Part shown: positions 1 through 64,000 of the stretch, piece after piece
Layout of the letters: each line of letters starts with the position of its first letter
Position numbering within the stretch: position 1 is the stretch's first letter
Source: Shigella phage vB_SboM_Phaginator
DNA: 64,000 nt
Sequence record: OL615012
Direction: 5' to 3' (one strand)
Translations under genes and position numbers: made by a program
The notes under the pieces: generated by a model
What the model was told of the DNA's origin: nothing
Database searches by the model: none
The model's input: the letters and a program-made list of their open reading frames with translations, nothing else

Positions 1-11
1 AATTTTCCTTA

Positions 12-2189
12 TTAGGCCGCAAGGGCCTTCATAGTTTTAGCGATTTGGGAAACTTCATCATCACTTAAAGAGTTGCGATAACCGATGAAGTCAGAAACAA
101 TACGGAATTTCTTGGTAAACTCAGCAACCATTTTATCACTATTTTTTGAAGCATTACGTGATAATTCATCAAAGAGATTAGTTACTGTCCAGATATCATG
201 ACCGATGGTATCTTTTCCACCGTTGAAATATACACCCTGTAATGAACTAACCATATTAGCGAGTCGTGTATATTCTTCAGAAACTTCATCTACACTGAAG
301 TACTTCATCATAAAATCTAACTCAGGATACTTGATAATTTTATCAATATATCGTTTAGCTGAACTTGAATAACCTACATACTTATCATAATCTACATCAT
401 CAAAAGCATCTACATATAAATCACGCAAAGCTTCAAAAATACATTGGCACTGACCGAGTTCTTTTACCTTTTTCTGTAAAAGCGGACGAATAACATAAAA
501 TTCATTAATGCCAATAAGATTAGCCATACGAATCAAAATATTCATAGATGGATGACAAAGCGATGTAGTACCATCCATAGAGAAAATATCAGAACGATGC
601 ATATACGCTACATAACCAGTAATTTCATCTGCTTCTGATGTGAGAGTAAACAGTTCCTCTTTTTCCCAGCGCCCGTCTTTAATTTCAAACTTAAATGCAG
701 TAGCAGCTTTAGGACGAGGAGCTGCACTTTTTACTACCTTTGGAATATAACTTTTAACTAAAGCTTCGATTTCTGACAAATAATGTATGTTAACTTCATC
801 ACTTTCAAACATTGCCATAATATCAGGAAGCAAATCAATCTGCGATTCTACTTCCGGATTAATAAACAGAAGACGCTCATTATGATGAATATTCAAAGTG
901 TTATTAAATTCACTATCATCTAATGCACGTGCTAATCCACGGACAATATTAACACGATTTTTAATATTATCAATAACAATATTAATTTTTGTCGTATTAA
1001 TACCAAACAGACGATAGCTTGACGCAACGGCTGAAGTTTCATGACTTTGCTTAATGCGTTTCAGTCGAGGGTCAAGATTTACTTCATACACCACGCCTGC
1101 ATTACATAACTTACTGTCAGGTTCAAACATGCTCTGCATCTTTTTATATGACAGATTTTTAGTCGTGAATTTGACTGAATTACTAATCATATAATCTCGA
1201 GCAGAATACCCCATCTTCATCAATTCACGATATGTGTGACGGGGAGATGTAGATTCTTTAAATCGTTTTACATCTTCATTAAATGCTTTCTCACTAAGCT
1301 CTTTAACTCGTTCAATAATATTTTTACGAGTACGATCATCCAATGAAAGAGCTTCACGTGATGGAGCAATATCAAGTGAACCCATTGGAAATTTAATGTA
1401 ATTCACTTCATTGCGAATGCTTAGCCAGTTACGGTCTCTAATAACACCATCGATAGGATAAACGATACCGCCGTAGATAGCATATAATCCACCACGATCA
1501 GGCCAGTATCTTTCTGGATTTACACCGTAATAATCATCAAAATCCGGAAAATAATCAATTTCGCGGTCAAGACCATTAATGATAGCCAAATCTTTGAACG
1601 GTCGCATGATATAAGAAACTTCATAAGCAAAGTTTCTAAAGTCTTTTTCTTCAACTGGAACTACGATTTCAATGCCAGTTTTATCATCTGGACCCATTTC
1701 TTTCACGAATGTAGGTTTAATTTGTGGACCATCACCATCCATGTAAGCTACATAACCACGAATTTCACCTTTATGATACGAAGTAATACTAAATGTATCA
1801 GTATAACTAAACGGAGATTTAGAACCTAAACCAAATCCGCCAATGAAATCGTTAGATTCAGCCTTAGATGAACTGAAGTATGAATTATACAAACCAGGAG
1901 AATTATCATCACCCTGAATATCAAAATCACTCATACCCGGACCAAAATCTCGGCAAACAAATCGTGGATCTAAACGTCCAGGAACTTGTATGATAAATTT
2001 TTCAGGATTTCCATTGAGAGCATGGGCATCAATCATGTTGGTAATCAATTCACGAACAACTGCGCGAATTTTGTTTGTATACAAATCAGATGACAGAATT
2101 TTAAATACTTTAGGAGATGCTGTGATGCTAAATGCTTTTGATTTAGAACCATTACCAAGAATTGTTTCTTTTTCAGTGGTGATAATCAT
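12..2189 (-). CDS. rIIA: rIIA protein (725 aa), GHKL-ATPase-like N-terminus
   Basis: 725-aa ORF at the same coordinates and length as T4 rIIA; motif [10 protein letters not shown] resembles a GHKL ATP-binding fold. Confidence 0.9.
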
Positions 2190-2199
2190 AATTTCCTCA

Positions 2200-2403
2200 T
2201 TAATTCATATTACGCTTAATAACTTCAGCAACTTCTAGTAGTTCATCTTTAGTTGCGGTGTCGGATTGAATTTTATCTCTAATATCTTTAAAGCGGTTTT
2301 TAAATTCTTCGGCTTCTCCCATATCGAAAAAACGTTGAATGATTCTATATTCTCGATGAACTGCTTTATCAAAAAGTTCTAAATTTACTTTATATGATTT
2401 CAT
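2200..2403 (-). CDS. rIIA.1: small acidic protein at the rIIA.1 position
   Basis: 67-aa ORF directly upstream of rIIA; ATG preceded by GAGGA; position matches T4 rIIA.1. Confidence 0.65.
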
Positions 2404-2428
2404 TTCAATATCCTCATTTGCCCAATTA

Positions 2429-2458
2429 ATTATACCACATCCTTGTGGTAAAGTAAAC
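2429..2458 (-). promoter_or_regulatory. T4-type early promoter
   Basis: Minus strand reads GTTTAC-18 nt-TGGTATAAT; leader then GAGGA and the rIIA.1 ATG. Confidence 0.7.
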
Positions 2459-4278
2459 TACTGGCTCATCCATTCTTTACGAAGGTCAGCATTATCTCCC
2501 ATGAGCATTTCAAAAAGCTCTTTCCAATTCTCAGGAAGTTTAACAACATCATATACTGGGTTCTGAATCATCTCACGATATTCAGATTTTTCCAAAGAGC
2601 CAAGTCCCTTAATATAACGGATGCTATGTTTAGGTAGAGCATCTTTGGCACTCTCATATTCAGCGACTGTATAAAACCATTCTTGTTTTTTACCGACCTG
2701 AGCGATGATTACAGGAGTTTTGACAAAGCGAATTCGTCCTTGCTCAAACAGTTCTGGCCAATTACTAAAAAATCCGAGCAGAGAAGGATAAATGCTTCCT
2801 AAACCATCATGGTCAGCATCGGTCATAATAGCAATATTATGATAATTCAAGTTTTCAGCTTTTTCACCAAGAACTAATCCAGTGATTGCGCAAATATCAA
2901 ATAGTTCTTTGTTTTTAAGCATATCAGCATATGACATACCCCAACTGTTGAGAACTTTACCACGCAATGGATAACCACCATGAAGTTCTTTATCACGAAC
3001 ATCAATAAGATATCCGATAGCAGAATCACCCTCAGTCAAGAAAAGAGTAGTATCAGCATCTTTACCGCAAAGATTAGCTTTAATATGTTTATGAACCTTT
3101 GCCTTAGAAGCCTTTTTAGCTGCTTTAGTTTCTGCTGCTTTTTCTGCCGCTAATTTACGGGCCAAAGCAGCTTCAATAATCGGCATTAAAATTGCTTCAT
3201 TATTTAGAATAGCGCGTGAAATCTTTTTAGCATCAAGCTGAATATGACTACGAATTTCACCAAATGGAGAAGTCAAACGCTCTTTAGTTTGAGAATCAAA
3301 TCGCATGTTTTTCATATCACGAACAAACATAACGATAGTTAAACATTCTTTAACACGTGCTTTAGTCACATCAATTTTGAACTTACGTTTGATTTGTGGA
3401 ATAAGGTCTTCACAAATATCATCCATCACACAGTCAATGTGATGGCCACCATTCTTAGTGTGAATGTTATTCACATAAGTTAATTGGCGAAATCCATCCG
3501 GTGAACGACCAACCGCAATAGAACAATTTTCTTGTTCTTGAACAATAGCATGTTCATCATACTGTCGTGCATATTTCTTAAAATTGCCCTGAACCTTTTT
3601 ACCATTAAAGGTAAATTGAATATCAGGATAAACAACAGCAAGTGTCTGGAGACGATCTAGTGTAATGTCAAGATAAACTTGGGACAGCTCATTAGTTTCA
3701 AATGACATAAAATCAGGAATGAAAGTAACACGGGTTCCTTTCCATTTTCCAGGAATATCTTCCCATGATTTATTTTCCATGCCATTTGAACAACGAACTA
3801 CAATATTATTTTGACCGTCGCCAGTTTCACCGACAAACATCACAGAAAAAATGTTTGTCAAACTAGAACCAACACCGTTCATACCGCCGGTGACGCGTTC
3901 TTTATCATCACCAAAGTTACCACCTGCTTTTGGAATAGTCCACGCAGCAACAGGACCAGGAATTTCTTCACCGGTAGGTGTTTTAACCATCGCTTGTGGA
4001 ATACCACGACCGTTATCTTCAACTGTTACTTGATTGTTTTTGATAGTAACATTAATTTTATTCGCGAATTTAAACTTAGTACGAATACCTTCATCTACTG
4101 AGTTATCGATAATTTCATCAATAAGCTTAACAAGACCAGGTACATACTGAACACTTTCCCATTTACCAAACAGAAAGCGCTCATGCATTTCATTAGCAGA
4201 AGAGCCAATGTACATGCCACTACGCTTTTTGATATGTTCAATATCGCTCAGAATTTTAATTTCATTCTTAATCATCAC
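2458..4278 (-). CDS. 39: DNA topoisomerase II large subunit, single ORF covering T4 gp39 plus gp60
   Basis: 606-aa ORF with GyrB-like N-terminus (GMYIG, EDNGRGIP); T4 splits this into 39 and 60, T2-type phages have ~605-aa fused form. Confidence 0.9.
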   Translation of the reverse strand: MMIKNEIKILSDIEHIKKRSGMYIGSSANEMHERFLFGKWESVQYVPGLVKLIDEIIDNSVDEGIRTKFKFANKINVTIKNNQVTVEDNGRGIPQAMVKTPTGEEIPGPVAAWTIPKAGGNFGDDKERVTGGMNGVGSSLTNIFSVMFVGETGDGQNNIVVRCSNGMENKSWEDIPGKWKGTRVTFIPDFMSFETNELSQVYLDITLDRLQTLAVVYPDIQFTFNGKKVQGNFKKYARQYDEHAIVQEQENCSIAVGRSPDGFRQLTYVNNIHTKNGGHHIDCVMDDICEDLIPQIKRKFKIDVTKARVKECLTIVMFVRDMKNMRFDSQTKERLTSPFGEIRSHIQLDAKKISRAILNNEAILMPIIEAALARKLAAEKAAETKAAKKASKAKVHKHIKANLCGKDADTTLFLTEGDSAIGYLIDVRDKELHGGYPLRGKVLNSWGMSYADMLKNKELFDICAITGLVLGEKAENLNYHNIAIMTDADHDGLGSIYPSLLGFFSNWPELFEQGRIRFVKTPVIIAQVGKKQEWFYTVAEYESAKDALPKHSIRYIKGLGSLEKSEYREMIQNPVYDVVKLPENWKELFEMLMGDNADLRKEWMSQ

Positions 4279-4328
4279 TTATCCTCGTTTGGTTTCGGGA
4301 ATATTATACTCCGGCAATCATAAAGCTA

Positions 4329-4347
4329 AAGGCCCGAAGGCCTTTTA
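4329..4347 (-). terminator. stable tetraloop hairpin (AAAGGCC-CGAA-GGCCTTT)
   Basis: Perfect 7-bp stem with tetraloop immediately 3' of the interrupted ORF; T-run on plus side, so strand assignment uncertain. Confidence 0.45.
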
Positions 4348-4605
4348 TTTAAAACGAATAGTTGAATCCTTAAAGAACAGCCCAGAACATACTGTTCCTT
4401 CTACTTTCTGCCCAGTAGGTCCAATAGCACGAAATCCAGTATGTTGGAAATCATTTTCAGAGCAACCGAACTAGTTATATCCAGTGATTTCAATATTCGT
4501 AAAACCACTTGATGATAAAATTTTAGTTGCATTATCAGCATCAGTACATCCTACTAAAGATACTGCTAATACTAATGCTGCGATAGAACGATTAACATAT
4601 TTCAT
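4345..4605 (-). pseudogene. small lipoprotein-like ORF interrupted by an in-frame TAG
   Basis: ATG at 4605, MKYVNRSIAALVLAVSLVGC lipobox signal, 44 codons, TAG at 4471..4473, then 41 more codons in the same frame to TAA at 4345. Confidence 0.45.
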
Positions 4606-4610
4606 AATTT

Positions 4611-4982
4611 TCACTTAAATTTAATGGCTTGAAGGAGACTAATAATTCTTAAACGGCTTCTTTCATCTTTAACTGTAAAAGAAAGAGGGTCACCAGATTT
4701 CATAGTAATAGTACATTCAAAATCAAAATCTTCGGAAACTTCTTTGAAGAAGTCAAATTCTTCATCATAAATTAGAACATTACTCTGACAACTATGAAGA
4801 ATTTTTCCATCATTTCCAGATGCTGTACTAATCATTGTAACATTATGACCTTTCATATCTTCAACGATAAATTCACTAGTCAATATTACAGCATTAATAG
4901 AACTATTCCTATTACTAGCAGAAAGTAGATATTTCTGTTCTTCACCTTCACGAATGCGATATTTCTTACCAATTTTAAACAT
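4611..4982 (-). CDS. hypothetical protein (123 aa)
   Basis: ORF-track ORF co-directional in the early array between gene 39 and dexA. Confidence 0.6.
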   Translation of the reverse strand: MFKIGKKYRIREGEEQKYLLSASNRNSSINAVILTSEFIVEDMKGHNVTMISTASGNDGKILHSCQSNVLIYDEEFDFFKEVSEDFDFECTITMKSGDPLSFTVKDERSRLRIISLLQAIKFK

Positions 4983-4984
4983 AA

Positions 4985-5161
4985 TTACCCTTTAAGTAAG
5001 TCGTAAAAACCACCATTCACATGCTTAGGAGCAGAAGGCCGACGAGTAGACAAACGATGACATTTAGGGCAAACATCATTTTCTCGTTCAGAAATCTTTT
5101 TAATTTTTTCATATTCATGCCCACAATCTTCGGATTGGCATTTATAATCATACATTGGCAT
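4985..5161 (-). CDS. small zinc-ribbon protein (FmdB-like)
   Basis: Hand-translated 58-aa ORF MPMYDYKCQSEDCGHEYE...CPKC with two Cys pairs; fills the gap between two ORFs; below the 60-aa track cutoff. Confidence 0.5.
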   Translation of the reverse strand: MPMYDYKCQSEDCGHEYEKIKKISERENDVCPKCHRLSTRRPSAPKHVNGGFYDLLKG

Positions 5162-5163
5162 AA

Positions 5164-5571
5164 TTATTCCTTAAAGTGTGCTTTCAACATCTGATACAAG
5201 GACCATGCCTGTTCATTATTTTCAATAGTAACTTTCATTAAAGGAAAATCAGATGTATCAGTTACTGGTGCAGGTTCTTCAACTTCATCAACGATTGCAT
5301 TTGGGTCTTCAACTTCATCAAAAAACTGTGCATCATCTGCTAAAAGACAAATATAATTTTCACTTAAGATGTCTTCATATAAAAATAGTGTTCCACTAGA
5401 TGTCATAATTTTAGTTGGACTTTGAAGAGAATCAACATCCAAGATTTTAAAAGGATGCATACCTAAGCGCTGTGCATAAGTTCCATTCTCAATGTGGTCT
5501 TTAATAAAAGCTTCTTGGGCTTGTTTATTTTTGAATTGATACCATTTATTAACTTCAAATTTAATAGCCAT
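5164..5571 (-). CDS. hypothetical acidic protein (135 aa), at the T4 goF position
   Basis: ORF-track ORF; position relative to 39 and motB matches goF but sequence not recalled. Confidence 0.55.
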
Positions 5572-5786
5572 TAATAAATTTCCTTCCAGTAAGTTGTACC
5601 GTCTTCAGTGATTTCACGGAATACACCATAAATCGGTTGTTTATCACCAACCTTTTCATACACATAAACCGAAGTCAAGTGAGTAAACTTAATGGTGTGT
5701 TCCTTTTGAACTACTACCAAATCTGGATCGAATAATACATCTTCAAATTCGTCATTAGTACAATTCTGAACAATTTTACGTTTCAT
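5571..5786 (-). CDS. hypothetical protein (71 aa), at the T4 cef position
   Basis: 71-aa ORF, same length as T4 cef as I recall; ATGA-type overlap with the upstream gene. Confidence 0.55.
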
Positions 5787-5799
5787 TACAATTTCCTCA

Positions 5800-6069
5800 T
5801 TAATTGAACAGTGGAGCGATGCGTTTCAGAAGAGTAGCAGCACCTTTGGCGAATTTTACATCATGAAAAACAGTTTCTTCTTCCGTTACAACACGAGCTT
5901 TAATGTTTTCACAATCCCAATTTTTACGAACAATCTTTAAAAGCTGCAGTAAATCTTTACATTCAGCAATATCGATAACACATCCACGAGAATCTTCCAT
6001 TATTGCACGATAACCGTAAGCCATACCATAATCGTTGAAAGATTGTTCGATGATGATTAAGTTTTCCAT
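5800..6069 (-). CDS. hypothetical protein (89 aa)
   Basis: ORF-track ORF trimmed to the ATG after GGAGAATAAA; the track start is a TTG inside the leader. Confidence 0.6.
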   Translation of the reverse strand: MENLIIIEQSFNDYGMAYGYRAIMEDSRGCVIDIAECKDLLQLLKIVRKNWDCENIKARVVTEEETVFHDVKFAKGAATLLKRIAPLFN

Positions 6070-6093
6070 TTTATTCTCCAAGTTGTTTTCTGT

Positions 6094-6136
6094 ATCAGTA
6101 GTTGATATTGATATAGTACCATAATCAACTACTGAT
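6094..6136. repeat. perfect 13-bp inverted repeat (ATCAGTAGTTGAT / ATCAACTACTGAT, 17-bp spacer) over a promoter -10
   Basis: Arms at 6094..6106 and 6124..6136 are exact reverse complements; spacer contains TGGTACTATAT. Confidence 0.6.
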
Positions 6137-6166
6137 GTATATAGTTTTATGAAAAAATTTTAAACT

Positions 6167-6655
6167 TTATGCATAGAGAGCATTGCTATAGTGTTTAATC
6201 CAACTTTCAGGAACGACTTTGTATGTTCCTAAAAATACCACGTTGTACAACTTAACGCCATCTTCTACCCATTGATCGGTAATGTATCCACACATAGCGC
6301 GAGTATAAACAGCCTTTCCATCATCTTTGATAAATTTAAATTCGCAAGGAGCAATGAACTTAATAGCTTGACCGAGTTTCCACTTAAAGTCTACACCTAC
6401 ATGCGAAGTATCAATCGTTTCAATTCCTTTAGCAGGAACAGCTTTCAAAAACGCAGATTCAAGAAATTTCGCACGAACATAGCCAAACTGGGGTTTAGAC
6501 TTTCCATCTTTAGGAATGATACGCACTTTTACTTCAGAATCTTCATCTTTAACACCGTGTTTAAGCTGAATGCTTACAACTTCGACCAATTTTCCTGCTG
6601 CTTTAGAGCGGGATTTATCAGATACACGAGCTAATTCACCAATATTAATAATCAT
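6167..6655 (-). CDS. motB: MotB-like protein (162 aa)
   Basis: 162-aa ORF at the T4 motB position and length; shares a C-terminal motif with the next ORF. Confidence 0.55.
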   Translation of the reverse strand: MIINIGELARVSDKSRSKAAGKLVEVVSIQLKHGVKDEDSEVKVRIIPKDGKSKPQFGYVRAKFLESAFLKAVPAKGIETIDTSHVGVDFKWKLGQAIKFIAPCEFKFIKDDGKAVYTRAMCGYITDQWVEDGVKLYNVVFLGTYKVVPESWIKHYSNALYA

Positions 6656-6699
6656 AGTTATCTCTCACTTGTTAAAAAGATTTTATACTCCACGGGACC

Positions 6700-6729
6700 A
6701 TTATACTCTGGTCCCAAGAGTTTGTAAAC
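6700..6729 (-). promoter_or_regulatory. T4-type early promoter
   Basis: Minus strand GTTTAC-18 nt-(GAG)TATAAT upstream of the motB-like ORF. Confidence 0.6.
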
Positions 6730-7166
6730 TAGCTTACACGAACATTAATCACTGCGCTGCGAGGAACTACAGAGTACTCTCCAGCATGAACTACGTTCAG
6801 AAGTTCAACACCATCTTCAATCCACTGATCAGTCACCCATCCACCCACAGGATTCGCGAATGGACGACGAATATAAACTGCCTTACACAGTAGATCAGTT
6901 GGATCTTCAGGTTTTTCAATTTCTGTCAATAGACTAAAATCTTTTTCATAAATAATAAGCGGTGATACCATTCCATAATAGTTTCTAATTTCAATATACA
7001 TCATACCGATAAGAATTCCGCTATTAACACTAATAACAGTAAAAGGATATCCGCCAGTTAAACCAAGAAGTTCACAAAACTTATTATGAGCTGTATTAGA
7101 CAGTACCGAAAAATTCTTAATTTCATCAAATTTTTTCAATTGATAAACAGCATTATTTTTAATCAT
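6729..7166 (-). CDS. hypothetical protein (145 aa) with MotB-like C-terminal motif
   Basis: C-terminus GGWVTDQWIEDGVELLNVVHAGEYSVVP parallels motB GYITDQWVEDGVKLYNVVFLGTYKVVP. Confidence 0.6.
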   Translation of the reverse strand: MIKNNAVYQLKKFDEIKNFSVLSNTAHNKFCELLGLTGGYPFTVISVNSGILIGMMYIEIRNYYGMVSPLIIYEKDFSLLTEIEKPEDPTDLLCKAVYIRRPFANPVGGWVTDQWIEDGVELLNVVHAGEYSVVPRSAVINVRVS

Positions 7167-7176
7167 AATTTTCTCT

Positions 7177-7680
7177 TTAATCTAAGGTAATAAAGCCTTT
7201 TAATTCGGCATGTGACTTGCGGAACATTACTTGATGCCCACCAATGATAACTTTATCTTCAGGTACTTCGTATACAGCGAGATAAAATCCTTTAGAAGCT
7301 AATTCTTCACGCTCTTCTCGTGTGAACCATCTCATCATATCATATTCACTAGCAAAAGCAAAATGATAAAGAGCTATAAACCATCCTGGAATATAGTGAT
7401 CTACGCCTACATATTCTTCTTTCTCAAAATTAGTATTAATTGTTATATTAGCATTTTTAACTAATAGTTTGTCTTCGTGCGGAAGAGGAATTCTTTTATT
7501 ATCATTACTATGATGCATAAAATTAGGTTTATCATAACCTACGTGTAATAACCACTCTTCGCTCCATGAATCTATTATACTCCTGTATGGCGTTATTTGA
7601 ACACAAAGATCTCGACGTATTGTTATAGCATCTTCATAATTAAGAATACTAAATGATGATTCAACACGATAAATTTTCAT
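7177..7680 (-). CDS. hypothetical protein (167 aa)
   Basis: ORF-track ORF trimmed to the ATG after GAGGATAATAAA; track start is TTG inside the promoter. Confidence 0.6.
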   Translation of the reverse strand: MKIYRVESSFSILNYEDAITIRRDLCVQITPYRSIIDSWSEEWLLHVGYDKPNFMHHSNDNKRIPLPHEDKLLVKNANITINTNFEKEEYVGVDHYIPGWFIALYHFAFASEYDMMRWFTREEREELASKGFYLAVYEVPEDKVIIGGHQVMFRKSHAELKGFITLD

Positions 7681-7707
7681 TTTATTATCCTCAGTAGCTA
7701 TGGTGTT

Positions 7708-7737
7708 ATAATACCACAACTAACCGAGGAAGTAAAC
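7708..7737 (-). promoter_or_regulatory. T4-type early promoter
   Basis: Minus strand GTTTAC-18 nt-TGGTATTAT. Confidence 0.6.
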
Positions 7738-7743
7738 AACTTT

Positions 7744-8427
7744 TTATCGTTTTGTTGGAAGAGATAGAGGATCGCATTCTTCCTCTGATGGAGCGTCTTC
7801 AAGACCCATAGCATAGCGCAAAGCATACTTCATCATCAGGATGTCTTTCGCACAGTCATGAATAGAATCATGCGCAACGAATCCATCTAAAGTTCCTTTT
7901 GGAAGAGGACACGTGGTCATATCACGAACAAGGAGAAGTGCTTCAATTCTGGTACGAATATCACGCTGATTCCAGAATTTACACGGTTCTAACTTAAATG
8001 TATCAAGCTCATTCTCGGAAACGCCGTTAAGACGTTGAATATCGCGAATGAGATCGACTAAAATTGGAAAATCAAACGACATTCCACGGCACCAACCCTG
8101 AGATTTCCAAGGATCGATATTATGCGCATTGATGTAATCATTAAATTTTGCAATACCGTCGATAGTGCTTACATCTTCATCTGATGGTGCAATATTTTTT
8201 CGAGCTTCAGGAGATTGATTTTTCCACCATTCGATAGTGCTTTTAGTAAAAAGACGATGTCCTTTTTGGCTTTTTAAATCAAATTTGATTTTAATGCCAC
8301 GTGAAACTAATTCATCAAATGTTTCAACTACTTCTGGATTAGGGTCAAAGGCAATAACAGCCAAATCAATAACAGCTGCCTTTTCACCGCTTCCCATTGT
8401 TTCAAAATCTATAATAAAATCAAACAT
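7744..8427 (-). CDS. dexA: exonuclease A (DexA)
   Basis: 227-aa ORF, same length and position as T4 DexA; DEDD-like N-terminus MFDFIIDFET. Confidence 0.85.
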   Translation of the reverse strand: MFDFIIDFETMGSGEKAAVIDLAVIAFDPNPEVVETFDELVSRGIKIKFDLKSQKGHRLFTKSTIEWWKNQSPEARKNIAPSDEDVSTIDGIAKFNDYINAHNIDPWKSQGWCRGMSFDFPILVDLIRDIQRLNGVSENELDTFKLEPCKFWNQRDIRTRIEALLLVRDMTTCPLPKGTLDGFVAHDSIHDCAKDILMMKYALRYAMGLEDAPSEEECDPLSLPTKR

Positions 8428-8702
8428 TAAATTTTCCTTGCTAAATCGCGAATTTGACCTACAGTATAATCTTGGATATAAACTTTATTAATAGGCTCAT
8501 CAATAAATTTTGCCATAGATTCAATATCTTTTTGCATCTCTTCAAGACTGTATATTATCTTTAAAGCTTTTTCGCGAATAGTAATATTTTCAGGACCAGA
8601 ATTTTTCTCAATGACAGCTTTAACATTTGTCATAAGAGATTTAAACTGATGCAAACTTAATTCAATCATTAATAACCGCCTTATAAAGATGGCTAATTTC
8701 AC
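8427..8702 (-). CDS. hypothetical protein (91 aa)
   Basis: ORF-track ORF between dexA and dda; start may be an internal Met. Confidence 0.5.
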   Translation of the reverse strand: MKLAIFIRRLLMIELSLHQFKSLMTNVKAVIEKNSGPENITIREKALKIIYSLEEMQKDIESMAKFIDEPINKVYIQDYTVGQIRDLARKI

Positions 8703-8922
8703 CTAAAACATAATCACTGATTGTGACAGTTTTCACTTCACCACAAAAGAATTCTAACGCAATTAAATCTCGTTCAATTTCTTCTAATTGAAGAATTAAC
8801 TTGCCAGATTCAACTTTTACATTTCTACGATTTTTACTATAAGCTATTTCATAAATTTCGCTCACTTTATCTTGAAGCAGATAAAACTGGTCTTTAGTTA
8901 TTTCCACGAATAGCTTCCTCAA
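8662..8922 (-). CDS. hypothetical protein (86 aa)
   Basis: ORF-track ORF between dexA and dda. Confidence 0.5.
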   Translation of the reverse strand: MRKLFVEITKDQFYLLQDKVSEIYEIAYSKNRRNVKVESGKLILQLEEIERDLIALEFFCGEVKTVTISDYVLGEISHLYKAVIND

Positions 8923-9154
8923 ATTTAATTAGTAATTTACAGACACTTTCATCTAGTGTAATTACCGTATCTGTATTACTGTGATATGATTGTTTTTCAA
9001 TTCGTTTAATTGCTAATATAGTATCACTTATAAGATAAAGCTTATGAAGGAGCTCAGCTCCTGTTACCATAACATCGAGATTATCTTGCTTATTAGTATG
9101 CTTCCTTATACCATCTATTAGACGATTTAAATATTTTGAATTGATGTTAATCAT
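8894..9154 (-). CDS. hypothetical protein (86 aa)
   Basis: ORF-track ORF immediately downstream of dda. Confidence 0.5.
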   Translation of the reverse strand: MININSKYLNRLIDGIRKHTNKQDNLDVMVTGAELLHKLYLISDTILAIKRIEKQSYHSNTDTVITLDESVCKLLIKFEEAIRGNN

Positions 9155-9160
9155 ATAGCC

Positions 9161-10480
9161 TCACACATAAAACACATCATAACGACCACGTGTTACACCA
9201 ACATAAAGAAGCTGCTGAGCTAGTTCAGCATCTGCATAATGAATACAAGGCGTATAAATGAAAGCACGGTCTACAGACATACCCTGAGCTTTATGGAATG
9301 TTGATGCAGGAAGTGCTTTCACTTTACTAAACTGTGATTTAGCATCCCAAAAATCACTCCACGGAGCTTTTCCGCCTTTGTTCCAATTTTTATAAGTTTC
9401 TGCCGTTTTACCTAAAAACAGGTTAAACTTATATAGCTCTTCATCAGATGAAATTATTTTAATCTTTTCACGATAATATTCATCATCGCCGTAAGTTTCT
9501 ACTGTTAAATCCCAATGACGAATTAGATATTCTCCAGGAACACCACGAGCTTTAACAAAGGTTGATGTATACTCTGCTTCTATAATACGAACTAATTGTC
9601 CGTTATTAAAAATAATTTCTGATACAGGCTTTCCATCAATTTTATATGTTTTAATTAATGGTTCCTGCATTACAATAATTTCACCGACAATAAAATCTTT
9701 ATCAGTTTCAAAAATTTTTTTACGAATAATGCTATTTAACTTGTCAACAGATTTATTCGTAAATGCCATTACGCGATTTTCAAACAAATCATCTAGTGAT
9801 TTGACGATTGAAAAATAATTTACCATAAAATCGCGTAAAGCGGTATCACCAGTAAATCCACGTACTCCATGCCCGTCAACAACTTTATCATAAATCCATT
9901 TACCGTTGCGAACATCAGTAGCTACATCAATAATAGGAGCATTACTGCGTTTAACTTCAGTAAGTTCACACTGATAAAAATCTTTGTGCGTAAAGAATGG
10001 ACTGATATAAGCAGTATTTTCTCCTGGATCAACAGGTCTAATTTGCTTATTATCACCTATTCCAATTATAGTACACCAAGGTGGAATAGTTGAAAGCAGA
10101 ATTTTAAATAGCTTTCTATCATACATTGACACTTCGTCGCAGATTAATACCCTACATTTAGCTAAATCTGGTACTTCCTTCTGCTCAAAGAGGACATTTT
10201 CTTCATATGTTACCGGGTTAATTTTAAGAATACTATGAATAGTACTCGCTTCTTTCCCCGACAGTTTTGAAAGAATCTTTTTAGCTGCATGTGTAGGAGC
10301 TGCTAAAATAATACCAGTTTCACCTGTAGATATTAAAGCTTCAATGATGAACTTAGTAAGAGTAGTCTTACCAGTACCAGCAGGTCCATTAATAGTTACA
10401 TGATGTTTCTTTTCTTTAATAGCCCTCATAACAATGTTAAAGGCATTTTTCTGGCCTTCGGTCAAATCATCAAATGTCAT
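9161..10480 (-). CDS. dda: Dda DNA helicase (SF1B)
   Basis: 439-aa ORF, T4 Dda length; Walker A GPAGTGKT. Confidence 0.9.
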   Translation of the reverse strand: MTFDDLTEGQKNAFNIVMRAIKEKKHHVTINGPAGTGKTTLTKFIIEALISTGETGIILAAPTHAAKKILSKLSGKEASTIHSILKINPVTYEENVLFEQKEVPDLAKCRVLICDEVSMYDRKLFKILLSTIPPWCTIIGIGDNKQIRPVDPGENTAYISPFFTHKDFYQCELTEVKRSNAPIIDVATDVRNGKWIYDKVVDGHGVRGFTGDTALRDFMVNYFSIVKSLDDLFENRVMAFTNKSVDKLNSIIRKKIFETDKDFIVGEIIVMQEPLIKTYKIDGKPVSEIIFNNGQLVRIIEAEYTSTFVKARGVPGEYLIRHWDLTVETYGDDEYYREKIKIISSDEELYKFNLFLGKTAETYKNWNKGGKAPWSDFWDAKSQFSKVKALPASTFHKAQGMSVDRAFIYTPCIHYADAELAQQLLYVGVTRGRYDVFYV

Positions 10481-10788
10481 CGTAAATTCCCTGCAATTGG
10501 TATACTAACAATACGCCCAGTATCTAAAATTCGCTGATACAATCTTTGTGTGTCTACGTCAGGCTTAACATGTTTAACTTCTATTTTATTAAACCAAAAT
10601 TTACGTGGAGTCTCAACTAATCTTGGAATTCCCTTACCTAAAGCTAGTTGATACTGCTCTTTAAGAGTGGTAAATACTTTATCAGCAATATTCCATTCAA
10701 AAAATACAGCAGGACGATGTTCATCAAGTGGAACTGGCGCCGTAAATCCGTCTTTGTCTCGGTAAACTATCGCATATACATAAACCAT
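10477..10788 (-). CDS. dda.1: Dda.1-like protein (103 aa)
   Basis: ORF between dda and srd as in T4; ATGA overlap with dda. Confidence 0.6.
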   Translation of the reverse strand: MVYVYAIVYRDKDGFTAPVPLDEHRPAVFFEWNIADKVFTTLKEQYQLALGKGIPRLVETPRKFWFNKIEVKHVKPDVDTQRLYQRILDTGRIVSIPIAGNLR

Positions 10789-10789
10789 A

Positions 10790-11536
10790 TTATCCTCGGA
10801 TAAGTTTAAAAATTGAACAATTCAGCGGGTATCCTCTTTTTAATTTGAGTTTATCAATAAATGATAAGTTTTGAAACCGCTCTACACCTTGGATAATTTT
10901 ATCACACATATCATATTGCATTTCTGCTTCTGACAACTTTTTCACAGTTTTCCAATCCGAGCCTTTAAGAAGAACGTTCAATTTAACAACTTCAGCGCCT
11001 TCTGCTATACGAGAACCATCAATACGAGCTTTAAGTGCTACAATAGTTAATTTAATATCAGCGGTTTGTTTTGATTTAGAAAGCTGAGAAATGTGTTCAA
11101 TTCGGTTTTCACGTTTTTTCTGTATAGCTTTAATTTGATTATAAGTCTTTTTGATTTTAGCCCATTTCTTTTCATCTAAATTTAGTTTATGAACTTTTTT
11201 CGCAGATGAACGACCAATTCGCAAAGCAAATAAATCACGCTTTTCAATCAACTCTTCTAAAGTATAATCAGAACGAAATGTATTATACTTTTTCTTTACT
11301 GCAATAACGTTCCCTTTAATGTATCCAATGTTATTATCAAAACGTTCTAATGATAATTTCTCTCCTTCAATACGATTATCAAAAGGTTCTCCCGAGTAAG
11401 CACAAACTTTTTGATCTAAAATGTTCTTAATGTAATTGAAGTCTAAGTTAAAATCTTTAGAACGTCTTTTTGCAGATGCCTGAGTGTGCTCTAAACGACG
11501 TTTAATTTTACGAATTTGATTATTAGACAGTTTCAT
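10790..11536 (-). CDS. srd: Srd-like protein (248 aa)
   Basis: Length and position match T4 srd, upstream of modA. Confidence 0.6.
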   Translation of the reverse strand: MKLSNNQIRKIKRRLEHTQASAKRRSKDFNLDFNYIKNILDQKVCAYSGEPFDNRIEGEKLSLERFDNNIGYIKGNVIAVKKKYNTFRSDYTLEELIEKRDLFALRIGRSSAKKVHKLNLDEKKWAKIKKTYNQIKAIQKKRENRIEHISQLSKSKQTADIKLTIVALKARIDGSRIAEGAEVVKLNVLLKGSDWKTVKKLSEAEMQYDMCDKIIQGVERFQNLSFIDKLKLKRGYPLNCSIFKLIRG

Positions 11537-11571
11537 ATTTTTCTCACATCTTACGGACGGTTGACTACTAT

Positions 11572-11601
11572 ACTATAACATTTTTACTTCAGCTTGTAAA
11601 C
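11572..11601 (-). promoter_or_regulatory. T4-type early promoter
   Basis: Minus strand GTTTAC-18 nt-TATAGT upstream of the srd-like ORF. Confidence 0.55.
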
Positions 11602-11657
11602 AACTTTATGAAAAATGCTTTAAAACTTTTATGGTATAATGAATCTAAGTCCTTCCA

Positions 11658-12260
11658 TTATAGATTAAATCCTTCAAAGTCAAGAGTATAGATAGTGTAT
11701 GTTGAATACTTTTTATATTCATATCTATCTGCAATTCTAAATACACTTCCAGCTGGTATCATTACTTCTTGTTCATCTGAAACTAATTCCATATTACGAT
11801 AACGATGGCTATCCGGAAACTTAAAGTTTGGATTGTATTCTTTACAGCGTAGAGCTTTTATAGCATACTCCTGGAAATTGAATACCATAGGAGCTTTGAA
11901 TTCAAAAATAACCTGTGTGTTATACTCTAAACCGGAAGCAAAATGTAGAGCTATATTTTTATCATATGAAGCTGATACGACTTTATCAAATGTAATAATA
12001 TCAATTCCTTGATTTAACTCCTGCTTAGTCTCAACTGGAACACCTCTCCAAAGAGGTTTATCGTTTGGAACCAAACGAGATTTGATTATTTCATTTAACC
12101 AAGTATGGTCATCTGGCTTATTAGTAATACAATGAATTAAAAGTTCAATTTCAGATAAATTAAACCCTTCAGAAAGCAATTCTTCACGAATAGAAGCACG
12201 CACCGATGCATCCATTGATTTTATTTTAAAATCTTTTAGTTGCATTACTGAGTATTTCAT
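11658..12260 (-). CDS. modA: ADP-ribosyltransferase ModA
   Basis: 200-aa ORF, T4 ModA length; R-S-E triad context (PLWRG, SAS, EQEVMIP). Confidence 0.85.
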   Translation of the reverse strand: MKYSVMQLKDFKIKSMDASVRASIREELLSEGFNLSEIELLIHCITNKPDDHTWLNEIIKSRLVPNDKPLWRGVPVETKQELNQGIDIITFDKVVSASYDKNIALHFASGLEYNTQVIFEFKAPMVFNFQEYAIKALRCKEYNPNFKFPDSHRYRNMELVSDEQEVMIPAGSVFRIADRYEYKKYSTYTIYTLDFEGFNL

Positions 12261-12880
12261 TCAACTACCTCAATATCATACACTTTAAATGTTCCAAACG
12301 AATCGTGTAATTTTTCTTTTGAAATAGAAGTTATTTTATACTTTCCAATTGGAATCATCCATTCTTGTTCACGCACAATCATCATTAAGTTATCAGTACG
12401 CTCTGAATCTAGCCCATCAGTATCTTCATACGTGTACTTAAACTCAGTATTAGGAGAAGAAAGTATAATATCGCTGATATGGTCAGAATAATTAAAAGCT
12501 TTATCAGTTTTTAAACGAAGTATTGTTTCAGTGAAATATTCAGCATAAGAAAAAGAACACGCTGTATGCAAACTAGTAGTAAATGAATCTACCCTGTTCG
12601 TTGAAAACACTTCTCCAACCTGTAAATCTTTAATAAGTTCTTTTGTCGATTTTGATATACCGCGATATAACTGATAAGGTGATTTAGTTAAATGCTTTTT
12701 AACGATTTTATTCAACTGCCGATGAAGAGCTTCATTCTTTTTAGCTTCCATACATTGCCAAAGAATTGACTGCTCAAAGTCAGTAAATTTTTCACAGACC
12801 TTTTTATACATATCATATTGAAAATCAACGCTTTCAGCTTTTATAGATAACTGTTCAACATCTGCAAGATTAATAATCAT
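12257..12880 (-). CDS. modB: ADP-ribosyltransferase ModB
   Basis: 207-aa ORF, T4 ModB length, adjacent to modA; YRGIS and EQEWMIP motifs. Confidence 0.85.
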   Translation of the reverse strand: MIINLADVEQLSIKAESVDFQYDMYKKVCEKFTDFEQSILWQCMEAKKNEALHRQLNKIVKKHLTKSPYQLYRGISKSTKELIKDLQVGEVFSTNRVDSFTTSLHTACSFSYAEYFTETILRLKTDKAFNYSDHISDIILSSPNTEFKYTYEDTDGLDSERTDNLMMIVREQEWMIPIGKYKITSISKEKLHDSFGTFKVYDIEVVE

Positions 12881-12906
12881 GATAGCCTCCGTATATTTCA
12901 GAAGCT

Positions 12907-12936
12907 ATCATATCATCGTTAGGAAGGAAAGTAAAC
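12907..12936 (-). promoter_or_regulatory. T4-type early promoter
   Basis: Minus strand GTTTAC-18 nt-TATGAT, then GGAGG and the modB ATG. Confidence 0.6.
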
Positions 12937-12947
12937 AACTTTTTGAA

Positions 12948-13130
12948 TTATTTTGCCCAGGGAGCCCAAGGCGGAGGGTCAAGATGGTATGAAGCTAGTT
13001 CTTCTAGAAGAGCATCTGGGGCTTCAATTCCATAATTTTGTAATACTATACGGTACTCTTTCTTATAATCACTAGAATCATTCTGGATATTCGTAGAATG
13101 ATTATCTTCTAACATCTCAAATAAATCCAT
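12948..13130 (-). CDS. hypothetical protein (60 aa)
   Basis: ORF-track ORF in the modB-soc interval. Confidence 0.5.
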   Translation of the reverse strand: MDLFEMLEDNHSTNIQNDSSDYKKEYRIVLQNYGIEAPDALLEELASYHLDPPPWAPWAK

Positions 13131-13138
13131 ACTAATTC

Positions 13139-13609
13139 CTAGCGATAAAAACCAAATTGACGATTAGCTTCAATAATCTTTCTTTCTTCTTCGGACATTC
13201 TCCAGCGTAGTCCAACATCAAAATGAGCCCAGACCATCCTAACAAATGCATTTATATCTTTAATATCTTCAATAATGAATGTTTTACTTTTAGAAGGTTG
13301 ACTCGCTAATTTAACTTTATCGTCTTCAAACATGTCAAAAAGACCATATTCATGAGCTCTTTTATAGCCTTTAATAGTTAAAGCTTCAGAAGAAGAAAAT
13401 GGTGAATCTGTATTCTGCAAAATATCTTCAGTATGCTTTATAATTAGAATAACATTTTCTGGATATTTTCTTTCTTTTATATCTTTAATTAAAATATCCG
13501 GATTTTCTGCTAAAGGAATAATTAACGAGCATTTTTTATCAAGTGTATTTACTGATTTACCTTCTTTAGACATAAATTCTATTGAATAATGTTTTGCTAC
13601 TTCAATCAT
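13139..13609 (-). CDS. hypothetical protein (156 aa)
   Basis: ORF-track ORF. Confidence 0.6.
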
Positions 13610-13766
13610 GTGATTTCCTCTTGCCTACTAATGGGCCGTCAGGAATTTTGTTTTCCTGGATATATTTCTCATTTTCTTCCATCATTTTACTGCCAATTTT
13701 AAGAAGCAAATCCAAGGCTTCATTTGCTTTAGCCTTTGCCTCTTCTAACGTCATATCTTTGGTCAT
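13605..13766 (-). CDS. small hypothetical protein (53 aa)
   Basis: Hand-translated [30 protein letters not shown]...; ATGA overlap with upstream ORF, 5-nt overlap with downstream ORF. Confidence 0.4.
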
Positions 13767-13966
13767 GATTTATCACCATAGATGTCTCTCATCAATTTAA
13801 GCGCTGAGCGCTCTAATTTCTTTTCTTTCTCAGCACTAATCATTGATTTCATCCATTCTTCTGACTCGTTCTGTATTTCTTTATTTGCCTGTTCAACCCA
13901 ACCATCATCAATATACATTGAGTTTGGTCTATTGAACCATTCAAGCATTTTCTTCAGAACTTTCAT
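13763..13966 (-). CDS. hypothetical protein (67 aa)
   Basis: ORF-track ORF. Confidence 0.55.
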
Positions 13967-14438
13967 TTATTTTACCTAAAACGATAGTATGGACACCGTC
14001 AAATTCATGAATTTTTAGCAAATTTGGATTTAAATTATTCCATAAAGAGGTAATAAAATATGATAGCGCACTTTCGTCCGTAATTATAAATTTATTTCCC
14101 TTATCAATTTTCCAGTCATATATTGAATCATATGAATAGAAGGATAACGGTTTATTATTATAGTATGCTTCAGCAACATCAATATAGTTAGATTTAGTAA
14201 ATGCTTGAATTGCCATAAATGGAGAATTTTGTACAGTTTCAATAATTCCGATCTTTTTAAGTTTTATTTCAACATCTTCTGGAACTGGCATTGAAATAAA
14301 ATCTTCTACTAGATACATGTCATTGTCATATCTTTTATCAATCATTACTGCTACTGTAATTGGAACATCCTTGACAAACGCCATACTAATACTATTGATA
14401 GACATTTCAAACAAAATCGCTTCCATAATTTTCCTCAA
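13941..14438 (-). CDS. hypothetical protein (165 aa)
   Basis: ORF-track ORF; roughly the size and position of T4 mrh. Confidence 0.55.
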
Positions 14439-14776
14439 TCACAAGATGTAGATGAACAACTAGAATCACAAGAACTTCCACATGAATCGCCCGTCCATAC
14501 ATGAACAGGAACATTAGTATCATATGAATCAGAACTAGACTGTGTATTCTGCGTATTAGATGATGTAGTAGGTGTTGACCAGCGCCAAGGATTTTTATAA
14601 TATTCTTGGGCTTCTTCATAAGTCATAGTAACTGCTTCTACTGTTCCATCTCCCATATAAACATACTCAACTACAGTTAAAGGAAGATAGTCATTTGAAA
14701 TAGGAACTACACCTTCTCCGGGAGTTGTAGAGAAAAAATCCGTAAAGAAACTTTTAAACCAATTAAAGATAAACAT
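14435..14776 (-). CDS. hypothetical protein (113 aa) with Cys/Ser-rich tail
   Basis: C-terminus [18 protein letters not shown]. Confidence 0.6.
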
Positions 14777-14982
14777 TACAAAAAGCCTCTCTTGAATTCG
14801 ACTTGCTTTTCGCCATAATCATATCGAATCTCTGCATTAAATTCAACAGAACCATCTGCGTACATCATAAATGAGTGCACAACAACTTCTGTAGACCATG
14901 ACTGCAGTTCATATTTCTTCATTACATGCCGTGAAATGATAATATCTAAATCTTCATTTGGTTTAATCCAACGATTTAACAT
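14776..14982 (-). CDS. hypothetical protein (68 aa)
   Basis: ORF-track ORF; ATG preceded by GAGGAG and an early promoter. Confidence 0.6.
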   Translation of the reverse strand: MLNRWIKPNEDLDIIISRHVMKKYELQSWSTEVVVHSFMMYADGSVEFNAEIRYDYGEKQVEFKRGFL

Positions 14983-15008
14983 AGTGCTCTCCTCTATAAG
15001 ATAATTCT

Positions 15009-15038
15009 ATTATACCATACTCATTTTGGAAAGTAAAC
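15009..15038 (-). promoter_or_regulatory. T4-type early promoter
   Basis: Minus strand GTTTAC-18 nt-TGGTATAAT. Confidence 0.7.
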
Positions 15039-15046
15039 CAGTAAAA

Positions 15047-15073
15047 TGAAAAAGGACTCCCGAAGGAGTCCTT
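15047..15073 (-). terminator. intrinsic terminator after soc
   Basis: Minus strand AAGGACTCC-UUCG-GGAGUCCUU followed by a U-run. Confidence 0.7.
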
Positions 15074-15077
15074 GAAT

Positions 15078-15323
15078 TTATTCACCAGTTACTTTCCACA
15101 AATCTTCGTTTGCAGTAATCCATTCAGTACGTTGATTTTCTTCATATACTGTAGAATATGCTGCTTTTTCTGAAGGGAATATCTGATAATGAGCGCCAGA
15201 AATTTTGTGAACGTCAGAATAAAGAGGGAAAGCGACAGAAATTTCCTTTCCTTCAATTTTCTTATTTCCATCTAATTTCTGCTCAAATGTTTTGATATTA
15301 ACATAACCGCGAGTACTAGCCAT
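15078..15323 (-). CDS. soc: small outer capsid protein Soc
   Basis: 81-aa ORF MASTRGYVNIKTFEQKLDGNKK..., near-identical to T4 Soc as recalled. Confidence 0.95.
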   Translation of the reverse strand: MASTRGYVNIKTFEQKLDGNKKIEGKEISVAFPLYSDVHKISGAHYQIFPSEKAAYSTVYEENQRTEWITANEDLWKVTGE

Positions 15324-15339
15324 GTAATTCTCCTTTTAT

Positions 15340-15549
15340 TTAAATTACATGATTATTTATAATAAATTCTCGCGGAACGTTAAAATACCCAATTTTAGTT
15401 AATATAACAATATCGCCGTTAATAATTACCGGAGAATAATCTTCTGGAGCATTAAATTTCCAATGGGCTCTAATATTATATCCATCAGAACCAAATGCTC
15501 GAGTAGCCGGTCTCCCGGCTTTTTGCCACGCGTAGAAATCAAATTTCAT
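15340..15549 (-). CDS. hypothetical protein (69 aa)
   Basis: ORF-track ORF between soc and gene 56. Confidence 0.5.
   Translation of the reverse strand: MKFDFYAWQKAGRPATRAFGSDGYNIRAHWKFNAPEDYSPVIINGDIVILTKIGYFNVPREFIINNHVI
15354..15361 (-). promoter_or_regulatory. late promoter (TATAAATA)
   Basis: Exact TATAAATA on the minus strand ~45 nt upstream of the soc ATG. Confidence 0.7.
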
Positions 15550-15740
15550 TTTGAATGATCTATAATTAATTTTAAATCTTCTTCACTGACAAAAATTTCG
15601 TCAGGACCTTCTATAACTTCAACCATACGAAGTTGATTAGTTAAGAGCTCACATACGAGCTCCTTGTTATAATCTTTAAATAGCTGGTCAATACGTTTCT
15701 TATGGGCTTTCTTAAGCTGACGCTTATTTAAACGAGTCAT
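15546..15740 (-). CDS. hypothetical protein (64 aa)
   Basis: ORF-track ORF; ATGA overlaps at both ends. Confidence 0.5.
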   Translation of the reverse strand: MTRLNKRQLKKAHKKRIDQLFKDYNKELVCELLTNQLRMVEVIEGPDEIFVSEEDLKLIIDHSK

Positions 15741-16258
15741 TAATAACCTCGGTCTTGACGAGCGAAGTTTTCAGCATTTTTCAGGTAATAAAGTTTAAAG
15801 ATTTCTTCAGCTGACATTCCAAGAGCAATAAATTTATTCATGAAAAAGTGAAATTGGTCAATCAGTTCAAATTTAATTTCAAGCTGATCTTCGGGAGATA
15901 AATCTTGAATTTTCTTGGATTGCATTTCAGAATAACGTTTCTTCCAAGGTTTCCATACAGCAGAAGCTTCTTTTTCACCATTACTCATACCACCAAGAGA
16001 AGTATATAGTTCGCGAGTTTCATCTGCGATATAATCGTCTTGGTTTCGCAACCAAGCAAGAACTTCTCCTGCAGTTTCAAGTGAATCAGGATGACGATTT
16101 GTTTCTGGTTTATCATTAGCCAAACGAATCTGTAAATGCCGCTGCATATCAAGCATAACCTGCAGTGGGTCAATATTGTGCATAATATTCTCAGCATATG
16201 CACGATTTGCTTTATCAACGCCTTCGATCAAATGAGCACATTCATTAAAGTAAGCCAT
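15740..16258 (-). CDS. 56: dCTPase/dUTPase (gp56)
   Basis: Start trimmed to MAYFNECAHLIEG..., giving 172 aa (T4 gp56 ~171 aa). Confidence 0.85.
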   Translation of the reverse strand: MAYFNECAHLIEGVDKANRAYAENIMHNIDPLQVMLDMQRHLQIRLANDKPETNRHPDSLETAGEVLAWLRNQDDYIADETRELYTSLGGMSNGEKEASAVWKPWKKRYSEMQSKKIQDLSPEDQLEIKFELIDQFHFFMNKFIALGMSAEEIFKLYYLKNAENFARQDRGY

Positions 16259-16292
16259 TATTTTTCCTTTCAATTCATGGGTTAGTAGATTA

Positions 16293-16317
16293 ATTATACA
16301 ATAAATATATAAAGCAA
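16293..16317 (-). promoter_or_regulatory. MotA-dependent middle promoter candidate for gene 56
   Basis: Minus strand TTGCTTTA (MotA box), 11 nt, TATAAT, ~35 nt upstream of the gene 56 ATG. Confidence 0.5.
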
Positions 16318-16329
16318 TAAGGAGGACAT

Positions 16330-16530
16330 ATGGTACAAAAATTAATGGCACTTGTTAATGCCATAAAAGGTAATAAAAAACGTATAGCTTTTACTATTTC
16401 TGCTATGGTAGGAATTTTACTCTGGAACTTTATTCTATCACCTGTTGCAATTGCACATGGTATTAATATTCCAGTAGTTACTCTTGATACATTTGTAGAT
16501 TTAGCATTTGCTTTAGTTGGGTTAATTTAA
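16330..16530 (+). CDS. small hydrophobic protein (66 aa) on the opposite strand
   Basis: Plus-strand ORF after AAGGAGG; hydrophobic sequence; stop overlaps the gene 61 stop; lies where T4 has dam as I recall. Confidence 0.35.
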   Translation: MVQKLMALVNAIKGNKKRIAFTISAMVGILLWNFILSPVAIAHGINIPVVTLDTFVDLAFALVGLI

Positions 16531-17555
16531 ATCTTAGCATATTTAGATAACCGCATTTTAGCCATCAACCCCTGGGCAATATTATTTTTCATATATTCCA
16601 TAATTTGTTCAGGGGTTGCACCTTCCTTTCTAATCATATCATTGACATCTTTTGATTTCCAGGGAGATTTATCCCAAAACATAACCCTTTCTCCTGCATC
16701 AACTAATTTAGTCATTCGCTTGATAGTGTCAGGGTGACGAGGTTCATTATCTAAAACCCACACTCGTCTATCTTTAAATGGAACAACTTCTAGGTCTAAT
16801 TGACCGCCAGTAATGGCTATACCATTTTCAATAAAAAGTGAATCGATGGGTCCTTCTAGAACATATACATCACCATCTTTAACTCGTTCAACACCGTAAA
16901 TTTTTGTTGCCTCAGGATAAGCTTTGATGGTGATATACTTTTGTGGAGCATCTTTCTTTAATGCACGTCCTTGAAAAGACTCAGCTTTTCCATTAGCATT
17001 ATAAATTGGAATAACAAGACGAGGCTCAGAAATTTCCTTTTTGTATGTTCCCGGTGCTATGCTATTAACTAATTTAGGCCATTCGGTTGTAAACCAAAGA
17101 TATTTCCATTTATCCTTTGGAATACAACGAGCTTTTACATATTTTATAATTGGATGGTCTTCCGCCAGTTTATCTAATCTAACACATGACGGAAGAGATT
17201 TAATTATTTTCTTCTCAGGTTGCTTAGGAAGTTCTTTAGGTTTTTCTACTGGACGACTTTTACCTTTTTCTTTTCTTATTTCAAAGATATACTCACGATA
17301 TAAATCAGGTTCAAACTCCTTTAAATATATTCCGATTGGTGCATGATAATTACAGTTATAACAATGAATATTTCCTTCATTATTATCGCCATAATACCAT
17401 CCACGGGCTTTATTTTGATCGGTTTTTGAATCTCCACAAACAGGACATCTAAACCGTAATTTAAAAGTTGAACTATTATTTACTTGTGTGAATTTAGGTA
17501 AATGAGCTAATGCACGGTATGCAAACTCATTATCAATCCAAGGTATTGATGACAT
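16527..17555 (-). CDS. 61: DNA primase (gp61)
   Basis: 342-aa ORF, T4 gp61 length; zinc ribbon CPVCGDS...CYNC. Confidence 0.9.
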   Translation of the reverse strand: MSSIPWIDNEFAYRALAHLPKFTQVNNSSTFKLRFRCPVCGDSKTDQNKARGWYYGDNNEGNIHCYNCNYHAPIGIYLKEFEPDLYREYIFEIRKEKGKSRPVEKPKELPKQPEKKIIKSLPSCVRLDKLAEDHPIIKYVKARCIPKDKWKYLWFTTEWPKLVNSIAPGTYKKEISEPRLVIPIYNANGKAESFQGRALKKDAPQKYITIKAYPEATKIYGVERVKDGDVYVLEGPIDSLFIENGIAITGGQLDLEVVPFKDRRVWVLDNEPRHPDTIKRMTKLVDAGERVMFWDKSPWKSKDVNDMIRKEGATPEQIMEYMKNNIAQGLMAKMRLSKYAKI

Positions 17556-17557
17556 TT

Positions 17558-17722
17558 TTACTCTTCTTTTTCTTTAGATTCCTCTTTTTTCTTTTTAGGA
17601 ATCTGTTCAGGACCTTTATTTACTACAGCACCTGACGTTGTTCCAGTAGAGATATTTTCAGGATTACCACCTGAATCTCCAGCGACCATATCTTCTTTAA
17701 TAAATTCTTTATATGTTTTCAT
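17558..17722 (-). CDS. small charged peptide with internal-protein-like N-terminus (54 aa)
   Basis: Hand-translated MKTYKEFIKEDMVAGDSGGNPENISTGTTSGAVVNKGPEQIPKKKKEESKEKEE; GAGGT SD; below the 60-aa track cutoff. Confidence 0.45.
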   Translation of the reverse strand: MKTYKEFIKEDMVAGDSGGNPENISTGTTSGAVVNKGPEQIPKKKKEESKEKEE

Positions 17723-17723
17723 A

Positions 17724-18080
17724 TTAACCTCTATTCATAAAAGCATTAAAAATTTGGTCATCAATAGATGGCGCAGTAATATTTTCTGCATCATTTAGCA
17801 AATCATTAATTTCATCAGATAGCATAACACATGTACCTTTATTTCCTGTAATTGTTACTGCACAATTACGAACGTTTTCTTTATCAAATTTTAGGTTAAT
17901 ATTTTCGTAGTGAAAATCCTTTAATGCCGAATATATCTTTAAAATGAAATTGTCTTTTACTACAATAAACCCAACCTCACTATTAAAACGCGGTTCATGG
18001 AAACTGTAATAAACCTTTTCATCTATAAAATCGTATGAAATTTTTTCCATTTTTAAATATGAAAATTCAGAACTATACAT
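17724..18080 (-). CDS. hypothetical protein (118 aa)
   Basis: C-terminus IDDQIFNAFMNRG and its 3' DNA repeat the end of the next ORF. Confidence 0.6.
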   Translation of the reverse strand: MYSSEFSYLKMEKISYDFIDEKVYYSFHEPRFNSEVGFIVVKDNFILKIYSALKDFHYENINLKFDKENVRNCAVTITGNKGTCVMLSDEINDLLNDAENITAPSIDDQIFNAFMNRG

Positions 18081-18081
18081 A

Positions 18082-18714
18082 TTAACCTTTATTCATAAAA
18101 GCATTAAAAATTTGATCGTCAATAGAAACTTTTACTTTAGGCTGTTCTTCAAACGGTAATTCATATCCACATATTACAATTTTGTGATCGATACCAAAAT
18201 ACACAGAAGCAATATTATTAATATTATTTTCAGTGAAATCTAAATCAACATCAATATCTTTTTGACTAACGCTCAAAGGATAATTAATACGAATAATTCG
18301 ATTATCTTTAACAAAGATTCCACCGACATACTCTGTGCTGCGTTTAAAGTTTACACGTTTCCTAAATGAAAAATATTCAGGTTCTTTATGGGCTCGACTC
18401 ATAGGGCTTAAAGTGTATTCCGAATATGAAATATCAAATCCTACACCTTCAATATGAGCCAAAGTGTCATGATTAAACCAATTATAATCGTATGCCAAAT
18501 CCATTAAATTGTAATATGTGAAAGGCACCGGATTAACATCATATGTTGTACCTTTAAAATCTGCCCAGGCAACGATTTCGTTATCTTTAACAATTACAAA
18601 AATTGTGCCAATAAGATATCCACGGTTATTTTCATCAGGCGTTATATTATAACATTGTGCATCAGGAAATTTACCGTATTTAAACGGTGGATTTTTGTGC
18701 ATATAATAAATCAT
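18082..18714 (-). CDS. hypothetical protein (210 aa)
   Basis: C-terminus IDDQIFNAFMNKG; T4 61.2-like position. Confidence 0.6.
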   Translation of the reverse strand: MIYYMHKNPPFKYGKFPDAQCYNITPDENNRGYLIGTIFVIVKDNEIVAWADFKGTTYDVNPVPFTYYNLMDLAYDYNWFNHDTLAHIEGVGFDISYSEYTLSPMSRAHKEPEYFSFRKRVNFKRSTEYVGGIFVKDNRIIRINYPLSVSQKDIDVDLDFTENNINNIASVYFGIDHKIVICGYELPFEEQPKVKVSIDDQIFNAFMNKG

Positions 18715-18715
18715 A

Positions 18716-19009
18716 TTATTCGCCTGTGATTTCGGTTACGATATTTTTGTTATTAAAGTTTTTATCGCAATACAGAACATAATTATACTGCATTACACCA
18801 TCAGACTTAAGTTGTTTTTGCACTTCAGCTTTCATTTCAGGACGATCGCGCTCAACGATATTCATAATATCCGCTTCAATTTGAGTTTCAACTTCAGTCT
18901 GATCTGCAGTCATAGACCATTCACACAAGTCTTTATCATATCCTGCCATAGAAGGCTGAGCAGCACAAGAAGCCAAAGTAAAAATTGTAGCAAAAATAAA
19001 TTTTTTCAT
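18716..19009 (-). CDS. sp: Spackle (periplasmic, signal peptide)
   Basis: 97-aa ORF with signal peptide MKKFIFATIFTLASCAAQP; same length and position as T4 sp. Confidence 0.8.
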   Translation of the reverse strand: MKKFIFATIFTLASCAAQPSMAGYDKDLCEWSMTADQTEVETQIEADIMNIVERDRPEMKAEVQKQLKSDGVMQYNYVLYCDKNFNNKNIVTEITGE

Positions 19010-19037
19010 GATAATCTCCTCAGTAGTTTATGTTTAT

Positions 19038-19067
19038 ATAGTATATCAATTTCCAACAAAAGTAAAC
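19038..19067 (-). promoter_or_regulatory. T4-type early promoter
   Basis: Minus strand GTTTAC-18 nt-TACTAT, then GAGGAG and the sp ATG. Confidence 0.55.
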
Positions 19068-19069
19068 AG

Positions 19070-19327
19070 CTATTTTAAAACTTCTGCATAATCACATGTT
19101 ACAAACTGTTTCTCTAACTTGACGATTTTACGAAAGTATCTTTTGCATTGGCGAATCTGTCGCTTCGTAGGGCGCACAGCAAACTTAATAAATTCCACTC
19201 GACCAAATGGAGGACTTTCTTCTGCTGGAATATCTAACACCAATTCCCACGTATCCGCAATAAGTGCCTTGAATTGAGTATTTTTCCTAACATTATACGG
19301 AGTAGGTTTAAATAAAACAATATGCAT
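19070..19327 (-). CDS. hypothetical protein (85 aa), T4 61.4 position
   Basis: ORF-track ORF between dmd and sp. Confidence 0.55.
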   Translation of the reverse strand: MHIVLFKPTPYNVRKNTQFKALIADTWELVLDIPAEESPPFGRVEFIKFAVRPTKRQIRQCKRYFRKIVKLEKQFVTCDYAEVLK

Positions 19328-19328
19328 A

Positions 19329-19511
19329 TTATCCTCTGCAATCTACTTCACACACTTGCTTGTCATCAATGAAAGCTTTAACTAATGCTTTATTAACTTC
19401 AGCATATTGAGTAGTAGCCCATTGAACGTCATCTTTCATCATTGTGATTTCTTTAGTAAACATGCTTTCATTCTTAAACCACCCCATAAAAACTACCTTT
19501 ACTAATTCCAT
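19329..19511 (-). CDS. dmd: Dmd antitoxin (inhibitor of host RnlA/LsoA)
   Basis: 60-aa ORF MELVKVVFMGWFKNES... matches T4 Dmd as recalled; directly downstream of gene 41. Confidence 0.85.
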   Translation of the reverse strand: MELVKVVFMGWFKNESMFTKEITMMKDDVQWATTQYAEVNKALVKAFIDDKQVCEVDCRG

Positions 19512-19540
19512 AACAATCTCCTCATTTAACCAACAAGACT

Positions 19541-19570
19541 ACTATACCATAGTCTTGCCAGCTTGTAAAC
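19541..19570 (-). promoter_or_regulatory. T4-type early promoter
   Basis: Minus strand GTTTAC-18 nt-TGGTATAGT, then GAGGAG and the dmd ATG. Confidence 0.65.
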
Positions 19571-20997
19571 TAAAATTTTAATTCATTTGCCAAAGCATCT
19601 AACTGAGCTCGAGTGGATTCATTTCTTTGATAGCGATTCTGTTCAGCCTGAATCTGCTGTGAACCTGCTACTTCACTCACTTCAGTTGGAGTAGAATCTT
19701 GTTCAATTTCTACCCATTTCTGATTTCCCTTTTGAACACCCATCAAAAACTTATTCCACTTATTTTTATCACCATATCGTGATTTGATTTGCTTAATGAG
19801 TTGCTGTTCAGCAGCTGCTAGCTCCTCGGTTTCAATGACCGCAAGCATAAAATCGGCTGTTGCTGGAAGACCGGCAGATTCTGCAATATCGCTCATGTTA
19901 ACATCAGAAGAATCCCAAGCTTGTTTACCAACCTGTGCTGCGGTCCAAAGAACAGTTTCGGTTTCAACAGCAAGAGCACGCAATTCTTCTGCGATGGCTT
20001 TAACAGTTGTGTAACTATTTTCTGAATAAACTCTGATGCGGCAAGATTTACAAATACCTAGATAGTCAACAATAATGATTGTTGGAACAAAATTCTTCTT
20101 GAGCTTTAATTCGTTTAAAAGCGATCGAAATGTATTAGCGTCTGCTCCACCAGTAGGATACTGTTTAACGATTAAACGGCCGAGAGTAGATTTCTCACGC
20201 CATTTTTCCATTTTTCCTTTATATTCAGCGTAAGAAATATGCCCATCATCAATGTCATCAAGAGAAACGTCAAGCATATTAGCATCAATACGTTTAGCAC
20301 AGACTTCTTCTGCCATTTCCATGGAAATGTAAAGAACGTTATGTCCGAGCTGCAAATAATCTGCTGCCAATGAACACAGACCTAATGACTTACCAACGTT
20401 AACACCAGCCATTAAAACGTTCAGTGTTCCAGTTTCAGCTCCGCCTTTAGTAATTTTATTTAGAATTTTGAGTTTAAATGGAACTTTACGAGCTTTATTC
20501 ATATAAGATAGCCAACGTGCTTCATAATCATCCATCCAATCATGACCAACGTAGCTATCAAATGAAATTGACAATGCTTGTCGCATGATGTCAGGAATAG
20601 CACCAACATCCGGCATTTTCTTATTTCGTTTTTCCGGAGGAAGCTCAGCATTAGTTTGAATTTCAATTATTTTAGATGTGGCGTTAAACATCGCCCTTTG
20701 CTGAACATATTTTTCTGTTTCTTTTACTAACCAGCTATGGTCTTCCGGAGAATCGGCCAGTTTTGAAATAAGTGTTTTTACACCAGAATATTCTGTTTCA
20801 GTAAATGAACTATTTTCTAACGCAACATTTAACGCATTAATAGATGGAACGCTATGGTACTCATTAACATGAGATTTAATTAATTTGAATGTATTTTTAG
20901 CTGGACCACTTTCAAAATATTCTGAATCCATATATGGCCAAACTTTTGAAAAATAAGCTTGATCAAATATGAGATGAGAAAGAATAATTTCTACCAC
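19570..20997 (-). CDS. 41: replicative DNA helicase (gp41)
   Basis: 475-aa ORF, T4 gp41 length; DnaB-like Walker A GVNVGKS. Confidence 0.9.
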   Translation of the reverse strand: MVEIILSHLIFDQAYFSKVWPYMDSEYFESGPAKNTFKLIKSHVNEYHSVPSINALNVALENSSFTETEYSGVKTLISKLADSPEDHSWLVKETEKYVQQRAMFNATSKIIEIQTNAELPPEKRNKKMPDVGAIPDIMRQALSISFDSYVGHDWMDDYEARWLSYMNKARKVPFKLKILNKITKGGAETGTLNVLMAGVNVGKSLGLCSLAADYLQLGHNVLYISMEMAEEVCAKRIDANMLDVSLDDIDDGHISYAEYKGKMEKWREKSTLGRLIVKQYPTGGADANTFRSLLNELKLKKNFVPTIIIVDYLGICKSCRIRVYSENSYTTVKAIAEELRALAVETETVLWTAAQVGKQAWDSSDVNMSDIAESAGLPATADFMLAVIETEELAAAEQQLIKQIKSRYGDKNKWNKFLMGVQKGNQKWVEIEQDSTPTEVSEVAGSQQIQAEQNRYQRNESTRAQLDALANELKF

Positions 20998-21006
20998 ACT
21001 TACTCC

Positions 21007-21369
21007 TTAAAAGAATTTAAACTTTTTCTTTGACCTTTTATTAAATGCATCTTGTAGTTGCATTGTAATACATTTTTCTACATGAGGAGCTAACTCAGCT
21101 TTTCTTTCTTGGTCAAGAACAGCAAAGTCCATTACAACCTTTCCATCAACCCAATCCAGTTTAGTTACATACACTATATGTGTAGAACCATCTTCTAGTT
21201 TAATGACAATCTCCTGGATAACATTTTCCATGGCAGATTTAATTATCTTAAGAGATTCATTAAAAAGACGTTCTTTTCTTTCTTCTTCCCCCTCCGAAGA
21301 GGGGGATTCGTCGATAATTTCTAGATCTAAATCTAAATCATCTTTATTCATTAAATTCTTCCATATCAC
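21007..21369 (-). CDS. 40: gp40-like protein
   Basis: 120-aa ORF between uvsX and 41 as in T4; start may be the internal Met at 21351. Confidence 0.65.
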   Translation of the reverse strand: MIWKNLMNKDDLDLDLEIIDESPSSEGEEERKERLFNESLKIIKSAMENVIQEIVIKLEDGSTHIVYVTKLDWVDGKVVMDFAVLDQERKAELAPHVEKCITMQLQDAFNKRSKKKFKFF

Positions 21370-22525
21370 TTAACTGTTCGAGGTCAGTTTCTAAATCAGC
21401 TGCTGATTTACTTTTACTTTCTGGAGATTTAAATTTTTCAACCTTTGAGTTAATCAATTCATCAACTTCAGCTTCAACAATTTCATTACTATCAATAGCA
21501 CCTAATTGATAAGCACGTTTAATAGCATCTCGGAATGGTTGATGCTTAAATAAAGGACCCCAGAATGTAGTGCAGTTGGTATCTTTTGCACGCCAAGATT
21601 TTTCTTCGCGAATCATCTCGCCGGTTTCTTCGTCAAGAAATTCACGAGCATACCAACCATTTTTAGGTTTTACTACAAATCCTAATTCAAGAGCCATATC
21701 TAGCAATCCAGAATAAGGATCAATACCACCGTCAAATTTAACATCAATAAAGAATTTACTTTTTTCTTTAACGGTACGAGATTTTTCTACATTTAGAACA
21801 AATTGATACCCCTGAAGATCAGAACCATCTTTAATCTGACGCTTACCGATAATGAATACTGTATCAGCCGAATACATTACGCCTGTACCACCTGTCATCA
21901 CGGTTTTACTAAACATTTCAATTGTTTCAATTGTATGGTTAACCGCAACGCACGGAATATTTTTAATGCTAAAATAAGGAGTAACAATACGGAATAATGA
22001 CTTCAGTGATTTAGCACGAGTCATATCTGCCACAGATTTTTCATTTAAGGCATCTTCCGTTTCTTTCTTAGAAGCCATATTACCGATTGAGTCGATGAAT
22101 ACAATAACCTTTTCACCACGCTCAATAGCTTCAAGCTGGTTCACCATATCAATTTTCAGCTGTTCAACTGACTGAATCGGCGTATGAATTACTCGTTCCG
22201 GGTCAACTCCCATGGATCGCAAATAAGCTGGAGTAATACCAAATTCACTATCATAGAATAGACAAACCGCGTCAGGATATTTGTTCAAATATGCCGCAAC
22301 CATAGTCAAAGACATATTTGATTTAAAGTGTTTAGAAGGCCCTGCGAAAATAGTTAAACCAGACTGCATGCCGCCATCAATCGCACCAGAAATAGCAATA
22401 TTAAGCATTGGGATTTTTGTACGGATTACATCCTTTTCATTAAAGAATTTAGATGTAGTCAGTTCAGCAGTCATTTTAGAAGTGGAAGCTTTAATCAAAC
22501 GGGATTTTAAATCTGCAATAGACAT
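21344..22525 (-). CDS. uvsX: UvsX recombinase (RecA-like)
   Basis: 393-aa ORF MSIADLKSRLIKASTSK...; near-identical to T4 UvsX as recalled. Confidence 0.95.
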   Translation of the reverse strand: MSIADLKSRLIKASTSKMTAELTTSKFFNEKDVIRTKIPMLNIAISGAIDGGMQSGLTIFAGPSKHFKSNMSLTMVAAYLNKYPDAVCLFYDSEFGITPAYLRSMGVDPERVIHTPIQSVEQLKIDMVNQLEAIERGEKVIVFIDSIGNMASKKETEDALNEKSVADMTRAKSLKSLFRIVTPYFSIKNIPCVAVNHTIETIEMFSKTVMTGGTGVMYSADTVFIIGKRQIKDGSDLQGYQFVLNVEKSRTVKEKSKFFIDVKFDGGIDPYSGLLDMALELGFVVKPKNGWYAREFLDEETGEMIREEKSWRAKDTNCTTFWGPLFKHQPFRDAIKRAYQLGAIDSNEIVEAEVDELINSKVEKFKSPESKSKSAADLETDLEQLSDMEEFNE

Positions 22526-22602
22526 TCATTTTTTCCATAGGCATCATTATATTTTCCTCACTGGTTAAAGATAGGGTAATTATAACACAATAAATTTAGG
22601 CA

Positions 22603-23451
22603 TTAATCGACTGCTATTGGATGAATAGCATTAAACTTATGAAACGCTTCTGATTTTTCTTTGCGCGAAACACACATGCGAAGAACCTTTAATGGCTCGT
22701 CTTCTTCACCCAACGATTTTCGTTTTTCAATATTCGACGTTTTCCAACGAGCTTGCTCTGGAAACTCTCTATTGATTTGCTCAAGCGCTCTATTATGTTT
22801 AGAATTACTGCGAATTGAACTGCACCCGCCAGGAGCTTGTGCTTTTCCAGATACAACCAGATATTTGAACAAGGCCAAATGCGGATAACCTTGATTAATT
22901 AAATTGAGAAATGCATACATATCTTCGCATAAATCAATTTTTCCATACCCAATTTGTTCTGTCGTAAGTTTTCCGAGGTCATACCATGTATTCGTGAATC
23001 CATATGAATTTTCACGATAATTACCCCAAGATGAAGTAATTTTAAAAATAGGTAGACGAGCATGGCCATGATAATACCCACAATCCATGGCATCCTCAAC
23101 ATATTGAATCAATTCATAGAACTGTTCACGAGTCAATTGATTGACTTTATCTACGCAACGACGATCATCTCTTTTTCGCATTGAACTCATACGAATAGTA
23201 GTATCATCGTCAATCATCCAGATTCGTTGACCTGCATACATATCAGTAATTGCTTTACGAGTACCGGCAATTCCGTTTACATCATCAGGAATAGTTATAA
23301 TTTTAGCTCTAGACCCATAAGCGTCATGATAAGCTTTTTCTTCATGTTCACGCACTACAATATGTGGTTCATAATCAGTCGGAAACATATCAAGGGCAGA
23401 AACTGCCCCTACGCGTTGATAGCTTGGAATTACGAATTGAATCATTTCCAC
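22603..23451 (-). CDS. glycosyltransferase at the beta-gt locus, putatively beta-glucosyl-HMC alpha-glucosyltransferase
   Basis: 282-aa ORF between uvsX and 42; not the ~351-aa T4 beta-gt; IDDDTT looks like a GT-A DxD motif. Confidence 0.6.
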   Translation of the reverse strand: MEMIQFVIPSYQRVGAVSALDMFPTDYEPHIVVREHEEKAYHDAYGSRAKIITIPDDVNGIAGTRKAITDMYAGQRIWMIDDDTTIRMSSMRKRDDRRCVDKVNQLTREQFYELIQYVEDAMDCGYYHGHARLPIFKITSSWGNYRENSYGFTNTWYDLGKLTTEQIGYGKIDLCEDMYAFLNLINQGYPHLALFKYLVVSGKAQAPGGCSSIRSNSKHNRALEQINREFPEQARWKTSNIEKRKSLGEEDEPLKVLRMCVSRKEKSEAFHKFNAIHPIAVD

Positions 23452-24182
23452 TCACCGTTATAATCTTTTTTCACAATATGAGTTTCGCCAGTATTCCACC
23501 AATGATCAACCAAGTAAAAATGACGAGAATATACATGAAGACTTCCAACATTCCATATAATAGAACCTGCTTTATACTGACGAGTTGAATCGCCGGCATT
23601 CAAATCAGATACTAATTTATCTAATACGTATTTTTGCCATGCATAATCATTACGGAATCCGAAGACCACATCATTTGAGCGCATGCTTACTACTGCATTG
23701 ACTTTCTTATCACGAATCAGGTACTGTACTGTATTAGTACACATGAAATCTGACATACCATCTTTATTGTAATCAAATTGCATGGATGGACGAGTATAAA
23801 TCATGATACCACGTCGAGAATCAGGATTTTGACCAAGTTCAGCTAAACACATATCATACTGGGCATAGTTATCTTCTGACCAAATAGCCCAACCATAATT
23901 CGAGTTAATTTCGCCTTTAGAAGATGCTACCTGCTGCCAAATCTTTGGTGTTTCACCTGGAATATCTTTAACAAACAAGCTCTTAGATTTATACCATTCA
24001 AGTTCACGCTGAATGTATTCATCATTAAGAGCGCCAAAAATAAACGGTTCATCTGCTACAAATGATGCGCCAATAATTTCAATAGTTTTAACACCAGTTT
24101 TATCAACTACGAAATCTTTTTCTTTTAATGCAAGCCCCAAATGAAGACGGATTTCTTCAACTGTCATAGAGTCACTAATCAT
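23442..24182 (-). CDS. 42: dCMP hydroxymethylase (gp42)
   Basis: 246-aa ORF, T4 gp42 length; thymidylate-synthase-like fold. Confidence 0.9.
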   Translation of the reverse strand: MISDSMTVEEIRLHLGLALKEKDFVVDKTGVKTIEIIGASFVADEPFIFGALNDEYIQRELEWYKSKSLFVKDIPGETPKIWQQVASSKGEINSNYGWAIWSEDNYAQYDMCLAELGQNPDSRRGIMIYTRPSMQFDYNKDGMSDFMCTNTVQYLIRDKKVNAVVSMRSNDVVFGFRNDYAWQKYVLDKLVSDLNAGDSTRQYKAGSIIWNVGSLHVYSRHFYLVDHWWNTGETHIVKKDYNGEWK

Positions 24183-24189
24183 TTAAACC

Positions 24190-24339
24190 TCAATTGATGC
24201 ATTCATATTTAAATTGTAACAGTAATAAACCCCACCCTATGATAAGAGTTGGAATCATAGCAGGAACTGTTACGCTATAGTATATACTTATTATAACCAT
24301 CAAGATTAAAAGCAACACTGCTATAATTTTGCTTTTCAT
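24190..24339 (-). CDS. small membrane protein (49 aa)
   Basis: Hand-translated MKSKIIAVLLLILMVIISIYYSVTVPAMIPTLIIGWGLLLLQFKYECIN; ATGA overlap with the imm stop. Confidence 0.45.
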   Translation of the reverse strand: MKSKIIAVLLLILMVIISIYYSVTVPAMIPTLIIGWGLLLLQFKYECIN

Positions 24340-24587
24340 TCTTTCTCTCTGATGATAATTACCTGATTTGGCTGTGCAGACTTTTTAGTTTCACCAGCAA
24401 TTGACCAAATAAATGTAATAAACCAACCAATAATTGACCAGTTAAACAGTAAAGATGTGAAAAAGATTCCTACTGTCGATTTTGACCCACGCATCAAGGC
24501 GATAAACCATGGAAGCATGTATATAATAATAGCCAACACACCTGAAACTAAAACCATAAAAATTGAACCTGCTACTAAAGTTTCCAT
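24336..24587 (-). CDS. imm: Imm superinfection-immunity membrane protein
   Basis: 83-aa hydrophobic ORF between 43 and 42, T4 Imm length. Confidence 0.8.
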   Translation of the reverse strand: METLVAGSIFMVLVSGVLAIIIYMLPWFIALMRGSKSTVGIFFTSLLFNWSIIGWFITFIWSIAGETKKSAQPNQVIIIREKE

Positions 24588-24594
24588 GTTTTCC

Positions 24595-24975
24595 TCACTT
24601 AGTCAAATTTTTTACACATGAATTATAAGAATTCACTACATACTCCATCGGAGCATTTTTACCAGTACGCCATTGGTAATTATTAGCCCAATTAGCCCAA
24701 AGCTCGGCGCAGTAGTTTTCAATTTTTTCTTCGCGTGTAATTACATCCGAATTACGATATGCTTGAGCAGATTCATCTGGACGAATAGCTTCGTCAAAAT
24801 TCGCCTGCATTTGTTCTACTGTTTGCTTTGGAGCTTCTTTATAACACTTGACATTAGGATTATAAAATTTGCTTGAACAGTTTACAATTTTTCCTACATC
24901 AGACTGATTTACTACCGGTCCTTGAGCTACACAACCAGTAAGACTTAATGCAATAACCAAAATAGCGATTTTCAT
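24595..24975 (-). CDS. predicted lipoprotein (126 aa)
   Basis: Signal peptide with lipobox MKIAILVIALSLTGC. Confidence 0.65.
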   Translation of the reverse strand: MKIAILVIALSLTGCVAQGPVVNQSDVGKIVNCSSKFYNPNVKCYKEAPKQTVEQMQANFDEAIRPDESAQAYRNSDVITREEKIENYCAELWANWANNYQWRTGKNAPMEYVVNSYNSCVKNLTK

Positions 24976-24985
24976 AATAATTTCC

Positions 24986-25222
24986 TCAAATGCAAGTAGT
25001 AATTACTCCAGTAGTGCTTATGCAGGTATTACCCATTTGCACACCTAAAGATCCATTTGTATTCACATGAAGATTATCATCAATTTTAACTGATATTTTA
25101 CCATTAGTGTGAATAACGGTGCTAGATTCAATCACAGGTTGAGTATCATTTTCAACACTAACAAATGGAACTGCTGCTAATGCAACTAAACAAACTGCTA
25201 AGCATCCCATAACAATTTTCAT
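24986..25222 (-). CDS. secreted small protein (78 aa)
   Basis: Trimmed to the ATG after GGAGAATAAA; signal peptide MKIVMGCLAVCLVALAAVPFVS. Confidence 0.6.
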   Translation of the reverse strand: MKIVMGCLAVCLVALAAVPFVSVENDTQPVIESSTVIHTNGKISVKIDDNLHVNTNGSLGVQMGNTCISTTGVITTCI

Positions 25223-25259
25223 TTTATTCTCCAAATCTGTATCAGTAGTTGATAGTTGT

Positions 25260-25289
25260 ATAGTACCATGGAAGAACAGTCTTGTAAAC
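25260..25289 (-). promoter_or_regulatory. T4-type early promoter (TACTAT -10) with conserved leader
   Basis: Minus strand GTTTAC-18 nt-TGGTACTATA then leader CAACTATCAACTACTGATACAGATTTGGAGAATAAAATG. Confidence 0.6.
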
Positions 25290-25371
25290 AGTTTTGTGAA
25301 AATTTTTTAGGGAATTCTAAAGGTCCAGAATCATCTGTTTTTCATAAGTATAGATTTATATTACTTGTATG

Positions 25372-25392
25372 AAAAAGGGACCCGGAGGTCCC
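25372..25392 (-). terminator. intrinsic terminator after gene 43
   Basis: Minus strand GGGACC-UCCG-GGUCCC followed by UUUUU. Confidence 0.7.
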
Positions 25393-25405
25393 TAGATTTG
25401 TTCTA

Positions 25406-28102
25406 TCAGCCAAACAGGAAGTCTAACGAAGCTTTTTCTTCATAGTCCATACCAGCCGATTCACACATGCCTGCAAGCGGTTTAACAAACGATTTTTGGA
25501 ACAAAGTCGAGTAGTCAATCCAAGACAGTACGTCAGAACGAATTTCTTTTGGAAGTTCTGTACCCGACGGCCAAGCAATGCATTTGTCACCAAATGGATT
25601 TCCTTCACGCAATGGAAGAACCATTACTTTATTTCCATCCAAAATTGGAGCTACACCTAAACCGTTAACAGCTCGACGATAAGTTAGCACCCCACGAATA
25701 TGGAACGGGCATTTAAATCCTGGCCAACCTTTATCGTCATATTTCGCTATATCGTTCGCGGTTTTTACTTCAGCAATAACTTTATAGTCAAGTTGACGAT
25801 ATTCTTTCTCAAAGTTCTTATAGTATTCTTGAACAGACTCTTCACCTTCCTGAAGAATACGACGAATACTTTCTTCGAGAGCTTCTTGCACTGCTTTTGG
25901 TGTTGAACTCTGCTGAGTTTCCATACCCATGATTTTTAGATGTGGTTCAGCAAAACGCTTATCTTCCATATCATAAACGTTCAGAGCATAACGCTTTTTC
26001 GCTTTCCAAAATCCACCAACGCCCTTTGAACCAAGTGGAGGGCAAGAAATAGCTTCACGGTCCATATGCATCAGATGCTCGCGGTTATTCATATAATCAC
26101 ATAACTCACGATATGCAACATCAATCATAGGTTCCATCTTTTTCTTACCGAACTGATTCATGAATTCAACTAAATCGTTCTGCTCTTTGAATCGGTCAAG
26201 ACCAACTTTTTCAATAACTTTATCTACACAAACATATACCGAATCAGTATCACCTGCTGCAATGAAATCTTCGTCATTAGTTCCGCATACTTTATTCAGA
26301 TATTCATTAATTTTACGAGCAATCCACTGAATACCAACTTGGCCGAAAATTGTGATAGCAGTAGCATTTCGCAAATCATAGTAACGGAAATGAATATTAC
26401 CAAGAGCACCATAAAGACTGTTAATAAGAATTTTACGGTTCAGCTGATTTGTATTAGCAAGTGTAGCTGCTTTTTCACATTCCTCAATCAGACTATTGAG
26501 AACAGATTCAGTATAATTCGATAGTTCATTTAAGAAATCATCATTGAACTTAACATATCGTTCAACTTCTGGTTTAGTTGAACAAGACCCTGCGCCTTTC
26601 ATAATAATCTTTTTAATAGCTTCGGCATTCATTTCTTCAGCGAACATTTTCTTTTTCCAATCTTTACGCTGGAAAAATACTTTAGCGATTTCCTTTGGAA
26701 TGATACCTTCTTGATGCTTATCATACATCCATCCATTCGGAGAACAAGAATATTCATCACTCGGTTTAGGAGCTGTTCCTGCGATATATTCATGAATTGG
26801 ATGAACTTTAAACTGACCACGAATAGTCTCAGGACTAATGTTAACCTGACGAATAATGCTCGGATACAGAGACGTCAAGTCAAAACTCATAATATATCGA
26901 CGAGCAATTGGTTTAGGTTCAAATACGAATGCACCCGGAAAACTCTGTTTAACGTGCGAACCTTGTTGAGGAATAACCTTATGTTCACCTTTCAATGAGT
27001 TAAAAATAATAGCATCCCAGGTTTTAATAGGACTCATTACACCGGAAAAAGGCATTTTAGCGTAATAAGACATACTTAAAACTAGATCGATAAACCCGCG
27101 AATTTTATCAATTGCTTGAACTGATTCTACGTCAATGATGTTATAACTAATGTATCGTTGATGATTAGTCTCACGAAGTTTATTAATAGGACCGTCGTAT
27201 GGTAATTTACCTTTTTTGGTTTCATGCTGAGCAACTGATTCCAAAGAGAATGACGGCAAATTAGTAAAAGCGAATTTCTTGTACAAATCTAAATAATCAA
27301 GAATAGATACGCCATCAATAGAATAAATTTCTTTGCTACCGTACATATTTTGAATTAGTTTAGATTTTACTCGACCGATTGGAGAGAAGCGTTTCATACT
27401 ACGTTCACCGAGAACCATTTTAACGCGATTCATGATATACGGAACGTCAAACCCCTCAATATTCCAACCAGTAAAAATAGCAGGTCGTTTCTGTTCCCAG
27501 AGATTGATATATTCCATGAGCATATCACGCTCATTATCGAATGGCATATAAATTACTCGGTCAAGAATTTCTTGAGGAACTTCATCACCACCTTCACAGT
27601 CAAGCTTAGCAGCTAACTTTGCATCCCATTTTGATACTGAACCATACATTGAATTCAAAAGGTCGAAAACATAAAAACGATCATCAATTGAATCGTAATG
27701 AGTGATAGCATCAATTTCATATTCAGCTTTCATTGGGTCAGGAAATTTATCACCAGTAACCTCAATGTCACAATTAGCTACACGAACAAATTTTCGGTCA
27801 TAAACAATTTCTGAACCGTATGTATCACTGATATAAGCGAGTTTAAAATCGTTCATACCGAGAGCTTCGAGACCGATGTCTTCCATTCGTTTCATCCAAT
27901 CTCGGGCATCTTTCATTGATGGAAATTTTTGAGGAGCACAGTTTTTACCGTAAATGTCTTTGTATTTTGATTCTTCCTTACAGTGTCTAAACATAGTTGG
28001 AAGATATTCTACTTCACGAGTACGTTCCTTTCCGTTTTCATCAATATAACGTTCAACAATGTTATTTCCGACTGTTTCAATAGAGATATAAAATTCTTTC
28101 AT
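25406..28102 (-). CDS. 43: DNA polymerase (gp43, family B)
   Basis: 898-aa ORF, T4 gp43 length; exonuclease and polymerase motifs (YGDTDS). Confidence 0.95.
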   Translation of the reverse strand: MKEFYISIETVGNNIVERYIDENGKERTREVEYLPTMFRHCKEESKYKDIYGKNCAPQKFPSMKDARDWMKRMEDIGLEALGMNDFKLAYISDTYGSEIVYDRKFVRVANCDIEVTGDKFPDPMKAEYEIDAITHYDSIDDRFYVFDLLNSMYGSVSKWDAKLAAKLDCEGGDEVPQEILDRVIYMPFDNERDMLMEYINLWEQKRPAIFTGWNIEGFDVPYIMNRVKMVLGERSMKRFSPIGRVKSKLIQNMYGSKEIYSIDGVSILDYLDLYKKFAFTNLPSFSLESVAQHETKKGKLPYDGPINKLRETNHQRYISYNIIDVESVQAIDKIRGFIDLVLSMSYYAKMPFSGVMSPIKTWDAIIFNSLKGEHKVIPQQGSHVKQSFPGAFVFEPKPIARRYIMSFDLTSLYPSIIRQVNISPETIRGQFKVHPIHEYIAGTAPKPSDEYSCSPNGWMYDKHQEGIIPKEIAKVFFQRKDWKKKMFAEEMNAEAIKKIIMKGAGSCSTKPEVERYVKFNDDFLNELSNYTESVLNSLIEECEKAATLANTNQLNRKILINSLYGALGNIHFRYYDLRNATAITIFGQVGIQWIARKINEYLNKVCGTNDEDFIAAGDTDSVYVCVDKVIEKVGLDRFKEQNDLVEFMNQFGKKKMEPMIDVAYRELCDYMNNREHLMHMDREAISCPPLGSKGVGGFWKAKKRYALNVYDMEDKRFAEPHLKIMGMETQQSSTPKAVQEALEESIRRILQEGEESVQEYYKNFEKEYRQLDYKVIAEVKTANDIAKYDDKGWPGFKCPFHIRGVLTYRRAVNGLGVAPILDGNKVMVLPLREGNPFGDKCIAWPSGTELPKEIRSDVLSWIDYSTLFQKSFVKPLAGMCESAGMDYEEKASLDFLFG

Positions 28103-28140
28103 AGATATTCCTTAGTTTATAGCCCGAGTTATTAGGCTCT
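28103..28140 (-). promoter_or_regulatory. gene 43 translational operator
   Basis: Leader AGAGCCUAAUAACUCGGGCUAUAAACUAAGGAAUAUCU-AUG matches the T4 gp43 autoregulatory hairpin plus RBS as recalled. Confidence 0.65.
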
Positions 28141-28160
28141 TGATATATTATACTCCAAAT

Positions 28161-28178
28161 AAGGGGCCGAAGCCCCTT
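28161..28178 (-). terminator. tetraloop hairpin (AAGGGGC-UUCG-GCCCCUU)
   Basis: 7-bp GC stem with UUCG loop between the small ORF and the gene 43 leader; weak U-tract. Confidence 0.45.
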
Positions 28179-28180
28179 GC

Positions 28181-28402
28181 TTAAATTAGTACTATTTGTC
28201 GGTGAAAAATTGTCATTCCATCTGCATTAATTGACTTAACGACTGCGGTAAAGTGTTTTTGTTCTGGATGAATTAATTTTTGAAATTCTACCTGAAATTT
28301 TAGTTGGAGGTTTTCTGGTAAATCAAAAAGTGTTTCTGTTGCAGAAAGATTATATTTTTCTTTAAGAGACGCCATGTATTCTTGTGGAGTTATAGCAGTC
28401 AT
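28181..28402 (-). CDS. small hypothetical protein (73 aa) between regA and 43
   Basis: Trimmed to MTAITPQEYMASLKEKY... starting 1 nt after the regA stop; I do not recall a gene here in T4. Confidence 0.4.
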   Translation of the reverse strand: MTAITPQEYMASLKEKYNLSATETLFDLPENLQLKFQVEFQKLIHPEQKHFTAVVKSINADGMTIFHRQIVLI

Positions 28403-28403
28403 A

Positions 28404-28772
28404 TTAATTACCAATCGTATATTTAGGAACGAGTTTCCATTCATGTTTTTGTTTAAAAGAAATAACTCGGAAGTTATTAGTTAAATCTTTCATAAAAGTT
28501 CTTTGACCAGGAACGATTTCAATCAGTCCCCAATCTTCTAATAGCCATGCAATCGAATCACGACGAACTTCATCTTCTTCTGTCATTTCAACTTGACGAC
28601 CATCCATACGAAGCATTTCTTTAAAATGAACGATATAATATAGTCCTTTTTTCTGAAGAATATGACAGGACTGATACAGAACTTTATCTTTATTATTAGC
28701 AATTCCCATACGAGTCAAAGTTTCTTTTACTTTCAGAAAATCTTCAGGTTTTTTAAGAGTAATTTCAATCAT
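28404..28772 (-). CDS. regA: RegA translational repressor
   Basis: 122-aa ORF MIEITLKKPEDFLK... matches T4 RegA as recalled. Confidence 0.95.
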   Translation of the reverse strand: MIEITLKKPEDFLKVKETLTRMGIANNKDKVLYQSCHILQKKGLYYIVHFKEMLRMDGRQVEMTEEDEVRRDSIAWLLEDWGLIEIVPGQRTFMKDLTNNFRVISFKQKHEWKLVPKYTIGN

Positions 28773-28773
28773 T

Positions 28774-29337
28774 TTACCATTCCAATGCTAGTTTTTTGAG
28801 TTGTTTCTGTTCTTTTACGTTCTTAGTCACTTCTTTCAAAAAATCATCCGTGACTAAACCTTTTAGTTCTTTTAATACTAAAGGAAGTTTTCCATTTTTA
28901 GTAAGAATTGATTTATAGTTAATTGCATCATTTGTGTTAACTTGATACCGCTTAGCAAGTAACTTAATAATCAATACTTCGGTGGAATCTTCAACTAGTT
29001 TTGCCCATTTACCATATCTTTTACCACGAGGAACTGCAGCCATTAGATAATTAAAATGGGCTTCATCACTTAAGCCTGATCCAATTAAATTCATTGCATA
29101 CACTGCCGGCATGCACTCCGGAAATTGTGACAATGCATTTTCAACCATGAATTTTGAATAATCTTTTTGAGCAATAGAGCATTTAGTTTTATTATTAATA
29201 GCTCCAATTATTTCAAAAAATTCATTTTCAGCTTTTTCCTTGAAAGAATCAGCAGCAGATTGGACAGCTGTCCAATCTTTTGAATACCAAGCAACTTGAT
29301 GCTCGTTTAATTGAATATCATCTTCAAATAAGCTCAT
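28774..29337 (-). CDS. 62: clamp loader small subunit (gp62)
   Basis: 187-aa ORF, T4 gp62 length, between regA and 44. Confidence 0.9.
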
Positions 29338-29338
29338 A

Positions 29339-30313
29339 TCACTTCCACTGCATTTCGCATGCCAATTGAATGAAAAGATATGCTAAATGTAATTCCGTAT
29401 TAGCCGCAATTCCATGATACTGGTTATTTTCACCAACAATTTCATACATACGAATAATACTCTGTGGAGTTACACGTGAATAGATTTCTTCGGCAAGTTT
29501 ACCCACGAACCACGAATAATCGGCTGCATATTTTGGTGCTAAAGCTCTGAGTTGTTTAACATCTTTATTTTTGAGAGACTCAAGAACATCATCAATAGCA
29601 CCACGATCGTTAGTAACCAGTGATAAAATACCAGCATCCAAAACACCTTTAGATGAATAACTATCGAGCTCGCCAATAGTTTTACGAAAATCAGGAAAAT
29701 TCTTTTTAACCAAAGCTGCTACAACTTTCATATCAGCTATAGCAATTCCTTCATGTTTACAGATTTCAGTCAATCGACGAATCATCTGCTTCATCATTTC
29801 AATTTTATCTTCATCGGTCGGTTGACCGAACGTAATAACTCGGCAGCGTGACTGAAGTGGTTTAATAATACCATCAATATTGTTAGCAGTAATAATAATA
29901 CTACAGTTTGAACTATAAGCTTCCATAAAGGAACGAAGATGTCGCTGAGACTCTGCTAATCCTGAGCGGTCAAATTCATCAATAACGATTACTTTTTGAC
30001 GACCATCAAATGAAGCGGCGCTGGCAAAATTAGTCAAAGGACCACGAACGAAATCAATTTTACAATCTGATCCATTCACAAACATCATATCAGCATTTAC
30101 ATCATGACACAATGCTTTTGCTACAGTTGTTTTACCTGTTCCTGGAGAAGGAGAATGAAGAATAATATGTGGAATCTTACCTTTACTTGTAATAGATTTA
30201 AAGGTTTCTTTATCAAAGGCGGGAAGAATACATTCATCGATAGTAGATGGACGATATTTCTGTTCAAGAATGTGTTCTTTTTCATTTACGGTAATCATAA
30301 TTTCCTCATTCAA
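29339..30313 (-). CDS. 44: clamp loader ATPase subunit (gp44)
   Basis: 324-aa ORF; Walker [14 protein letters not shown] Walker B. Confidence 0.9.
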
Positions 30314-30332
30314 GTTTTAGTGTAAATTATAA

Positions 30333-30346
30333 AGGGCCGAAGCCCT
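30333..30346 (-). terminator. tetraloop hairpin after gene 45
   Basis: AGGGC-UUCG-GCCCU immediately 3' of the gene 45 stop. Confidence 0.45.
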
Positions 30347-30349
30347 CTA

Positions 30350-31036
30350 TTAAAAATCGTGGGTAGAATCAGCTTCAAGAGCTACTACATAATTCGCGTG
30401 TTCACCTTCAAATTTAGCAGCACCTTGTTTACCTTTTGCCCAAAGCAGAAGTTTATAATTTCCTGGTTGCATTTTCATATTTGCCATATTGATAATGAAA
30501 TTAAATGTATTTTCACCATCATAATCACCAAGAGTCAAAGAATATTTAACACGAGTCAAAGCAGAATCTTCTACTTTATTAAAACCGTTAATTACGATTT
30601 TACCTTCTTTTACTGTGATAGCAATTGTATCAATCTGCAGACCACGAGATACACGCAACAGCTGTTGAAGGTCTTCAGCTTTAATTTCAGTAACAACAGA
30701 TGCTACCGGGAATGGAATTGGTTTATTAGGAGCAACTACTGTACTCGGATCGGCTGCTGGCCAAAAAATTGTTGAGCGGGCATCAGCAATTTTAATATTT
30801 CCATCTTCTGACTGAGAAATTTCTGCATCATCATTAACTAAAGACAGAATACCGAGAAAACCGTTCAAATCGTAAATTGCTACATCAAAATCAATAACGT
30901 CAGAAATATTTGCTTCCGCATAAGTTGTACCATTAACTGCACGAGTCATAATAAATTGACCTGATTTAAGCATAATGCCAGAGTTAATAGTAGCGAAATT
31001 TTTAAGCAGAGCAGTAGTATCTTTAGACAGTTTCAT
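30350..31036 (-). CDS. 45: sliding clamp (gp45)
   Basis: 228-aa ORF MKLSKDTTALLKNFATINSGI...; T4 gp45 length. Confidence 0.95.
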   Translation of the reverse strand: MKLSKDTTALLKNFATINSGIMLKSGQFIMTRAVNGTTYAEANISDVIDFDVAIYDLNGFLGILSLVNDDAEISQSEDGNIKIADARSTIFWPAADPSTVVAPNKPIPFPVASVVTEIKAEDLQQLLRVSRGLQIDTIAITVKEGKIVINGFNKVEDSALTRVKYSLTLGDYDGENTFNFIINMANMKMQPGNYKLLLWAKGKQGAAKFEGEHANYVVALEADSTHDF

Positions 31037-31067
31037 GTAATTTCCTTCAATTCAAATGAGATTTAAT

Positions 31068-31091
31068 TTTATAACTAATTTAATAAAGCAA
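31068..31091 (-). promoter_or_regulatory. MotA-dependent middle promoter candidate for gene 45
   Basis: Minus strand TTGCTTTA, ~10 nt, TATAAA upstream of the gene 45 ATG. Confidence 0.45.
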
Positions 31092-31481
31092 TTAACGATT
31101 AAAATCAGCCGCAATTGTTTCCGCAACAATTTGAGCAGCAACAATTAGGCGTTCATCTGCATTACCGCAATATTCATCTTCAAGGCGTTCACCACATGAA
31201 GTCATAATAAACTTAGCACCGGCGTTTAAGGATTCTGTAGTATGTTTGCGCATTAGTTCAATCCATTTATTACTTACTTCACGATCGATAGCTTCATAAT
31301 ACGCATGACGAGCAGGTGCAGATTTAATTTTGTTCTGAATAACTTCCATTGCGTTATCAGAAAGAGACAAAACCCATGCGCGACGAATTTTATTTTGGTT
31401 TTGCGGATTTGAGTCAGAACGCACGTGTTTTGGCTGAATATCTTTTACATCAACAGTATAATTCACAGTAATTTTAGTCAT
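31092..31481 (-). CDS. rpbA: RNA polymerase binding protein RpbA
   Basis: 129-aa ORF upstream of gene 45, T4 RpbA length. Confidence 0.8.
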
Positions 31482-31490
31482 AATACACCT

Positions 31491-31679
31491 TTAGTCATAA
31501 TAATCAGTAACAGTCCAAGATTCATTTCTATTGGACATTATTTTTGTATATTCTGCTTTAAATGCATTCCTAAGCATAGATTCAGTAACTATATGCTCTT
31601 CATTAGAAAAATTATTTCTCAGAATATATCGTTTTATTTCAGGAAAAGTTAATAGATGCTGTCCAGTTGAATATTCCAT
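31491..31679 (-). CDS. 45.2: hypothetical protein (62 aa), T4 45.2 position
   Basis: ORF between 46 and rpbA, same size as T4 45.2. Confidence 0.6.
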   Translation of the reverse strand: MEYSTGQHLLTFPEIKRYILRNNFSNEEHIVTESMLRNAFKAEYTKIMSNRNESWTVTDYYD

Positions 31680-31734
31680 GTTTTTCCTCCATAGAGATTA
31701 TACTCTAATAAATTAAAGCATAATCTCTTATAAA

Positions 31735-33417
31735 TTAAACCATTACAGTAAATCGACCAACTTTCTTCATTTGAAGATGCTGACCATATGCTTGTGGGTC
31801 ATGGTCTCTATGTGAAATAACAAAAACATTAGTATTTTTTAAACTATCTAAAATAGTTGAAATAGCTTTTACACCTTCAACGTCGGTCGCTGAATCAAAA
31901 ACTTCATCAAGAATTAGTGTGTTTATTTTAACACCTGAAACTTTTTCAGCAATATCACGCCAAGTAAATAAAAGAGCAATATCAATTCGTGCTTTTTCAC
32001 CTTGACTGAATGAAGCATAACTAAAATCTTCACGACCACGGGATTTAATTGTCTCATTAAATTCTTCATCTAATGTAAACACATAATCCGCTTCCATTAT
32101 TTTAAGATAATGGTTAATCTGCTTATTAAATAATGGAATGTACTTTTTAATAATAGCACCTTTAATACCAGAATCTTTGAGCATATCAGTCAAAATTCCT
32201 CGGTGGTATTTTTCCATTACTAAATTAGTTTTTGTCTTAACAATTTTATCAAGTTCTTCTTGAAGCAGTGCTATTTCATCAGCATGGTCAATAAACTCAG
32301 AAGATGCTTTTTCTATAGCTGCTTTAACTTTTTTAGCTTTATCTACCGTCGTGATTAGAGATTGCTTTTTATTGCGAATATCATTTGCCAACGACTGCTG
32401 AGTTTTAATATTATCTCGGTATTCATCAACAAGAACTTTTAAATTATCACGGTGCGTTGAAAGCTGTTCAAACGAATGCGTACATTCAGAAACTTTATCT
32501 TTAATTTTAGAAACAACTTTATCACCGGAACTTAATTGTGACAAGCAGGTTGGACATAATCCACCTTCGTGATACATATTAATGACTTTATTATACGAGT
32601 CAATTTTTGATTTAATTAAAACTGCTTCTTGACCGATTTTATTAAATGCATCAGTCGGGTCTTCATCCAAAACAATATTAACTAATCTTTCATTAGCTTC
32701 TTCTATTTCCGATTTTAGCGTTCTAGCTTCTTTTGCCAAATCATCATACATATTTTGTAGACGAGTAAGGTTGTCACCCGTTAATTTTTTCTGGCGTTCA
32801 ACGTTATCATTATATATTTTAATTTGTTGGATAATACTATCTTTTTTAACATCAAGCACTTGGTTTTGTGAATTTAATTCACGTATTAGTGCTTTATTAA
32901 GCTTATCCATTTCAGCTAATGTTCCTACCTCAAGCAGGTCTTCCACAAGCTTTCTTCGTGCAGGGGTCGACAAACCCATGAAAGGGGTATACCCTGCTGT
33001 ACCAAGGACAACAATCTGCTTGAAACTGGCATATGACATTCCGATAAGCTGTTCAAATTCTGCTTGGAAATCTTTACTGCTGGCAGATTCATTAAGACGT
33101 GTACCGTTAACGGTGATTTCGAAAACGTTTGGTTTTTGTCCTCTTTTGATATAGTACTTTTTCTCATCATATTCCATCCACAGTTCAACTAAAAGTTCTT
33201 TCTTATTTGTGCTGTTTATTAATTGACCTTTCTTTACATCACGAAATGGCTTGCCAAAAAGCCCAAATGTGATGGCTTCTAACATAGTAGACTTACCACC
33301 GCCATTTCGTCCAGTAATAAGAGTTTTTTGAACCTTATCTAATTGAATGTCAATAGGATTTCCACCTACTGACATTATATTTTGATACCTAACTCGGTTT
33401 AGTTTAAAATTCTTCAC
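31735..33417 (-). CDS. 46: recombination nuclease subunit gp46 (Rad50/SbcC-like)
   Basis: 560-aa ORF, T4 gp46 length; Walker A GRNGGGKST, zinc hook CPTC, D-loop LILDEVFD. Confidence 0.9.
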   Translation of the reverse strand: MKNFKLNRVRYQNIMSVGGNPIDIQLDKVQKTLITGRNGGGKSTMLEAITFGLFGKPFRDVKKGQLINSTNKKELLVELWMEYDEKKYYIKRGQKPNVFEITVNGTRLNESASSKDFQAEFEQLIGMSYASFKQIVVLGTAGYTPFMGLSTPARRKLVEDLLEVGTLAEMDKLNKALIRELNSQNQVLDVKKDSIIQQIKIYNDNVERQKKLTGDNLTRLQNMYDDLAKEARTLKSEIEEANERLVNIVLDEDPTDAFNKIGQEAVLIKSKIDSYNKVINMYHEGGLCPTCLSQLSSGDKVVSKIKDKVSECTHSFEQLSTHRDNLKVLVDEYRDNIKTQQSLANDIRNKKQSLITTVDKAKKVKAAIEKASSEFIDHADEIALLQEELDKIVKTKTNLVMEKYHRGILTDMLKDSGIKGAIIKKYIPLFNKQINHYLKIMEADYVFTLDEEFNETIKSRGREDFSYASFSQGEKARIDIALLFTWRDIAEKVSGVKINTLILDEVFDSATDVEGVKAISTILDSLKNTNVFVISHRDHDPQAYGQHLQMKKVGRFTVMV

Positions 33418-33677
33418 AAAAGATTCCTTTTAATGTATCTTTTAGACCATTCTATCATATCATCATAATCTAAAAAGTATTCATCAAATTCAGCCATGCA
33501 AACAACGCCTTGTGCTGCTTTTGATGTGATATAAATTATTCCAACATATCTAGAATCTTCTTCGGTGTAATCAATGTTTGCTATGAATTCATCATTAATG
33601 TCAAATGTCGAAAACTTCACAGTATGCATCCTTAATACAAGATACAGCCATATCTCGTAATGATTTAGGTGTGTCAT
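33414..33677 (-). CDS. hypothetical protein (T4 46.1/46.2 region)
   Basis: ORF-track ORF; true start may be the internal Met near 33629. Confidence 0.5.
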   Translation of the reverse strand: MTHLNHYEIWLYLVLRMHTVKFSTFDINDEFIANIDYTEEDSRYVGIIYITSKAAQGVVCMAEFDEYFLDYDDMIEWSKRYIKRNLL

Positions 33678-33864
33678 TATCTAAAATGTTGAAGTTAAAA
33701 GATACAGCCCAGTCAGTGCAGACCGTGACCTTTTTAATACAATTATCTTCAACTTCTAGTGGTTCAAACCAGTATTCAATAATTTCTTTATGCCCAATAT
33801 CATCTTTTACTTCGCATTCAAAATGCTGACTCATCATAACATTTTTAAATTCATCAAAAGTCAT
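33601..33864 (-). CDS. hypothetical protein (T4 46.1/46.2 region)
   Basis: ORF-track ORF overlapping the previous ORF. Confidence 0.5.
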   Translation of the reverse strand: MTFDEFKNVMMSQHFECEVKDDIGHKEIIEYWFEPLEVEDNCIKKVTVCTDWAVSFNFNILDNDTPKSLRDMAVSCIKDAYCEVFDI

Positions 33865-34880
33865 TGTGTTGCCTCTACATATAGCTGATTTGCATATTGA
33901 ATAAGTGCTTCACGGTCAGAATCAGTGATGTCTGGAATTGCATTAATATACTCTTCCATTAATGTCTGAAGCGATTGAACTTCAACTTCTTCACTGTCAT
34001 CTGACTCGACAGAGTTATCAATCTTTGACACAACTCGTAATGAATGCACAACTTTTTCTAGTTCAGATTCGAACTTCGTCAGATTTTTGTCTACTTCAGT
34101 TACTATAACACGTACTGATAGATTTGTAAAATCTTTATAGTCAATTTTTCCTTTAAATGGATAATGAATTCTACGATGCCAGGTAGTATTATTTGGAATA
34201 AATTCCATTCGTTCTGTTTCTGTATCAAACACCCAGAACCCACGAGGGTCATTCTCGTCACCTGCAGTTAGTGTCCATGGTGTCCCAATATATCTGACGT
34301 TTGCAGCCTCAGAGATAGTATGGAAGTGACCAGACCACACTTCTTTATAAGTCTTAAGGAAATCAGGTTCAAGACCATGAGATTTCATTCCTTTATAAAA
34401 ATAAAATCCGTTCAGTTCCCAGTGACCAACACAAAAAGAAGCAGATGAAGTTTTGATGTGCTCAAGAATTTCACCAGTATTTTCTTCACACATCCAAGGA
34501 ATTAAATCAATTAAACATCCGTCAAAATCTACCGTAGTAGGCTTATCATATACTTTAACATTAGGATATTTAGCCAAAAGCTCAGTAGAGGCATTTGGAT
34601 GCATTACATTTTTGTAGTGGAGATCGTGATTTCCTACAATAGTATGTAATGTGATTCCAGCGTCATCAAGCATTTGAACTATTTCGCGAGCGAACTCCAT
34701 AGTTTTATGCGTGATTGCTTTTCGCACATCAAAAATATCGCCGTATTGAATCCATGTAGTAATTCCATTTTTCTTAGAATATTCTATTGCTTGTTTAATT
34801 CCATCAATTTGAATACCGCGAATCCACTCATCATCGGCTTTAACACCTAAATGCCAATCACCTAAATTTAAAATTTTCAT
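33861..34880 (-). CDS. 47: recombination nuclease subunit gp47 (Mre11/SbcD-like)
   Basis: 339-aa ORF, T4 gp47 length; calcineurin-like phosphoesterase motifs (GDWH, GNHD). Confidence 0.9.
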   Translation of the reverse strand: MKILNLGDWHLGVKADDEWIRGIQIDGIKQAIEYSKKNGITTWIQYGDIFDVRKAITHKTMEFAREIVQMLDDAGITLHTIVGNHDLHYKNVMHPNASTELLAKYPNVKVYDKPTTVDFDGCLIDLIPWMCEENTGEILEHIKTSSASFCVGHWELNGFYFYKGMKSHGLEPDFLKTYKEVWSGHFHTISEAANVRYIGTPWTLTAGDENDPRGFWVFDTETERMEFIPNNTTWHRRIHYPFKGKIDYKDFTNLSVRVIVTEVDKNLTKFESELEKVVHSLRVVSKIDNSVESDDSEEVEVQSLQTLMEEYINAIPDITDSDREALIQYANQLYVEATQ

Positions 34881-35017
34881 ATATCAAGAACCGTCATTGA
34901 AATGCAAAATAAAATTATTGAAATAAACCCATCTGGTGTGCTAAAGAACCCAATCCAACACGCTCTAGTGAATAGATAAAACGCTAGAAAAAGTATCACA
35001 TATCCAAGAAATATCAT
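34877..35017 (-). CDS. small membrane peptide (46 aa)
   Basis: Hand-translated MIFLGYVILFLAFYLFTRACWIGFF...; ATGA overlap with the gene 47 start. Confidence 0.4.
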   Translation of the reverse strand: MIFLGYVILFLAFYLFTRACWIGFFSTPDGFISIILFCISMTVLDI

Positions 35018-35040
35018 TATATCAAACTCCGTATAAAGCT

Positions 35041-35058
35041 AAAGGGCCGAAGCCCTTT
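35041..35058 (-). terminator. tetraloop hairpin at the alpha-gt 3' end
   Basis: AAAGGGC-UUCG-GCCCUUU overlapping the alpha-gt stop. Confidence 0.5.
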
Positions 35059-36259
35059 ATTTTGTAATAATGTCAAACTGTTCTTTAAAGCAGAAGCTTG
35101 AATCTTGGTGCTGATACAAAAATTCATATGCTTTTTCTCGCTCACGGTCATAAAGAGCTCGGTCAGATGACAGTTCTTTAATACGCTCAAATGTTGATTC
35201 CATGTCATTTTCATCAAACCAAATGATACCGCTATCATGAGAAATTAACGGAGTATTATCAACACGGAATTTTAAATTTTCGCCAGTAGATTTCCAAAAT
35301 ACCGGAATTGTTCCGCATGCACCAAGCTCGAGATGAGTATATTCTAAAGAACGTTGTAAATATTTTTTGTCCAACTTACTCAGTTGATAACCAAATCCGG
35401 ATTTACTCATGCGTTCAAGCATTTCGCTATTTACATAACGGTCAAGAATTTGCGTTGGCAAATTAGGAGCAATTTTAATTTGGTCTACTTGATGAAGACG
35501 ATAATACTCGTATGGAATTCCTTTTTCTTTAATGGGAATGAACGCTGGAGAACGTTCCAGACCTTCCATAATAGTACTTAGTCCTGCAGGTTTAAGATGT
35601 TTTTCGTGAAAATCAAACATCTGATAAAAGCCTTTCCATGTAGTAGTACGACCAATCCAACGGTTGATATTCATGTTAATTTCAGAAACATCTTTCCAGT
35701 AGGTTGATCGAACTTTCGCAATATCCATAGGAGGCTGAAAGTTATATACGGTCGGTGCTTCTTCAATATCATCAAACAGAGAAACAGTTTCTGGATACCA
35801 TTCTTTCATCAGAACTTTATTAAAATCACCATTATCAGAATGGCTAAAAATAACATCAGCTCGACGAACAGTTTCTTCTAATCCCAAATTTCGACGCAAA
35901 GAAAGAGAAGAATGGTCATGCTGATAAACTACAACACGAACAGAAGGTTTAATGTTATCAATAATTTTTTTATAGTTATTAATAGTGTCTTCTTCAACAG
36001 AAGTAGCAGGAACTGAATTGATAATTAGAATATCACAATCATTTACCAGCTTAAGTGTTTTATCGTATTCTTTTGCCAATAAAACTGGAATTGAAAATGA
36101 CTTATAATCATGCGCGCAATTACGAGTAAATGATTTATCTTTAGCATAAACCAAAGTTACTTCATGACCATTTTTAATAAACCAATCACGTTGCTCGAGT
36201 GAGAATTTTGTTACACCACAACCTTCAAGACCTCGAGCCATAAAAATACATACTTTCAT
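35057..36259 (-). CDS. agt: DNA alpha-glucosyltransferase
   Basis: 400-aa ORF M(K/R)ICIFMARGLEGCGVTKFSLEQRDWFIKNGHEV...; near-identical to T4 alpha-gt as recalled. Confidence 0.95.
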   Translation of the reverse strand: MKVCIFMARGLEGCGVTKFSLEQRDWFIKNGHEVTLVYAKDKSFTRNCAHDYKSFSIPVLLAKEYDKTLKLVNDCDILIINSVPATSVEEDTINNYKKIIDNIKPSVRVVVYQHDHSSLSLRRNLGLEETVRRADVIFSHSDNGDFNKVLMKEWYPETVSLFDDIEEAPTVYNFQPPMDIAKVRSTYWKDVSEINMNINRWIGRTTTWKGFYQMFDFHEKHLKPAGLSTIMEGLERSPAFIPIKEKGIPYEYYRLHQVDQIKIAPNLPTQILDRYVNSEMLERMSKSGFGYQLSKLDKKYLQRSLEYTHLELGACGTIPVFWKSTGENLKFRVDNTPLISHDSGIIWFDENDMESTFERIKELSSDRALYDREREKAYEFLYQHQDSSFCFKEQFDIITK

Positions 36260-36283
36260 TTAATATCCTCTTTGTTTTGGTTT

Positions 36284-36308
36284 ATTTTACCAAAAATTTA
36301 TAAAGCAA
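36284..36308 (-). promoter_or_regulatory. MotA-dependent middle promoter candidate for alpha-gt
   Basis: Minus strand TTGCTTTA, 11 nt, TAAAAT, ~25 nt upstream of the alpha-gt ATG. Confidence 0.5.
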
Positions 36309-36325
36309 TATAGGAGCCGAAGCTC

Positions 36326-36499
36326 CTATCCGCATAATACGCCATACAGAGGCTCGTTAGAACTTTTAAATTTTATGCGCTTATATTTTATAGTTCCTTC
36401 TGCTTTAGCTTTATCATGAGACTCTTTAAAGCGTCTCATCATTTCCTCTTTAGAGGAACGAATTTTATTATAATCTATTTCAGAAGTCTGGGTGTTCAT
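36326..36499 (-). CDS. small basic protein (57 aa)
   Basis: Hand-translated MNTQTSEIDYNKIRSSKEEMMRRFKESHDKAKAEG...; stop lies in a GGAGC-CGAA-GCTCC hairpin. Confidence 0.4.
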   Translation of the reverse strand: MNTQTSEIDYNKIRSSKEEMMRRFKESHDKAKAEGTIKYKRIKFKSSNEPLYGVLCG

Positions 36500-36502
36500 C
36501 TT

Positions 36503-36709
36503 TCATAGTTGCCACCATTTTTTGACTTGATAGGAATCAACCCACACTTTCATATTAGGGTCTGCTCTTACAATAGGAGGATTAACTTCTTTAATTGAAC
36601 TATCATGGTATTCTTTTTCAGAAATTTTCACACAAAGATGACCATTCAAAGATTCAGTAAATCCTGCATTAATTTTAAGACGCTTGAATTTTACGTGTGT
36701 AAGCATCAA
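36503..36709 (-). CDS. hypothetical protein (68 aa)
   Basis: ORF-track ORF between 55 and alpha-gt. Confidence 0.5.
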   Translation of the reverse strand: MMLTHVKFKRLKINAGFTESLNGHLCVKISEKEYHDSSIKEVNPPIVRADPNMKVWVDSYQVKKWWQL

Positions 36710-36992
36710 TCATATCCTCAATTTGCGATCTAGTAGTCTTCCAAAGAATACTGATGAGTTCATCGTTATATGGCTGTTTTAGAATATCCCGACTTTTCTT
36801 GATAGCATATTCGTATTGAGCAAAATTATTGTTTTCAGCTGCAATCTGAGCGTGCTTATAAAGACGATTCAGTTCGCGTTTGTTTTTAGACAATAACTTA
36901 TTTGCTTTTCTTTCTGCTTCAAGACGGTTCTTTTCTTCAATAGAAGAAATAAGCTTTTCCACTTCATCATTAATTTCGGGTTTATCAGTCAT
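36675..36992 (-). CDS. hypothetical protein (105 aa)
   Basis: ORF-track ORF. Confidence 0.55.
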   Translation of the reverse strand: MTDKPEINDEVEKLISSIEEKNRLEAERKANKLLSKNKRELNRLYKHAQIAAENNNFAQYEYAIKKSRDILKQPYNDELISILWKTTRSQIEDMIDAYTRKIQAS

Positions 36993-36993
36993 A

Positions 36994-37212
36994 TTATTTC
37001 TCTAATATAAAATAAAAATCATCATCTGTTAAATGATACCGATAGTTTAATTCTACACCATTAGATTTAAAAGCGGTATCATACGGATTTTCTGGATCAA
37101 TATCAATGTCAAGAGCTAAAACTTCCCTGAGATACATTTTAAGTAAATAGGGAATAGCTTCAACTTCAGGTATTTCTTCCAAGAATCCGGAGAGGTTAAT
37201 CGTTAGCCTCAT
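36994..37212 (-). CDS. hypothetical protein (72 aa)
   Basis: ORF-track ORF directly downstream of gene 55. Confidence 0.55.
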
Positions 37213-37753
37213 ATAAAAAATCCAAACTAGGAGAATCGTCTACAACACTTTTCTTTTCAGCCCCCGGTGTTCTATAGGTTGATTCTTCGTAATGCGTCAT
37301 TTTATCGTAGATGTCTTGAATAAAAGTTTCATCTACTAACGCAACCATATCGTCGTCACGACTGTCATAGACATTGTGAACGAAGTAACTATATTTCTTT
37401 GCAACTTCCTTACGTTCTTTTTTAATACGCTGGACGAATGCATTAAAACAAGCTTGAGTTATATATGCATGTGGGTTTTTATATTTCGTTTCATCAAAAT
37501 TATGAAGCCCCTTAATAGAAGCTTCTATACCATCTGCAATCATTTCTTGTTTCCAAGACTGGGTGTATCCTGAAAAGTTGAAACGTTTAGATAAGCCTTC
37601 TGCAATAAGCATAATGGCTAATCCGATAGTATCATTCTGACGAACTACTTTATTTGGGTCTTTATTATTTGCTAATTCTGTTTTCCAATCAATAATAGCT
37701 TGTAAAAGCTCTTTATTGTTTACGTAATTATATTTAGGCTTAGTTTCTGACAT
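37196..37753 (-). CDS. 55: late sigma factor gp55
   Basis: Trimmed to [23 protein letters not shown]... (185 aa); matches T4 gp55 as recalled. Confidence 0.95.
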
Positions 37754-37831
37754 TTTCACCTCTTAGCTCAATTCATAGATCTATTATATCATAATATTTG
37801 AAGATCTATCTTAAAGCATAGAGGATATCAG

Positions 37832-38101
37832 TTATCTAAGTAAGCAGTATGCTTGGAACACTTTCTCCATCATCTTTTTAAATTCATGAATATCTATATA
37901 ATGACTAGTTAGATCAGCATGATATAAAAAGTCTAAAAACTTTTCATGTGTACTAGCATATTCACTTTCATTTAATTCAGAAACATGGCTTTCCCAATAT
38001 CCAACACCAGTCTTATTTGGGAAAAATGAAATTTTCATGTATTGGTCAACATAGAAAATGCCATAATTTTCAATAGTAATAGAAATATTAATAAATTTCA
38101 T
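37832..38101 (-). CDS. hypothetical protein (89 aa)
   Basis: ORF-track ORF in the 55-nrdH interval. Confidence 0.5.
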   Translation of the reverse strand: MKFINISITIENYGIFYVDQYMKISFFPNKTGVGYWESHVSELNESEYASTHEKFLDFLYHADLTSHYIDIHEFKKMMEKVFQAYCLLR

Positions 38102-38313
38102 ACATTCATCAACTTAGCCGCTTCAAGAGCTGCATCTAGTGAATCAAATTGGTCAACGTATTCAATCAATTCGCCGTAATTGGCATATAACCACCATTGG
38201 CTAAATTCATACTCAAGGATGAATCCATTTCCCTCAATTTGAGTTAAACCATTGCCGTTTGTATTTACTTCATATCCGGCAAGACGTAAATCGTTAATAA
38301 GAGCTTCGTTCAT
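38098..38313 (-). CDS. hypothetical protein (71 aa)
   Basis: ORF-track ORF; ATGA coupling. Confidence 0.5.
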   Translation of the reverse strand: MNEALINDLRLAGYEVNTNGNGLTQIEGNGFILEYEFSQWWLYANYGELIEYVDQFDSLDAALEAAKLMNV

Positions 38314-38315
38314 AA

Positions 38316-38642
38316 TTATACCTTAGTAATTTTCAGGTCTGCAAATTTTTTCTTGCGTTGATTTTTCATGCGACGAATAGTTTTATCGGAAATTTCATGC
38401 TTTTGATAAGCTTTAGATTCTACACCAAAAGCTTTAACATCAAATTCTGACAAGATATATTGAACCAACAATTCACGGACAGTATTGCGTCCAATCTTCT
38501 GATCATTCTGTTTCATCGTCTGATGAAGCTCTTTTTCCCATTTATCCAAAATTTGAGGAGTTACAATATCGCCTTTTTCTAGCAAAGAAACTACTTTATC
38601 ATATGCGTAAGAATTGATGGCGTTTTTAATTTGAATAGTCAT
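38316..38642 (-). CDS. hypothetical protein (108 aa)
   Basis: ORF-track ORF. Confidence 0.55.
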   Translation of the reverse strand: MTIQIKNAINSYAYDKVVSLLEKGDIVTPQILDKWEKELHQTMKQNDQKIGRNTVRELLVQYILSEFDVKAFGVESKAYQKHEISDKTIRRMKNQRKKKFADLKITKV

Positions 38643-38675
38643 ACATTATCCTCAATTACGTTAAAATTTTATTAT

Positions 38676-38696
38676 CCAAAAAGGGCCGAAGCCCTT
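38676..38696 (-). terminator. intrinsic terminator
   Basis: Minus strand AAGGGC-UUCG-GCCCUU followed by UUUUU. Confidence 0.6.
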
Positions 38697-38895
38697 AGCT
38701 AAACTTTTTGGCACCCTTCCAGCCTTCATACATCATTGCGGCTGATATTAATATTGCTCCTGAGCAACTTGAATATTTGTGATTCCAAAACCAGTTTAGA
38801 AAAACTTCATCGTCAATACCTTGGGCTATCATATTTTCAAAGAACTGACGACGAGATTCGGCAATTCGTTGTGATAATTTAGATTCAGGATTCAT
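38695..38895 (-). CDS. hypothetical protein (66 aa)
   Basis: ORF-track ORF. Confidence 0.5.
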   Translation of the reverse strand: MNPESKLSQRIAESRRQFFENMIAQGIDDEVFLNWFWNHKYSSCSGAILISAAMMYEGWKGAKKFS

Positions 38896-39027
38896 TTAAA
38901 TTTTCCAGTTACCGTTTTCATCAATAAATTTAATCCAGTCATTTACTGACCACTTAGTTGTATCACCTTTTGGAGTAACATTTAAAGTGTATAACCCCTG
39001 CTTAAAAAGCATTCGTTTGATATTCAT
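38896..39027 (-). CDS. small hypothetical protein (43 aa)
   Basis: ORF-track ORF 38896..39111 trimmed to an internal ATG to avoid 77-nt overlap with the upstream gene. Confidence 0.35.
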   Translation of the reverse strand: MNIKRMLFKQGLYTLNVTPKGDTTKWSVNDWIKFIDENGNWKI

Positions 39028-39034
39028 ATTTTCC

Positions 39035-39328
39035 TCAGCTGTAACGATAACACTCGTTTGATTTACGTTTAGCAACTCGTTGAGAAGTATTATAATCAAA
39101 ATCATCGTCAATGTAAACTGATTTTTTCAACTTTCTTACTTCACCACGTAATTGGCGATTTAGCTCATCTTTAACTTCTGAATCAATGCCTTTCATTCTA
39201 CGCCATTTATCTGAGCGAAAAATGTTTTCAACCATATCTTTATGACTTACCCCATCAGGAGCTTTACGCTTTCCGAAATAGTCATAATCACGAACTTTCA
39301 AGTCTTTACGACGATACGTTTTACCCAT
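39035..39328 (-). CDS. basic hypothetical protein (~97 aa)
   Basis: ORF-track ORF trimmed to MGKTYRRKDLKVRDYDYFGKRK... Confidence 0.5.
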   Translation of the reverse strand: MGKTYRRKDLKVRDYDYFGKRKAPDGVSHKDMVENIFRSDKWRRMKGIDSEVKDELNRQLRGEVRKLKKSVYIDDDFDYNTSQRVAKRKSNECYRYS

Positions 39329-39503
39329 GGAGTTTAATTTCCTTAGCAACTGAACTAAATACAGCACGATCGCAAATCATGCGTTTATGTAACTTGAGTA
39401 TAATATAGCAAACTTCAAAACTATTTACATGAATAACACGAACAGCATTACCATTAATGAGATAATACTGTCCCTTTTTAATTTCTTTATCAACCATAAC
39501 CAT
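39321..39503 (-). CDS. hypothetical protein (60 aa)
   Basis: ORF-track ORF downstream of nrdH. Confidence 0.5.
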   Translation of the reverse strand: MVMVDKEIKKGQYYLINGNAVRVIHVNSFEVCYIILKLHKRMICDRAVFSSVAKEIKLHG

Positions 39504-39635
39504 ATCAATTCCTCAAAGGTAATTCATATGTTAATAATACCACGGTTTGAACTTGTTGTAAACAACTTTGTGAAAAATATTTTAGGGAATGACAAGAAGG
39601 GAACGATAGCTTAGAATGGTAATATACAGAATGTA

Positions 39636-39658
39636 AGAAAGAAAGGCCCAGAGGGCCC
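39636..39658 (-). terminator. candidate terminator after nrdH
   Basis: GGGCC / GGCCC hairpin followed by a U-rich run on the minus strand. Confidence 0.45.
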
Positions 39659-39661
39659 GTC

Positions 39662-39970
39662 TTAGTCTTCTATGATATCTCTATTATATCCAAGTGAAAT
39701 GAGAGTTTCTTTGAAGTGTTTAATGTTCTTTTGTCTAGAATCATTAATGAAAATGACTGGATAACGAATGTTAAGAGATGTGAATCCAGCGCGTTTAGCA
39801 AGAGATACAATCAGCGGACGATCATACTCAATCTTACCATTATTTGTAAGAACTTTATAGAAAGTAAAAGGAGCATTAAGCTCCTTTAGAAGTTTTGTAA
39901 CTGATTGACATCCAGGACAACGACCTACTTCATCTGGAATTCCATAGACTTCAATCTTATTTTGTTTCAC
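39662..39970 (-). CDS. nrdH: glutaredoxin-like protein NrdH
   Basis: 102-aa ORF with CPGC redox motif; T4 NrdH length and position. Confidence 0.85.
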   Translation of the reverse strand: MKQNKIEVYGIPDEVGRCPGCQSVTKLLKELNAPFTFYKVLTNNGKIEYDRPLIVSLAKRAGFTSLNIRYPVIFINDSRQKNIKHFKETLISLGYNRDIIED

Positions 39971-39972
39971 AA

Positions 39973-40185
39973 CTATTCCTTACTAAGAGCAGCATTCAGC
40001 TTGTTAGTAATTTTATCCAGACGCTTATTGAACTCACTAGAAGATAAGCCCTTTTCTGGAGAAATTAAACTAATCACGAAAAATATAGCAATAAAAGGAA
40101 TAAGGAAAATAGCTCCAACTGCCATAAACAGAAAGAATGTTACGGTTGTAAGAAAATCAGCTAAACCTTTACGAAATTTATACAT
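39973..40185 (-). CDS. small membrane protein (70 aa)
   Basis: Hydrophobic stretch FLFMAVGAIFLIPFIAIFFVISLI. Confidence 0.55.
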   Translation of the reverse strand: MYKFRKGLADFLTTVTFFLFMAVGAIFLIPFIAIFFVISLISPEKGLSSSEFNKRLDKITNKLNAALSKE

Positions 40186-40299
40186 ATTTACCCTTAATTA
40201 ATTAACCAAGCATTGATAAGCACTAAACTATATTGTGAATAAAATTCTGGACCAAAATGAAAAATCATATCATTTATAGTATCCATAATGTAATTCAAT

Positions 40300-40770
40300 T
40301 TAATCATGTGTCCACACCCCATCGGTATTTGACCAAAGTCGCTGATTATCTGATCCTCGCCACAGCTTTTTAGTCGGAAGATTTTTCTCATACTTCCCAT
40401 CAATAATAACATCAACATATTTAAGCATTTCTAGTTGTTTAATATCTTCAAACTTATATCCTGTCCACAACCAAATGCTTTTATTGGGATAAAGATTTTT
40501 TACTGTTTGAACAATGCAATGAATAACATCTCGGTTATCAGGATAGAGAGGGTCACCTCCGGTTATAGTCAATCCTTCTATATAATCATTATTCAAACAT
40601 TCAATTAATTGTTCTAGTGTTTCACTAGTGAATGGAATACCATTTCTAGCATTCCATGTTGATTTATTATAACACCCTTCGCATTTATGCAAACAACCTG
40701 TAACGAAAAGAACGACCCTGCAACCAGGGCCATTCACAAAATCGCAAGGATAAAATCTATCATAATTCAT
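40300..40770 (-). CDS. nrdG: anaerobic ribonucleotide reductase activase NrdG (radical SAM)
   Basis: 156-aa ORF with CLHKCEGCYN cluster; T4 NrdG length. Confidence 0.9.
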   Translation of the reverse strand: MNYDRFYPCDFVNGPGCRVVLFVTGCLHKCEGCYNKSTWNARNGIPFTSETLEQLIECLNNDYIEGLTITGGDPLYPDNRDVIHCIVQTVKNLYPNKSIWLWTGYKFEDIKQLEMLKYVDVIIDGKYEKNLPTKKLWRGSDNQRLWSNTDGVWTHD

Positions 40771-42584
40771 TGGTGTTTAACCCTATGCATGATTTCTTTA
40801 TTTTTACCGAGATTAAATCCGCGCTCGTTCGGATTTCCCAAATAACCGCATGTTCTTCTTATGGTATTCATCTTTTTAGGATCAGTTTCTCCACAAATAG
40901 AACAAACAAATCCGTTTTCAGTAGGAGTCATTTCATGGGTACTTCCACACGTAAAACATTTATCTACTGGCATGTTAACACCAAAATAATCTAAATGCTG
41001 TGCAGCATAATCCCATACGGCCTCAAGACCTTTTAGATTATTTTTCATATCAGGAAGTTCAACATAAGAAATGTGACCACCTGTCGCAATGAAATGATAT
41101 GGCGCTTCACGAGAAATCTTTTCAAACGGAGTAATATTTTCTTCTACTGAAACATGGAAACTATTAGTGTACCAGCCTTTATCAGTAACATCTTTTACGC
41201 TTCCATATTTTTCTGTATCAAGTTTACAGAAGCGATAACAAAGGTTTTCAGCAGGAGTAGAATACAAGCTAAAAGCAAATCCGGTTCTTTCAGTCCACTG
41301 TTTAAGACGAGCATTCATTTTAGTTAAAATTTCTTGTCCAATATCACGACCGACAAGAATATTCAATTCGTGAATACCAATGTATCCTAGAGACACTGAA
41401 CTTCTGCCATTTTTAAATAACTCAATTATATCGTCATCAGGTTTAAGACGAACCCCGAATGCACCTTCTTGGTAAAGAATAGGAGCAACAGTCGCTTTAA
41501 CTCCTTTTAAGGAACTAATTCTACACATCAAAGCTTCAAAACATAAATCCATTCGTTCATTGAATAATTCAACAAATTTCTGTTCATTGAATTGTGTTCC
41601 AATATAAGAATCTAATGCGATACGAGGAAGATTCAGTGTTACAACACCGAGATTATTACGTCCATCAAGAATTTCATTGCCAGTCGAATCTTTCCATACA
41701 CTCAAGAAACTGCGGCAACCCATTGGAGAAACAGGAATAGATGAACCAGTGATAGCTTTATTGTTCTTAGCTGAAATAATATCAGGATACATCCTTTTGC
41801 TTGCACACTCTAGAGCAAGCTGTTTAATATCATAGTTCGGATCGTCTTTGTAAAGATTAACACCTTCTTCAACGAACATAACAAGCTTAGGGAAAATAGG
41901 AGTTATCCCATCACGACCAAGACCTTTAATGCGATTTTTCAGAATTGCTTTCTGAATCATTCGTTCAGTCCAGTCAGTTCCCGTACCAAATGTAATTGTT
42001 ACAAAAGGCGTTTGTCCGTTTGAACTAAAGAGAGTATTTACTTCATATTCATAAGCTTGGAATGCATCGTATACGTCTTTTTCTGTTTTAGATTGAGCAT
42101 AATTCAACGCATCAGCGATTTGCCATTTTTCTGCATCCTCAATATGTTTTGCATAGGTGCGTTTAACATAAGGAGAAAGTACTTTATCTACATTCGCAAA
42201 AGTCGTTCCGCCATATTGATGGGAAGCAACTTGCGCAGTAATTTGTGCCATAATTGCAGTAGCAACGCCAATTGATTTAGGAGTTTCAATCTGCGCATTA
42301 CCAAGCTTAAATCCGTTCTCAAGCATTCCTTTTAAATCTACTAAACAGCAATTAGTAAATGGAAGAGCAGGGGAATAATCAATATCATGGAAATGAATAA
42401 TTCCGCTTTCATGCGCTTTCATAATAAAAGACGGGACCATATTTTTGGCAATGTGTTTAGACACAATACCAGCCATAAGGTCCCGTTGAGTTGGAAAAAC
42501 ACGAGAATCTTTATTAGCATTCTCGTTTAAAAGGTCTTTATTAGTTTTATGAATCAATCCTTCAATTTCTTTTTCAATTGTCAT
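40767..42584 (-). CDS. nrdD: anaerobic ribonucleoside-triphosphate reductase NrdD, uninterrupted
   Basis: 605-aa continuous ORF with C-terminal zinc ribbon CFTCGS...CSICG; T4 NrdD is 605 aa from two exons. Confidence 0.9.
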   Translation of the reverse strand: MTIEKEIEGLIHKTNKDLLNENANKDSRVFPTQRDLMAGIVSKHIAKNMVPSFIMKAHESGIIHFHDIDYSPALPFTNCCLVDLKGMLENGFKLGNAQIETPKSIGVATAIMAQITAQVASHQYGGTTFANVDKVLSPYVKRTYAKHIEDAEKWQIADALNYAQSKTEKDVYDAFQAYEYEVNTLFSSNGQTPFVTITFGTGTDWTERMIQKAILKNRIKGLGRDGITPIFPKLVMFVEEGVNLYKDDPNYDIKQLALECASKRMYPDIISAKNNKAITGSSIPVSPMGCRSFLSVWKDSTGNEILDGRNNLGVVTLNLPRIALDSYIGTQFNEQKFVELFNERMDLCFEALMCRISSLKGVKATVAPILYQEGAFGVRLKPDDDIIELFKNGRSSVSLGYIGIHELNILVGRDIGQEILTKMNARLKQWTERTGFAFSLYSTPAENLCYRFCKLDTEKYGSVKDVTDKGWYTNSFHVSVEENITPFEKISREAPYHFIATGGHISYVELPDMKNNLKGLEAVWDYAAQHLDYFGVNMPVDKCFTCGSTHEMTPTENGFVCSICGETDPKKMNTIRRTCGYLGNPNERGFNLGKNKEIMHRVKHQ

Positions 42585-43054
42585 TTTAAACTCTTTCTAA
42601 GCTGCTTCTTAAATGAAGCTATTAACTGTGTTTTAGTGTCAGATTCATTATATTCAAATCCTCTTTGAAGCATCTCAGCCATCATTTCCTCTTTTCCTAA
42701 ACGAGAAAATTCCTTTGATTTATCTCCAACAAAGTTAGGGTGAATATTATTTTGGGTGTAATCGGATTTTAAATAAGTAAGTAAATTTTCTAACCATTCA
42801 AGATAATCAACACCTTGTCCCTTTAAGCCAGAACGATTAAATTTGTGCTTCATTTGACCTTCCGTAGCATTGCAGAGATTACAAAGCAATCCACGCACCT
42901 TTCCTGCTTTTGGTCCATTTAATTCATGGTCATGGTCGAGGTGATTAGCTTGAACATCAGGATTTAGTTCTCGTTGGCAAATTAAGCATTTACCGTTTTG
43001 TGCATCATAAAATTTCTGTTTTTCTTCTTTATATAATTTGCCAGTCAATAACAT
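42581..43054 (-). CDS. 49: endonuclease VII (gp49)
   Basis: 157-aa ORF MLLTGKLYKEEKQKFYDAQNGKCLICQREL...; matches T4 gp49 as recalled. Confidence 0.95.
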   Translation of the reverse strand: MLLTGKLYKEEKQKFYDAQNGKCLICQRELNPDVQANHLDHDHELNGPKAGKVRGLLCNLCNATEGQMKHKFNRSGLKGQGVDYLEWLENLLTYLKSDYTQNNIHPNFVGDKSKEFSRLGKEEMMAEMLQRGFEYNESDTKTQLIASFKKQLRKSLK

Positions 43055-43095
43055 AATAAACCCTTACCTTAAATAGATAAGGGTATTTATTATTT

Positions 43096-43599
43096 TCAAG
43101 TATTGTAAAACATTTGATTCAATCGCTTATATTGCCGAATCTTTTGGTCAGAAAAAGAAATTTGGGTTTCAAGCCATTCAATATATTCTGCCGCAGCTTG
43201 CATCAAATTTCCTTCATAGCCATCGTTATTTTCTTGTGCAGCTAATTTAGCTAATGCATATGAAATACGTTCACCTTGAAAATCAGCTTTAGGCTTCTGA
43301 ACAACTTGATTAGTTCGCTCTACAACTTCTTCAATTTCGCCATTTTCGACTGATTCAGTATTCCACAAGCACCAATACGTAATTGGCTTATCGTAGATGT
43401 TAATAATCTTTCCATCATAAAGTTCAATTTCAATAATTCCAGTGTCAGGCTCTATATCATCTTCACATTCTTTTGCAAGTTCACGAACTTTAAAGACAGT
43501 ACCTGCACTAAGTTCCGGCCAGTAATTACACAGCCCTGTATCAGCACGATTAATTCTAAACCACTTATCTACTGTAATCATGTCCCATCTCCATATCAA
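43096..43599 (-). CDS. pin: Pin-like protein (protease inhibitor position)
   Basis: 167-aa ORF directly downstream of gene 49 as T4 pin. Confidence 0.6.
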   Translation of the reverse strand: MIWRWDMITVDKWFRINRADTGLCNYWPELSAGTVFKVRELAKECEDDIEPDTGIIEIELYDGKIINIYDKPITYWCLWNTESVENGEIEEVVERTNQVVQKPKADFQGERISYALAKLAAQENNDGYEGNLMQAAAEYIEWLETQISFSDQKIRQYKRLNQMFYNT

Positions 43600-43704
43600 T
43601 TAAGTCATTTATCGTTGGTTCATTATATACTGTTTCTTCATCAGTGTAAACCGGTTCTTCCGGCTCTGGCTCTACAGTTTCCCATCTAGCCGCCCACCAA
43701 GGTT

Positions 43705-44025
43705 TTATAGCGTAATCCATTCTCGTACTGTCTGAGTTACTACACGTTCACGGGGCTCGACTAGTTCAACAGTCGGAACTGCATAATACCAGTCAGAATG
43801 ATAAGAACCTGACCGAGATTCATTTACAGCCACATGTACATTATGTTTTGGACTAAAGTAAACACACTGACGATATTGACATTTACCATCTTGCACCCAG
43901 TCTTCTATTTCGACAGGTTTAAGATAATCGGAAAAATCGAAATCATAGTTTTCCGAAAATGCATCATGGTCTTCAATGATTTCGCTCAGAACTGCATCAA
44001 CATCTAATTTATTTTCAATAGTCAT
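43705..44025 (-). CDS. hypothetical protein (106 aa)
   Basis: ORF-track ORF between nrdC and pin. Confidence 0.55.
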   Translation of the reverse strand: MTIENKLDVDAVLSEIIEDHDAFSENYDFDFSDYLKPVEIEDWVQDGKCQYRQCVYFSPKHNVHVAVNESRSGSYHSDWYYAVPTVELVEPRERVVTQTVREWITL

Positions 44026-44208
44026 TTTTCACCAATTAATTTCGCAATTTATTAAGTTCTTCATCATCAATCCAGGATTCTAGTCCTGATGGCAGGGCAC
44101 ATTCAATTTCCCAAAGAAGTTCTTCAATTTTATGAAGACGATCTAGTTCTTCAGCAGGAATAGTAACCATTGACGGAGCTCGTGATACATTAATATCGTA
44201 AATCATAT

Positions 44209-44424
44209 TTACCCCAATTTAACCATACAATCGCCGTATTTCCACTTAGAAATAGACTTTTCACCATTAGAATAATAAACTTCGAGTTTAGCACGATTAT
44301 TTTTAATTTGAATAACCTTGGCTGTCATCAAAGTTCCATACCCATAATAAACTGCAACTTCATCACCTACATATACCGCGCTTCCGCGATAATCATGAAT
44401 ATAATCAGTTCCTTCGAGCATCAT
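44209..44424 (-). CDS. hypothetical protein (71 aa)
   Basis: ORF-track ORF; ATGA overlap with nrdC. Confidence 0.55.
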   Translation of the reverse strand: MMLEGTDYIHDYRGSAVYVGDEVAVYYGYGTLMTAKVIQIKNNRAKLEVYYSNGEKSISKWKYGDCMVKLG

Positions 44425-44684
44425 TTAAAATATTCTCGCAGTTGGTCAAATCCACCAATATGACTTCCATCAGGAGCAAATATCTGGGGCATTGTTAAGC
44501 CGATTTGAGTATCACGACCTAGTTTAGTCAGAAGCTCAGCGATTTTCTCATCATCAAAAACACCTTTTTCCGGCATAATGTTGATAAATTCAAACGGCTG
44601 TTTCTTCACAGTCAAAAGACGTTTTGCATTATCGCAATACACGCATTTATGAATGTTGCTATCATAACCATATACTTTAAACAT
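44421..44684 (-). CDS. nrdC: thioredoxin/glutaredoxin NrdC
   Basis: 87-aa ORF with CVYC active site; T4 NrdC length. Confidence 0.9.
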   Translation of the reverse strand: MFKVYGYDSNIHKCVYCDNAKRLLTVKKQPFEFINIMPEKGVFDDEKIAELLTKLGRDTQIGLTMPQIFAPDGSHIGGFDQLREYFK

Positions 44685-44685
44685 A

Positions 44686-44943
44686 TTATTCCTTAATTCC
44701 TAGTACTTGTTTAAAAGTCTCATCGTAATCAAGACTTTGGCCTGTTTGTTCTTTATGTTTGTATATAATATCACTTACTTCTAATAGCATATTTTTGTAT
44801 GAACGAGTTAAAGCAGATTTAAGCACGCTGTATCTATCAGGAAATTTACCATGTTCATTATAATAAGCTATTGCTAATTCACGGACTGCCTTTTCAGCAG
44901 CCTCCATATATTCTTTACGCTTGGTCATTTTCTTCTCGGTCAA
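44686..44943 (-). CDS. hypothetical protein (85 aa), 1st ORF after nrdC
   Basis: ORF-track ORF; positional equivalent of T4 nrdC.1. Confidence 0.55.
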
Positions 44944-45211
44944 ATCGGTGTTTACAATGGCGACATTTATAACGAAGATTACTAGTCTGCCAATGAACTA
45001 ATTGTACCTGTTCAGTACCGCATTCAGGGCAATTAGGAACGTTTTTAGAAGCCCTTTCGCGACGCTTAACCATAGCCATAATGGCATCCCATGCTGGAGG
45101 TTTAAAATCTAAATCGTCAGTAACTAGCAGTCCTTTATCAAACCCAGCGCATGGAGTCCATTCAGGAAAATCTGAAGCTTCGGCAATATCTTCTAATAAA
45201 CGCTTTTTCAT
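44915..45211 (-). CDS. zinc-ribbon protein (98 aa), 2nd ORF after nrdC
   Basis: CPECG...CRHCKHRF four-Cys ribbon. Confidence 0.6.
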
Positions 45212-46134
45212 TTCAGTACCTCAATAGCATCACGTAAACCATTTGCTTTGGCGGTTAAAGCCTTAAGAACTTTAGTATGCTCTTCAATCTGTTTTTCAAC
45301 TTCAATCAAACGAGCACTGAGATATTCGCGTTCTTCTTTCATAGTATCATTCCCACGATTGGGCTTTGGCGTAGGTTTAAATTTACTAGGGTCCTTTAAC
45401 TTAATAACAACTTTAGTTTCAAACAGTGAAAGACCATAATTCGTATTATCATCAAAGGATTCAACTACGTCCATTTTAGACAATAACGTACGAAGATTAT
45501 AAGTCAAAGAACGAATCGTTTTATTATGTTTATTAGCTTCACATGGTTTCATATATGGAAGATTTTTATATATTTCATGTGGAGCACAAACAATAATTGA
45601 CAATTCAAATAGTCCATTCTGTGATGATGGAATGAATTTAGCCGTAACCCAATCTTTTACATTTACATTAATAGTACGGTCATCGCCATGACAAAACAGT
45701 CTACGAGAATGCTTAAAAAGCATATTCACATTATTATTAAATTCGTGTGAAAACTCACTAGCAAATTTTTCTTTACTATTTTTAGAAAACCATTCTTCTA
45801 AATAAGTTCTTTTCACGTCATTAATAATATTAAATGTAACAACATTAGCATTTGATACATTAGTCTCAATATAGCTTGGATACATAAATTTTTTAACATT
45901 ATTAACAGCTATCACAGAAGATAGTAATCGGGAACGTTTAAACCATTCAAGCAAATTACCTAACGAATGAGAATAAGCGTTTTGAGTATCTTTACAAATA
46001 TGGTTTTCCCATCCAATATAGTCTAAAAAATCACGAAGAATATTATTGATTACTGCTCTGTGTCCGATTTGATAATTACGGTGTTTAGTAATAAGACTGT
46101 CAAAATAATCAATATAATGCTTACGAGTTTTCAT
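45208..46134 (-). CDS. hypothetical protein (308 aa) with C-terminal coiled coil, 3rd ORF after nrdC
   Basis: Globular N-domain, Pro-rich linker KPTPKPNRG, heptad-rich C-terminal ~50 aa. Confidence 0.65.
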   Translation of the reverse strand: MKTRKHYIDYFDSLITKHRNYQIGHRAVINNILRDFLDYIGWENHICKDTQNAYSHSLGNLLEWFKRSRLLSSVIAVNNVKKFMYPSYIETNVSNANVVTFNIINDVKRTYLEEWFSKNSKEKFASEFSHEFNNNVNMLFKHSRRLFCHGDDRTINVNVKDWVTAKFIPSSQNGLFELSIIVCAPHEIYKNLPYMKPCEANKHNKTIRSLTYNLRTLLSKMDVVESFDDNTNYGLSLFETKVVIKLKDPSKFKPTPKPNRGNDTMKEEREYLSARLIEVEKQIEEHTKVLKALTAKANGLRDAIEVLK

Positions 46135-46186
46135 GTTCTTCTCACTTGGTTAATGATTTATACTCCGAGCCATCCTTGGCTTTAAA

Positions 46187-47188
46187 TTACTTAATTAACT
46201 GTAAAGCTTGTTCAAGACGATCCAAGCGATTGACAGATTCTTCCCAAATCTTTTTAGCCTGCTCATATTCTTTCTGCGCTTTATTAGAAATTTCTAGAAC
46301 TTCTTTATAAGCTTTTTCTAGTGCAATAACTTCTGGACGAATTTCTGCCGGTTCAGGCGAATCATCAAGATTATCCATTAGTTCCTCAAGGGTAGTTTCT
46401 TCTTTAGGAGTATTCACAATTTCATCACATTTTTGTTGGTAAATTTCTTTACTAGTAGGTGAATAAGTACATTTCACTTCACGAAGACTAATTACAATTT
46501 TATATCCTTCCCAGCCGCATATATTCTTAAAAGGATATGTATGAATATTTTCTACTGTTTCCATACAAAGTAATGCGGTCTCTAATTGACGAGTTATAGT
46601 GCTAGCAATTGAGAAAAATTTATTAATGTTCTTTTGGTTAGTTTCTGGTGTAAAAAATCCATAATTCACAAAAATAGATACTTTATTTTTATCAAGTTCA
46701 TATTCTTTTATGATAATCATATCAGAAGCCAAAGGATGAATTTGACGATAATCGCCATAACATAATTTAGAAGCTGATTTTAGAATCTGTCCTTTGAAAA
46801 GTCTGAAATTACTAATCCAACGACGAGTAAAAATATTCTCAGGGTCTTCTTTATTATTAAGATGATAAGAATTAACATCACCGAACCAATTATATCCTAC
46901 TACATCTTTGGTTCGTTTAATTTCTTTCCCAAAATTACCAAGAATATCCCGATTAACCAAATATGAAAGAAGACGAGACTCTTTAAAGGTTTTCTTGATA
47001 ACATCTTTATCTACACGGCTAGAAATTTTACGAATTTCATGAATAAATTTAGTAGAAGAAACAATACTTGCATCAACACTATTGAGCCATTGATTGATAA
47101 TAGAAAGAACGATATTTTGACCAAACATCGGTATAGCTTTATCATCAATAACGCTATTGAATGATTTGATATATTCGTTACGAGTCAT
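46187..47188 (-). CDS. hypothetical protein (~333 aa) with C-terminal coiled coil, 4th ORF after nrdC
   Basis: Trimmed to MTRNEYIKSF... after GAGGAG; Pro-rich linker then coiled-coil tail. Confidence 0.65.
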   Translation of the reverse strand: MTRNEYIKSFNSVIDDKAIPMFGQNIVLSIINQWLNSVDASIVSSTKFIHEIRKISSRVDKDVIKKTFKESRLLSYLVNRDILGNFGKEIKRTKDVVGYNWFGDVNSYHLNNKEDPENIFTRRWISNFRLFKGQILKSASKLCYGDYRQIHPLASDMIIIKEYELDKNKVSIFVNYGFFTPETNQKNINKFFSIASTITRQLETALLCMETVENIHTYPFKNICGWEGYKIVISLREVKCTYSPTSKEIYQQKCDEIVNTPKEETTLEELMDNLDDSPEPAEIRPEVIALEKAYKEVLEISNKAQKEYEQAKKIWEESVNRLDRLEQALQLIK

Positions 47189-47216
47189 AATAATCTCCTC
47201 AGTAGAAAGTAAGAAC

Positions 47217-47246
47217 ATTATACCACATCCTTGTGGCAATGTAAAC
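47217..47246 (-). promoter_or_regulatory. T4-type early promoter
   Basis: Minus strand GTTTAC-18 nt-TGGTATAAT. Confidence 0.7.
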
Positions 47247-48265
47247 TAGTTCAGTGCATTTAGTGCATTGTTCAGTTTAGAACGTTGCTTCGTAAGATTT
47301 TTGACTTTTTCTTGAGCTTTTTCCAACATCTTTTCAGCTTCTAGCACTTCATTGGTCGCTTTAACGAGTTCATCATCTACTGCCTTAAGAGACTTCTCAA
47401 TCGCGTCAGCGTGCCATTTTTCTACAGGTTTAAAATTTGAATTTTCAGTAGGAAGAAAATTCACTTTATTAAGTTTACATGCATCTATATTGCTTGAGCT
47501 ATACATCCAAAATTTAGGATCGTTTGATAAGTAATTGGATAAATTTAAGTTATCTTGCACTTCCTGCTTTTTCTCTTGCGGGACTTCGTCCTTTCTCAAA
47601 AAATCGTATTTAAATGAAACGATCATATCAAGTTCATATGATGTTGTATCTAACTTAAATCGTTCAAAACGAGGTAAAATCTTAGATTGAACAGCAGCAA
47701 CAACATCCATATACTTAAATGCTTCTGTCAACTGTGATTTAAGACATTCACAAATTGAAAGAGAATTTTTTGTATTAGGTTTAAAGCTAATTCGTGCAGT
47801 TCTATTATTTTCTTTTAACGGTCTTACTTCCATCTGAAGAGTATAACCATCAAATTTCAGGTTCTTTAAGTTAATATCAGAGCCTTTTAATCGACTAGCA
47901 GTAGACAAAATTTGCTTTAATTGTCTACGGAACAGAGCAATAAATCTCCATTCAATACGATAATGATTCGGATTGAAAAATCCAGATGATAAATCGACCT
48001 TACTTTGACCAACGCCTTGAACAAATAGAGGATTTTTATAATCAATAGTTTTACAGAAATCGGTGAGCTGCTCACGAGCAGTCATTTGTGTAATATATCC
48101 CGCTTTACTAAAATGACGTAACCATTCACTGCTATTCATATACTTAAAGTGAATATCACGATTAACTTTATCAGGGTCTAAATTATTTTGGCACAAAAAT
48201 GTCATAACATCACGAGTATAGCTGGCATTACGAACCATATCTTCAATTTGAGAACGAGTTTTCAT
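47246..48265 (-). CDS. hypothetical protein (339 aa) with C-terminal coiled coil, 5th ORF after nrdC
   Basis: Coiled-coil tail ...LEAEKMLEKAQEKVKNLTKQRSKLNNALNALN. Confidence 0.65.
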   Translation of the reverse strand: MKTRSQIEDMVRNASYTRDVMTFLCQNNLDPDKVNRDIHFKYMNSSEWLRHFSKAGYITQMTAREQLTDFCKTIDYKNPLFVQGVGQSKVDLSSGFFNPNHYRIEWRFIALFRRQLKQILSTASRLKGSDINLKNLKFDGYTLQMEVRPLKENNRTARISFKPNTKNSLSICECLKSQLTEAFKYMDVVAAVQSKILPRFERFKLDTTSYELDMIVSFKYDFLRKDEVPQEKKQEVQDNLNLSNYLSNDPKFWMYSSSNIDACKLNKVNFLPTENSNFKPVEKWHADAIEKSLKAVDDELVKATNEVLEAEKMLEKAQEKVKNLTKQRSKLNNALNALN

Positions 48266-48273
48266 GGTGTTCC

Positions 48274-49182
48274 TTAAGATTTAAGTAAATCAATAATTTT
48301 AATTAACTTTTCACGCTCAGATTTAGCTTTACTACTCAATCCAGATAGTCTGAAAATTTCATCATCATATTGTTGAATAGAAATATTCAGCTCTTCAATT
48401 TGCTTATTAAAATAATCAATTTGTTCAGAATGTTTTTCGTTACTACGAACTGGTACAGGTTTTGTAGGCAATTTAGTTGAACTGGATTCATCCGGGCGAT
48501 AAATTAAAATACAACTTGAACCAATTGGACATTTTGCACCAGATGAATATTCTAATGTTCCAGCTTCTTTTAAAACTTCAAAAGCTAAACAGAGATGATG
48601 CCCCATATTAACATAATCTGTAGAGCGAGCTCTGATGTAATAATCATCTCCGCGAATACTAAATTTAAAGCATTTAAGGTCTTCTGTATTATTGGTCTTA
48701 AAAATCATTTGTTTATCTAGACCTTTAGCTAATCGAGCGCCTAATGCTAATAATCGTCGTTGATTTTCCCACAAATCCGCAATCATTTGGTCAAATGATA
48801 ATTTCGGCATTAGTCGACCATAAAGGTCGTATCCTTTATTATAATTGCGAAGGATTTCACTCGCGTTAATACGAGACAATGCTCCAATTTTATTAAGGGC
48901 TTTCATGATGCGATTAGATAAACCCATTCCAGACCCGTTTGTTCGCTGTAAATGTTTTTCTAATCCAAATCCAATATCAACTTTAAACTTATCTAAAATT
49001 TCTGCATGAACATCTCTGTCAATAACATTCAAATCCAAAGTTGGGTTAAATCTATGAAAAAATTTATCTGGCTCTCCACGACGAAGTACAGTCCATTCAT
49101 TCAATTTTTTATTAACTAAAGATTTAATTACTGCATTGACATTATTAATTACTACTGACATATTTTCCTCACTCAATTTCAA
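48274..49182 (-). CDS. hypothetical protein (302 aa) with C-terminal coiled coil, 6th ORF after nrdC
   Basis: Pro-rich linker KLPTKPVPV then coiled-coil tail. Confidence 0.65.
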   Translation of the reverse strand: MKLSEENMSVVINNVNAVIKSLVNKKLNEWTVLRRGEPDKFFHRFNPTLDLNVIDRDVHAEILDKFKVDIGFGLEKHLQRTNGSGMGLSNRIMKALNKIGALSRINASEILRNYNKGYDLYGRLMPKLSFDQMIADLWENQRRLLALGARLAKGLDKQMIFKTNNTEDLKCFKFSIRGDDYYIRARSTDYVNMGHHLCLAFEVLKEAGTLEYSSGAKCPIGSSCILIYRPDESSSTKLPTKPVPVRSNEKHSEQIDYFNKQIEELNISIQQYDDEIFRLSGLSSKAKSEREKLIKIIDLLKS

Positions 49183-49576
49183 TTTTACTAAATACGCAGA
49201 ATATGATGGAAAAGACTATATAAGCACCGCATACAGATTGAACTAATACCATTCCAAAGAACCAAACAATATTATCAAACAATGTCTGTTTTACGTCGAA
49301 AGGACGTAAACTTACAGTAATATTATCGTCTTTTTCTATTGATGAATACATCTCTGGGGAAATATATTCGCTAAATCTATAACCGTCTTTGAGTTCATAT
49401 ACGGCAATAAACGATAAACTAGACCCCTTTCCTTGAGTTCCTGTAAGGGTATTAACTACAGTAACATCATAATCTTTATAATGCATATAATCATTAATTG
49501 CGTAATAACCATATGCAATTACTATACATAAACAACATATCAATAAATTCAATCTTTTAATTATCAACTGTTTCAT
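49169..49576 (-). CDS. membrane protein (135 aa), 7th ORF after nrdC
   Basis: N- and C-terminal hydrophobic helices. Confidence 0.6.
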   Translation of the reverse strand: MKQLIIKRLNLLICCLCIVIAYGYYAINDYMHYKDYDVTVVNTLTGTQGKGSSLSFIAVYELKDGYRFSEYISPEMYSSIEKDDNITVSLRPFDVKQTLFDNIVWFFGMVLVQSVCGAYIVFSIIFCVFSKIEIE

Positions 49577-49631
49577 AATAATCTCAATTAAAAGGGCTTA
49601 GAACCATTATACCATCCTTGGTATAAAGCGG

Positions 49632-50159
49632 TTATGCGAGTACCGTCTTTAACCGTTCTTCAAACTTCCGAAGAGTATTTTGGCGTTCAGCTCTTTGCTT
49701 TTTGTAAGTTTCAATACGCTCTGAAATGAGAGTGTATCGTTCATTTACTGATTCTTTCATAAAATCAGGAATTTCACGAGAAGCTTTAATCTCGTCAAAT
49801 TTATCAATAACAGCTTGCTCTTCAGCAATTAAGTTATCATACATCAAAATATCTTTCTTGATGAACTCAATATCTTCTTGAGTTACACGAGATAATTTAG
49901 ATGCTTTATCCTTTTTGTACTGTTCGTTAGTATCACGAGACCAGTGTAATGTACGATTTTTATTCGTATTTTTGTAAATTTCTACAATACCAATCTCATC
50001 GATAATAACGATCCAATTCCAACGGGATTTGTAAATTTGTCCTCCATCAACCGTGATTTCACCTCCGATTGAGATGTCATTAAAGAACTTGCTTTGTGCT
50101 TCTGATTTAAATTTACCATCGTTGTAATTTACCAGGTTGAAAATATCTTTAGCGTTCAT
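49632..50159 (-). CDS. hypothetical protein (175 aa), 8th ORF after nrdC
   Basis: Trimmed to MNAKDIFNLVNY... after GGAGGA; the track N-terminus is translated promoter. Confidence 0.6.
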   Translation of the reverse strand: MNAKDIFNLVNYNDGKFKSEAQSKFFNDISIGGEITVDGGQIYKSRWNWIVIIDEIGIVEIYKNTNKNRTLHWSRDTNEQYKKDKASKLSRVTQEDIEFIKKDILMYDNLIAEEQAVIDKFDEIKASREIPDFMKESVNERYTLISERIETYKKQRAERQNTLRKFEERLKTVLA

Positions 50160-50187
50160 TTTGTGTTCCTCCGTAGTTGATAGTTGT

Positions 50188-50217
50188 ATAGTACCACAGA
50201 GGAACAGTCTTGTAAAC
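50188..50217 (-). promoter_or_regulatory. T4-type early promoter (TACTAT -10) with conserved leader
   Basis: Minus strand GTTTAC-18 nt-TGGTACTATACAACTATCAACTAC. Confidence 0.6.
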
Positions 50218-50219
50218 AA

Positions 50220-50534
50220 CTAAAAGAAACTTCTTTCACAATTTTTTCCACTGAACCATGCACTGACCGCTTTCTTAGTCTCAGGAGCAGTGTTATCCAT
50301 AAACCATTCAAAGGCAGCCTTTTTATGATTCTGGAGGGCTTCTCGGGCTTTAATCTGCTCACGGTCTATTAACACTAATACGTGAGCCTTTCTTGTCACC
50401 ATGGGCTTCTTATGATTTTTTGAATACTCCCAATCATTTGTCCATCGCATCGTTGTTGCGAACTGATGAACCGCGTCTTTAATTTTAGTTTCATAAATTT
50501 CACGAGCCTTTGAGTATAACATCATTACCTCCAT
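50220..50534 (-). CDS. hypothetical protein (104 aa), 9th ORF after nrdC
   Basis: ORF-track ORF. Confidence 0.55.
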   Translation of the reverse strand: MEVMMLYSKAREIYETKIKDAVHQFATTMRWTNDWEYSKNHKKPMVTRKAHVLVLIDREQIKAREALQNHKKAAFEWFMDNTAPETKKAVSAWFSGKNCERSFF

Positions 50535-50623
50535 TTACCAGTTTAATTCTAGTCATCTTTTTAATGGCAGTCCATATAATCTATTTCTGAACTGCCTTTT
50601 TGTCATAGAAGTCCTCTTATGAA

Positions 50624-51592
50624 TTATTTCAGAAGAGTAACCTCAGCAATTTCTTCCCAACCGTTTTTGTCGGTCATAATAAAGTCAGCAAGATAAAGTG
50701 CAGTACGCAGTGAAACATTGCGTAAACGATTAACATTAACTTTCATCCATGATAATGCTTTATAAGTTTCTTCATCAGAAAGACCGCGCTTTTGCATCAT
50801 GTCAGTTGAAAGAATAACATCTTCAACCCTGACCATAATTTCTTCATTAGTGTGAACACCCAAATCTAAATAAACTGAGCGGGACACTAATGCTTGTAAA
50901 TGTGGAGCAAGTTTAGTACCACGGTCTAATTCGCGGTCAATGTCAACGTTTGTGATAAAAACAATCGTTCCTTTAAATTCAAACTCACGCTCAATGCCTT
51001 TTTCTTCTAAGTAAGAAGATGCAGTGCTCCAGCAGACTTTACGGGTCTCTCCAGTGTCCAGAGCAGCTTTCAGAAGATTAAGAATGTCCATATCAGAGAA
51101 AACATCCACATCATCAATCAAAAGGACAGAATTCTCTTCACGATTATTCCAAAGTTGTTCATAAAGACCGATACCGGAGATTTTACCGTTAATGCTTTTA
51201 TATTCAATGTATCCAATATCATTTGCTTTATTTAAAGCTTTATCTAAAGAATACGTTTTACCAATACCCGCCGCACCAGAGATAATTAATGAACGAATGT
51301 TTCCGTTAATAATACCATTCGTCATCATTCCCATAACATTAAATCTTTTATTAATGCGGGTTTTCATATCTTCATATGATTCTTTAACTTCTTCAACTTT
51401 TACACCATCATATGAAATGTCTGATTTGTAAACCCAAACACCGCGACGCTTACCGTCAATTTCAACAAAAACTTTACCATCTCCTTGTGCATCCACCGGA
51501 GCATTATCTGGGAACCATTCGCCTAAGAGCTCAAAAGTTCCAGAGATTTCTTTACCGAAGTAGATACCCTTATTGATAGTTACAGTTTTCAT
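50624..51592 (-). CDS. P-loop ATPase (AAA-like), 10th ORF after nrdC
   Basis: Trimmed to MKTVTINKGIYF... (322 aa); Walker A ISGAAGIGKTY, Walker B VLLIDDVDVF. Confidence 0.7.
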   Translation of the reverse strand: MKTVTINKGIYFGKEISGTFELLGEWFPDNAPVDAQGDGKVFVEIDGKRRGVWVYKSDISYDGVKVEEVKESYEDMKTRINKRFNVMGMMTNGIINGNIRSLIISGAAGIGKTYSLDKALNKANDIGYIEYKSINGKISGIGLYEQLWNNREENSVLLIDDVDVFSDMDILNLLKAALDTGETRKVCWSTASSYLEEKGIEREFEFKGTIVFITNVDIDRELDRGTKLAPHLQALVSRSVYLDLGVHTNEEIMVRVEDVILSTDMMQKRGLSDEETYKALSWMKVNVNRLRNVSLRTALYLADFIMTDKNGWEEIAEVTLLK

Positions 51593-51626
51593 TTTATTCT
51601 CCAAATCCGTATCAGTTGATAGTTGT

Positions 51627-51656
51627 ATAGTACCATAAAGCTTTATGCTTGTAAAC
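51627..51656 (-). promoter_or_regulatory. T4-type early promoter (TACTAT -10) with conserved leader
   Basis: Minus strand GTTTAC-18 nt-TGGTACTATACAACTATCAACTGATACGGATTTGGAGAATAAAATG. Confidence 0.6.
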
Positions 51657-51680
51657 TGTTTTGTGAAAAATTTTTGAAAT

Positions 51681-51705
51681 AAAAAAAGGGAGCCCGAAGG
51701 CTCCC
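51681..51705 (-). terminator. intrinsic terminator
   Basis: Minus strand GGGAGCC-UUCG-GGCUCCC followed by UUUUUUU. Confidence 0.75.
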
Positions 51706-51707
51706 TA

Positions 51708-52721
51708 TCATTTATAATAACTTCGGTGGTTTTCAAGATAGACCTTCTCAAGGAAGTCATCCCAGAAACTCATGTCTACTTTTTGCTGCATACCGTTCTT
51801 AGAAGCTTCAGTAGATGCTGCTTCTACTTGATCGACCACATCTTCCAAAAACTCTTGAACCGTTTTAAATGGATGCTTACCCAACTTCACGTCAAGAATA
51901 AATGGAGCATCTTTGAGTGGATAAACCAAGTCACCAGTTTTGTAAATTTCCAATAGTTGGAGTCCACCACGGCAAGCATGACTCAGAGCTTTCCAGTCAA
52001 TACCTTCATTGGCTTCGGCCTTACGAGCACGTTCACCATATTCAGCATCTAATTTGTTCAGTGACTGCTTAAGCTCAATAAGAGAAAGCGTTGTCTGATA
52101 TTTACGACCCAACACAGTGTAGAACGTTTGTGGGCCTGTTTTCTCATGATTATGGAACACCCATTCACAGAATTCGTTTTCTGGAAGACGATGCTTAATA
52201 TCTTCAACTTTAGTGCGACGCTGCTTAATGGAACCGTCTTCTTGGTAATCAACCCATTGCTCGGGGATTTGATTAACTACTTTCAATACATCACGTAATG
52301 CAGCCAAACGAGAACCCTTGACACCGTATTTAGAAGCTTGCTTGCGGACATATCCTAAATAGGATTTCATGTTAGTCGTATAAAAACGAGAACGGTTGTC
52401 TTGAATAAACTTCCACACATCAGGCAAATCAGATTTAACCACTAGTTCAGGTGGAGTGTGAAGCATATCCAATGCTACAGTTTCACCATCTGCTGCTAAT
52501 TTAAAGAAATATTTAAGACTGTATAGTTCATGGTCAATATCATCTTTAGTGTTTTTAGATGATGTGTTGTTAGTGTTTTTACTCATGTGCTCTTTAACGT
52601 TTCCGATAAGAATATCACGAGCAGGAGGAACAAAGATTTCTTTAAAATCTACATCAGATTCTGGAGTAGAAGTTCCATAAAGATGACTACCAAAATAGCT
52701 TTTCATTACTGTTTTCATCAT
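51708..52721 (-). CDS. predicted nucleotidyltransferase (Pol-beta superfamily-like), 11th ORF after nrdC
   Basis: 337-aa ORF; N-terminal GSHLYGTSTPESDVDF fits the G[GS]-x9-13-DxD signature. Confidence 0.6.
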   Translation of the reverse strand: MMKTVMKSYFGSHLYGTSTPESDVDFKEIFVPPARDILIGNVKEHMSKNTNNTSSKNTKDDIDHELYSLKYFFKLAADGETVALDMLHTPPELVVKSDLPDVWKFIQDNRSRFYTTNMKSYLGYVRKQASKYGVKGSRLAALRDVLKVVNQIPEQWVDYQEDGSIKQRRTKVEDIKHRLPENEFCEWVFHNHEKTGPQTFYTVLGRKYQTTLSLIELKQSLNKLDAEYGERARKAEANEGIDWKALSHACRGGLQLLEIYKTGDLVYPLKDAPFILDVKLGKHPFKTVQEFLEDVVDQVEAASTEASKNGMQQKVDMSFWDDFLEKVYLENHRSYYK

Positions 52722-53179
52722 TCAGCCTTATATTCAATAACAGGACATACTTTAGCTTTACGAGCTTTTAAAAATTCAACGATAATCGATTTCTTGGGTT
52801 GAATAGGAGGTAAACCTTTATACGCTCTATCAATATTTTCTACGTGTAAAGCATAGTCCTTTTTCCATTTATAATCTTTATATTTTTCACGCAGTTGTGC
52901 AGGAATAACAAATGAACCGATAATAAGTAAAACAACCAAAAGCGCAAGTATAAATGCTGATGGAAGAAGAGTCCATAAACTACCGAAAATAAGCCAACGT
53001 TGTAGGCTTTCTGCACAAATAATTGTTAGCCCTACGAGTATAGTACACCCAAAAATAGAAACGAAAAATGTAGGAATGGCAATAGACCAAAAATATGCGC
53101 ATAGTGTCTTAGGTCGTTGCCATTCATCGTTAAACAATTTGAATAATTTATAGTGCCAAGAGTTTTCATTAATAATCAT
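52718..53179 (-). CDS. multi-pass membrane protein (153 aa)
   Basis: Three to four hydrophobic helices. Confidence 0.6.
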   Translation of the reverse strand: MIINENSWHYKLFKLFNDEWQRPKTLCAYFWSIAIPTFFVSIFGCTILVGLTIICAESLQRWLIFGSLWTLLPSAFILALLVVLLIIGSFVIPAQLREKYKDYKWKKDYALHVENIDRAYKGLPPIQPKKSIIVEFLKARKAKVCPVIEYKAE

Positions 53180-53181
53180 AA

Positions 53182-53703
53182 TTATCCTTTCATTGAAGGC
53201 GTAACGGTTGTTAAATACTTAATCATCGCTTCAGCTTCTGATTTTGATAATGAAATTTCTCCATTGTTTTGACGAATAGAAATAAAATCCGGATGACGGT
53301 CACCACCAGCTTTTAAAACACACATATAAGTATCAGTTTCATCTTCAATATTTGAAATGATTGAAGCAGTTCCACATGAATGCGGTTTTTGATAAATCAA
53401 TACAGCTTTTCTTCCGCCATTTGACTGTTCATAAACTTTTAATACATCAAACAAATCACTTCTTTTATCAATAGCTAAAATGTTATTTTCATCTTCAATG
53501 TTAAATCCTTCGGATACTTCATAAAGTGTTACCCATAAATCACCGATGTCAATAACAGCATTTACTTTTCCACGGCTTTCAAGAGTATGACAAATTTTCT
53601 TGATTTCGTCATAACTCATTTTAATAATATCATCTCCTTGACTAAGAAAGATGTCATTTTTAAATTCAACACGAATTAAACCGCTTTCACTTGAAATAAA
53701 CAT
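53182..53703 (-). CDS. hypothetical protein (173 aa), paralog of next ORF
   Basis: C-terminus SKSEAEAMIKYLTTVTPSM parallels TKDEAIALKTYLDSVIPTM of the neighbour. Confidence 0.6.
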   Translation of the reverse strand: MFISSESGLIRVEFKNDIFLSQGDDIIKMSYDEIKKICHTLESRGKVNAVIDIGDLWVTLYEVSEGFNIEDENNILAIDKRSDLFDVLKVYEQSNGGRKAVLIYQKPHSCGTASIISNIEDETDTYMCVLKAGGDRHPDFISIRQNNGEISLSKSEAEAMIKYLTTVTPSMKG

Positions 53704-53709
53704 ATTTCC

Positions 53710-54252
53710 TCACTTTGAAATCATAGTTGGAATAACAGAATCAAGATAAGTCTTTAGTGCAATAGCTTCGTCTTTGGTAAATGTGACAATATGCGATCGA
53801 AAATCATCAATTTGACGAATAGTTAAGACATCTCCATCTTCATAACATTTTGATACGTTTAAAACAGTTTCATCATTCTGATTGCAAGCGTTAGTAATAA
53901 TAGCATTGCAATTTTTAAACCATTTTAAACTATGTTTTCTTTCATTAGAATAATAAAAATATTTAATCTTAGTTATAAAATTATCCCAATTATTAATTGA
54001 TAAGCATATTGACTCGCTTTCAATATTAAATCCTGGGCATAAAGAATAGAAATGAATTTTATGCTCATCATTAATGCTTACAATTTTATCAGTATAAGAA
54101 TTTTCAATTTGGGTTAAACGAACAATTTCGTTAGGCGTAAAATATAGCATATCGTCTTCTTGTGTCAAACGATACATATTATTTACTTTTTCTATAGCCA
54201 ATTCACCAAAAAGTGAACTAACTTCTAATACTAATCGTTTCGCCTCACTCAT
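53710..54252 (-). CDS. hypothetical protein (~180 aa), paralog of previous ORF
   Basis: ORF-track ORF trimmed from GTG to adjacent ATG; shared internal GFNIE and C-terminal motifs. Confidence 0.6.
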   Translation of the reverse strand: MSEAKRLVLEVSSLFGELAIEKVNNMYRLTQEDDMLYFTPNEIVRLTQIENSYTDKIVSINDEHKIHFYSLCPGFNIESESICLSINNWDNFITKIKYFYYSNERKHSLKWFKNCNAIITNACNQNDETVLNVSKCYEDGDVLTIRQIDDFRSHIVTFTKDEAIALKTYLDSVIPTMISK

Positions 54253-54359
54253 CACTGTATACTCCTCTGAATCATATCAATAATGTTGTTCACCAGATTA
54301 TAAGTAAACATTGGGTAATTATATTGAATCATCACATACACAACAAACAAAATTTTCAT
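54252..54359 (-). CDS. small hydrophobic peptide (35 aa)
   Basis: Hand-translated MKILFVVYVMIQYNYPMFTYNLVNNIIDMIQRSIQ; stop overlaps the next start. Confidence 0.3.
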   Translation of the reverse strand: MKILFVVYVMIQYNYPMFTYNLVNNIIDMIQRSIQ

Positions 54360-54386
54360 TCTCTTCTCCTTGACAGTTGACAAGAT

Positions 54387-54416
54387 TACTATACCATAAC
54401 CTTGCCAACTTGTAAA
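54387..54416 (-). promoter_or_regulatory. T4-type early promoter
   Basis: Minus strand GTTTAC-18 nt-TGGTATAGT. Confidence 0.6.
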
Positions 54417-54419
54417 CCA

Positions 54420-54593
54420 TTAAATGACGTTTTCAATAAAATTCTGAAGCTTTGTGTGAGCATCAACCATGATTTTCATTTCTTCCTTTGCGAAAGCTGT
54501 ACCTCTTTCCCGAGCAGAATACTCATAGTCAGAAACTGCATTAGCATATTCTTCAATTAGTTTCATTAAAAACATCTGCTTTTCAGTTTTCAT
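54420..54593 (-). CDS. small hypothetical protein (57 aa)
   Basis: Hand-translated MKTEKQMFLMKLIEEYANAVSDYEYSARERGTAFAKEEMKIMVDAHTKLQNFIENVI; overlaps upstream stop. Confidence 0.4.
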   Translation of the reverse strand: MKTEKQMFLMKLIEEYANAVSDYEYSARERGTAFAKEEMKIMVDAHTKLQNFIENVI

Positions 54594-54777
54594 TATTCCA
54601 CCTAATCATTTCAAGATATTGAACTAACTTAGCTTTAGATTTATCCAAATCCTTTTTAGCTGCTTCTATACCGTCGTATGAATATCCTTCACAATGCTCA
54701 ACTGCTAATTGATATGAATCTATTTCAATATCACGTGCTAATTTAATGATTTTTTCAAACTGTTCGCGTGTTAGCAT
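54583..54777 (-). CDS. hypothetical protein (64 aa)
   Basis: ORF-track ORF. Confidence 0.5.
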   Translation of the reverse strand: MLTREQFEKIIKLARDIEIDSYQLAVEHCEGYSYDGIEAAKKDLDKSKAKLVQYLEMIRWNNEN

Positions 54778-54779
54778 AC

Positions 54780-55019
54780 TTAAACTCTCGTATTATGATC
54801 GATAATTTCATCAAGAAACATATCTAACGCTTCTAAAGCATTATCAACTTTAGCTTCAAGTTCATCAATACCTTTATTTGCAATGCCTGACGAAAACCAA
54901 GCAAAGTCACTAAGTTCCTCATCTGCTTTACGAATTGAAGCCACTAATTCCTTGATTTTATCTGCTTGCTCTATACTAATCATTATTCCACCACATATGA
55001 AAGAGAGAATATTGCACAC
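54780..55019 (-). CDS. hypothetical acidic protein (up to 79 aa)
   Basis: ORF-track ORF; true start probably an internal Met ([13 protein letters not shown]...). Confidence 0.5.
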
Positions 55020-55171
55020 GCCATGTGAGTTGCAACTTCATCACACATATTATAACGTTTCTTAAGAAGTTCTACAAGTTCTTCACTAGTAACTTCATCC
55101 ATGTTGACGAAAAAATCACCATTAATGATGACGTAGATATTTCCTTCTTGATTGAGTGCTTCAATTTTCAT
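54983..55171 (-). CDS. hypothetical protein (62 aa)
   Basis: Trimmed to [14 protein letters not shown]... after GAGGAG; the track N-terminus is translated promoter. Confidence 0.55.
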
Positions 55172-55199
55172 GATGTTCTCCTCTTTATCCGATGGTTGT

Positions 55200-55229
55200 A
55201 TAGTACCACGGCTCAAACAGAAAGTAAAC
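55200..55229 (-). promoter_or_regulatory. T4-type early promoter (TACTAT -10)
   Basis: Minus strand GTTTAC-18 nt-TGGTACTATACAACCATCGG. Confidence 0.6.
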
Positions 55230-55240
55230 CGGTAAAATGA

Positions 55241-55261
55241 AAAAAGTCTCCCGAAGGAGAC
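55241..55261 (-). terminator. intrinsic terminator
   Basis: Minus strand GUCUCC-UUCG-GGAGAC followed by UUUUUU. Confidence 0.7.
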
Positions 55262-55266
55262 TAATG

Positions 55267-55653
55267 TTATTCGAGGGAAAGAAGATACTTACTCTGGTAA
55301 AACATCCCAGTAATATCATCTATCGTGCTTTGAATGGCTGGAGGCATTTCTTTATAAATGCTGTTAGATTGGTCTAGTATGCGATCAATCATTTTAATTG
55401 TGTCGGTAGGAAGTTTACTGGCATCTGGAATTGAAGGTGTGTATTTTCTACCAGAATACCCCAAATATTGCTCACCAAATTTATCAATCAAATCTGGCAA
55501 CTCGGAGAAAATAAAATCGTATGCTTTGTGTCTAGCATAACTTTTAGTTTCAAAATGTGCAGAATGAAAATAAGCTTGTGCAGCCATTAATAAACCTAAG
55601 TATTCATCTGCCTTTGAAGGTTTTCCACTTTGTGAAAAGTCGCTGAATTTCAT
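55267..55653 (-). CDS. hypothetical protein (128 aa), T4 rI.-1 position
   Basis: ORF directly downstream of rI. Confidence 0.6.
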
Positions 55654-55943
55654 TCAGTCTCCAATTTAATGTTCATAATTCTAGCGTATGATTGTGCCAT
55701 CTCCGCGCCTCGTTCTATACATTCAAAATCAGAAGAGCACGGGTCATTTTTATAGGTCGTTCTCATAAAACTATAGAACTGTTCAGATGATTCTACGCTT
55801 TTATTTTCAAAAAGCATATAAACATGTCTAATACCAGATTCCATAAATTTATCAAAATGAGGATCGACATTCGCTTCAATCGATGGAGATAAAACAAATG
55901 ACAATCCTAGCATGGCAAATAGTGCCGTTGCTTTTAAGGCCAT
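55650..55943 (-). CDS. rI: antiholin RI (lysis inhibition)
   Basis: 97-aa ORF MALKATALFAMLGLSFVLSPSIEA... with signal-anchor N-terminus; matches T4 RI as recalled. Confidence 0.85.
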   Translation of the reverse strand: MALKATALFAMLGLSFVLSPSIEANVDPHFDKFMESGIRHVYMLFENKSVESSEQFYSFMRTTYKNDPCSSDFECIERGAEMAQSYARIMNIKLETE

Positions 55944-55955
55944 AAAGGCCTCCTA

Positions 55956-56168
55956 TCATTTTTGTCCTGTATTTACTTTATGCCGATGCACGGCCTTAAC
56001 TTTATCAAGGTATTTTTCAAAATTTCGCAATCTAGTATAGTCTGCCGGAGATTGGTTGAGTGATACTTCTCGACGCAAAGCTGAAATGATATTTCCAACT
56101 TCCCTACGAATTTCATCTAATTGAAGCACAGTAAGATTGCGAAGTTGCTTTTCAGTTAATTGTAGCAT
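55956..56168 (-). CDS. hypothetical protein (70 aa), T4 rI.1 position
   Basis: ORF between tk and rI. Confidence 0.55.
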
Positions 56169-56210
56169 ATATACCCCTTTAGTTAGATAAACCTATTTAT
56201 AACTTTTGCA

Positions 56211-56792
56211 CTAACCGAGCTTTTTAGTTAATTCATTCCAATGTTTTCTGCACAAAGAAACATAAATTTCATCACCAATACAGATTTGATTACCTTCTTT
56301 AACTGGTGTTCCATCTTCCATTAATCGAGCTGTCATAATCGCTTTTTTGCCGCAATGACAGACTGCTTTCAGTTCAATAAGTTTATCTGCAATCGCTAAA
56401 AGTTCTTTAGAACCTTCAAACAATTTTCCAGCGAAATCAGTCCTTAATCCATAAGCCATAACAGGAACATTATATGTATCAACAATTCGGCTCAATTGAT
56501 GCACTTGTTCAGTTTTTAAAAACTGAGCTTCATCTACAAATACGCAATGAATATCTTTTTGTGCTTCGGCCCATTTATAGAATTCGAAAATGTCCATATC
56601 ATCTGTAATAATATTCGCTTCCTGCTTAATTCCAATGCGAGAAACGACTTCACAGACAGAATCGCGAGTATCAATAGCAGGCTTAAGAACTAATACACCC
56701 ATTCCACGTTCTTTATAATTATGTGCAGCAGTCAAAAGAGAAGCAGATTTTCCAGCATTCATTGCTGCATAAGTAAAAATTAAACTCGCCAT
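56211..56792 (-). CDS. tk: thymidine kinase
   Basis: 193-aa ORF, T4 Tk length; P-loop AAMNAGKS and Cys cluster CHCGKK...C. Confidence 0.95.
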   Translation of the reverse strand: MASLIFTYAAMNAGKSASLLTAAHNYKERGMGVLVLKPAIDTRDSVCEVVSRIGIKQEANIITDDMDIFEFYKWAEAQKDIHCVFVDEAQFLKTEQVHQLSRIVDTYNVPVMAYGLRTDFAGKLFEGSKELLAIADKLIELKAVCHCGKKAIMTARLMEDGTPVKEGNQICIGDEIYVSLCRKHWNELTKKLG

Positions 56793-56801
56793 ATCACCTT
56801 C

Positions 56802-56987
56802 TTAAAGCGTATTCACATAAGCTATTAATTCGTTTTCTTTCTTATCAAACCGATCAGCAAATTCTTCCTGCTGTTCGGGAGATAGCGGGCCATATTCATC
56901 ATAAAAGGTGTTTGCTTCTGTATGCTCATCTAGAAGTTCATGGATAAGCTCAAACAATTTATCTTTTTGTTCTTTACTCAGACTCAT
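56802..56987 (-). CDS. small acidic protein (61 aa)
   Basis: ORF-track ORF upstream of tk. Confidence 0.55.
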   Translation of the reverse strand: MSLSKEQKDKLFELIHELLDEHTEANTFYDEYGPLSPEQQEEFADRFDKKENELIAYVNTL

Positions 56988-57153
56988 ATATTAATTTCCA
57001 GGAGTTTTAAAATAATTCGCTTTTGCTTAAATATTTCCATAGTTAAATGACCAGTATCTTTTTGACCGATTCCAATGGCAAAACCTTTATTAACAGCGAG
57101 TTCAATTAAATTATCAAGCTCACGTAACACTTCGTATTGTAACTCAAAACTAT

Positions 57154-57381
57154 TCATTTTGGTTTACCTTCTTTAACGAAATCAGGATAAGGATAAAATC
57201 CCGAATAAAATCCTTCACCTTTATGATTGATGCATCCTTTATTAGAACAATAGCACCAATAATCGAAATCACAAGCCATTTCATCATTACATAAAGCAAA
57301 AACAACAGGCCATTTACACTTTTCGCAATGGGCATTTTTAAGAATACTAGTTTGGCTCATAACCATGTAACCTTTAAGCAA
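57154..57381 (-). CDS. small Cys-rich protein (75 aa)
   Basis: Eight Cys including CEKCKW and CYCSNKGC. Confidence 0.5.
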   Translation of the reverse strand: MLKGYMVMSQTSILKNAHCEKCKWPVVFALCNDEMACDFDYWCYCSNKGCINHKGEGFYSGFYPYPDFVKEGKPK

Positions 57382-57569
57382 TATTCTTCTACATGTTGTT
57401 TACGACCTTTCTTATCAATAAAGGTATATTCAACGAATGTTCCAATGTAGTCTTTATCTACATCATGTGGACTATTAATTGGACATTTAGTACGGCAAAT
57501 GCGTTCCCATTGACGAATAATTTCCACTTTGTTTTTAGGATCAAACGGATGTGGGTAATGTACTTTCAT
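57357..57569 (-). CDS. hypothetical protein (70 aa)
   Basis: ORF-track ORF. Confidence 0.5.
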   Translation of the reverse strand: MKVHYPHPFDPKNKVEIIRQWERICRTKCPINSPHDVDKDYIGTFVEYTFIDKKGRKQHVEEYCLKVTWL

Positions 57570-58020
57570 AATCCACCACTATTAAATCAATATCAGGAGT
57601 AAACATGTCGATTAATTTAGAAACTTTATCCCAATCGCCGCCAGCAATACCACAACCTATGCGTGGAATGTAAATTATCGGTTTAAACAAAAGGGTTTCT
57701 GCCTGTAGATTTAATTCTATCATGCAGTTTACTAAAGCACCATAATCAAGATTAGGACCTGGTTCGTATTGCGTATACAAGTTATAACATATGCCAAAAC
57801 CATTAGGTTTATGTTTAAAAACAATAGACATATCACCGAGTTTTTCACGCGAACCATATTCAGTTGTGGTCTTATCTATTTCTAAAATTTTGGGATAGGC
57901 TCTTGCTAATTGACCAGCTACACCACTGCCCATTGTATGAAAACAATTGCACCCGTGCGCAATAATATTACCTTGAAGAAATAGGGCGACAATATCGCCC
58001 TTGATATATTTTACAATCAT
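57541..58020 (-). CDS. macro-domain protein (predicted ADP-ribose binding/hydrolase)
   Basis: 159-aa ORF; IKGDI...GNIIAHGCNCFHTMGSGVAGQLA and IGCGIAGGDW resemble macro-domain signatures. Confidence 0.6.
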   Translation of the reverse strand: MIVKYIKGDIVALFLQGNIIAHGCNCFHTMGSGVAGQLARAYPKILEIDKTTTEYGSREKLGDMSIVFKHKPNGFGICYNLYTQYEPGPNLDYGALVNCMIELNLQAETLLFKPIIYIPRIGCGIAGGDWDKVSKLIDMFTPDIDLIVVDYESTLPTSV

Positions 58021-58364
58021 CTAGTACTCAATCCTCGATTATAAGAATCTACCAAACGGTCAACCATTGAATGACAAGCGGCTTTATCTTTCTCCTCCGC
58101 AACTGAACATTCTAAGGTATTCCACTTTTTAGCATATCGTTTTAATAATGTATCGTTTTTGTATCTGCTTGATTTATCTCTTTCTCCGTCTTTATATGCA
58201 TATATTAATTTCTGTGCAAATTCAGCTTGGCATGCTTTATTTTTCCCACAATAATCTGCCGCAGTGCGGTTTACATATTCTCTAATTTCAGTATATGATG
58301 TATCTGCTGACGCAGAAGCAGAAAATGAAATTAATCCTATACATAAAACCAAAATTTTAGTCAT
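58017..58364 (-). CDS. secreted protein (115 aa)
   Basis: Signal peptide MTKILVLCIGLISFSASASA; four Cys. Confidence 0.6.
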   Translation of the reverse strand: MTKILVLCIGLISFSASASADTSYTEIREYVNRTAADYCGKNKACQAEFAQKLIYAYKDGERDKSSRYKNDTLLKRYAKKWNTLECSVAEEKDKAACHSMVDRLVDSYNRGLSTR

Positions 58365-58902
58365 TTACTATTTCCAAAAGTTTATTATTTTTAAGGTAAT
58401 TAGCCTTTTCTAGGACTTCAGAAGCATATTTAGAACCAGCTTTAACATTCCATCCCGAATTATAAGAGGATATTGCTTTTCTTATATCGCCCTTATGTAT
58501 ATTTAACCAATAAGAAAGTTCAATGTACGCCCAGGAAGCTGAATTGGATCGTTTATTCAACATTCTTTTTATTTCAGCATCGGTCATATTATAACCAAGT
58601 TCCTTAACTCTTGCTCGCATAGTAGGCAAATAATTTTGGAACATTCCGTAGGCGTGATGCTTTGGTTTAGATTTTAAATTAACTCCGCCAGAGCTTTCTT
58701 GCCATAAAATAGCAGCCATTATATGACCTAATCCGCTCTTGTGGATATTTTTGTGTGTTTTATATTTTCCATCCTTAGAAAATTGTTCCCCGAATTGATA
58801 CGCGTAACGCATGTTATCGAGTTGGACATTACTGAAAGTATGCTCGGAGCTATGTGCCATCATTGAAATGGCCAATAGACCAGCGAGTAGTGCTTTTCTC
58901 AT
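58357..58902 (-). CDS. secreted lytic transglycosylase-like protein (SLT domain)
   Basis: Signal peptide MRKALLAGLLAISMMA; motifs WQESSGG, YGMFQ, SSYNSGW fit the SLT E-S/GLMQ/AYNxG pattern. Confidence 0.6.
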   Translation of the reverse strand: MRKALLAGLLAISMMAHSSEHTFSNVQLDNMRYAYQFGEQFSKDGKYKTHKNIHKSGLGHIMAAILWQESSGGVNLKSKPKHHAYGMFQNYLPTMRARVKELGYNMTDAEIKRMLNKRSNSASWAYIELSYWLNIHKGDIRKAISSYNSGWNVKAGSKYASEVLEKANYLKNNKLLEIVND

Positions 58903-58909
58903 GCTTACC

Positions 58910-59371
58910 TCATTGAGTTTTAATTACTGCTTTAGAAGCCTTTCCTGGTAAACGACGACTGTTGATAATTGCCATCCTACATTGAAGTGACGGGTCTTTG
59001 AACTTCTCATTAGGCTTACAAACTGTAAATCCAAGCCAAAGATTTCCATCTGTGATTTCTAAACGTCCAGGACGATATTCAACCCCATCAATAAAATCCT
59101 CGTCAATGTCAGGACGCGGAGGCATACTCAGGAATTCATTAACTTCTAAAACATGGTCTTTTATTTTATGGAATAATTCAAAAACATATGTCTCATCAAT
59201 CTCCCGTTGAATTGCACGATCAAGAAGATGTTGAGAATATTTTAGATGAAACGATGAGACCCCTGCTGCTTTTGATGCCTCACGAATCTCATTGTTAATT
59301 TGACGAAACTCCGACTCAAAGTGACGACGAAGCTTATTTCGACGGATAAAAACTTCTGTGTTGATAGTCAT
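58910..59371 (-). CDS. regB: RegB endoribonuclease
   Basis: 153-aa ORF MTINTEVFIRRNKLRRHFE...; T4 RegB length and sequence as recalled. Confidence 0.9.
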   Translation of the reverse strand: MTINTEVFIRRNKLRRHFESEFRQINNEIREASKAAGVSSFHLKYSQHLLDRAIQREIDETYVFELFHKIKDHVLEVNEFLSMPPRPDIDEDFIDGVEYRPGRLEITDGNLWLGFTVCKPNEKFKDPSLQCRMAIINSRRLPGKASKAVIKTQ

Positions 59372-59399
59372 GTTATTCTCCTCTTAACTGATAGAAAAA

Positions 59400-59429
59400 T
59401 TATACCACAGTCAAGAGGAAAAGTAAACA
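59400..59429 (-). promoter_or_regulatory. T4-type early promoter
   Basis: Minus strand GTTTAC-18 nt-TGGTATAAT, then GAGGAG and the regB ATG. Confidence 0.7.
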
Positions 59430-59430
59430 A

Positions 59431-59709
59431 TTATTCTTTAAATCTAATCAATTTATTCATAGACTTTGAAACTTCTGCACGAACCTCATGTAGGTTTTTA
59501 AGCTGTTCAAGACGCTGCTCATAGTAAGCAATTTCATCTTCTTCGAGACAGTCCTGCGAATCTTCTTTAAGATAACGTGCATAGTCCTGGAAAGCTTTAC
59601 GGACTACTTCCTGGAAGTCATCAAGACTTTGAATTTTCTTAGGAGCAACAGATACACGACGAGGGGCAGTATAATACTCATAACCAAACCCTGCGCTTAA
59701 TTGAGCCAT
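59431..59709 (-). CDS. hypothetical protein (~92 aa)
   Basis: ORF-track ORF trimmed to [13 protein letters not shown]..., abutting the upstream ORF's stop. Confidence 0.5.
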
Positions 59710-60011
59710 TAATATTTTTCCTCTGGTTGGAACACAGCACGACAAGCCCACATACTGGCTTCTTTGAGTTTCGTTTTAGCAATAGTTAACTGATCGAGGC
59801 TTTCAGCATAATTCTTCGCGAATTCACAGTCTTCACAATTATCTAGTGCTTCCCAGAATTCATCATATAAAGCGTCAAAGATAAGTCCTAAACGAACTTC
59901 AGCGTCTTTGATAGCATTCACTTTACCGATTTTCTCTTCAGTATGTGGCTTATAACCCTTAATATCTTCAATCATATTTGACTTCCTCACCAGTACATAA
60001 ATCATATTCAA
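59709..60011 (-). CDS. hypothetical protein (88-100 aa), 2nd ORF after regB
   Basis: ORF-track ORF; start ambiguous (MNMIYV... or MIEDIKG...). Confidence 0.5.
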
Positions 60012-60189
60012 CTAAACGAATAGGTTCATGAATGCCATATCCTTGAACAGAAATTTCTGTCGTAGGATAAATTCCATCAATATCACCCATATTCCATGCT
60101 TCATTAAATTGTTGTTCGCCTGAATTACTAAACCATTCGGCGAAAGCATTTAGCACATCTTTAGAACCTTCAATAATTATCTTTGCCAT
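59968..60189 (-). CDS. hypothetical acidic protein (73 aa)
   Basis: ORF-track ORF; ATGA-coupled to the GrcA-like gene. Confidence 0.5.
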   Translation of the reverse strand: MAKIIIEGSKDVLNAFAEWFSNSGEQQFNEAWNMGDIDGIYPTTEISVQGYGIHEPIRLVEYDLCTGEEVKYD

Positions 60190-60551
60190 TACAAACTCTC
60201 AGTAAAGGTACGAGCGATAACGTCGCGCTGCTGTTCCGGAGTCAGAGAGTTAAAGCGAACTGCATAACCGGATACACGGATGGTCAGCTGCGGATATTTT
60301 TCCGGATGCTTAACTGCATCTTCCAGAGTTTCGCGACGCAGAACGTTAACGTTCAGGTGTTGACCACCTTCAATTTTAACTGTAGGCTGTGGTTCAATTT
60401 CAATTTCACGGGCATGCAAACCGTAGAAAATTTCTGGGTCTACAAAAGAGTCCTCTTTAAAGGTTTTAGAGACAATAATTCGTGCTTGAATACCATCTTC
60501 AAAATAAATAGTACCTTTGTGTGTGCCTTCAAGAATTTGATATGCTTTCAT
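60189..60551 (-). CDS. GrcA/YfiD-like autonomous glycyl radical cofactor
   Basis: 120-aa ORF; C-terminus ...[60 protein letters not shown] carries the RVSGY glycyl-radical motif and matches E. coli GrcA as recalled. Confidence 0.7.
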
Positions 60552-60558
60552 ATAAACC

Positions 60559-60888
60559 TCAATTAGAAAATAAATTTATCCAAGATTGTTCTTTAATTAA
60601 AAATGGCTCAGAATCATATGCCATTAAACTCTGTGTGATTAGTCCTTTAAAAGGCCCATCAATAAATTCCATGGTAAAATATGGAATTTTATTCATTAAC
60701 CGTGCATTAGGAGCCGTACACAAAACTCTGCATCCTTTGAATACGCCTTTTTGTAATTTGTATTGCTTGGGATAAAATTCGCTCAAAATGTTATTATTTG
60801 CTAAAATTTCAAAATGATTCACCAATTTATTTTTAATAGTTTTTGGCGAAAAATAAAGATATTCGAAAAGCTGAGTGTCTGTCATCAT
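60559..60888 (-). CDS. hypothetical protein (~109 aa)
   Basis: ORF-track ORF trimmed to an internal Met to give ATGA coupling. Confidence 0.5.
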
Positions 60889-61427
60889 TGCATTCCGATT
60901 ATGAAAAACTGTGGACGAGTAATACCACCAATGCAGCATTTACTATTGCAACAGTGGTGCACAGTTTCAATATGAATATCGTAAATTTTATCCATATCAG
61001 GAGATTTAACAGGCTCATCGATTATATACAAAATCCGCGAAAGCGATAAACCTCTGAACTTGCTACCTCTATTACCAACAAAACTACGGACAGAAACAGT
61101 AAATAAACGGAATCGAATATCATCATTAGAATAGCGTGAAAATTCTTTTTTAATGTGGCCCGCAGAAATTTTAGCGTAAGCTGAAGTATTAGAAAGAACA
61201 ATAACTGTTCCACCGTCATACAACCAATTAGCGGCAAAATTAGTTACTGCAGTTGATTTACCGGATTGACGTCCACCATCTAGTCGAAGTGTGCAGTATT
61301 CTTTAAATAAATGTGGCGAATCAGGTACATAAAATCCACTATTACAAATTTCTTCTACTCTAGCATCAGAATGGTGTGTAAAAGCATTCATCAGGGATAG
61401 ATAAGGACCAGTTAAAAATGTTCTCAT
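60885..61427 (-). CDS. small P-loop NTPase with C-terminal Cys cluster (~180 aa)
   Basis: Trimmed to MRTFLTGPYL... after AGAGAGAATAAA; Walker A GGRQSGKST, Walker B ILYIIDEP, tail HHCCNSKCC. Confidence 0.55.
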   Translation of the reverse strand: MRTFLTGPYLSLMNAFTHHSDARVEEICNSGFYVPDSPHLFKEYCTLRLDGGRQSGKSTAVTNFAANWLYDGGTVIVLSNTSAYAKISAGHIKKEFSRYSNDDIRFRLFTVSVRSFVGNRGSKFRGLSLSRILYIIDEPVKSPDMDKIYDIHIETVHHCCNSKCCIGGITRPQFFIIGMQ

Positions 61428-61593
61428 TTTATTCTCTCTAAATTTGGGCCATTCCATGGCGCGTGAATTGTCCATTTCTGTATTTACCCATTACCGCACT
61501 TGGGCTCGACCTTATTACAGGTTGGCTGGAATCCCTCACAGAATCATGAGGTCCAGCTTGTTCCCATTTTATTTGAATGTAAATAGATCTGAG

Positions 61594-62172
61594 TTAGGAA
61601 TTACGGGCTGCATTAGCAACGGCGTAAGCGTACTGGACATTAGCGTCTTTAAACGTACCTTTAGAGGTATCTATTTCTGCCTTAAAGCCGCCTTTAGCCA
61701 TAACATCGGCAAATTCTTTACGGAAAGCCATTGCATCAAGACCTTTCCATGATGATTTATGCTTGGCAAATTCAAGACCAGCGTAGTTGACAGCCTTAGC
61801 TAATTTATTATCAATAACCCATTTACCGGCTTTAGGCACAAACTTCGGGCCTTTTTGTTTAGAGAACAGTTTTAAATTCCAGCGACGAAGGTCACTGTCG
61901 GCTTTAACAAAAGCTGCGTCTAAGTTACTAGCAACAACATCTTCAATATGAGCAAATTTAAGTCCGTCAACTTCAATATTTAGATCGTTACGCCAGCGAA
62001 GTCCTTCCCAAGCGAAGGCTTTAAAGTCGGAAGCCTTTGTAGCTAAGTACCGTTCAATAGGAGCTGTTTTAGGGTCAAAGCCGTTTCCCGATCGGTAGGT
62101 CCACTCATCTTTATTAATGCCTTTGGCCTTTACTATAGAAGCTTCGGCAATAAATTCTTGATAGGTTTTCAT
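61594..62172 (-). CDS. ipIII: internal protein, IPIII-like (capsid targeting sequence)
   Basis: 192-aa basic ORF beginning MKTYQEFIAEA, the T4 internal-protein targeting sequence; T4 IPIII ~194 aa. Confidence 0.75.
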   Translation of the reverse strand: MKTYQEFIAEASIVKAKGINKDEWTYRSGNGFDPKTAPIERYLATKASDFKAFAWEGLRWRNDLNIEVDGLKFAHIEDVVASNLDAAFVKADSDLRRWNLKLFSKQKGPKFVPKAGKWVIDNKLAKAVNYAGLEFAKHKSSWKGLDAMAFRKEFADVMAKGGFKAEIDTSKGTFKDANVQYAYAVANAARNS

Positions 62173-62200
62173 GTGTTTCCTTGTTTGTTTTGATAGAGTA

Positions 62201-62230
62201 ATTATACCATATTAATACTTAAGCGTAAAC
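62201..62230 (-). promoter_or_regulatory. T4-type early promoter
   Basis: Minus strand GTTTAC-18 nt-TGGTATAAT upstream of the IPIII-like gene. Confidence 0.7.
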
Positions 62231-62233
62231 CGT

Positions 62234-62494
62234 TTAAGCTTTACCGCCAGAAATAATTCCGAAGTTGTTAAAATCATATCCAATATCGTCAACATCTACT
62301 TTAGGACTTGCTACAGCATAAGCAATTTCACTACGTTTTGCACAGGTGTTGATTTCTTTACCATCGCCACCTAAGAAAGAATACCCATTACGTTTTAATG
62401 AGCCAAAGTCTTCCGCATCACCAATGAAAGCTTTAACTTTAAATTTAGAACCTTTGGCATCTGCTTCAACGATAAATTCTTGATACATTTTCAT
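62234..62494 (-). CDS. internal protein, IPII-like (capsid targeting sequence)
   Basis: 86-aa ORF beginning MKMYQEFIVEA. Confidence 0.65.
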   Translation of the reverse strand: MKMYQEFIVEADAKGSKFKVKAFIGDAEDFGSLKRNGYSFLGGDGKEINTCAKRSEIAYAVASPKVDVDDIGYDFNNFGIISGGKA

Positions 62495-62500
62495 TTTTCC

Positions 62501-62604
62501 TTAGTAAATTGATTTACCAAAGTATTTGTACCAAGTCGGACGTTGATCAATTTTTTCATCTAAGCGTGCTTGATTTATCGCAATGGACGCTTCGGACGGG
62601 TCAT
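62501..62604 (-). pseudogene. denV: denV (endonuclease V) deletion remnant
   Basis: ATG after GGAGG encodes MTRPKRPLR then stop; a second frame reads [30 protein letters not shown], matching the T4 endonuclease V C-terminus as recalled. Confidence 0.6.
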
Positions 62605-62631
62605 AATTTCCTCCAAGTAGTTGATGAATGT

Positions 62632-62661
62632 ATAGTATCAAAACCCTTGGAGGAAGTAAAC
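62632..62661 (-). promoter_or_regulatory. T4-type early promoter upstream of the denV remnant
   Basis: Minus strand GTTTAC-18 nt-TACTAT, then GGAGG and the remnant ATG. Confidence 0.55.
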
Positions 62662-62662
62662 A

Positions 62663-63465
<803 letters not shown>

Positions 63466-63466
<1 letters not shown>

Positions 63467-63921
63467 TAAAAGAGGCTGTTCATTATTCGGTAAAGTGAAG
63501 GACCCATCACATATTGCCACTGAGTACGAGGAATAAGAGCAAAAGCATCCATCTCTGGAATCATAACACCATCTTTATTTTCAAAATAAGACTCGCAATG
63601 GCAATTTCTAAACATCTCATGCTCTACTGGAATCGTATAATAAAACAGCTGTAAGTCTTTATTACTAGAATATTTAAATACACCTAGGTCTTCTAGAAGG
63701 TCTGGATTATAATTGCTAAAACCGGTCTCTTCTAAGCATTCTCTTCGTGCTGCATCTAGTGCGCTCAAATCAGAATTTTCTACACGGCCTTTTGGAATAT
63801 CCCAGCGATGTGCCATCATTCCAGGCTTACGAGAACCAGTAACCCGTCCCATGAATAAATCTTTATCTTCTGTCATAAAGATAATACCAGCTGATAATGT
63901 TTTCATTTTAATTTCCTGCAT
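63466..63921 (-). CDS. nudE: Nudix hydrolase NudE
   Basis: 151-aa ORF with Nudix box RECLEETGF; adjacent to e as in T4. Confidence 0.85.
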
Positions 63922-64000
63922 TCGGTGATAAAATTATTTAAATTTTGAGTATATTTCTTTTCATCAAAAATCTTTTGCTGCCTACGTAAACGCCATGGCA

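What the first reader, a model, noticed from the sequence alone, without database searches (positions are those of the whole stretch)
60189..60551. Host-like GrcA glycyl-radical cofactor gene in a phage with NrdD/NrdG
The C-terminal ~60 residues, including [29 protein letters not shown], match E. coli GrcA (YfiD) as I recall, while the N-terminal ~60 residues differ. This suggests capture of a host gene fragment fused to a phage-specific N-terminus. The phage also encodes the glycyl-radical enzyme NrdD and its activase NrdG in this window, so this could be a spare glycyl-radical domain.
Basis: partly seen in the sequence, partly recalled or inferred. Interest (0 to 1): 0.45.

Follow-up and report, generated by a model that had tools for sequence, protein, structure and literature searches.

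The report
Phage T4 vs.6: GrcA-like spare part
This is the well-known T4-type phage gene vs.6 (Y06I), a small "spare part" protein that repairs the host's oxygen-damaged pyruvate formate-lyase; the one less ordinary thing is that its working half is an exact DNA copy of the host's own grcA gene, apparently pasted in by recombination.

Summary
The ORF at 60189-60551 (minus strand, 120 aa) has a C-terminal 60 residues that are 60/60 identical to E. coli GrcA (YfiD), and an N-terminal half that is strongly diverged.

The gene is not new. It is the ortholog of T4 vs.6 (Y06I), 119/120 identical to the T4 protein. That protein was shown in 2001 to be radical-activated by host PFL activase and to restore oxygen-cleaved pyruvate formate-lyase. 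About 1,500 phage records carry a homolog.

It is a spare part for host PFL, not for the phage's NrdD. NrdD and NrdG are in the window, about 18 kb away, but are unrelated in sequence.

The "phage-specific N-terminus" reading is only partly right. Residues 21-60 are a collinear, diverged homolog of GrcA 27-67.

The added result is at the DNA level. A 175-nt run (60199-60373) is identical to E. coli K-12 grcA, and it is the only E. coli-like DNA in the 64 kb. Phage RB16 encodes the same 60 residues with 31 nucleotide differences. Klebsiella-type phages carry the same tract, 95-97% identical to a Klebsiella-like grcA instead. This indicates at least two host-to-phage gene conversions, as with cyanophage psbA.

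The gene is known. The mosaic is a modest new detail.

The parts
60189..60551 (-). CDS of 120 aa, the ortholog of T4 vs.6 (Y06I): an autonomous glycyl-radical 'spare part' protein of the GrcA/YfiD type
   Evidence: ORF. 119/120 aa identical to T4 vs.6. phrog_1209 matched full length at 1.2e-62. Pfam Gly_radical 2.8e-18. TIGR04365 GrcA scores 153 bits. Synteny vs.8-vs.7-vs.6-vs.5-vs.4-vs.3-regB as in phage AR1 and T4.
60199..60373 (-). 175-nt tract exactly identical to E. coli K-12 grcA. It encodes the strand / Gly-loop / helix module, from the 2nd base of codon 60 to the 2nd base of codon 118.
   Evidence: Longest identical run is 175 nt. blastn gives 182/185 to grcA in 5,426/5,426 E. coli genomes. 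It is the only megablast match of the whole 64-kb window to E. coli. The tail has GC3 0.44, the same as the E. coli tail, against 0.22 in the 5' half. Tail identity is 145/186 to pflB against 182/186 to grcA.
60374..60551 (-). Diverged, AT-rich 5' half (aa 1-60). [quoted passage not shown]
   Evidence: About 42-57% nucleotide identity to grcA in codon alignment. No phage record has DNA similarity to the 5' 198 nt of E. coli grcA. Heads-only hhalign: residues 21-60 vs 27-67, probability 87.6%, E = 3.5e-6, 33% identity. Role of GrcA residues 1-60 from PMC8683613.
60267..60269 (-). Codon of Gly95 (GGT) in the RVSGYAV loop. This is the predicted radical site, equivalent to GrcA Gly102 and PFL Gly734.
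   Evidence: Motif position computed. Alignments to 6owr and to PFL 1h16/1cm5.
60189..60198 (-). 3' edge: the third base of codon E118, codons S119 and L120, and the stop. The last three sense codons keep phage-type synonymous codons (GAG AGT TTG against host GAA AGC CTG). The TAA stop overlaps the ATG of the next gene, a vs.5-like ORF.
   Evidence: Codon alignment. Sequence TTGTAATGG read. No host 3' flank is present, which fits homologous replacement rather than fresh capture.
60557..60560 (-). Shine-Dalgarno GAGG, 5 nt upstream of the ATG and overlapping the TGA stop of vs.7
   Evidence: Read directly from the sequence. vs.7 ORF 60559-60939.

Best explanation
The ORF is the Tequatrovirus ortholog of T4 vs.6 (Y06I), a 14-kDa stand-alone glycyl-radical protein of the GrcA/YfiD type.

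Mechanism (published for the T4 protein, inferred here from 119/120 identity):
1. Oxygen cleaves the host's active pyruvate formate-lyase at its radical glycine, Gly734.
2. The phage protein binds the large remnant. Its C-terminal 60 residues are identical to GrcA 68-127 and replace the lost strand / Gly-loop / helix module.
3. The host radical-SAM activase PflA (PFL-AE) installs a radical on Gly95.
4. Conversion of pyruvate to acetyl-CoA plus formate resumes.

The diverged N-terminal half corresponds to the disordered GrcA region that promotes binding to cleaved PFL and efficient activation.

Inferred biological role: a lytic phage shuts off host gene expression, so it supplies the spare part itself. 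This would keep fermentative energy and acetyl-CoA supply running in the microaerobic gut.

Evolution (shown here at sequence level): vs.6 is an old phage gene family. In coliphages of the T4 and RB69 types, the whole block that is alignable with the host gene was replaced by E. coli grcA DNA through homologous recombination (gene conversion). Klebsiella-type Jiaodaviruses had the same block replaced from a Klebsiella-like grcA.
For: Identity of the gene:
- 119/120 aa identical to T4 vs.6, in the same gene order.
- Full-length match to phrog_1209.
- Pfam Gly_radical; NCBIfam GrcA is the best hit.
- 60/60 identity to the structured half of GrcA (6owr), and 94 bits to PFL 697-759.

Function:
- T4 Y06I and E. 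coli YfiD are the only two experimentally validated spare-part proteins. Both are activated by PFL-AE and restore cleaved PFL (PMC8683613 citing Wagner et al. 2001).
- The phage N-terminal half is collinear with it.

Gene conversion:
- There is a 175-nt exact run against E. coli grcA, with both edges reverting to phage-type sequence.
- RB16 encodes the same 60 aa with 31 nucleotide differences, so protein constraint cannot explain the identity.
- E. coli grcA head and tail are equally diverged from Salmonella (84.3% and 83.9%), so the host gene is vertical and the direction is host to phage.
- Tail GC3 is 0.44, head GC3 0.22.
- 628 phage records carry the tail at 95-99% identity to the E. coli tail. 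None has DNA similarity to the grcA 5' 198 nt.
- Inner 171-nt tract: window 171/171 to E. coli and 151/171 to a Klebsiella-like grcA. Jiaodavirus PSE-D1 is 166/171 to the Klebsiella-like gene and 152/171 to E. coli. The two host genes match each other at 151/171.
- Between this phage and Mosigvirus SF, synonymous codon differences are 4/61 in the tail against 46/119 in the flanking genes, p = 2.6e-6.
Against: - No experiment here. The rescue activity is known only in vitro and for the T4 protein. A fitness benefit during infection has not been shown, and I found no paper testing it.
- The protein scores below the NCBIfam GrcA equivalog cut-off (153 against 170 bits) because of its N-terminal half.
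- The Klebsiella-like donor is identified only by 57% GC flanks and a best match to a Klebsiella MAG (83% over 1.36 kb), not to species.
- Only two phage-host pairs show host-specific tracts. Other lineages are 70-84% identical to every sampled host.
- Whether Tequatrovirus and Mosigvirus were converted once or repeatedly is unresolved.
- Conversion may be neutral, simply occurring where homology exists, rather than adaptive.
Confidence: 0.88

Rival explanations
1. One-off capture of a 3' fragment of host grcA by illegitimate recombination, fused in frame to an unrelated phage-specific N-terminal peptide.
For: There is an abrupt identity boundary at codon 60/61. The N-terminal half has no DNA-level similarity to grcA. 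GC3 jumps from 0.22 to 0.44.
Against: - The N-terminal halves of phage and host align collinearly: 33% identity over 40 aa, hhalign E = 3.5e-6.
- The full-length gene exists in many phage lineages whose tails are old and diverged from every sampled host, including RB16, Krischvirus, T5-like and jumbo phages.
- No host flank was co-captured. The last three codons remain phage-type and the stop overlaps the next phage gene.
- The same tract, with the same edges, carries a different host's sequence in Jiaodavirus.
Confidence: 0.07
2. It is a spare glycyl-radical domain for the phage's own anaerobic ribonucleotide reductase NrdD, activated by NrdG. This is the nucleotide-metabolism reading, also suggested in Nolan et al. 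2006.
For: NrdD and NrdG are encoded in the same window. Both proteins match Pfam Gly_radical. PMC1524935 speculated on a role in nucleotide metabolism.
Against: - BLASTP between vs.6 and NrdD finds nothing (E = 2.6).
- The NrdD loop is IRRTCGYLGNPNERGF, against [14 protein letters not shown] in vs.6.
- The vs.6 tail is 100% GrcA and 94 bits to PFL.
- The genes lie about 18 kb apart.
- Biochemistry on T4 Y06I shows PFL-AE-dependent rescue of PFL.
Confidence: 0.02
3. The nucleotide identity to E. coli grcA reflects purifying selection and codon-usage convergence on a highly constrained module, not recombination.
For: The 60-aa tail is almost invariant across Enterobacterales and phages.
Against: - RB16 encodes the identical 60 aa with 31/186 nucleotide differences.
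- Salmonella grcA is only 83.9% identical to E. coli in the tail.
- Phage tails track the synonymous sites of their own host genus: E. coli type in Tequatrovirus, Klebsiella-like type in Jiaodavirus.
Confidence: 0.01
4. The protein acts as a decoy. It soaks up PFL-AE or caps damaged PFL, shutting down or redirecting host pyruvate metabolism rather than rescuing it.
For: The N-terminal half, which in YfiD governs binding and activation, is the part that differs from the host protein. No in-vivo phage phenotype is on record in the papers I could read.
Against: According to the literature, T4 Y06I restores PFL activity in vitro in the same way as YfiD. The catalytic module, including the glycine, is intact and identical to GrcA.
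Confidence: 0.03

Closest known systems
Bacteriophage T4 Vs.6 (Y06I, NP_049730.1)
   Same: Ortholog: 119/120 aa identical (the single difference is R73H), same length, same gene neighbourhood, and the same E. coli-like 3' tract (181/186 in T4). Y06I is one of the two experimentally validated spare-part proteins for PFL.
   Different: One amino acid and a few synonymous sites. T4 has GAA at codon 118, so its host-identical stretch reaches one codon further at the 3' end.
E. coli GrcA / YfiD (PDB 6owr; TIGR04365)
   Same: The C-terminal 60 aa are identical and the DNA is 98% identical. It is a stand-alone 14-kDa protein with the same Gly loop, and the N-terminal half is collinear with the phage protein.
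   Different: The phage protein is 7 aa shorter. Its N-terminal half is only about 33% identical over 40 aa, with the first 20 residues not significantly alignable. It falls below the NCBIfam equivalog cut-off. It is encoded in an AT-rich lytic phage operon instead of between ung and eamB.
C-terminal glycyl-radical domain of pyruvate formate-lyase PflB (residues 697-759)
   Same: Same fold module and Gly loop: 94 bits, E = 5e-26. This is the part of PFL that the spare part replaces.
   Different: Only 145/186 nt and about 75% aa identity, so pflB is not the donor. PFL is a 759-aa enzyme.
Cyanophage psbA/psbD: host-like photosynthesis genes with intragenic host-phage recombination patches (Sullivan et al. 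2006, PMC1484495)
   Same: Both are auxiliary metabolic genes in T4-like phages that replace a damage-prone host protein part during infection. Both carry patches of host-type nucleotide sequence and GC content inside a phage-type gene.
   Different: A different pathway (fermentation, not photosynthesis) and enteric hosts. Here one discrete block, with the same edges, is replaced in two phage genera.

Membership tests
GrcA/YfiD autonomous glycyl radical cofactor (TIGR04365, IPR011140) | Small stand-alone protein (about 14 kDa) whose only domain is the C-terminal glycyl-radical module | tested here: met
   120 aa. Pfam PF01228 covers residues 61-101, matching only the last 41 positions of the model.
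GrcA/YfiD autonomous glycyl radical cofactor (TIGR04365, IPR011140) | Conserved radical glycine in the RVSGYAV loop, collinear with GrcA 61-127 and PFL 693-759 | tested here: met
   Gly95 lies in RVSGYAV. 60/60 identity to GrcA 68-127; 63-aa alignment to PFL 697-759.
GrcA/YfiD autonomous glycyl radical cofactor (TIGR04365, IPR011140) | N-terminal half homologous to GrcA residues 1-60 | tested here: inconclusive
   Heads-only hhalign: residues 21-60 vs 27-67, probability 87.6%, E = 3.5e-6. Heads-only BLASTP: E = 1.6e-5, 32.5% identity. The first 20 residues are not significantly aligned.
GrcA/YfiD autonomous glycyl radical cofactor (TIGR04365, IPR011140) | Score above the NCBIfam equivalog cut-off (170 bits) | tested here: not met
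   153.3 bits, E = 3.7e-45. It is the best-scoring family but below the cut-off. RefSeq nevertheless names the T4 ortholog GrcA.
GrcA/YfiD autonomous glycyl radical cofactor (TIGR04365, IPR011140) | Radical installation by PFL-AE and restoration of activity to oxygen-cleaved PFL | not testable with these tools
   Reported for T4 Y06I, which is 119/120 identical, by Wagner et al. 2001 as summarised in PMC8683613. The primary paper is not in the library.
T4 vs.6 orthologous group (phrog_1209) | Full-length profile match and conserved position between vs.7 and vs.5/vs.4 upstream of regB | tested here: met
   phrog_1209: 1.2e-62 over 1-120 of 121 profile positions. Gene order as in AR1 and T4. 756 phage records by megablast.
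Class III ribonucleotide reductase (NrdD) radical domain / NrdG substrate | Sequence similarity to the NrdD C-terminal glycine loop (RRTCGYLG in this phage) | tested here: not met
   BLASTP of vs.6 against the window's NrdD gives E = 2.6, and the alignment is not at the Gly loop. NrdD C-terminus read.
Host-phage mosaic auxiliary metabolic gene (intragenic recombination, cyanophage psbA type) | A patch of host-type nucleotides and host-type GC inside a phage-type gene, with different phage lineages carrying patches that match their own hosts | tested here: met
   175-nt exact E. coli run, with GC3 0.44 against 0.22. Jiaodavirus tract is 163-166/171 to a Klebsiella-like grcA and 148-152/171 to E. 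coli; the window shows the reverse pattern.

The most novel reading that the evidence does not exclude
vs.6 is kept in register with each host's grcA by recurrent homologous recombination with host chromosomal DNA during lytic infection.

The whole alignable 171-175-nt block has been overwritten at least twice independently. In Tequatrovirus/Mosigvirus the donor was E. coli. In Jiaodavirus it was a Klebsiella-like bacterium.

This would be an enteric counterpart of cyanophage psbA mosaicism. It would also be direct evidence that T-even phages, which degrade host DNA and use modified cytosine, still acquire host sequence by gene conversion. I found no paper describing this for vs.6. However, the T4 genome review and the 2001 primary paper could not be read.
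Probability: 0.6. Interest if true: 0.5.

Novelty: already known. Interest (0 to 1): 0.3.

Why it matters
The gene itself adds nothing new. It is a textbook example of a phage auxiliary metabolic gene that backs up a damage-prone host enzyme.

Two things have some value. First, the report corrects the tempting but wrong link to NrdD/NrdG. It also flags inconsistent database annotation: "hypothetical protein", "pyruvate formate-lyase", "ribonucleotide reductase subunit", and PHROG "unknown function".

Second, the host-specific, exactly bounded DNA tract offers a natural and easily assayed marker for host-to-phage gene conversion in T-even phages. One could measure how often a lytic phage copies host sequence, using synonymous markers placed in grcA.

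Tried and rejected
1. **Primary sources not held.** I tried to read Wagner et al. 2001, the T4 genome review (PMC150520) and Bowman et al. 2019 (PMC6754787). None is in the library. The function therefore rests on PMC8683613.
2. **Promoter and terminator scan of 59300-62600.** Counts are no higher than in shuffled sequence: 10 against 10.2 and 2 against 2.3. No dedicated promoter is claimed, and the gene appears translationally coupled within a minus-strand operon.
3. **Search for a phage carrying a complete host-like grcA.** The E. coli 5' 198 nt finds no match in 50,697 phage records.
4. **pflB as donor.** Rejected: 145/186 against 182/186 for grcA.
5. **IMG/VR loci that were not phage genes.** Several proved to be bacterial fragments: L122 carries a Yersinia-like host grcA, and L162-L170 carry pflB. 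They were excluded.
6. **More host-specific tracts in other phage lineages.** RB16, Slopekvirus, Krischvirus, T5-like and jumbo phages all reach only 70-84% identity to any sampled host.
7. **Species identity of the Klebsiella-like donor.** It could not be settled. The best GTDB representative among the 80 fetched is a Klebsiella MAG at 83%.
8. **SF (Mosigvirus) tail against E. coli genomes.** The best match is 97.3%. This is too few differences to decide between a single conversion and repeated ones.
9. **Structure prediction.** Not run. The ordered half is identical to a solved structure.

Full report
**1. The observation**

The region 60189-60551 holds a 120-aa ORF on the minus strand with an ATG start. 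A GAGG Shine-Dalgarno lies 5 nt upstream and overlaps the stop codon of the preceding gene. Its own TAA stop overlaps the ATG of the next gene (sequence).

- The protein matches Pfam Gly_radical (2.8e-18, residues 61-101).
- Its best NCBIfam hit is the GrcA equivalog TIGR04365 (E = 3.7e-45, 153 bits, below the 170-bit cut-off).
- It matches phrog_1209 over its full length (1.2e-62).
- Against solved structures the top hit is E. coli GrcA (6owr, E = 8.6e-42), followed by pyruvate formate-lyase residues 697-759 (E = 5e-26).
- Residues 61-120 are 60/60 identical to GrcA 68-127.

**2. What the gene is**

The window comes from a Tequatrovirus. The gene is 99.7% identical in DNA to that of phage Kha5h and 98.9% to those of AR1 and RB51. 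In those phages it is gene vs.6, lying between vs.7 and a vs.5-like ORF upstream of vs.4, vs.3 and regB.

In the T4 reference, vs.6 (NP_049730.1) is annotated "autonomous glycyl radical cofactor GrcA". It differs from the window protein at one residue, R73H.

T4 Vs.6 is UniProt Y06I. According to PMC8683613, Knappe and co-workers (Wagner et al. 2001) showed two things about E. coli YfiD and T4 Y06I:
- Both receive a glycyl radical from the PFL activating enzyme.
- Both form a complex with oxygen-cleaved PFL and restore its activity.

These remain the only two validated spare-part proteins.

Nolan et al. 2006 (PMC1524935) listed vs.6 among the eleven ORFs of unknown function conserved in all T4-like genomes then available. 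They guessed a role in nucleotide metabolism.

Homologs occur in 756 phage records by megablast and 1,512 by blastn. They include T4-like, T5-like and jumbo phages. The gene is already known and widespread.

**3. Relation to NrdD and NrdG**

NrdD (40767-42584, Pfam NRDD 1.2e-171) and NrdG (40300-40770) are present about 18 kb away. BLASTP of Vs.6 against NrdD gives E = 2.6. The NrdD glycine loop is IRRTCGYLGNPNERGF, whereas Vs.6 has [14 protein letters not shown].

The Vs.6 radical module is the PFL/GrcA module, not the RNR one. Its partners are therefore host PflB and PflA. The co-occurrence reflects a shared anaerobic lifestyle, not one system.

**4. The N-terminal half**

In YfiD, residues 1-60 are disordered. 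They are nonetheless needed for measurable binding to cleaved PFL and for efficient radical installation (PMC8683613).

I aligned the N-terminal halves of ten phage proteins separately from 67 distinct host GrcA N-terminal halves, then compared the two alignments.
- Phage residues 21-60 align collinearly with GrcA 27-67.
- Identity is 33%, hhalign probability 87.6%, E = 3.5e-6.
- Heads-only BLASTP gives E = 1.6e-5.
- The shared pattern is A-R-x-(I/V)-V-x-K ... (F/Y)-x-E-D ... R-E-(I/V) ... P-x-V.

The phage protein is thus a full-length, diverged GrcA homolog. It is not a host fragment fused to an unrelated peptide.

**5. The DNA mosaic**

In codon alignment with E. coli K-12 grcA, the 5' half is about 42-57% identical. 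From the second base of codon 60 to the second base of codon 118 there is a 175-nt run with no difference (window 60199-60373). The last three sense codons are synonymous but phage-type: GAG AGT TTG against host GAA AGC CTG.

- blastn gives 182/185 against grcA in all 5,426 complete E. coli genomes.
- This tract is the only part of the 64-kb window with any megablast match to E. coli.
- GC3 is 0.22 in the head and 0.44 in the tail. The E. coli tail is also 0.44.
- The donor is grcA (182/186), not pflB (145/186).

**6. Controls: recombination, not constraint**

- Phage RB16 encodes the identical 60-aa tail with 31/186 nucleotide differences from E. coli.
- Salmonella grcA is only 83.9% identical to E. 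coli in the tail and 84.3% in the head. The host gene is therefore vertically coherent, and the phage tract (98%) is much younger than the E. coli-Salmonella split. The direction is host to phage.
- The E. coli tail finds 628 phage records at 95-99% identity. The E. coli 5' 198 nt finds none.
- Between this phage and Mosigvirus SF, codons that encode the same amino acid differ at 4/61 in the tail, 12/52 in the head and 46/119 in the flanking vs.7 and vs.5 genes. Fisher's test for tail against flanks gives p = 2.6e-6.

The tract is therefore younger than the split of the two phage genera, or it is repeatedly re-homogenised.

**7. A second, host-specific case**

Jiaodaviruses are Klebsiella and Salmonella phages; I used JD18 and PSE-D1. 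Their head is phage-type (GC3 0.25) and their tail is GC-rich (GC3 0.59-0.62).

An exact 59-nt piece of their tail was found in 24 metagenome contigs. Twenty-three of these are bacterial. They have flanks of 52-58% GC (mostly 56-58%), contigs up to 620 kb, and a host-type GrcA N-terminus beginning MITGIQITK. Among the fetched GTDB representatives, the closest are a Klebsiella MAG and a Raoultella MAG.

Identity over the inner 171 nt:

| Sequence | vs Klebsiella-like grcA | vs E. coli grcA |
|---|---|---|
| PSE-D1 (Jiaodavirus) | 166/171 | 152/171 |
| JD18 (Jiaodavirus) | 163/171 | 148/171 |
| Window gene (Tequatrovirus) | 151/171 | 171/171 |
| E. coli grcA | 151/171 | (same gene) |

The tract has the same edges in both phage genera. 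It starts at the GAA of EGGQH and ends before the last three or four codons, which stay phage-type.

This reciprocal pattern requires at least two independent host-to-phage replacements of the same block. Other lineages (RB16, Slopekvirus, Krischvirus, T5-like, jumbo phages) are 70-84% identical to every sampled host. They appear to carry old tails that have diverged from every sampled host.

**8. Interpretation**

The tract spans essentially the whole stretch in which the phage and host genes are alignable. No host flanking sequence came with it. This fits homologous or homeologous recombination (gene conversion) into a pre-existing phage gene, not fresh capture.

Whether the conversion is adaptive or merely happens where homology allows cannot be decided here. 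An adaptive reading would be that it keeps the module matched to the host's PFL and activase. At the two variable positions (EDAVK against LLDAVE), phage tails match their host type.

The closest precedent is the intragenic host-phage recombination described for cyanophage psbA (PMC1484495). I found no paper reporting it for vs.6. The key older T4 papers were not readable, so I cannot claim it is unreported.

**9. Verdict**

The finding is real but already known: T4 vs.6/Y06I, a GrcA-type spare part for host PFL.
- The NrdD/NrdG link is not supported.
- Interest is low to moderate. The host-tracking conversion tract is the only part that might repay further work.

Noticed in passing
window 59709-60011 (- strand): The vs.4 ortholog, two genes downstream of vs.6, matches Pfam Acb2/Tad1 hairpin domain (1.1e-19). 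This is the anti-CBASS cyclic-nucleotide sponge family. From my own knowledge this is a known property of T4 Vs.4; I did not check it further.
   Followed up: no
window 59968-60189 (- strand) vs T4 NC_000866 63381-63557: The vs.5-like ORF is 73 aa here, and 74 aa with a conserved sequence in Mosigvirus SF. T4 vs.5 is 58 aa and switches after about residue 17 into the frame that appears in the window as ORF 60012-60149. The T4 reference therefore carries a frameshifted version of this gene.
   Followed up: partly
window 40767-42584 (- strand): nrdD is one uninterrupted 605-aa ORF with a full-length Pfam NRDD match. From my own knowledge, T4 nrdD (sunY) is split by a group I intron, so this phage appears to lack it. 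I did not check this with Rfam.
   Followed up: no
phage database records; phrog_1209: Annotation of vs.6 homologs is inconsistent. Labels include 'hypothetical protein', 'pyruvate formate-lyase', 'putative acetyltransferase-related protein' and, in several T5-like Salmonella phages, 'ribonucleotide reductase subunit'. PHROGs lists the family as unknown function despite the 2001 biochemistry.
   Followed up: no
L088 (Klebsiella phage CPRSA, 401-765) and L119 (IMG/VR contig, 1201-1559): In these two records the vs.6 homolog is frameshifted. In CPRSA it is split into two annotated CDSs, and the L119 match is 359 nt long. This could be pseudogenisation or sequencing error.
   Followed up: no
L090 (Salmonella phage Spc35, T5-like) 420-788; T5 AY543070 27668-27840: T5-like phages carry a vs.6-like gene right after a tRNA cluster. 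Its N-terminus begins like the T4 type (MKAYQNLKSG), and its tail is as close to pflB as to grcA (141 against 134 of 186; it ends ...TFTQAM like PFL). This suggests a different or older source for the radical module.
   Followed up: partly
window 60559-60939 (- strand): The longest ORF for vs.7 starts 17 codons upstream of the T4 start (MLHWWYYSSTVFHNRNA before MMTDTQ...) and overlaps the end of vs.8. The real start is probably the T4-like MMTD.
   Followed up: no

Follow-up and report, generated by a model that had tools for sequence, protein, structure and literature searches.

Two of the vs gene products of phage T4 have been described as anti-defence sponges: Vs.4 is the cGAMP sponge Acb2 (PMC10449767), while Vs.3, also named TadIV-1, is a sponge for N7-cADPR, the signal of type IV Thoeris (PMC13243611). 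In the latter study, the genes vs.3 to vs.8 were each expressed from a plasmid under a promoter that the authors assign to vs.8; type IV Thoeris was inhibited by Vs.3 alone and not by Vs.8. Vs.8 itself was recovered by Evans et al. (Nat Commun, 3 August 2026, PMC13601566), who used AlphaFold 3 to screen T4 proteins against the terminase sensor EcAvs2. [quoted passage not shown] AlphaFold 3 puts the T4 protein in the terminase pocket of the sensor with a bridging ATP (ipTM 0.84). The authors suggest that activators of this kind may have an anti-defence function and that Avs2 may have acquired the ability to recognise them.

The same study describes two further activators of Avs2 that are not terminases, Ksap1 and Ksap2, and going by this description they are comparable to Vs.8. 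Both are phage proteins of small size and restricted to certain lineages, their beta-sheet core is like that of the terminase ATPase, and both are reported or predicted to occupy the terminase pocket of Avs2 and to be toxic in its presence, as is reported for T4 Vs.8. They differ in their host phages, which belong to Dhillonvirus and Stephanstirmvirinae, whereas the carriers of vs.8 are T4-like phages.

The vs.8 locus of the Shigella phage

The DNA analysed here, referred to as the window, is a stretch of 64,000 nucleotides from Shigella phage vB_SboM_Phaginator (OL615012) and comes from the left side of the genome of a T4-like phage (Tequatrovirus). The segment of interest contains, all on the minus strand and in this order, nudE, e, the internal-protein genes, vs.8, vs.7, vs.6, vs.5, vs.4, vs.3, regB, vs.1 and vs, so that vs.8 is the first gene in the run vs.8-vs.7-vs.6-vs.5-vs.4-vs.3 (Table 1). 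The original prediction, made from the letters alone, had placed a small P-loop NTPase of about 180 residues at this position, and the reading frame exists as described. A mechanical search for open reading frames extends it to 61475 (60885..61475, 196 aa), but we set the start at the ATG at 61427, which is common to the homologues, yields 180 residues and is preceded by a GAGAG ribosome-binding site. The T4 RefSeq entry annotates the vs.8 coding sequence 39 codons longer than the start used here.

Table 1. Features of the vs.8 region, with positions counted from the first letter of the window
Feature	Position	Strand	Description
vs.3/TadIV-1	59431..59709	minus	98% identity to T4 (tblastn)
vs.4/Acb2	59709..59975	minus	100% identity to T4 (tblastn)
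vs.5	59968..60189	minus	about 86-94% identity to T4 (tblastn)
vs.6 (GrcA-like)	60189..60551	minus	99% to T4 (tblastn); Pfam Gly_radical E 2.8e-18
vs.7	60559..60888	minus	109 aa; 99% identical to T4 Vs.7; PHROG 2049 (function unknown)
vs.8 CDS	60885..61427	minus	180 aa + stop; stand-alone terminase-like ASCE P-loop ATPase domain
Last beta-strand/C-terminus F174-FIIGMQ-180	60888..60908	minus	F174, G178, Q180 invariant
Cys-rich variable loop H157-HCCNSKCCIGG-G168	60924..60959	minus	not a conserved motif
Walker B strand I132-LYIIDE-P139	61011..61034	minus	Asp137, catalytic-type Glu138
R125-G126	61050..61055	minus	Arg-Gly ahead of Walker B strand; invariant in 20 homologues
Walker A G51-G-R-Q-S-G-K-S-T59	61251..61277	minus	terminase-style [SG]RQxGK[ST] form
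Spacer ipIII-vs.8	61428..61593	minus	166 nt; conserved structured RNA-like element
Small hairpin GCCAUGGAAUGGC	61448..61460	minus	ahead of vs.8 ribosome-binding site
RNA-like element core	61466..61567	minus	covariance model 86 bits, E 1.7e-19
Sigma-70-like promoter match	62201..62229	minus	TTTACG-N17-TATAAT with TG; ahead of ipIII; consensus scan

Downstream, the locus is arranged as in T4. The ATG of vs.7 overlaps the stop codon of vs.8 (ATGA), the identical overlap of 4 nt being annotated in T4, and vs.6 to vs.3 follow on the minus strand (59431..60551). Directly upstream the two phages differ, as vs.8 is preceded by denV in T4 and by ipIII here, with a remnant of denV found elsewhere in this phage. 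A consensus scan places the nearest same-strand sigma-70-like promoter match upstream of vs.8 ahead of ipIII, and reported neither promoter-like nor terminator-like sites on the minus strand between this match and the start of vs.8; ipIII and vs.8 may thus be transcribed together in this phage.

Identity and distribution

The protein is 87% identical to T4 Vs.8 (NP_049732) over 180 residues, and both its assignment as the product of the orthologue of T4 gene vs.8 and its fold are near certain. The gene name vs.8 is also used in the records of RB32, JS98 and PM2. The family PHROG 1488, labelled “unknown function”, matches residues 3-180 with an E-value of 1e-76, and it is matched as well by all 39 family members tested. 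The T4 protein has the same motifs, including the HxCCNSKCCIGG loop; the largest differences between the two proteins lie at residues 29-44 and at scattered surface positions. Measured against T4, vs.8 (87%) has diverged further than vs.7 and vs.6 (99% each), vs.4 (100%) and vs.3 (98%).

Megablast and tblastn searches against 50,697 phage records show that about 1,000 of them carry vs.8. With tblastn the protein was found in 1,009 records, 1,007 of these at a coverage of at least 80%, and the carriers are mostly T4-like phages of Escherichia, Shigella, Klebsiella, Yersinia, Salmonella and Enterobacter. As a gene, vs.8 is far beyond chance. In T2 it is broken into fragments, which shows that one natural lineage at least can do without it. 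When 1.8 billion representative proteins were searched exhaustively with an HMM, only 55 clusters of the Vs.8 family were retrieved. The full-length ones range from about 135 to 260 residues, mostly 150-185, and none is a full-length terminase. On these sequence data, the family is a compact set of small stand-alone proteins. Searches of Pfam, NCBIfam and PADLOC with Vs.8 gave nothing significant.

The position of the gene is constant in Tequatrovirus, Mosugukvirus, Tegunavirus and Marfavirus, while the surrounding genes change. In T4, IME340, PM2, phiR1-RT and Marfa, vs.8 lies 3' of the internal-protein/denV block and heads a run of genes that ends before regB, and in the phages compared the gene content varies both between vs.8 and regB and between vs.8 and e. 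The earlier assignment of the gene to a variable regB-to-e region therefore needs qualification: the gene does sit between these two, but vs.8 itself is a stable anchor in four genera.

The protein as such offers little that is new, as annotations of T4 have included the gene for decades. That it is a terminase-like ATPase and that it triggers Avs2 was published in 2026, and with the family assignment in print (PMC13601566) the finding is already known.

Motifs and predicted fold

The Walker A motif GGRQSGKST, the Walker B strand ILYIIDEP and the Cys-rich string all read exactly as had been quoted, and the original reading as a small P-loop NTPase is borne out by the invariance of the motifs down to 38% identity and by matches to PHROG and terminase profiles. 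Among 20 homologues that extend down to this level, D50-GGRQSGK-57, R125-G126, E138-P139, F174, G178 and Q180 do not vary, and the conservation of D137 is 90% or higher. In the wider set of 39 relatives, most keep the pattern of Walker A, RG and Walker B, and most have an ending of the form P-x-hhhh-G-x-Q. The protein appears to end where ASCE ATPases carry motif III (the C-motif); its equivalence to T285-T287 of gp17 is our placement and lies outside the profile match described below.

AlphaFold2 models Vs.8 (pLDDT 83, pTM 0.83) as a single domain, in which a long helix at the N-terminus precedes an alpha/beta core of ASCE type with five strands. From the motifs, we would expect Vs.8 to bind Mg-ATP and probably to hydrolyse it; by the same reasoning, the protein alone should be unable to translocate DNA. 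The literature searched yielded no biochemical assay of Vs.8.

Relation to the large terminase and to helicases

When an alignment of the Vs.8 family was compared by hhalign with an alignment of gp17-type ATPases (eight domains, from T4 to Pseudomonas phage Ettore), the two matched over 119 columns with a probability of 97.2% and an E-value of 3.9e-11. The register of this match puts Walker A on S161-RQLGKT-167 of gp17, R125-G126 on the R245-G246 that is invariant in gp17-type terminases, and D137-E138 on D255-E256. The profile of the terminase large subunit, phrog_2, matches the window protein at E 3.5e-6 and 23 of the 39 family members. Terminase_6N of Pfam gave 14.5 bits where the cut-off is 22; the best E-value among the 39 members was 0.0011, and none of them reached the gathering score. 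A pairwise BLASTP of Vs.8 against T4 gp17 found no match (E 0.19), and a profile search of the PDB sequences with Vs.8 gave nothing significant. As the pairwise and direct searches were negative, the connection to terminases is one seen by profile-level methods only, and at this level the sequences show Vs.8 to be remotely homologous to the core of the ATPase in large terminases of the T4 type. The original prediction had been unable to place the protein in any family; it can now be named as T4 Vs.8, as a member of PHROG 1488 and as a remote homologue of the terminase ATPase. A clear assignment to a characterised housekeeping family, the outcome that would have spoken against that prediction, did not materialise, as PHROG 1488 is a named family of uncharacterised function. 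The observation is confirmed, while its interpretation is supported in part.

Compared with gp17, Vs.8 is reduced to subdomain I of the ATPase (Terminase_6N; PDB 2o0h), of which it covers approximately residues 142-273 plus one more strand. It has neither the lid subdomain II nor the nuclease domain nor the N-terminal region that precedes the ATPase core, and its gene is located in a group of accessory genes and is not a neighbour of gene 16. Vs.8 does have Walker A, Walker B including the catalytic Glu, and homology to the ATPase core. The two-domain architecture of terminases, with a lid and a C-terminal RNase H-like nuclease, is absent, as the protein stops at residue 180, immediately past the strand that comes after Walker B; being the subdomain I core only, it does not qualify as a terminase by architecture.

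A different origin would be the RecA1 domain of an SF2 helicase, of DEAD-box or RecG/Mfd-like type, which would make Vs.8 a single-domain NTPase acting on RNA or DNA. The predicted fold alone does not separate terminase from helicase ancestry, and the published tree was built from a PSI-BLAST search that had retrieved both terminases and SF2 helicases (PMC13601566). The RecA1 domains of DDX1, Mfd, RecG and RIG-I are 12-16% identical to Vs.8, and only these RecA1 halves align: RecA2, and with it the tandem RecA1/RecA2 arrangement, is missing, as are motifs IV-VI, the helicase motifs being limited to Walker A, Walker B and motif III. Since terminase rather than helicase ancestry is favoured by the profiles and by two sequence signatures, RQxGK[ST] and RG, we regard an origin from a helicase as improbable.

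Similar predicted folds are also found in small ATPase-like proteins of 143-176 residues from further large myoviruses and jumbo phages, namely phiP4-3, JSF10, Aes012, 201phi2-1, PhiPA3, phiRSL1 and Mendera (BFVD models; Foldseek E 2e-7 to 1e-3, TM 0.5-0.64). Their identity to Vs.8 is 14-25%; the likeness is one of size and predicted fold.

The Cys-rich loop

The Cys cluster had been taken for a feature of the C-terminal tail. It comprises residues 157-168 of Vs.8 (HHCCNSKCCIGG) and is not the tail, as the twelve residues that follow it form the last conserved beta-strand. Nor is the cluster conserved. A single CC pair survives in relatives of about 68% identity or more (Tequatrovirus, Mosigvirus), and in those at 38-57% identity the loop, which varies in length, contains no more than isolated Cys residues. 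Residues 162-168 have a pLDDT below 50 in the AlphaFold2 model. The only Pfam match of the family in this loop, to conotoxin, is below threshold and occurs in one of the 39 members, and we dismissed it as noise.

With four Cys and two His within nine residues, both in this phage and in T4, and with a glycyl-radical cofactor encoded by the adjacent vs.6, it could be thought, as the title of the original prediction implies, that the cluster makes Vs.8 a metal-binding (zinc or iron-sulfur) or a redox-sensing NTPase. We find this scarcely credible. The pattern of ligands varies even in close relatives, which have HCCRSYNA or YCCRVDCY, the segment is variable in length and modelled with low confidence, the conotoxin match is below threshold, and the conserved set of four ligands expected of a zinc ribbon or Fe-S domain is lacking. 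Because it is not conserved outside close relatives and lies in a predicted loop of low confidence, the cluster is an incidental, lineage-specific loop and not a feature of the family.

Possible role of Vs.8

The explanation that we consider best overall, at a little better than an even chance, is that the gene encodes the orthologue of Vs.8, a minimal terminase-like ATPase, and that this protein works at the interface between phage and host immunity. Taken on its own, the placement at this interface is a guess and a doubtful one. Vs.8 consists of one minimal ASCE P-loop ATPase domain, homologous to ATPase subdomain I of gp17, which has kept the residues for nucleotide handling (Walker A with the terminase-style Arg-Gln, the Arg-Gly before Walker B, and Asp-Glu). 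It would be made together with the other vs genes as a look-alike of the terminase ATPase. It might then bind host proteins that sense the fold of the terminase ATPase, or act as a decoy for them; alternatively, it could be an anti-defence factor that Avs2 came to detect. We favour a role at the immune interface because proven anti-defence genes are neighbours of vs.8, because the gene is dispensable and because of the result with Avs2. Against such a role stands the fact that the sole reported phenotype of Vs.8 is the activation of a defence (EcAvs2), not its inhibition, and the catalytic-type Glu, being invariant, hints at a genuine enzymatic cycle, for which a passive decoy would have no need. 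A more elaborate proposal, which we judge to be quite unlikely, is that Vs.8 is a mimic produced along with the sponges Acb2 and TadIV-1 so as to mislead Avs1-3, Upx or other sensors. It would occupy, mislead or desensitise sensors of the terminase fold, and the activation of Avs2 would be the counter-move of the host; the novel pseudoknotted RNA upstream (see below) would process, stabilise or regulate the anti-defence transcript.

The main rival, unlikely in our opinion, is that Vs.8 assists the DNA metabolism or the packaging of the phage as an accessory ATPase. It might for example be a partner or a modulator of gp17/gp16 that supplies an ATPase interface or caps one, and Avs2 would then recognise it as a side effect of shared ancestry. 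Such a role is compatible with the homology to the gp17 ATPase core, with the strong constraint on all catalytic residues, and with the occurrence of small Vs.8-like proteins in many large myoviruses and jumbo phages, as would fit a general accessory. Terminase ATPases, like other ASCE packaging motors, work as oligomers in which residues are contributed in trans, and this mode of action also speaks for the accessory role. However, vs.8 is located among early non-essential accessory genes, at a distance from genes 16 and 17, T2 has a broken copy and packages its DNA normally, and the protein lacks subdomain II and all regions of gp17 outside residues 142-273; a packaging phenotype is not on record in the literature searched. 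That vs.8 is no more than a decaying, functionless partial duplicate of gene 17 is very improbable. It is indeed truncated relative to gp17 and broken in T2, and in a few distant members the Lys of Walker A and the Asp-Glu of Walker B are gone, but the gene is full-length in about 1,000 genomes across genera, its catalytic motifs are invariant at 38% identity, and length, ends and genomic position are all conserved. The conservation of the motifs already indicates purifying selection on vs.8. To judge from the motifs, about 1,000 T4-like phages keep a catalytically intact mini-terminase beside two proven anti-defence sponges, and its role would show whether phages use mimics of their own proteins against pattern-recognition immunity.

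A conserved RNA-like element upstream of vs.8

The spacer between ipIII and vs.8 may hold the more original lead. It contains an RNA-like element that is as widespread as vs.8, occurs also in unrelated phages and has no family in Rfam. Scans of Rfam 15 with the window copy and two foreign copies, at E-values up to 10, returned nothing relevant.

By blastn, the element was found in 1,040 phage records, including rV5-like phages (Vequintavirus). A degenerate pattern of 23 nt for its core (ACCTGTNANAAGGTCNAGCNCAA) was found in 32 viral contigs. In 30 of these (100-177 kb) it lies just upstream of vs.8 or of an inserted internal-protein gene; the other two (L034 and L041) are short and carry the element among genes unlike those of T4. 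With a covariance model based on 16 copies, exactly one copy is detected in the window. The model finds full-length matches in the two unrelated contigs and in a Vequintavirus locus, L049 (40-49 bits), and in two phages it picks up a second copy in tandem. In bacterial genomes, the core had three matches, about the number expected by chance according to our estimate, and the one that was inspected had no extension beyond the pattern. As a separate observation, the DNA of the spacer has stayed conserved between genera, even where the identity of the Vs.8 proteins is only about 40%.

In the proposed structure, an outer helix at the 5' side is combined with an inner hairpin, the outer helix is crossed by a pseudoknot helix, and a further helix encloses an invariant ACCU-GUAAUA-AGGU hairpin together with GAGCCCAAGUGCGGUAA. 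In the alignment of 16 sequences, 88.6% of the paired cells are complementary as compared with 78.5 +/- 1.0 in shuffled alignments (reached in 0 of 500), and 43 cells carry double changes as compared with 13.3 (again 0 of 500), although in both cases the shuffles ignore phylogeny. Slid controls of the pairing gave 46% or less. The first helix is compensated at all four of its pairs (GGAA/UUCC, GGAG/CUCC, AAGG/CCUU, AAGC/GCUU). The pseudoknot pairs are CCG/CGG, CACAC/GUGUG, CGC/GCG, ACCA/UGGU, ACCG/CGGU, CUCGA/UCGAG, CCUG/CAGG and CUG/CAG, the last with its strands in the window at about 61550..61548 (CUG) and 61480..61478 (CAG). For the pseudoknot strands, the complementarity test gave 3.85 for cognate and 2.71 for non-cognate combinations, and the observed result was attained in none of 20,000 permutations, the signal having come with narrowed windows while wide ones were uninformative. 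The single-sequence fold of the spacer is unremarkable (z -1.4).

Several known elements were considered and set aside. PeSL cassettes consist of a short stem-loop followed by TTTACW-N17-TAYWAT and occur in many copies in hyperplastic regions (PMC4122927). The element described here is too long for such a cassette (approximately 100 nt), has four or more helices plus the pseudoknot and is present as a single copy in the window, and the consensus scan found no promoter-like site in the spacer of this phage; copies outside Tequatrovirus do contain TTTACA. The element does not encode an N-terminal extension of Vs.8 as in the T4 annotation (39 codons), because it is out of frame here and has indels in other genera. 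The order of its strands resembles the nested double pseudoknot of HDV-like ribozymes, yet the inner hairpin has 5-10 bp with a variable loop, and the joining strand does not have a C conserved across all lineages.

The unrelated contexts are informative with regard to the transcript to which the element might belong. In one of the two short contigs (L041), an endolysin gene is followed by the element and then by an intrinsic terminator, and in Vequintavirus the element lies upstream of a strong sigma-70 promoter. Both arrangements suggest that it may belong to the 3' end of the upstream transcript or be a separate small RNA, rather than a leader of vs.8.

A conserved RNA-like element between ipIII and vs.8

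The spacer between ipIII and vs.8 contains a conserved sequence of about 100 nt with the features of a structured RNA, present as a single copy in the window. Several of its helices, one of which is a pseudoknot, show compensatory base changes, and its invariant core reads ACCUGUAAUAAGGUCGAGCCCAAGUGCGGUAA. The element is carried by approximately 1,040 phage records, among them Vequintavirus and two contigs with a gene content that is not T4-like. A search of Rfam with the element gave no match. Its assignment as a promoter-early stem-loop (PeSL) cassette was considered and rejected.

The arrangement varies among phages. The element is doubled in tandem upstream of vs.8 in some T4-like phages, an additional hairpin is inserted after it in five of the compared loci (L018, L027, L040, L045 and L014), and in Marfa-like phages the element is followed by an internal-head-protein gene and then by vs.8.

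In the same region, the RefSeq CDS of T4 vs.8 (219 aa) has probably been over-extended by 39 codons. This extension overlaps the conserved RNA-like element, and its counterpart in the window is not in the vs.8 frame, forming instead a separate GTG-initiated ORF of 33 aa. Across other genera, the extension shows no conservation as coding sequence.

Features in and around the vs.8 region (window coordinates unless a compared locus, L, is named)
Feature	Location	Strand	Remark
RNA-like element	61428..61593 (core 61466..61567)	-	ipIII/vs.8 spacer
RNA-like element, further copies	L017:8879-8997(-), L013:3336-3454, L012:3338-3456, L011:2922-3040		
RNA-like element, further copies	L034:3748-3843(-), L041:1873-1960(-), L049:2466-2562		L034, L041: non-T4-like contigs; L049: Vequintavirus
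RNA-like element, variant arrangements	L028:5076-5305(-), L033:8966-9196, L032:120-389(-)		
T4 vs.8 extension	L002:4297-4413 (T4 NC_000866 64796..64912)		compared with window 61428..61475 and 61438..61539
denV remnant	62501..62641	-	46-aa ORF; endonuclease V, UV repair
vs.6	60189..60551	-	autonomous glycyl-radical cofactor resembling GrcA; match to Pfam Gly_radical at E 2.8e-18
vs.5 homologue	59968..60189	-	73-aa ORF

Divergence and disruption of vs.8

Within a single minus-strand gene run (59431..61427), Vs.8 is only 87% identical to its T4 counterpart, whereas Vs.7 reaches 99%, Vs.6 99%, Vs.4/Acb2 100% and Vs.3/TadIV-1 98%. This unevenness suggests either a recombination mosaic or a faster evolution of vs.8. 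The patch varying most from T4 comprises residues 29-44.

Among distant family members, four proteins (P0056, P0059, P0064 and P0068) form a divergent branch, in which the Walker A lysine is replaced by histidine (SGHS or SGHT), the Walker B hhDE by VDCA, IDCS or VDVA, and the C-terminal GxQ by FLE or FVE. These four probably do not hydrolyse ATP. In phage T2 (MH751506 61763..62295) the gene is broken up, the tblastn match being in three pieces and the annotated fragments having just 57 aa and 110 aa (BFVD A0A386KE76, A0A2Z5WKZ0); because it is split there, vs.8 appears to be dispensable in the T2 lineage.

Public labels of vs.8 conflict, with “endoribonuclease”, “IpIII internal head protein” and “terminase large subunit” found among GenBank records MH809535, OK272476, KY979109, OR359401, PQ657790 and MT682709. 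These look like transferred or automatic names and not like evidence.

Neighbouring genes

In T4, denV lies directly upstream of vs.8, whereas the window retains only a remnant, with 74% identity to T4 DenV over about 42 of 138 residues; no full-length denV was found across the 64 kb. Two genes downstream of vs.8 lies vs.6, for which no connection to vs.8 was found. T4 Vs.5 (58 aa) matches the corresponding window ORF in two segments in differing frames (60189..60139 and 60140..60015), a pattern which suggests that the two versions differ by a frameshift or an indel.

Follow-up and report, generated by a model that had tools for sequence, protein, structure and literature searches.

A denV pseudogene in a T4-like Shigella phage, probably formed by a 310-bp deletion between short direct repeats

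Endonuclease V of bacteriophage T4 (DenV; pyrimidine dimer DNA glycosylase/AP lyase; PF03013; PDB 2END, 1VAS) is known from structures in which catalysis needs the N-terminal Thr2 amine in the folded enzyme, Glu23, and Arg22/Arg26. Phage T2 is reportedly v-minus by nature, a state said to have been recognized by the classical genetics of Streisinger in 1956 and Harm in 1963. Deletions between short direct repeats have long been familiar from the rII genetics of T4, and the endpoints of such spontaneous rII deletions were reportedly described by Pribnow et al. in 1981 and by Singer and Westlye in 1988. The internal head proteins IPI, IPII and IPIII of T4 and the hyperplastic ip locus provide a further point of comparison.

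The locus described here lies in a 64,000-nucleotide stretch of Shigella phage vB_SboM_Phaginator (record OL615012), and "the window" refers throughout to this whole stretch of analysed DNA. A remnant of the endonuclease V gene, denV, resembles its T4 counterpart in the MTR start context and in its last 30 residues, which are identical to T4 residues 108-137 at 26/30 positions; it differs in that residues 4-106 are deleted, the frame is broken and the Pfam match is absent, so that the remnant is a pseudogene. Like T2, the window phage is a T-even phage from the wild and, by its sequence, has no functional denV. As in the spontaneous rII deletions of T4, a short direct repeat flanks the deleted segment of the parental allele and one copy is left at the junction; unlike those deletions, the denV case is found in wild isolates, is fixed in a lineage and was not laboratory-selected, and its mechanism is one that we infer. 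The genes that flank the remnant share with the T4 internal proteins a capsid-targeting leader and assignment to 'internal head protein' PHROGs, whereas ip93 and ip86 have no similarity to IPII past the leader, and the gene order differs from that of the T4 ip locus. We put at roughly 0.9 the probability that the feature is a denV pseudogene that arose from an ancestral allele of the intact type by a 310-bp deletion between direct repeats. No published description of this denV allele was found in searches of the literature on denV combined with T2, T-even, pseudogene or deletion.

The window represents one third of a T4-like (Tevenvirinae) genome, from rIIA to e, and its final 24 kb match many Tequatrovirus records, the top match having 96.5% identity. 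The order on the minus strand is nudE, e, ip93, the denV remnant, ip86, IPIII and a vs.8-like gene (Table 1). An 851-bp query over the locus matched 274 phage records, some of which were colinear with it while others were interrupted by about 311 additional bases annotated as endonuclease V. The flanks are syntenic with those of intact alleles, with 97-99% identity. Two further features of the gene cluster differ from T4. The e stop codon and the ip93 ATG overlap as ATGA (62941-62944, minus strand), whereas in T4 a gap of about 87 nt is followed by ipIII; and vs.8, a single 219-aa gene in T4, is represented in the window by a 33-aa ORF (61438-61539, GTG start) and a 196/179-aa ORF (60885-61475), both on the minus strand, a split that is also seen in the G4498 annotation (gp124 + gp123).

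Table 1. Features of the denV region, in window coordinates
Feature	Position	Strand	Evidence or remark
nudE	63466-63921	minus	
Lysozyme gene e	62941-63429	minus	
ip93, 93-aa internal head protein gene, 5' of the denV cassette	62663-62944	minus	phrog_3499 'internal head protein', E = 1.2e-46; same annotation in relatives
Early promoter of the denV cassette, T4-type	62632..62661	minus	GTTTAC 62661-62656, TACTAT 62637-62632; predicted
Shine-Dalgarno sequence GGAGG of denV, kept	62610..62614	minus	same in intact and deleted alleles
Probable deletion junction, single remaining copy of the 13-bp direct repeat AATTATGACCCGT, spanning the denV start codon	62596..62608	minus	two copies 310 bp apart in intact alleles
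9-codon frameshifted ORF MTRPKRPLR*, denV codons 1-3 and then out of frame	62575..62604	minus	310 mod 3 = 1
denV 3' remnant, codons ~106-137 and stop, without a start codon in its own frame	62501..62595	minus	EndoV residues 108-137 match; tblastn; phrog_1183
ip86, 86-aa internal head protein gene	62234-62494	minus	phrog_2667 'internal head protein', E = 2.3e-18
Early-type promoter of ipIII, predicted	62229-62201	minus	TTTACG, N17, TG-TATAAT; 10/12 with TG extension
ipIII orthologue, 192 aa	61594..62172	minus	94% identical to T4 IPIII
vs.8-like gene	60885-61475	minus	

The minus strand from 62604 to 62501 comprises 104 nt of the denV (T4 endonuclease V) gene. A first-pass annotation, made from the letters alone, had described a GGAGG-ATG opening the frame MTRPKRPLR-stop on this strand, and both elements are present (GGAGG at 62614-62610; ATG at 62604-62602), followed by the codons ATG ACC CGT CCG AAG CGT CCA TTG CGA TAA with the stop at 62577-62575. 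Its statement that T4 endonuclease V begins with MTR is borne out by the T4 DenV sequence. It had also taken a second frame of 30 residues, which ends with the stop at 62503-62501, for the C-terminus of the enzyme, and the protein comparison agrees with this: among the solved T4 endonuclease V chains the frame matched residues 108-137 with E = 1.2e-12, and the next match, an unrelated one, had E = 0.6. A tblastn search of the 64 kb window with T4 DenV detected 62629..62504 (E = 4.5e-16), and in PHROGs the 46-aa ORF of the C-terminal frame aligned with phrog_1183, the endonuclease V profile, over positions 102-138 (E = 8e-8). The homology of the remaining sequence thus points firmly to descent of 62604..62501 from denV. 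The annotation's picture of a denV remnant was upheld: the first three codons and about 32 at the end are kept, the interior has gone and the reading frame is interrupted. Its estimate of about 100 missing internal codons compares with a measured 310 nt (103 codons and one further nucleotide). The annotation had named an intact denV elsewhere as evidence against its own reading. None was found in the 64 kb window, where tblastn with T4 DenV gave no other match better than E = 3; in G4498, a carrier of the same junction, the remnant is the sole DenV-like sequence of the complete genome.

When the intact G2133 allele (flanks 98.3% identical) and T4 were aligned to the window, which the annotation had proposed as a way of defining the endpoints, one clean gap of exactly 310 columns was seen, and it ends in a 13-bp direct repeat. 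In G2133, copy 1 of the repeat reads AATTATGACCCGT and lies over the start codon, at -4 to +9, and copy 2, 310 bp downstream in the codons N-Y-V-P-S, reads AATTATGTCCCGT. Removing one G2133 copy and the interval in silico gives the window sequence except for 2 substitutions. In the intact allele of JK42 both copies read AATTATGACCCGT, agreeing at 13/13 positions at a distance of 310 bp; no direct repeat in the gene is longer than this 13-mer, and such a length was reached in 0.2% of shuffles. By our summary count of the 8 intact alleles compared, the repeat is 12/13 in the seven besides JK42: G2133, AlbertHofmann and Pu-Krd-SF4 have a T in copy 2, SA79RD, KAW3E185 and AV111 have ACTCGT in copy 1, and in MM02 the two copies differ more from each other than in the other intact alleles. 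Alignment revealed no AATTATGACCCGT-type repeat in T4 denV. The repeat is therefore present at both parental endpoints, as represented by JK42, and exactly one copy is present in the window (62608-62596); the 310-bp gap together with the repeat at its endpoints carries the hallmarks of a short-direct-repeat deletion.

The order of events would be as follows. An ancestral intact allele, of the type now found in JK42, G2133 and SA79RD, would have had AATTATGACCCGT twice, at a distance of 310 bp, with copy 1 over the start codon and copy 2 (N-Y-D/V-P-S) in codons ~102-106. As suggested by the endpoints, one copy and the interval would then have been eliminated by slippage during replication or by illegitimate recombination, the classical route to T4 deletions of this kind. 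The deletion is out of frame (310 = 3 x 103 + 1), and the two copies lie in different reading frames, so that the retained Shine-Dalgarno sequence and ATG would direct translation of MTRPKRPLR* only; the C-terminal 32 codons have no start codon.

It is extremely improbable that the gap is an artefact of assembly or sequencing. Repeats can collapse in assemblies, a general concern that has nothing specific to the denV gap, but a repeat of 13 bp is far too short for such a collapse. The identical junction is present in 12 independently sequenced phages, in addition to which there is one variant, and several carriers have additional private mutations in the remnant. The artefact explanation was dropped, as 13 independent genomes carry the deletion, and we regard the deletion between the repeat copies as the source of the gap.

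What was lost was examined at the level of domains and catalytic residues. In the intact DenV of G2133, the Pfam family Pyr_excise (PF03013) scored 50 bits against a cut-off of 23 and covered residues 1-87, and hence the deleted part takes in the whole domain; the 46-aa remnant ORF matched no Pfam family and did not reach the Pyr_excise gathering score. The missing codons 4-106 include Glu23 and the surrounding basic residues, and the frame that follows MTR stops at codon 10. The remnant accordingly does not provide the catalytic set of the T4 enzyme, namely the Thr2 amine in its context, Glu23, and Arg22/Arg26. To judge from the sequence, a functional endonuclease V cannot be made from this locus. 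With the nucleophilic N-terminal context, Glu23 and the entire Pyr_excise domain gone, no pyrimidine-dimer glycosylase activity is expected, and the phage is predicted to behave as a natural v-minus, UV-sensitive phage.

One could envisage that the locus still yields a functional DenV, truncated or recoded, either through a -1 frameshift that leads from the short ORF to the C-terminal frame or, say, from a non-canonical start. That frame is open from 62641 to 62501, includes an aromatic WYKYF segment and is annotated by some pipelines as a 46-aa 'endonuclease'. We consider this very improbable, since the TTG that opens the frame lies inside the -10 region of the promoter and has no Shine-Dalgarno sequence, no ATG, GTG or TTG occurs in the frame 3' of the junction, and no slippery site precedes the stop of the short upstream ORF (uORF). 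Moreover, residues 4-106 with Glu23 and the entire Pfam domain are missing, and the remnants of FL12 and FL23 carry an extra 1-nt deletion in the C-terminal frame. A truncated or recoded DenV was dropped from consideration on the absence of a start codon, a slippery site and the catalytic residues, which leaves the pseudogene as our reading of the locus. In public records the out-of-frame denV stub appears as a 46-49-aa CDS labelled 'endonuclease' or 'hypothetical protein', and the RefSeq entry of G4498 leaves the stub unannotated.

The early promoter that the annotation had placed at 62632..62661 was confirmed as to its elements, GTTTAC and TACTAT being at the positions described and homologous to the sequence upstream of T4 denV. 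The window sequence GTTTAC(N14)ttgaTActaT (62661-62632) has the features of a T4 early promoter, as far as prediction goes, and agrees with the consensus that the SA79RD record gives, GTTTAC(N14)gtggTAttaT; the stretch GTTTAC...TGATACTATA...ATCAACTAC...GGAG is homologous to the T4 denV upstream sequence, in which the spacing is N13. In a strict generic sigma-70 scan the denV promoter scored 8/12 and was not called, and the assignment was kept on grounds of the T4 consensus and homology only. Transcription would start near 62625. Since the homology holds though the upstream gene differs (ipII in T4, ip93 here), the promoter is part of a promoter-denV cassette whose place within the variable ip locus changes with the lineage. 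The order in T4 (62500-68000) is e-ipIII-ipII-P-denV-vs.8, compared with e-ip93-P-denV-ip86-ipIII-vs.8 in the window, and the promoter travels with denV. The T4 denV Shine-Dalgarno sequence is RegB-resistant, and the RegB/S1 3' consensus is GGAGRAYARAA (PMC1702504). The kept Shine-Dalgarno region of the window (62604-62614, minus strand) has GGAG followed by GAAATTA, which agrees with that consensus at 4/7 positions.

The statement that the promoter and Shine-Dalgarno sequence are retained can be extended to all nine carriers compared, in which these elements and the ATG are unchanged; in Shinka, the first base after the ATG is T, and the second codon is TCC instead of ACC. The further claim that they now serve as a long 5' leader for the internal-protein gene needs qualifying: the leader is a first cistron that has been shortened, and the arrangement is not a new one, as intact relatives already have a promoter-denV-ip86 unit. 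In those relatives ip86 would be the second cistron behind denV, with the same promoter for both genes, and in the deleted allele the retained early promoter would give rise to a leader of about 130 nt with the 9-codon ORF, followed by ip86. The stop of the 9-codon ORF is separated by 80 nt from the ip86 ATG. A single predicted fold of the leader (about 156 nt, -30.1 kcal/mol) would place the ip86 start in a partly paired region. Two late promoters, TATAAATA, are predicted at 63463 and 63450, 5' of e, with predicted read-through to the ip genes. Because a promoter also lies directly 5' of ipIII, where it is of a strong early type, the ip genes have at least three predicted promoter inputs.

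The downstream gene, ip86, had been called IPII-like. It does encode an internal head protein with a capsid-targeting leader (MKMYQEFIVE, followed by A, with a predicted gp21 cleavage motif, L/I-x-E), but it is not an orthologue of IPII, since BLASTP aligned it with T4 IPII over residues 1-19 only (E = 0.002), and these residues are also the full extent of any resemblance to T4 IPII or IPIII. In ip93, a capsid-targeting leader with a cleavage motif before S is predicted, as in T4-type internal head proteins. Among the starts of the flanking genes is MKTYQEFIAE. ip86 begins 9 nt past the denV stop, and its Shine-Dalgarno sequence, AAGGA, overlaps that stop. In intact relatives ip86 follows denV by ~6-15 nt, depending on which of two ATGs the annotator chose.

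These features bear on the question of whether the stub has been kept by selection as a regulatory leader, in which the promoter and the 9-codon uORF would tune early ip86 expression and the deletion would have been advantageous. The promoter hexamers, Shine-Dalgarno sequence and ATG are unchanged in 9/9 carriers and the downstream coding remnant has several changes; in the intact allele, moreover, the ip86 Shine-Dalgarno sequence overlaps the denV stop, and hence the deletion uncouples the two genes. Nevertheless, we regard selection for such a leader as unlikely. Zero changes in 62 nt do not differ significantly from about 4 in 100 nt, ip86 already has the same promoter 5' of it in the intact relatives, and the late promoters upstream of e are predicted to give read-through to the ip genes as well. 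The repeat dictates the endpoints, and promoter retention needs no selection; the positions of the repeat copies alone suffice to explain why the promoter, Shine-Dalgarno sequence and ATG were retained.

The distribution of the deleted allele was determined with a 46-nt junction probe that was designed without any 28-mer seed in intact alleles. The probe matched 14 records representing 12 phages, all with 100% identity and from several laboratories and countries (G4498, G8, BF15, F27, 235Ecol030PP, JM10, JM17, FL18, FL12, FL23, FL44 and B1.1). Shinka has the same 310-bp deletion with AATTATGTCCCGT at the junction, giving MSRPKRPLR*, and the deletion is thus present in at least 13 other sequenced phages. 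The origins of the carriers include Germany, Poland and Denmark, and the phages are filed under Tequatrovirus and Mosigvirus. The junction was not found in metagenome contigs, and a scan of IMG/VR detected it in one contig (169,650 nt). Because the e-gene haplotypes differ widely among carriers, the sequences lead us to conclude that the deleted allele has moved by recombination, has arisen more than once, or both. The e-ip93-promoter-denV-ip86 module (62150-63000) is at least 97% identical between phages filed under Tequatrovirus and Mosigvirus, an identity that indicates what would be a recent exchange of the cassette between the genera.

The remnants have changed further. Counted from the junction, derived changes are G>A at +27 (Ser to Asn) and C>A at +54 (Ala to Asp), both of which are carried by the window remnant, and a 1-nt deletion at +44 is found in the FL12 and FL23 remnants; none of the three was present in any of the 8 intact alleles compared. 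With 3-4 changes in about 100 nt in nine carriers, these remnants are consistent with decay after inactivation. The deleted allele would thus be old enough to have acquired further mutations, and would have spread by recombination into phages of two genera.

Two junction variants are known, AATTATGACCCGT in the window and the 12 phages and AATTATGTCCCGT in Shinka, and the A/T difference between them is the one that separates copy 1 from copy 2 in parents of the G2133 type. This raises the possibility that the repeat pair is a recurrent deletion hot spot and that the allele arose more than once, instead of arising once and then spreading by recombination. A crossover to the right of the A/T mismatch in such parents would yield the first variant and one to its left the second, the Shinka remnant is free of any derived change seen in other carriers, and the carriers have very different e-gene haplotypes and fall in two genera. 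The A/T difference fits two events, but it would also fit a single event with a later point change, or with a later heteroduplex patch that came from an intact allele and ended at the border of heterology, which gives the same picture. Furthermore, the left flank of Shinka is identical to that of G4498, T-even phages recombine freely so that spread over different backgrounds is expected anyway, and the junction is absent from metagenome contigs and present in one contig only in IMG/VR. Recurrent deletion is therefore a tentative proposal that we think less probable than its opposite. A more elaborate scheme, in which the 13-bp repeat acts as a recurrent off-switch, denV is lost repeatedly in UV-free habitats (gut, manure, sewage), the junction variants are independent events and the stub is kept since the promoter and uORF set early ip86 expression, is more doubtful by far, and we judge it slightly less likely even than the selected leader considered above.

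T2 had been invoked as a parallel on account of its v-minus state, and the comparison holds for that state but not for the lesion. Searches of T2 AP018813 by tblastn and word-7 blastn between e and vs.7 found no denV remnant, only chance matches, and the window comes from a phage other than T2 (96.5% identity in its best match). In AP018813 only the downstream flank is kept, directly after a gene for a 157-aa internal protein. The two sequences lead us to the view that T2 and the lineage of the window lost denV independently and in different ways. The T2 record has two other peculiarities in this region (61757-62989): vs.8 is in fragments, of which only a 57-aa piece is annotated, and the 157-aa protein, which has a capsid-targeting leader, is mislabelled 'valyl tRNA synthetase modifier'.

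The denV stub is a clearly defined pseudogene that adds a further case to phenomena already known, an ordinary gene loss that will not surprise the specialist. The 'endonuclease' label on the 46-49-aa ORF in public records is wrong. For phage-therapy stocks, carriers of the deletion would be predicted to show roughly the classical two-fold higher UV sensitivity. The locus offers a clean natural example of a probable microhomology deletion that would have been carried over genus boundaries by recombination, and a precise molecular lesion, distinct from that of T2, for what we infer to be a natural v-minus state in wild T4-like phages. Endonuclease V has been repeatedly dispensable in enteric coliphages.
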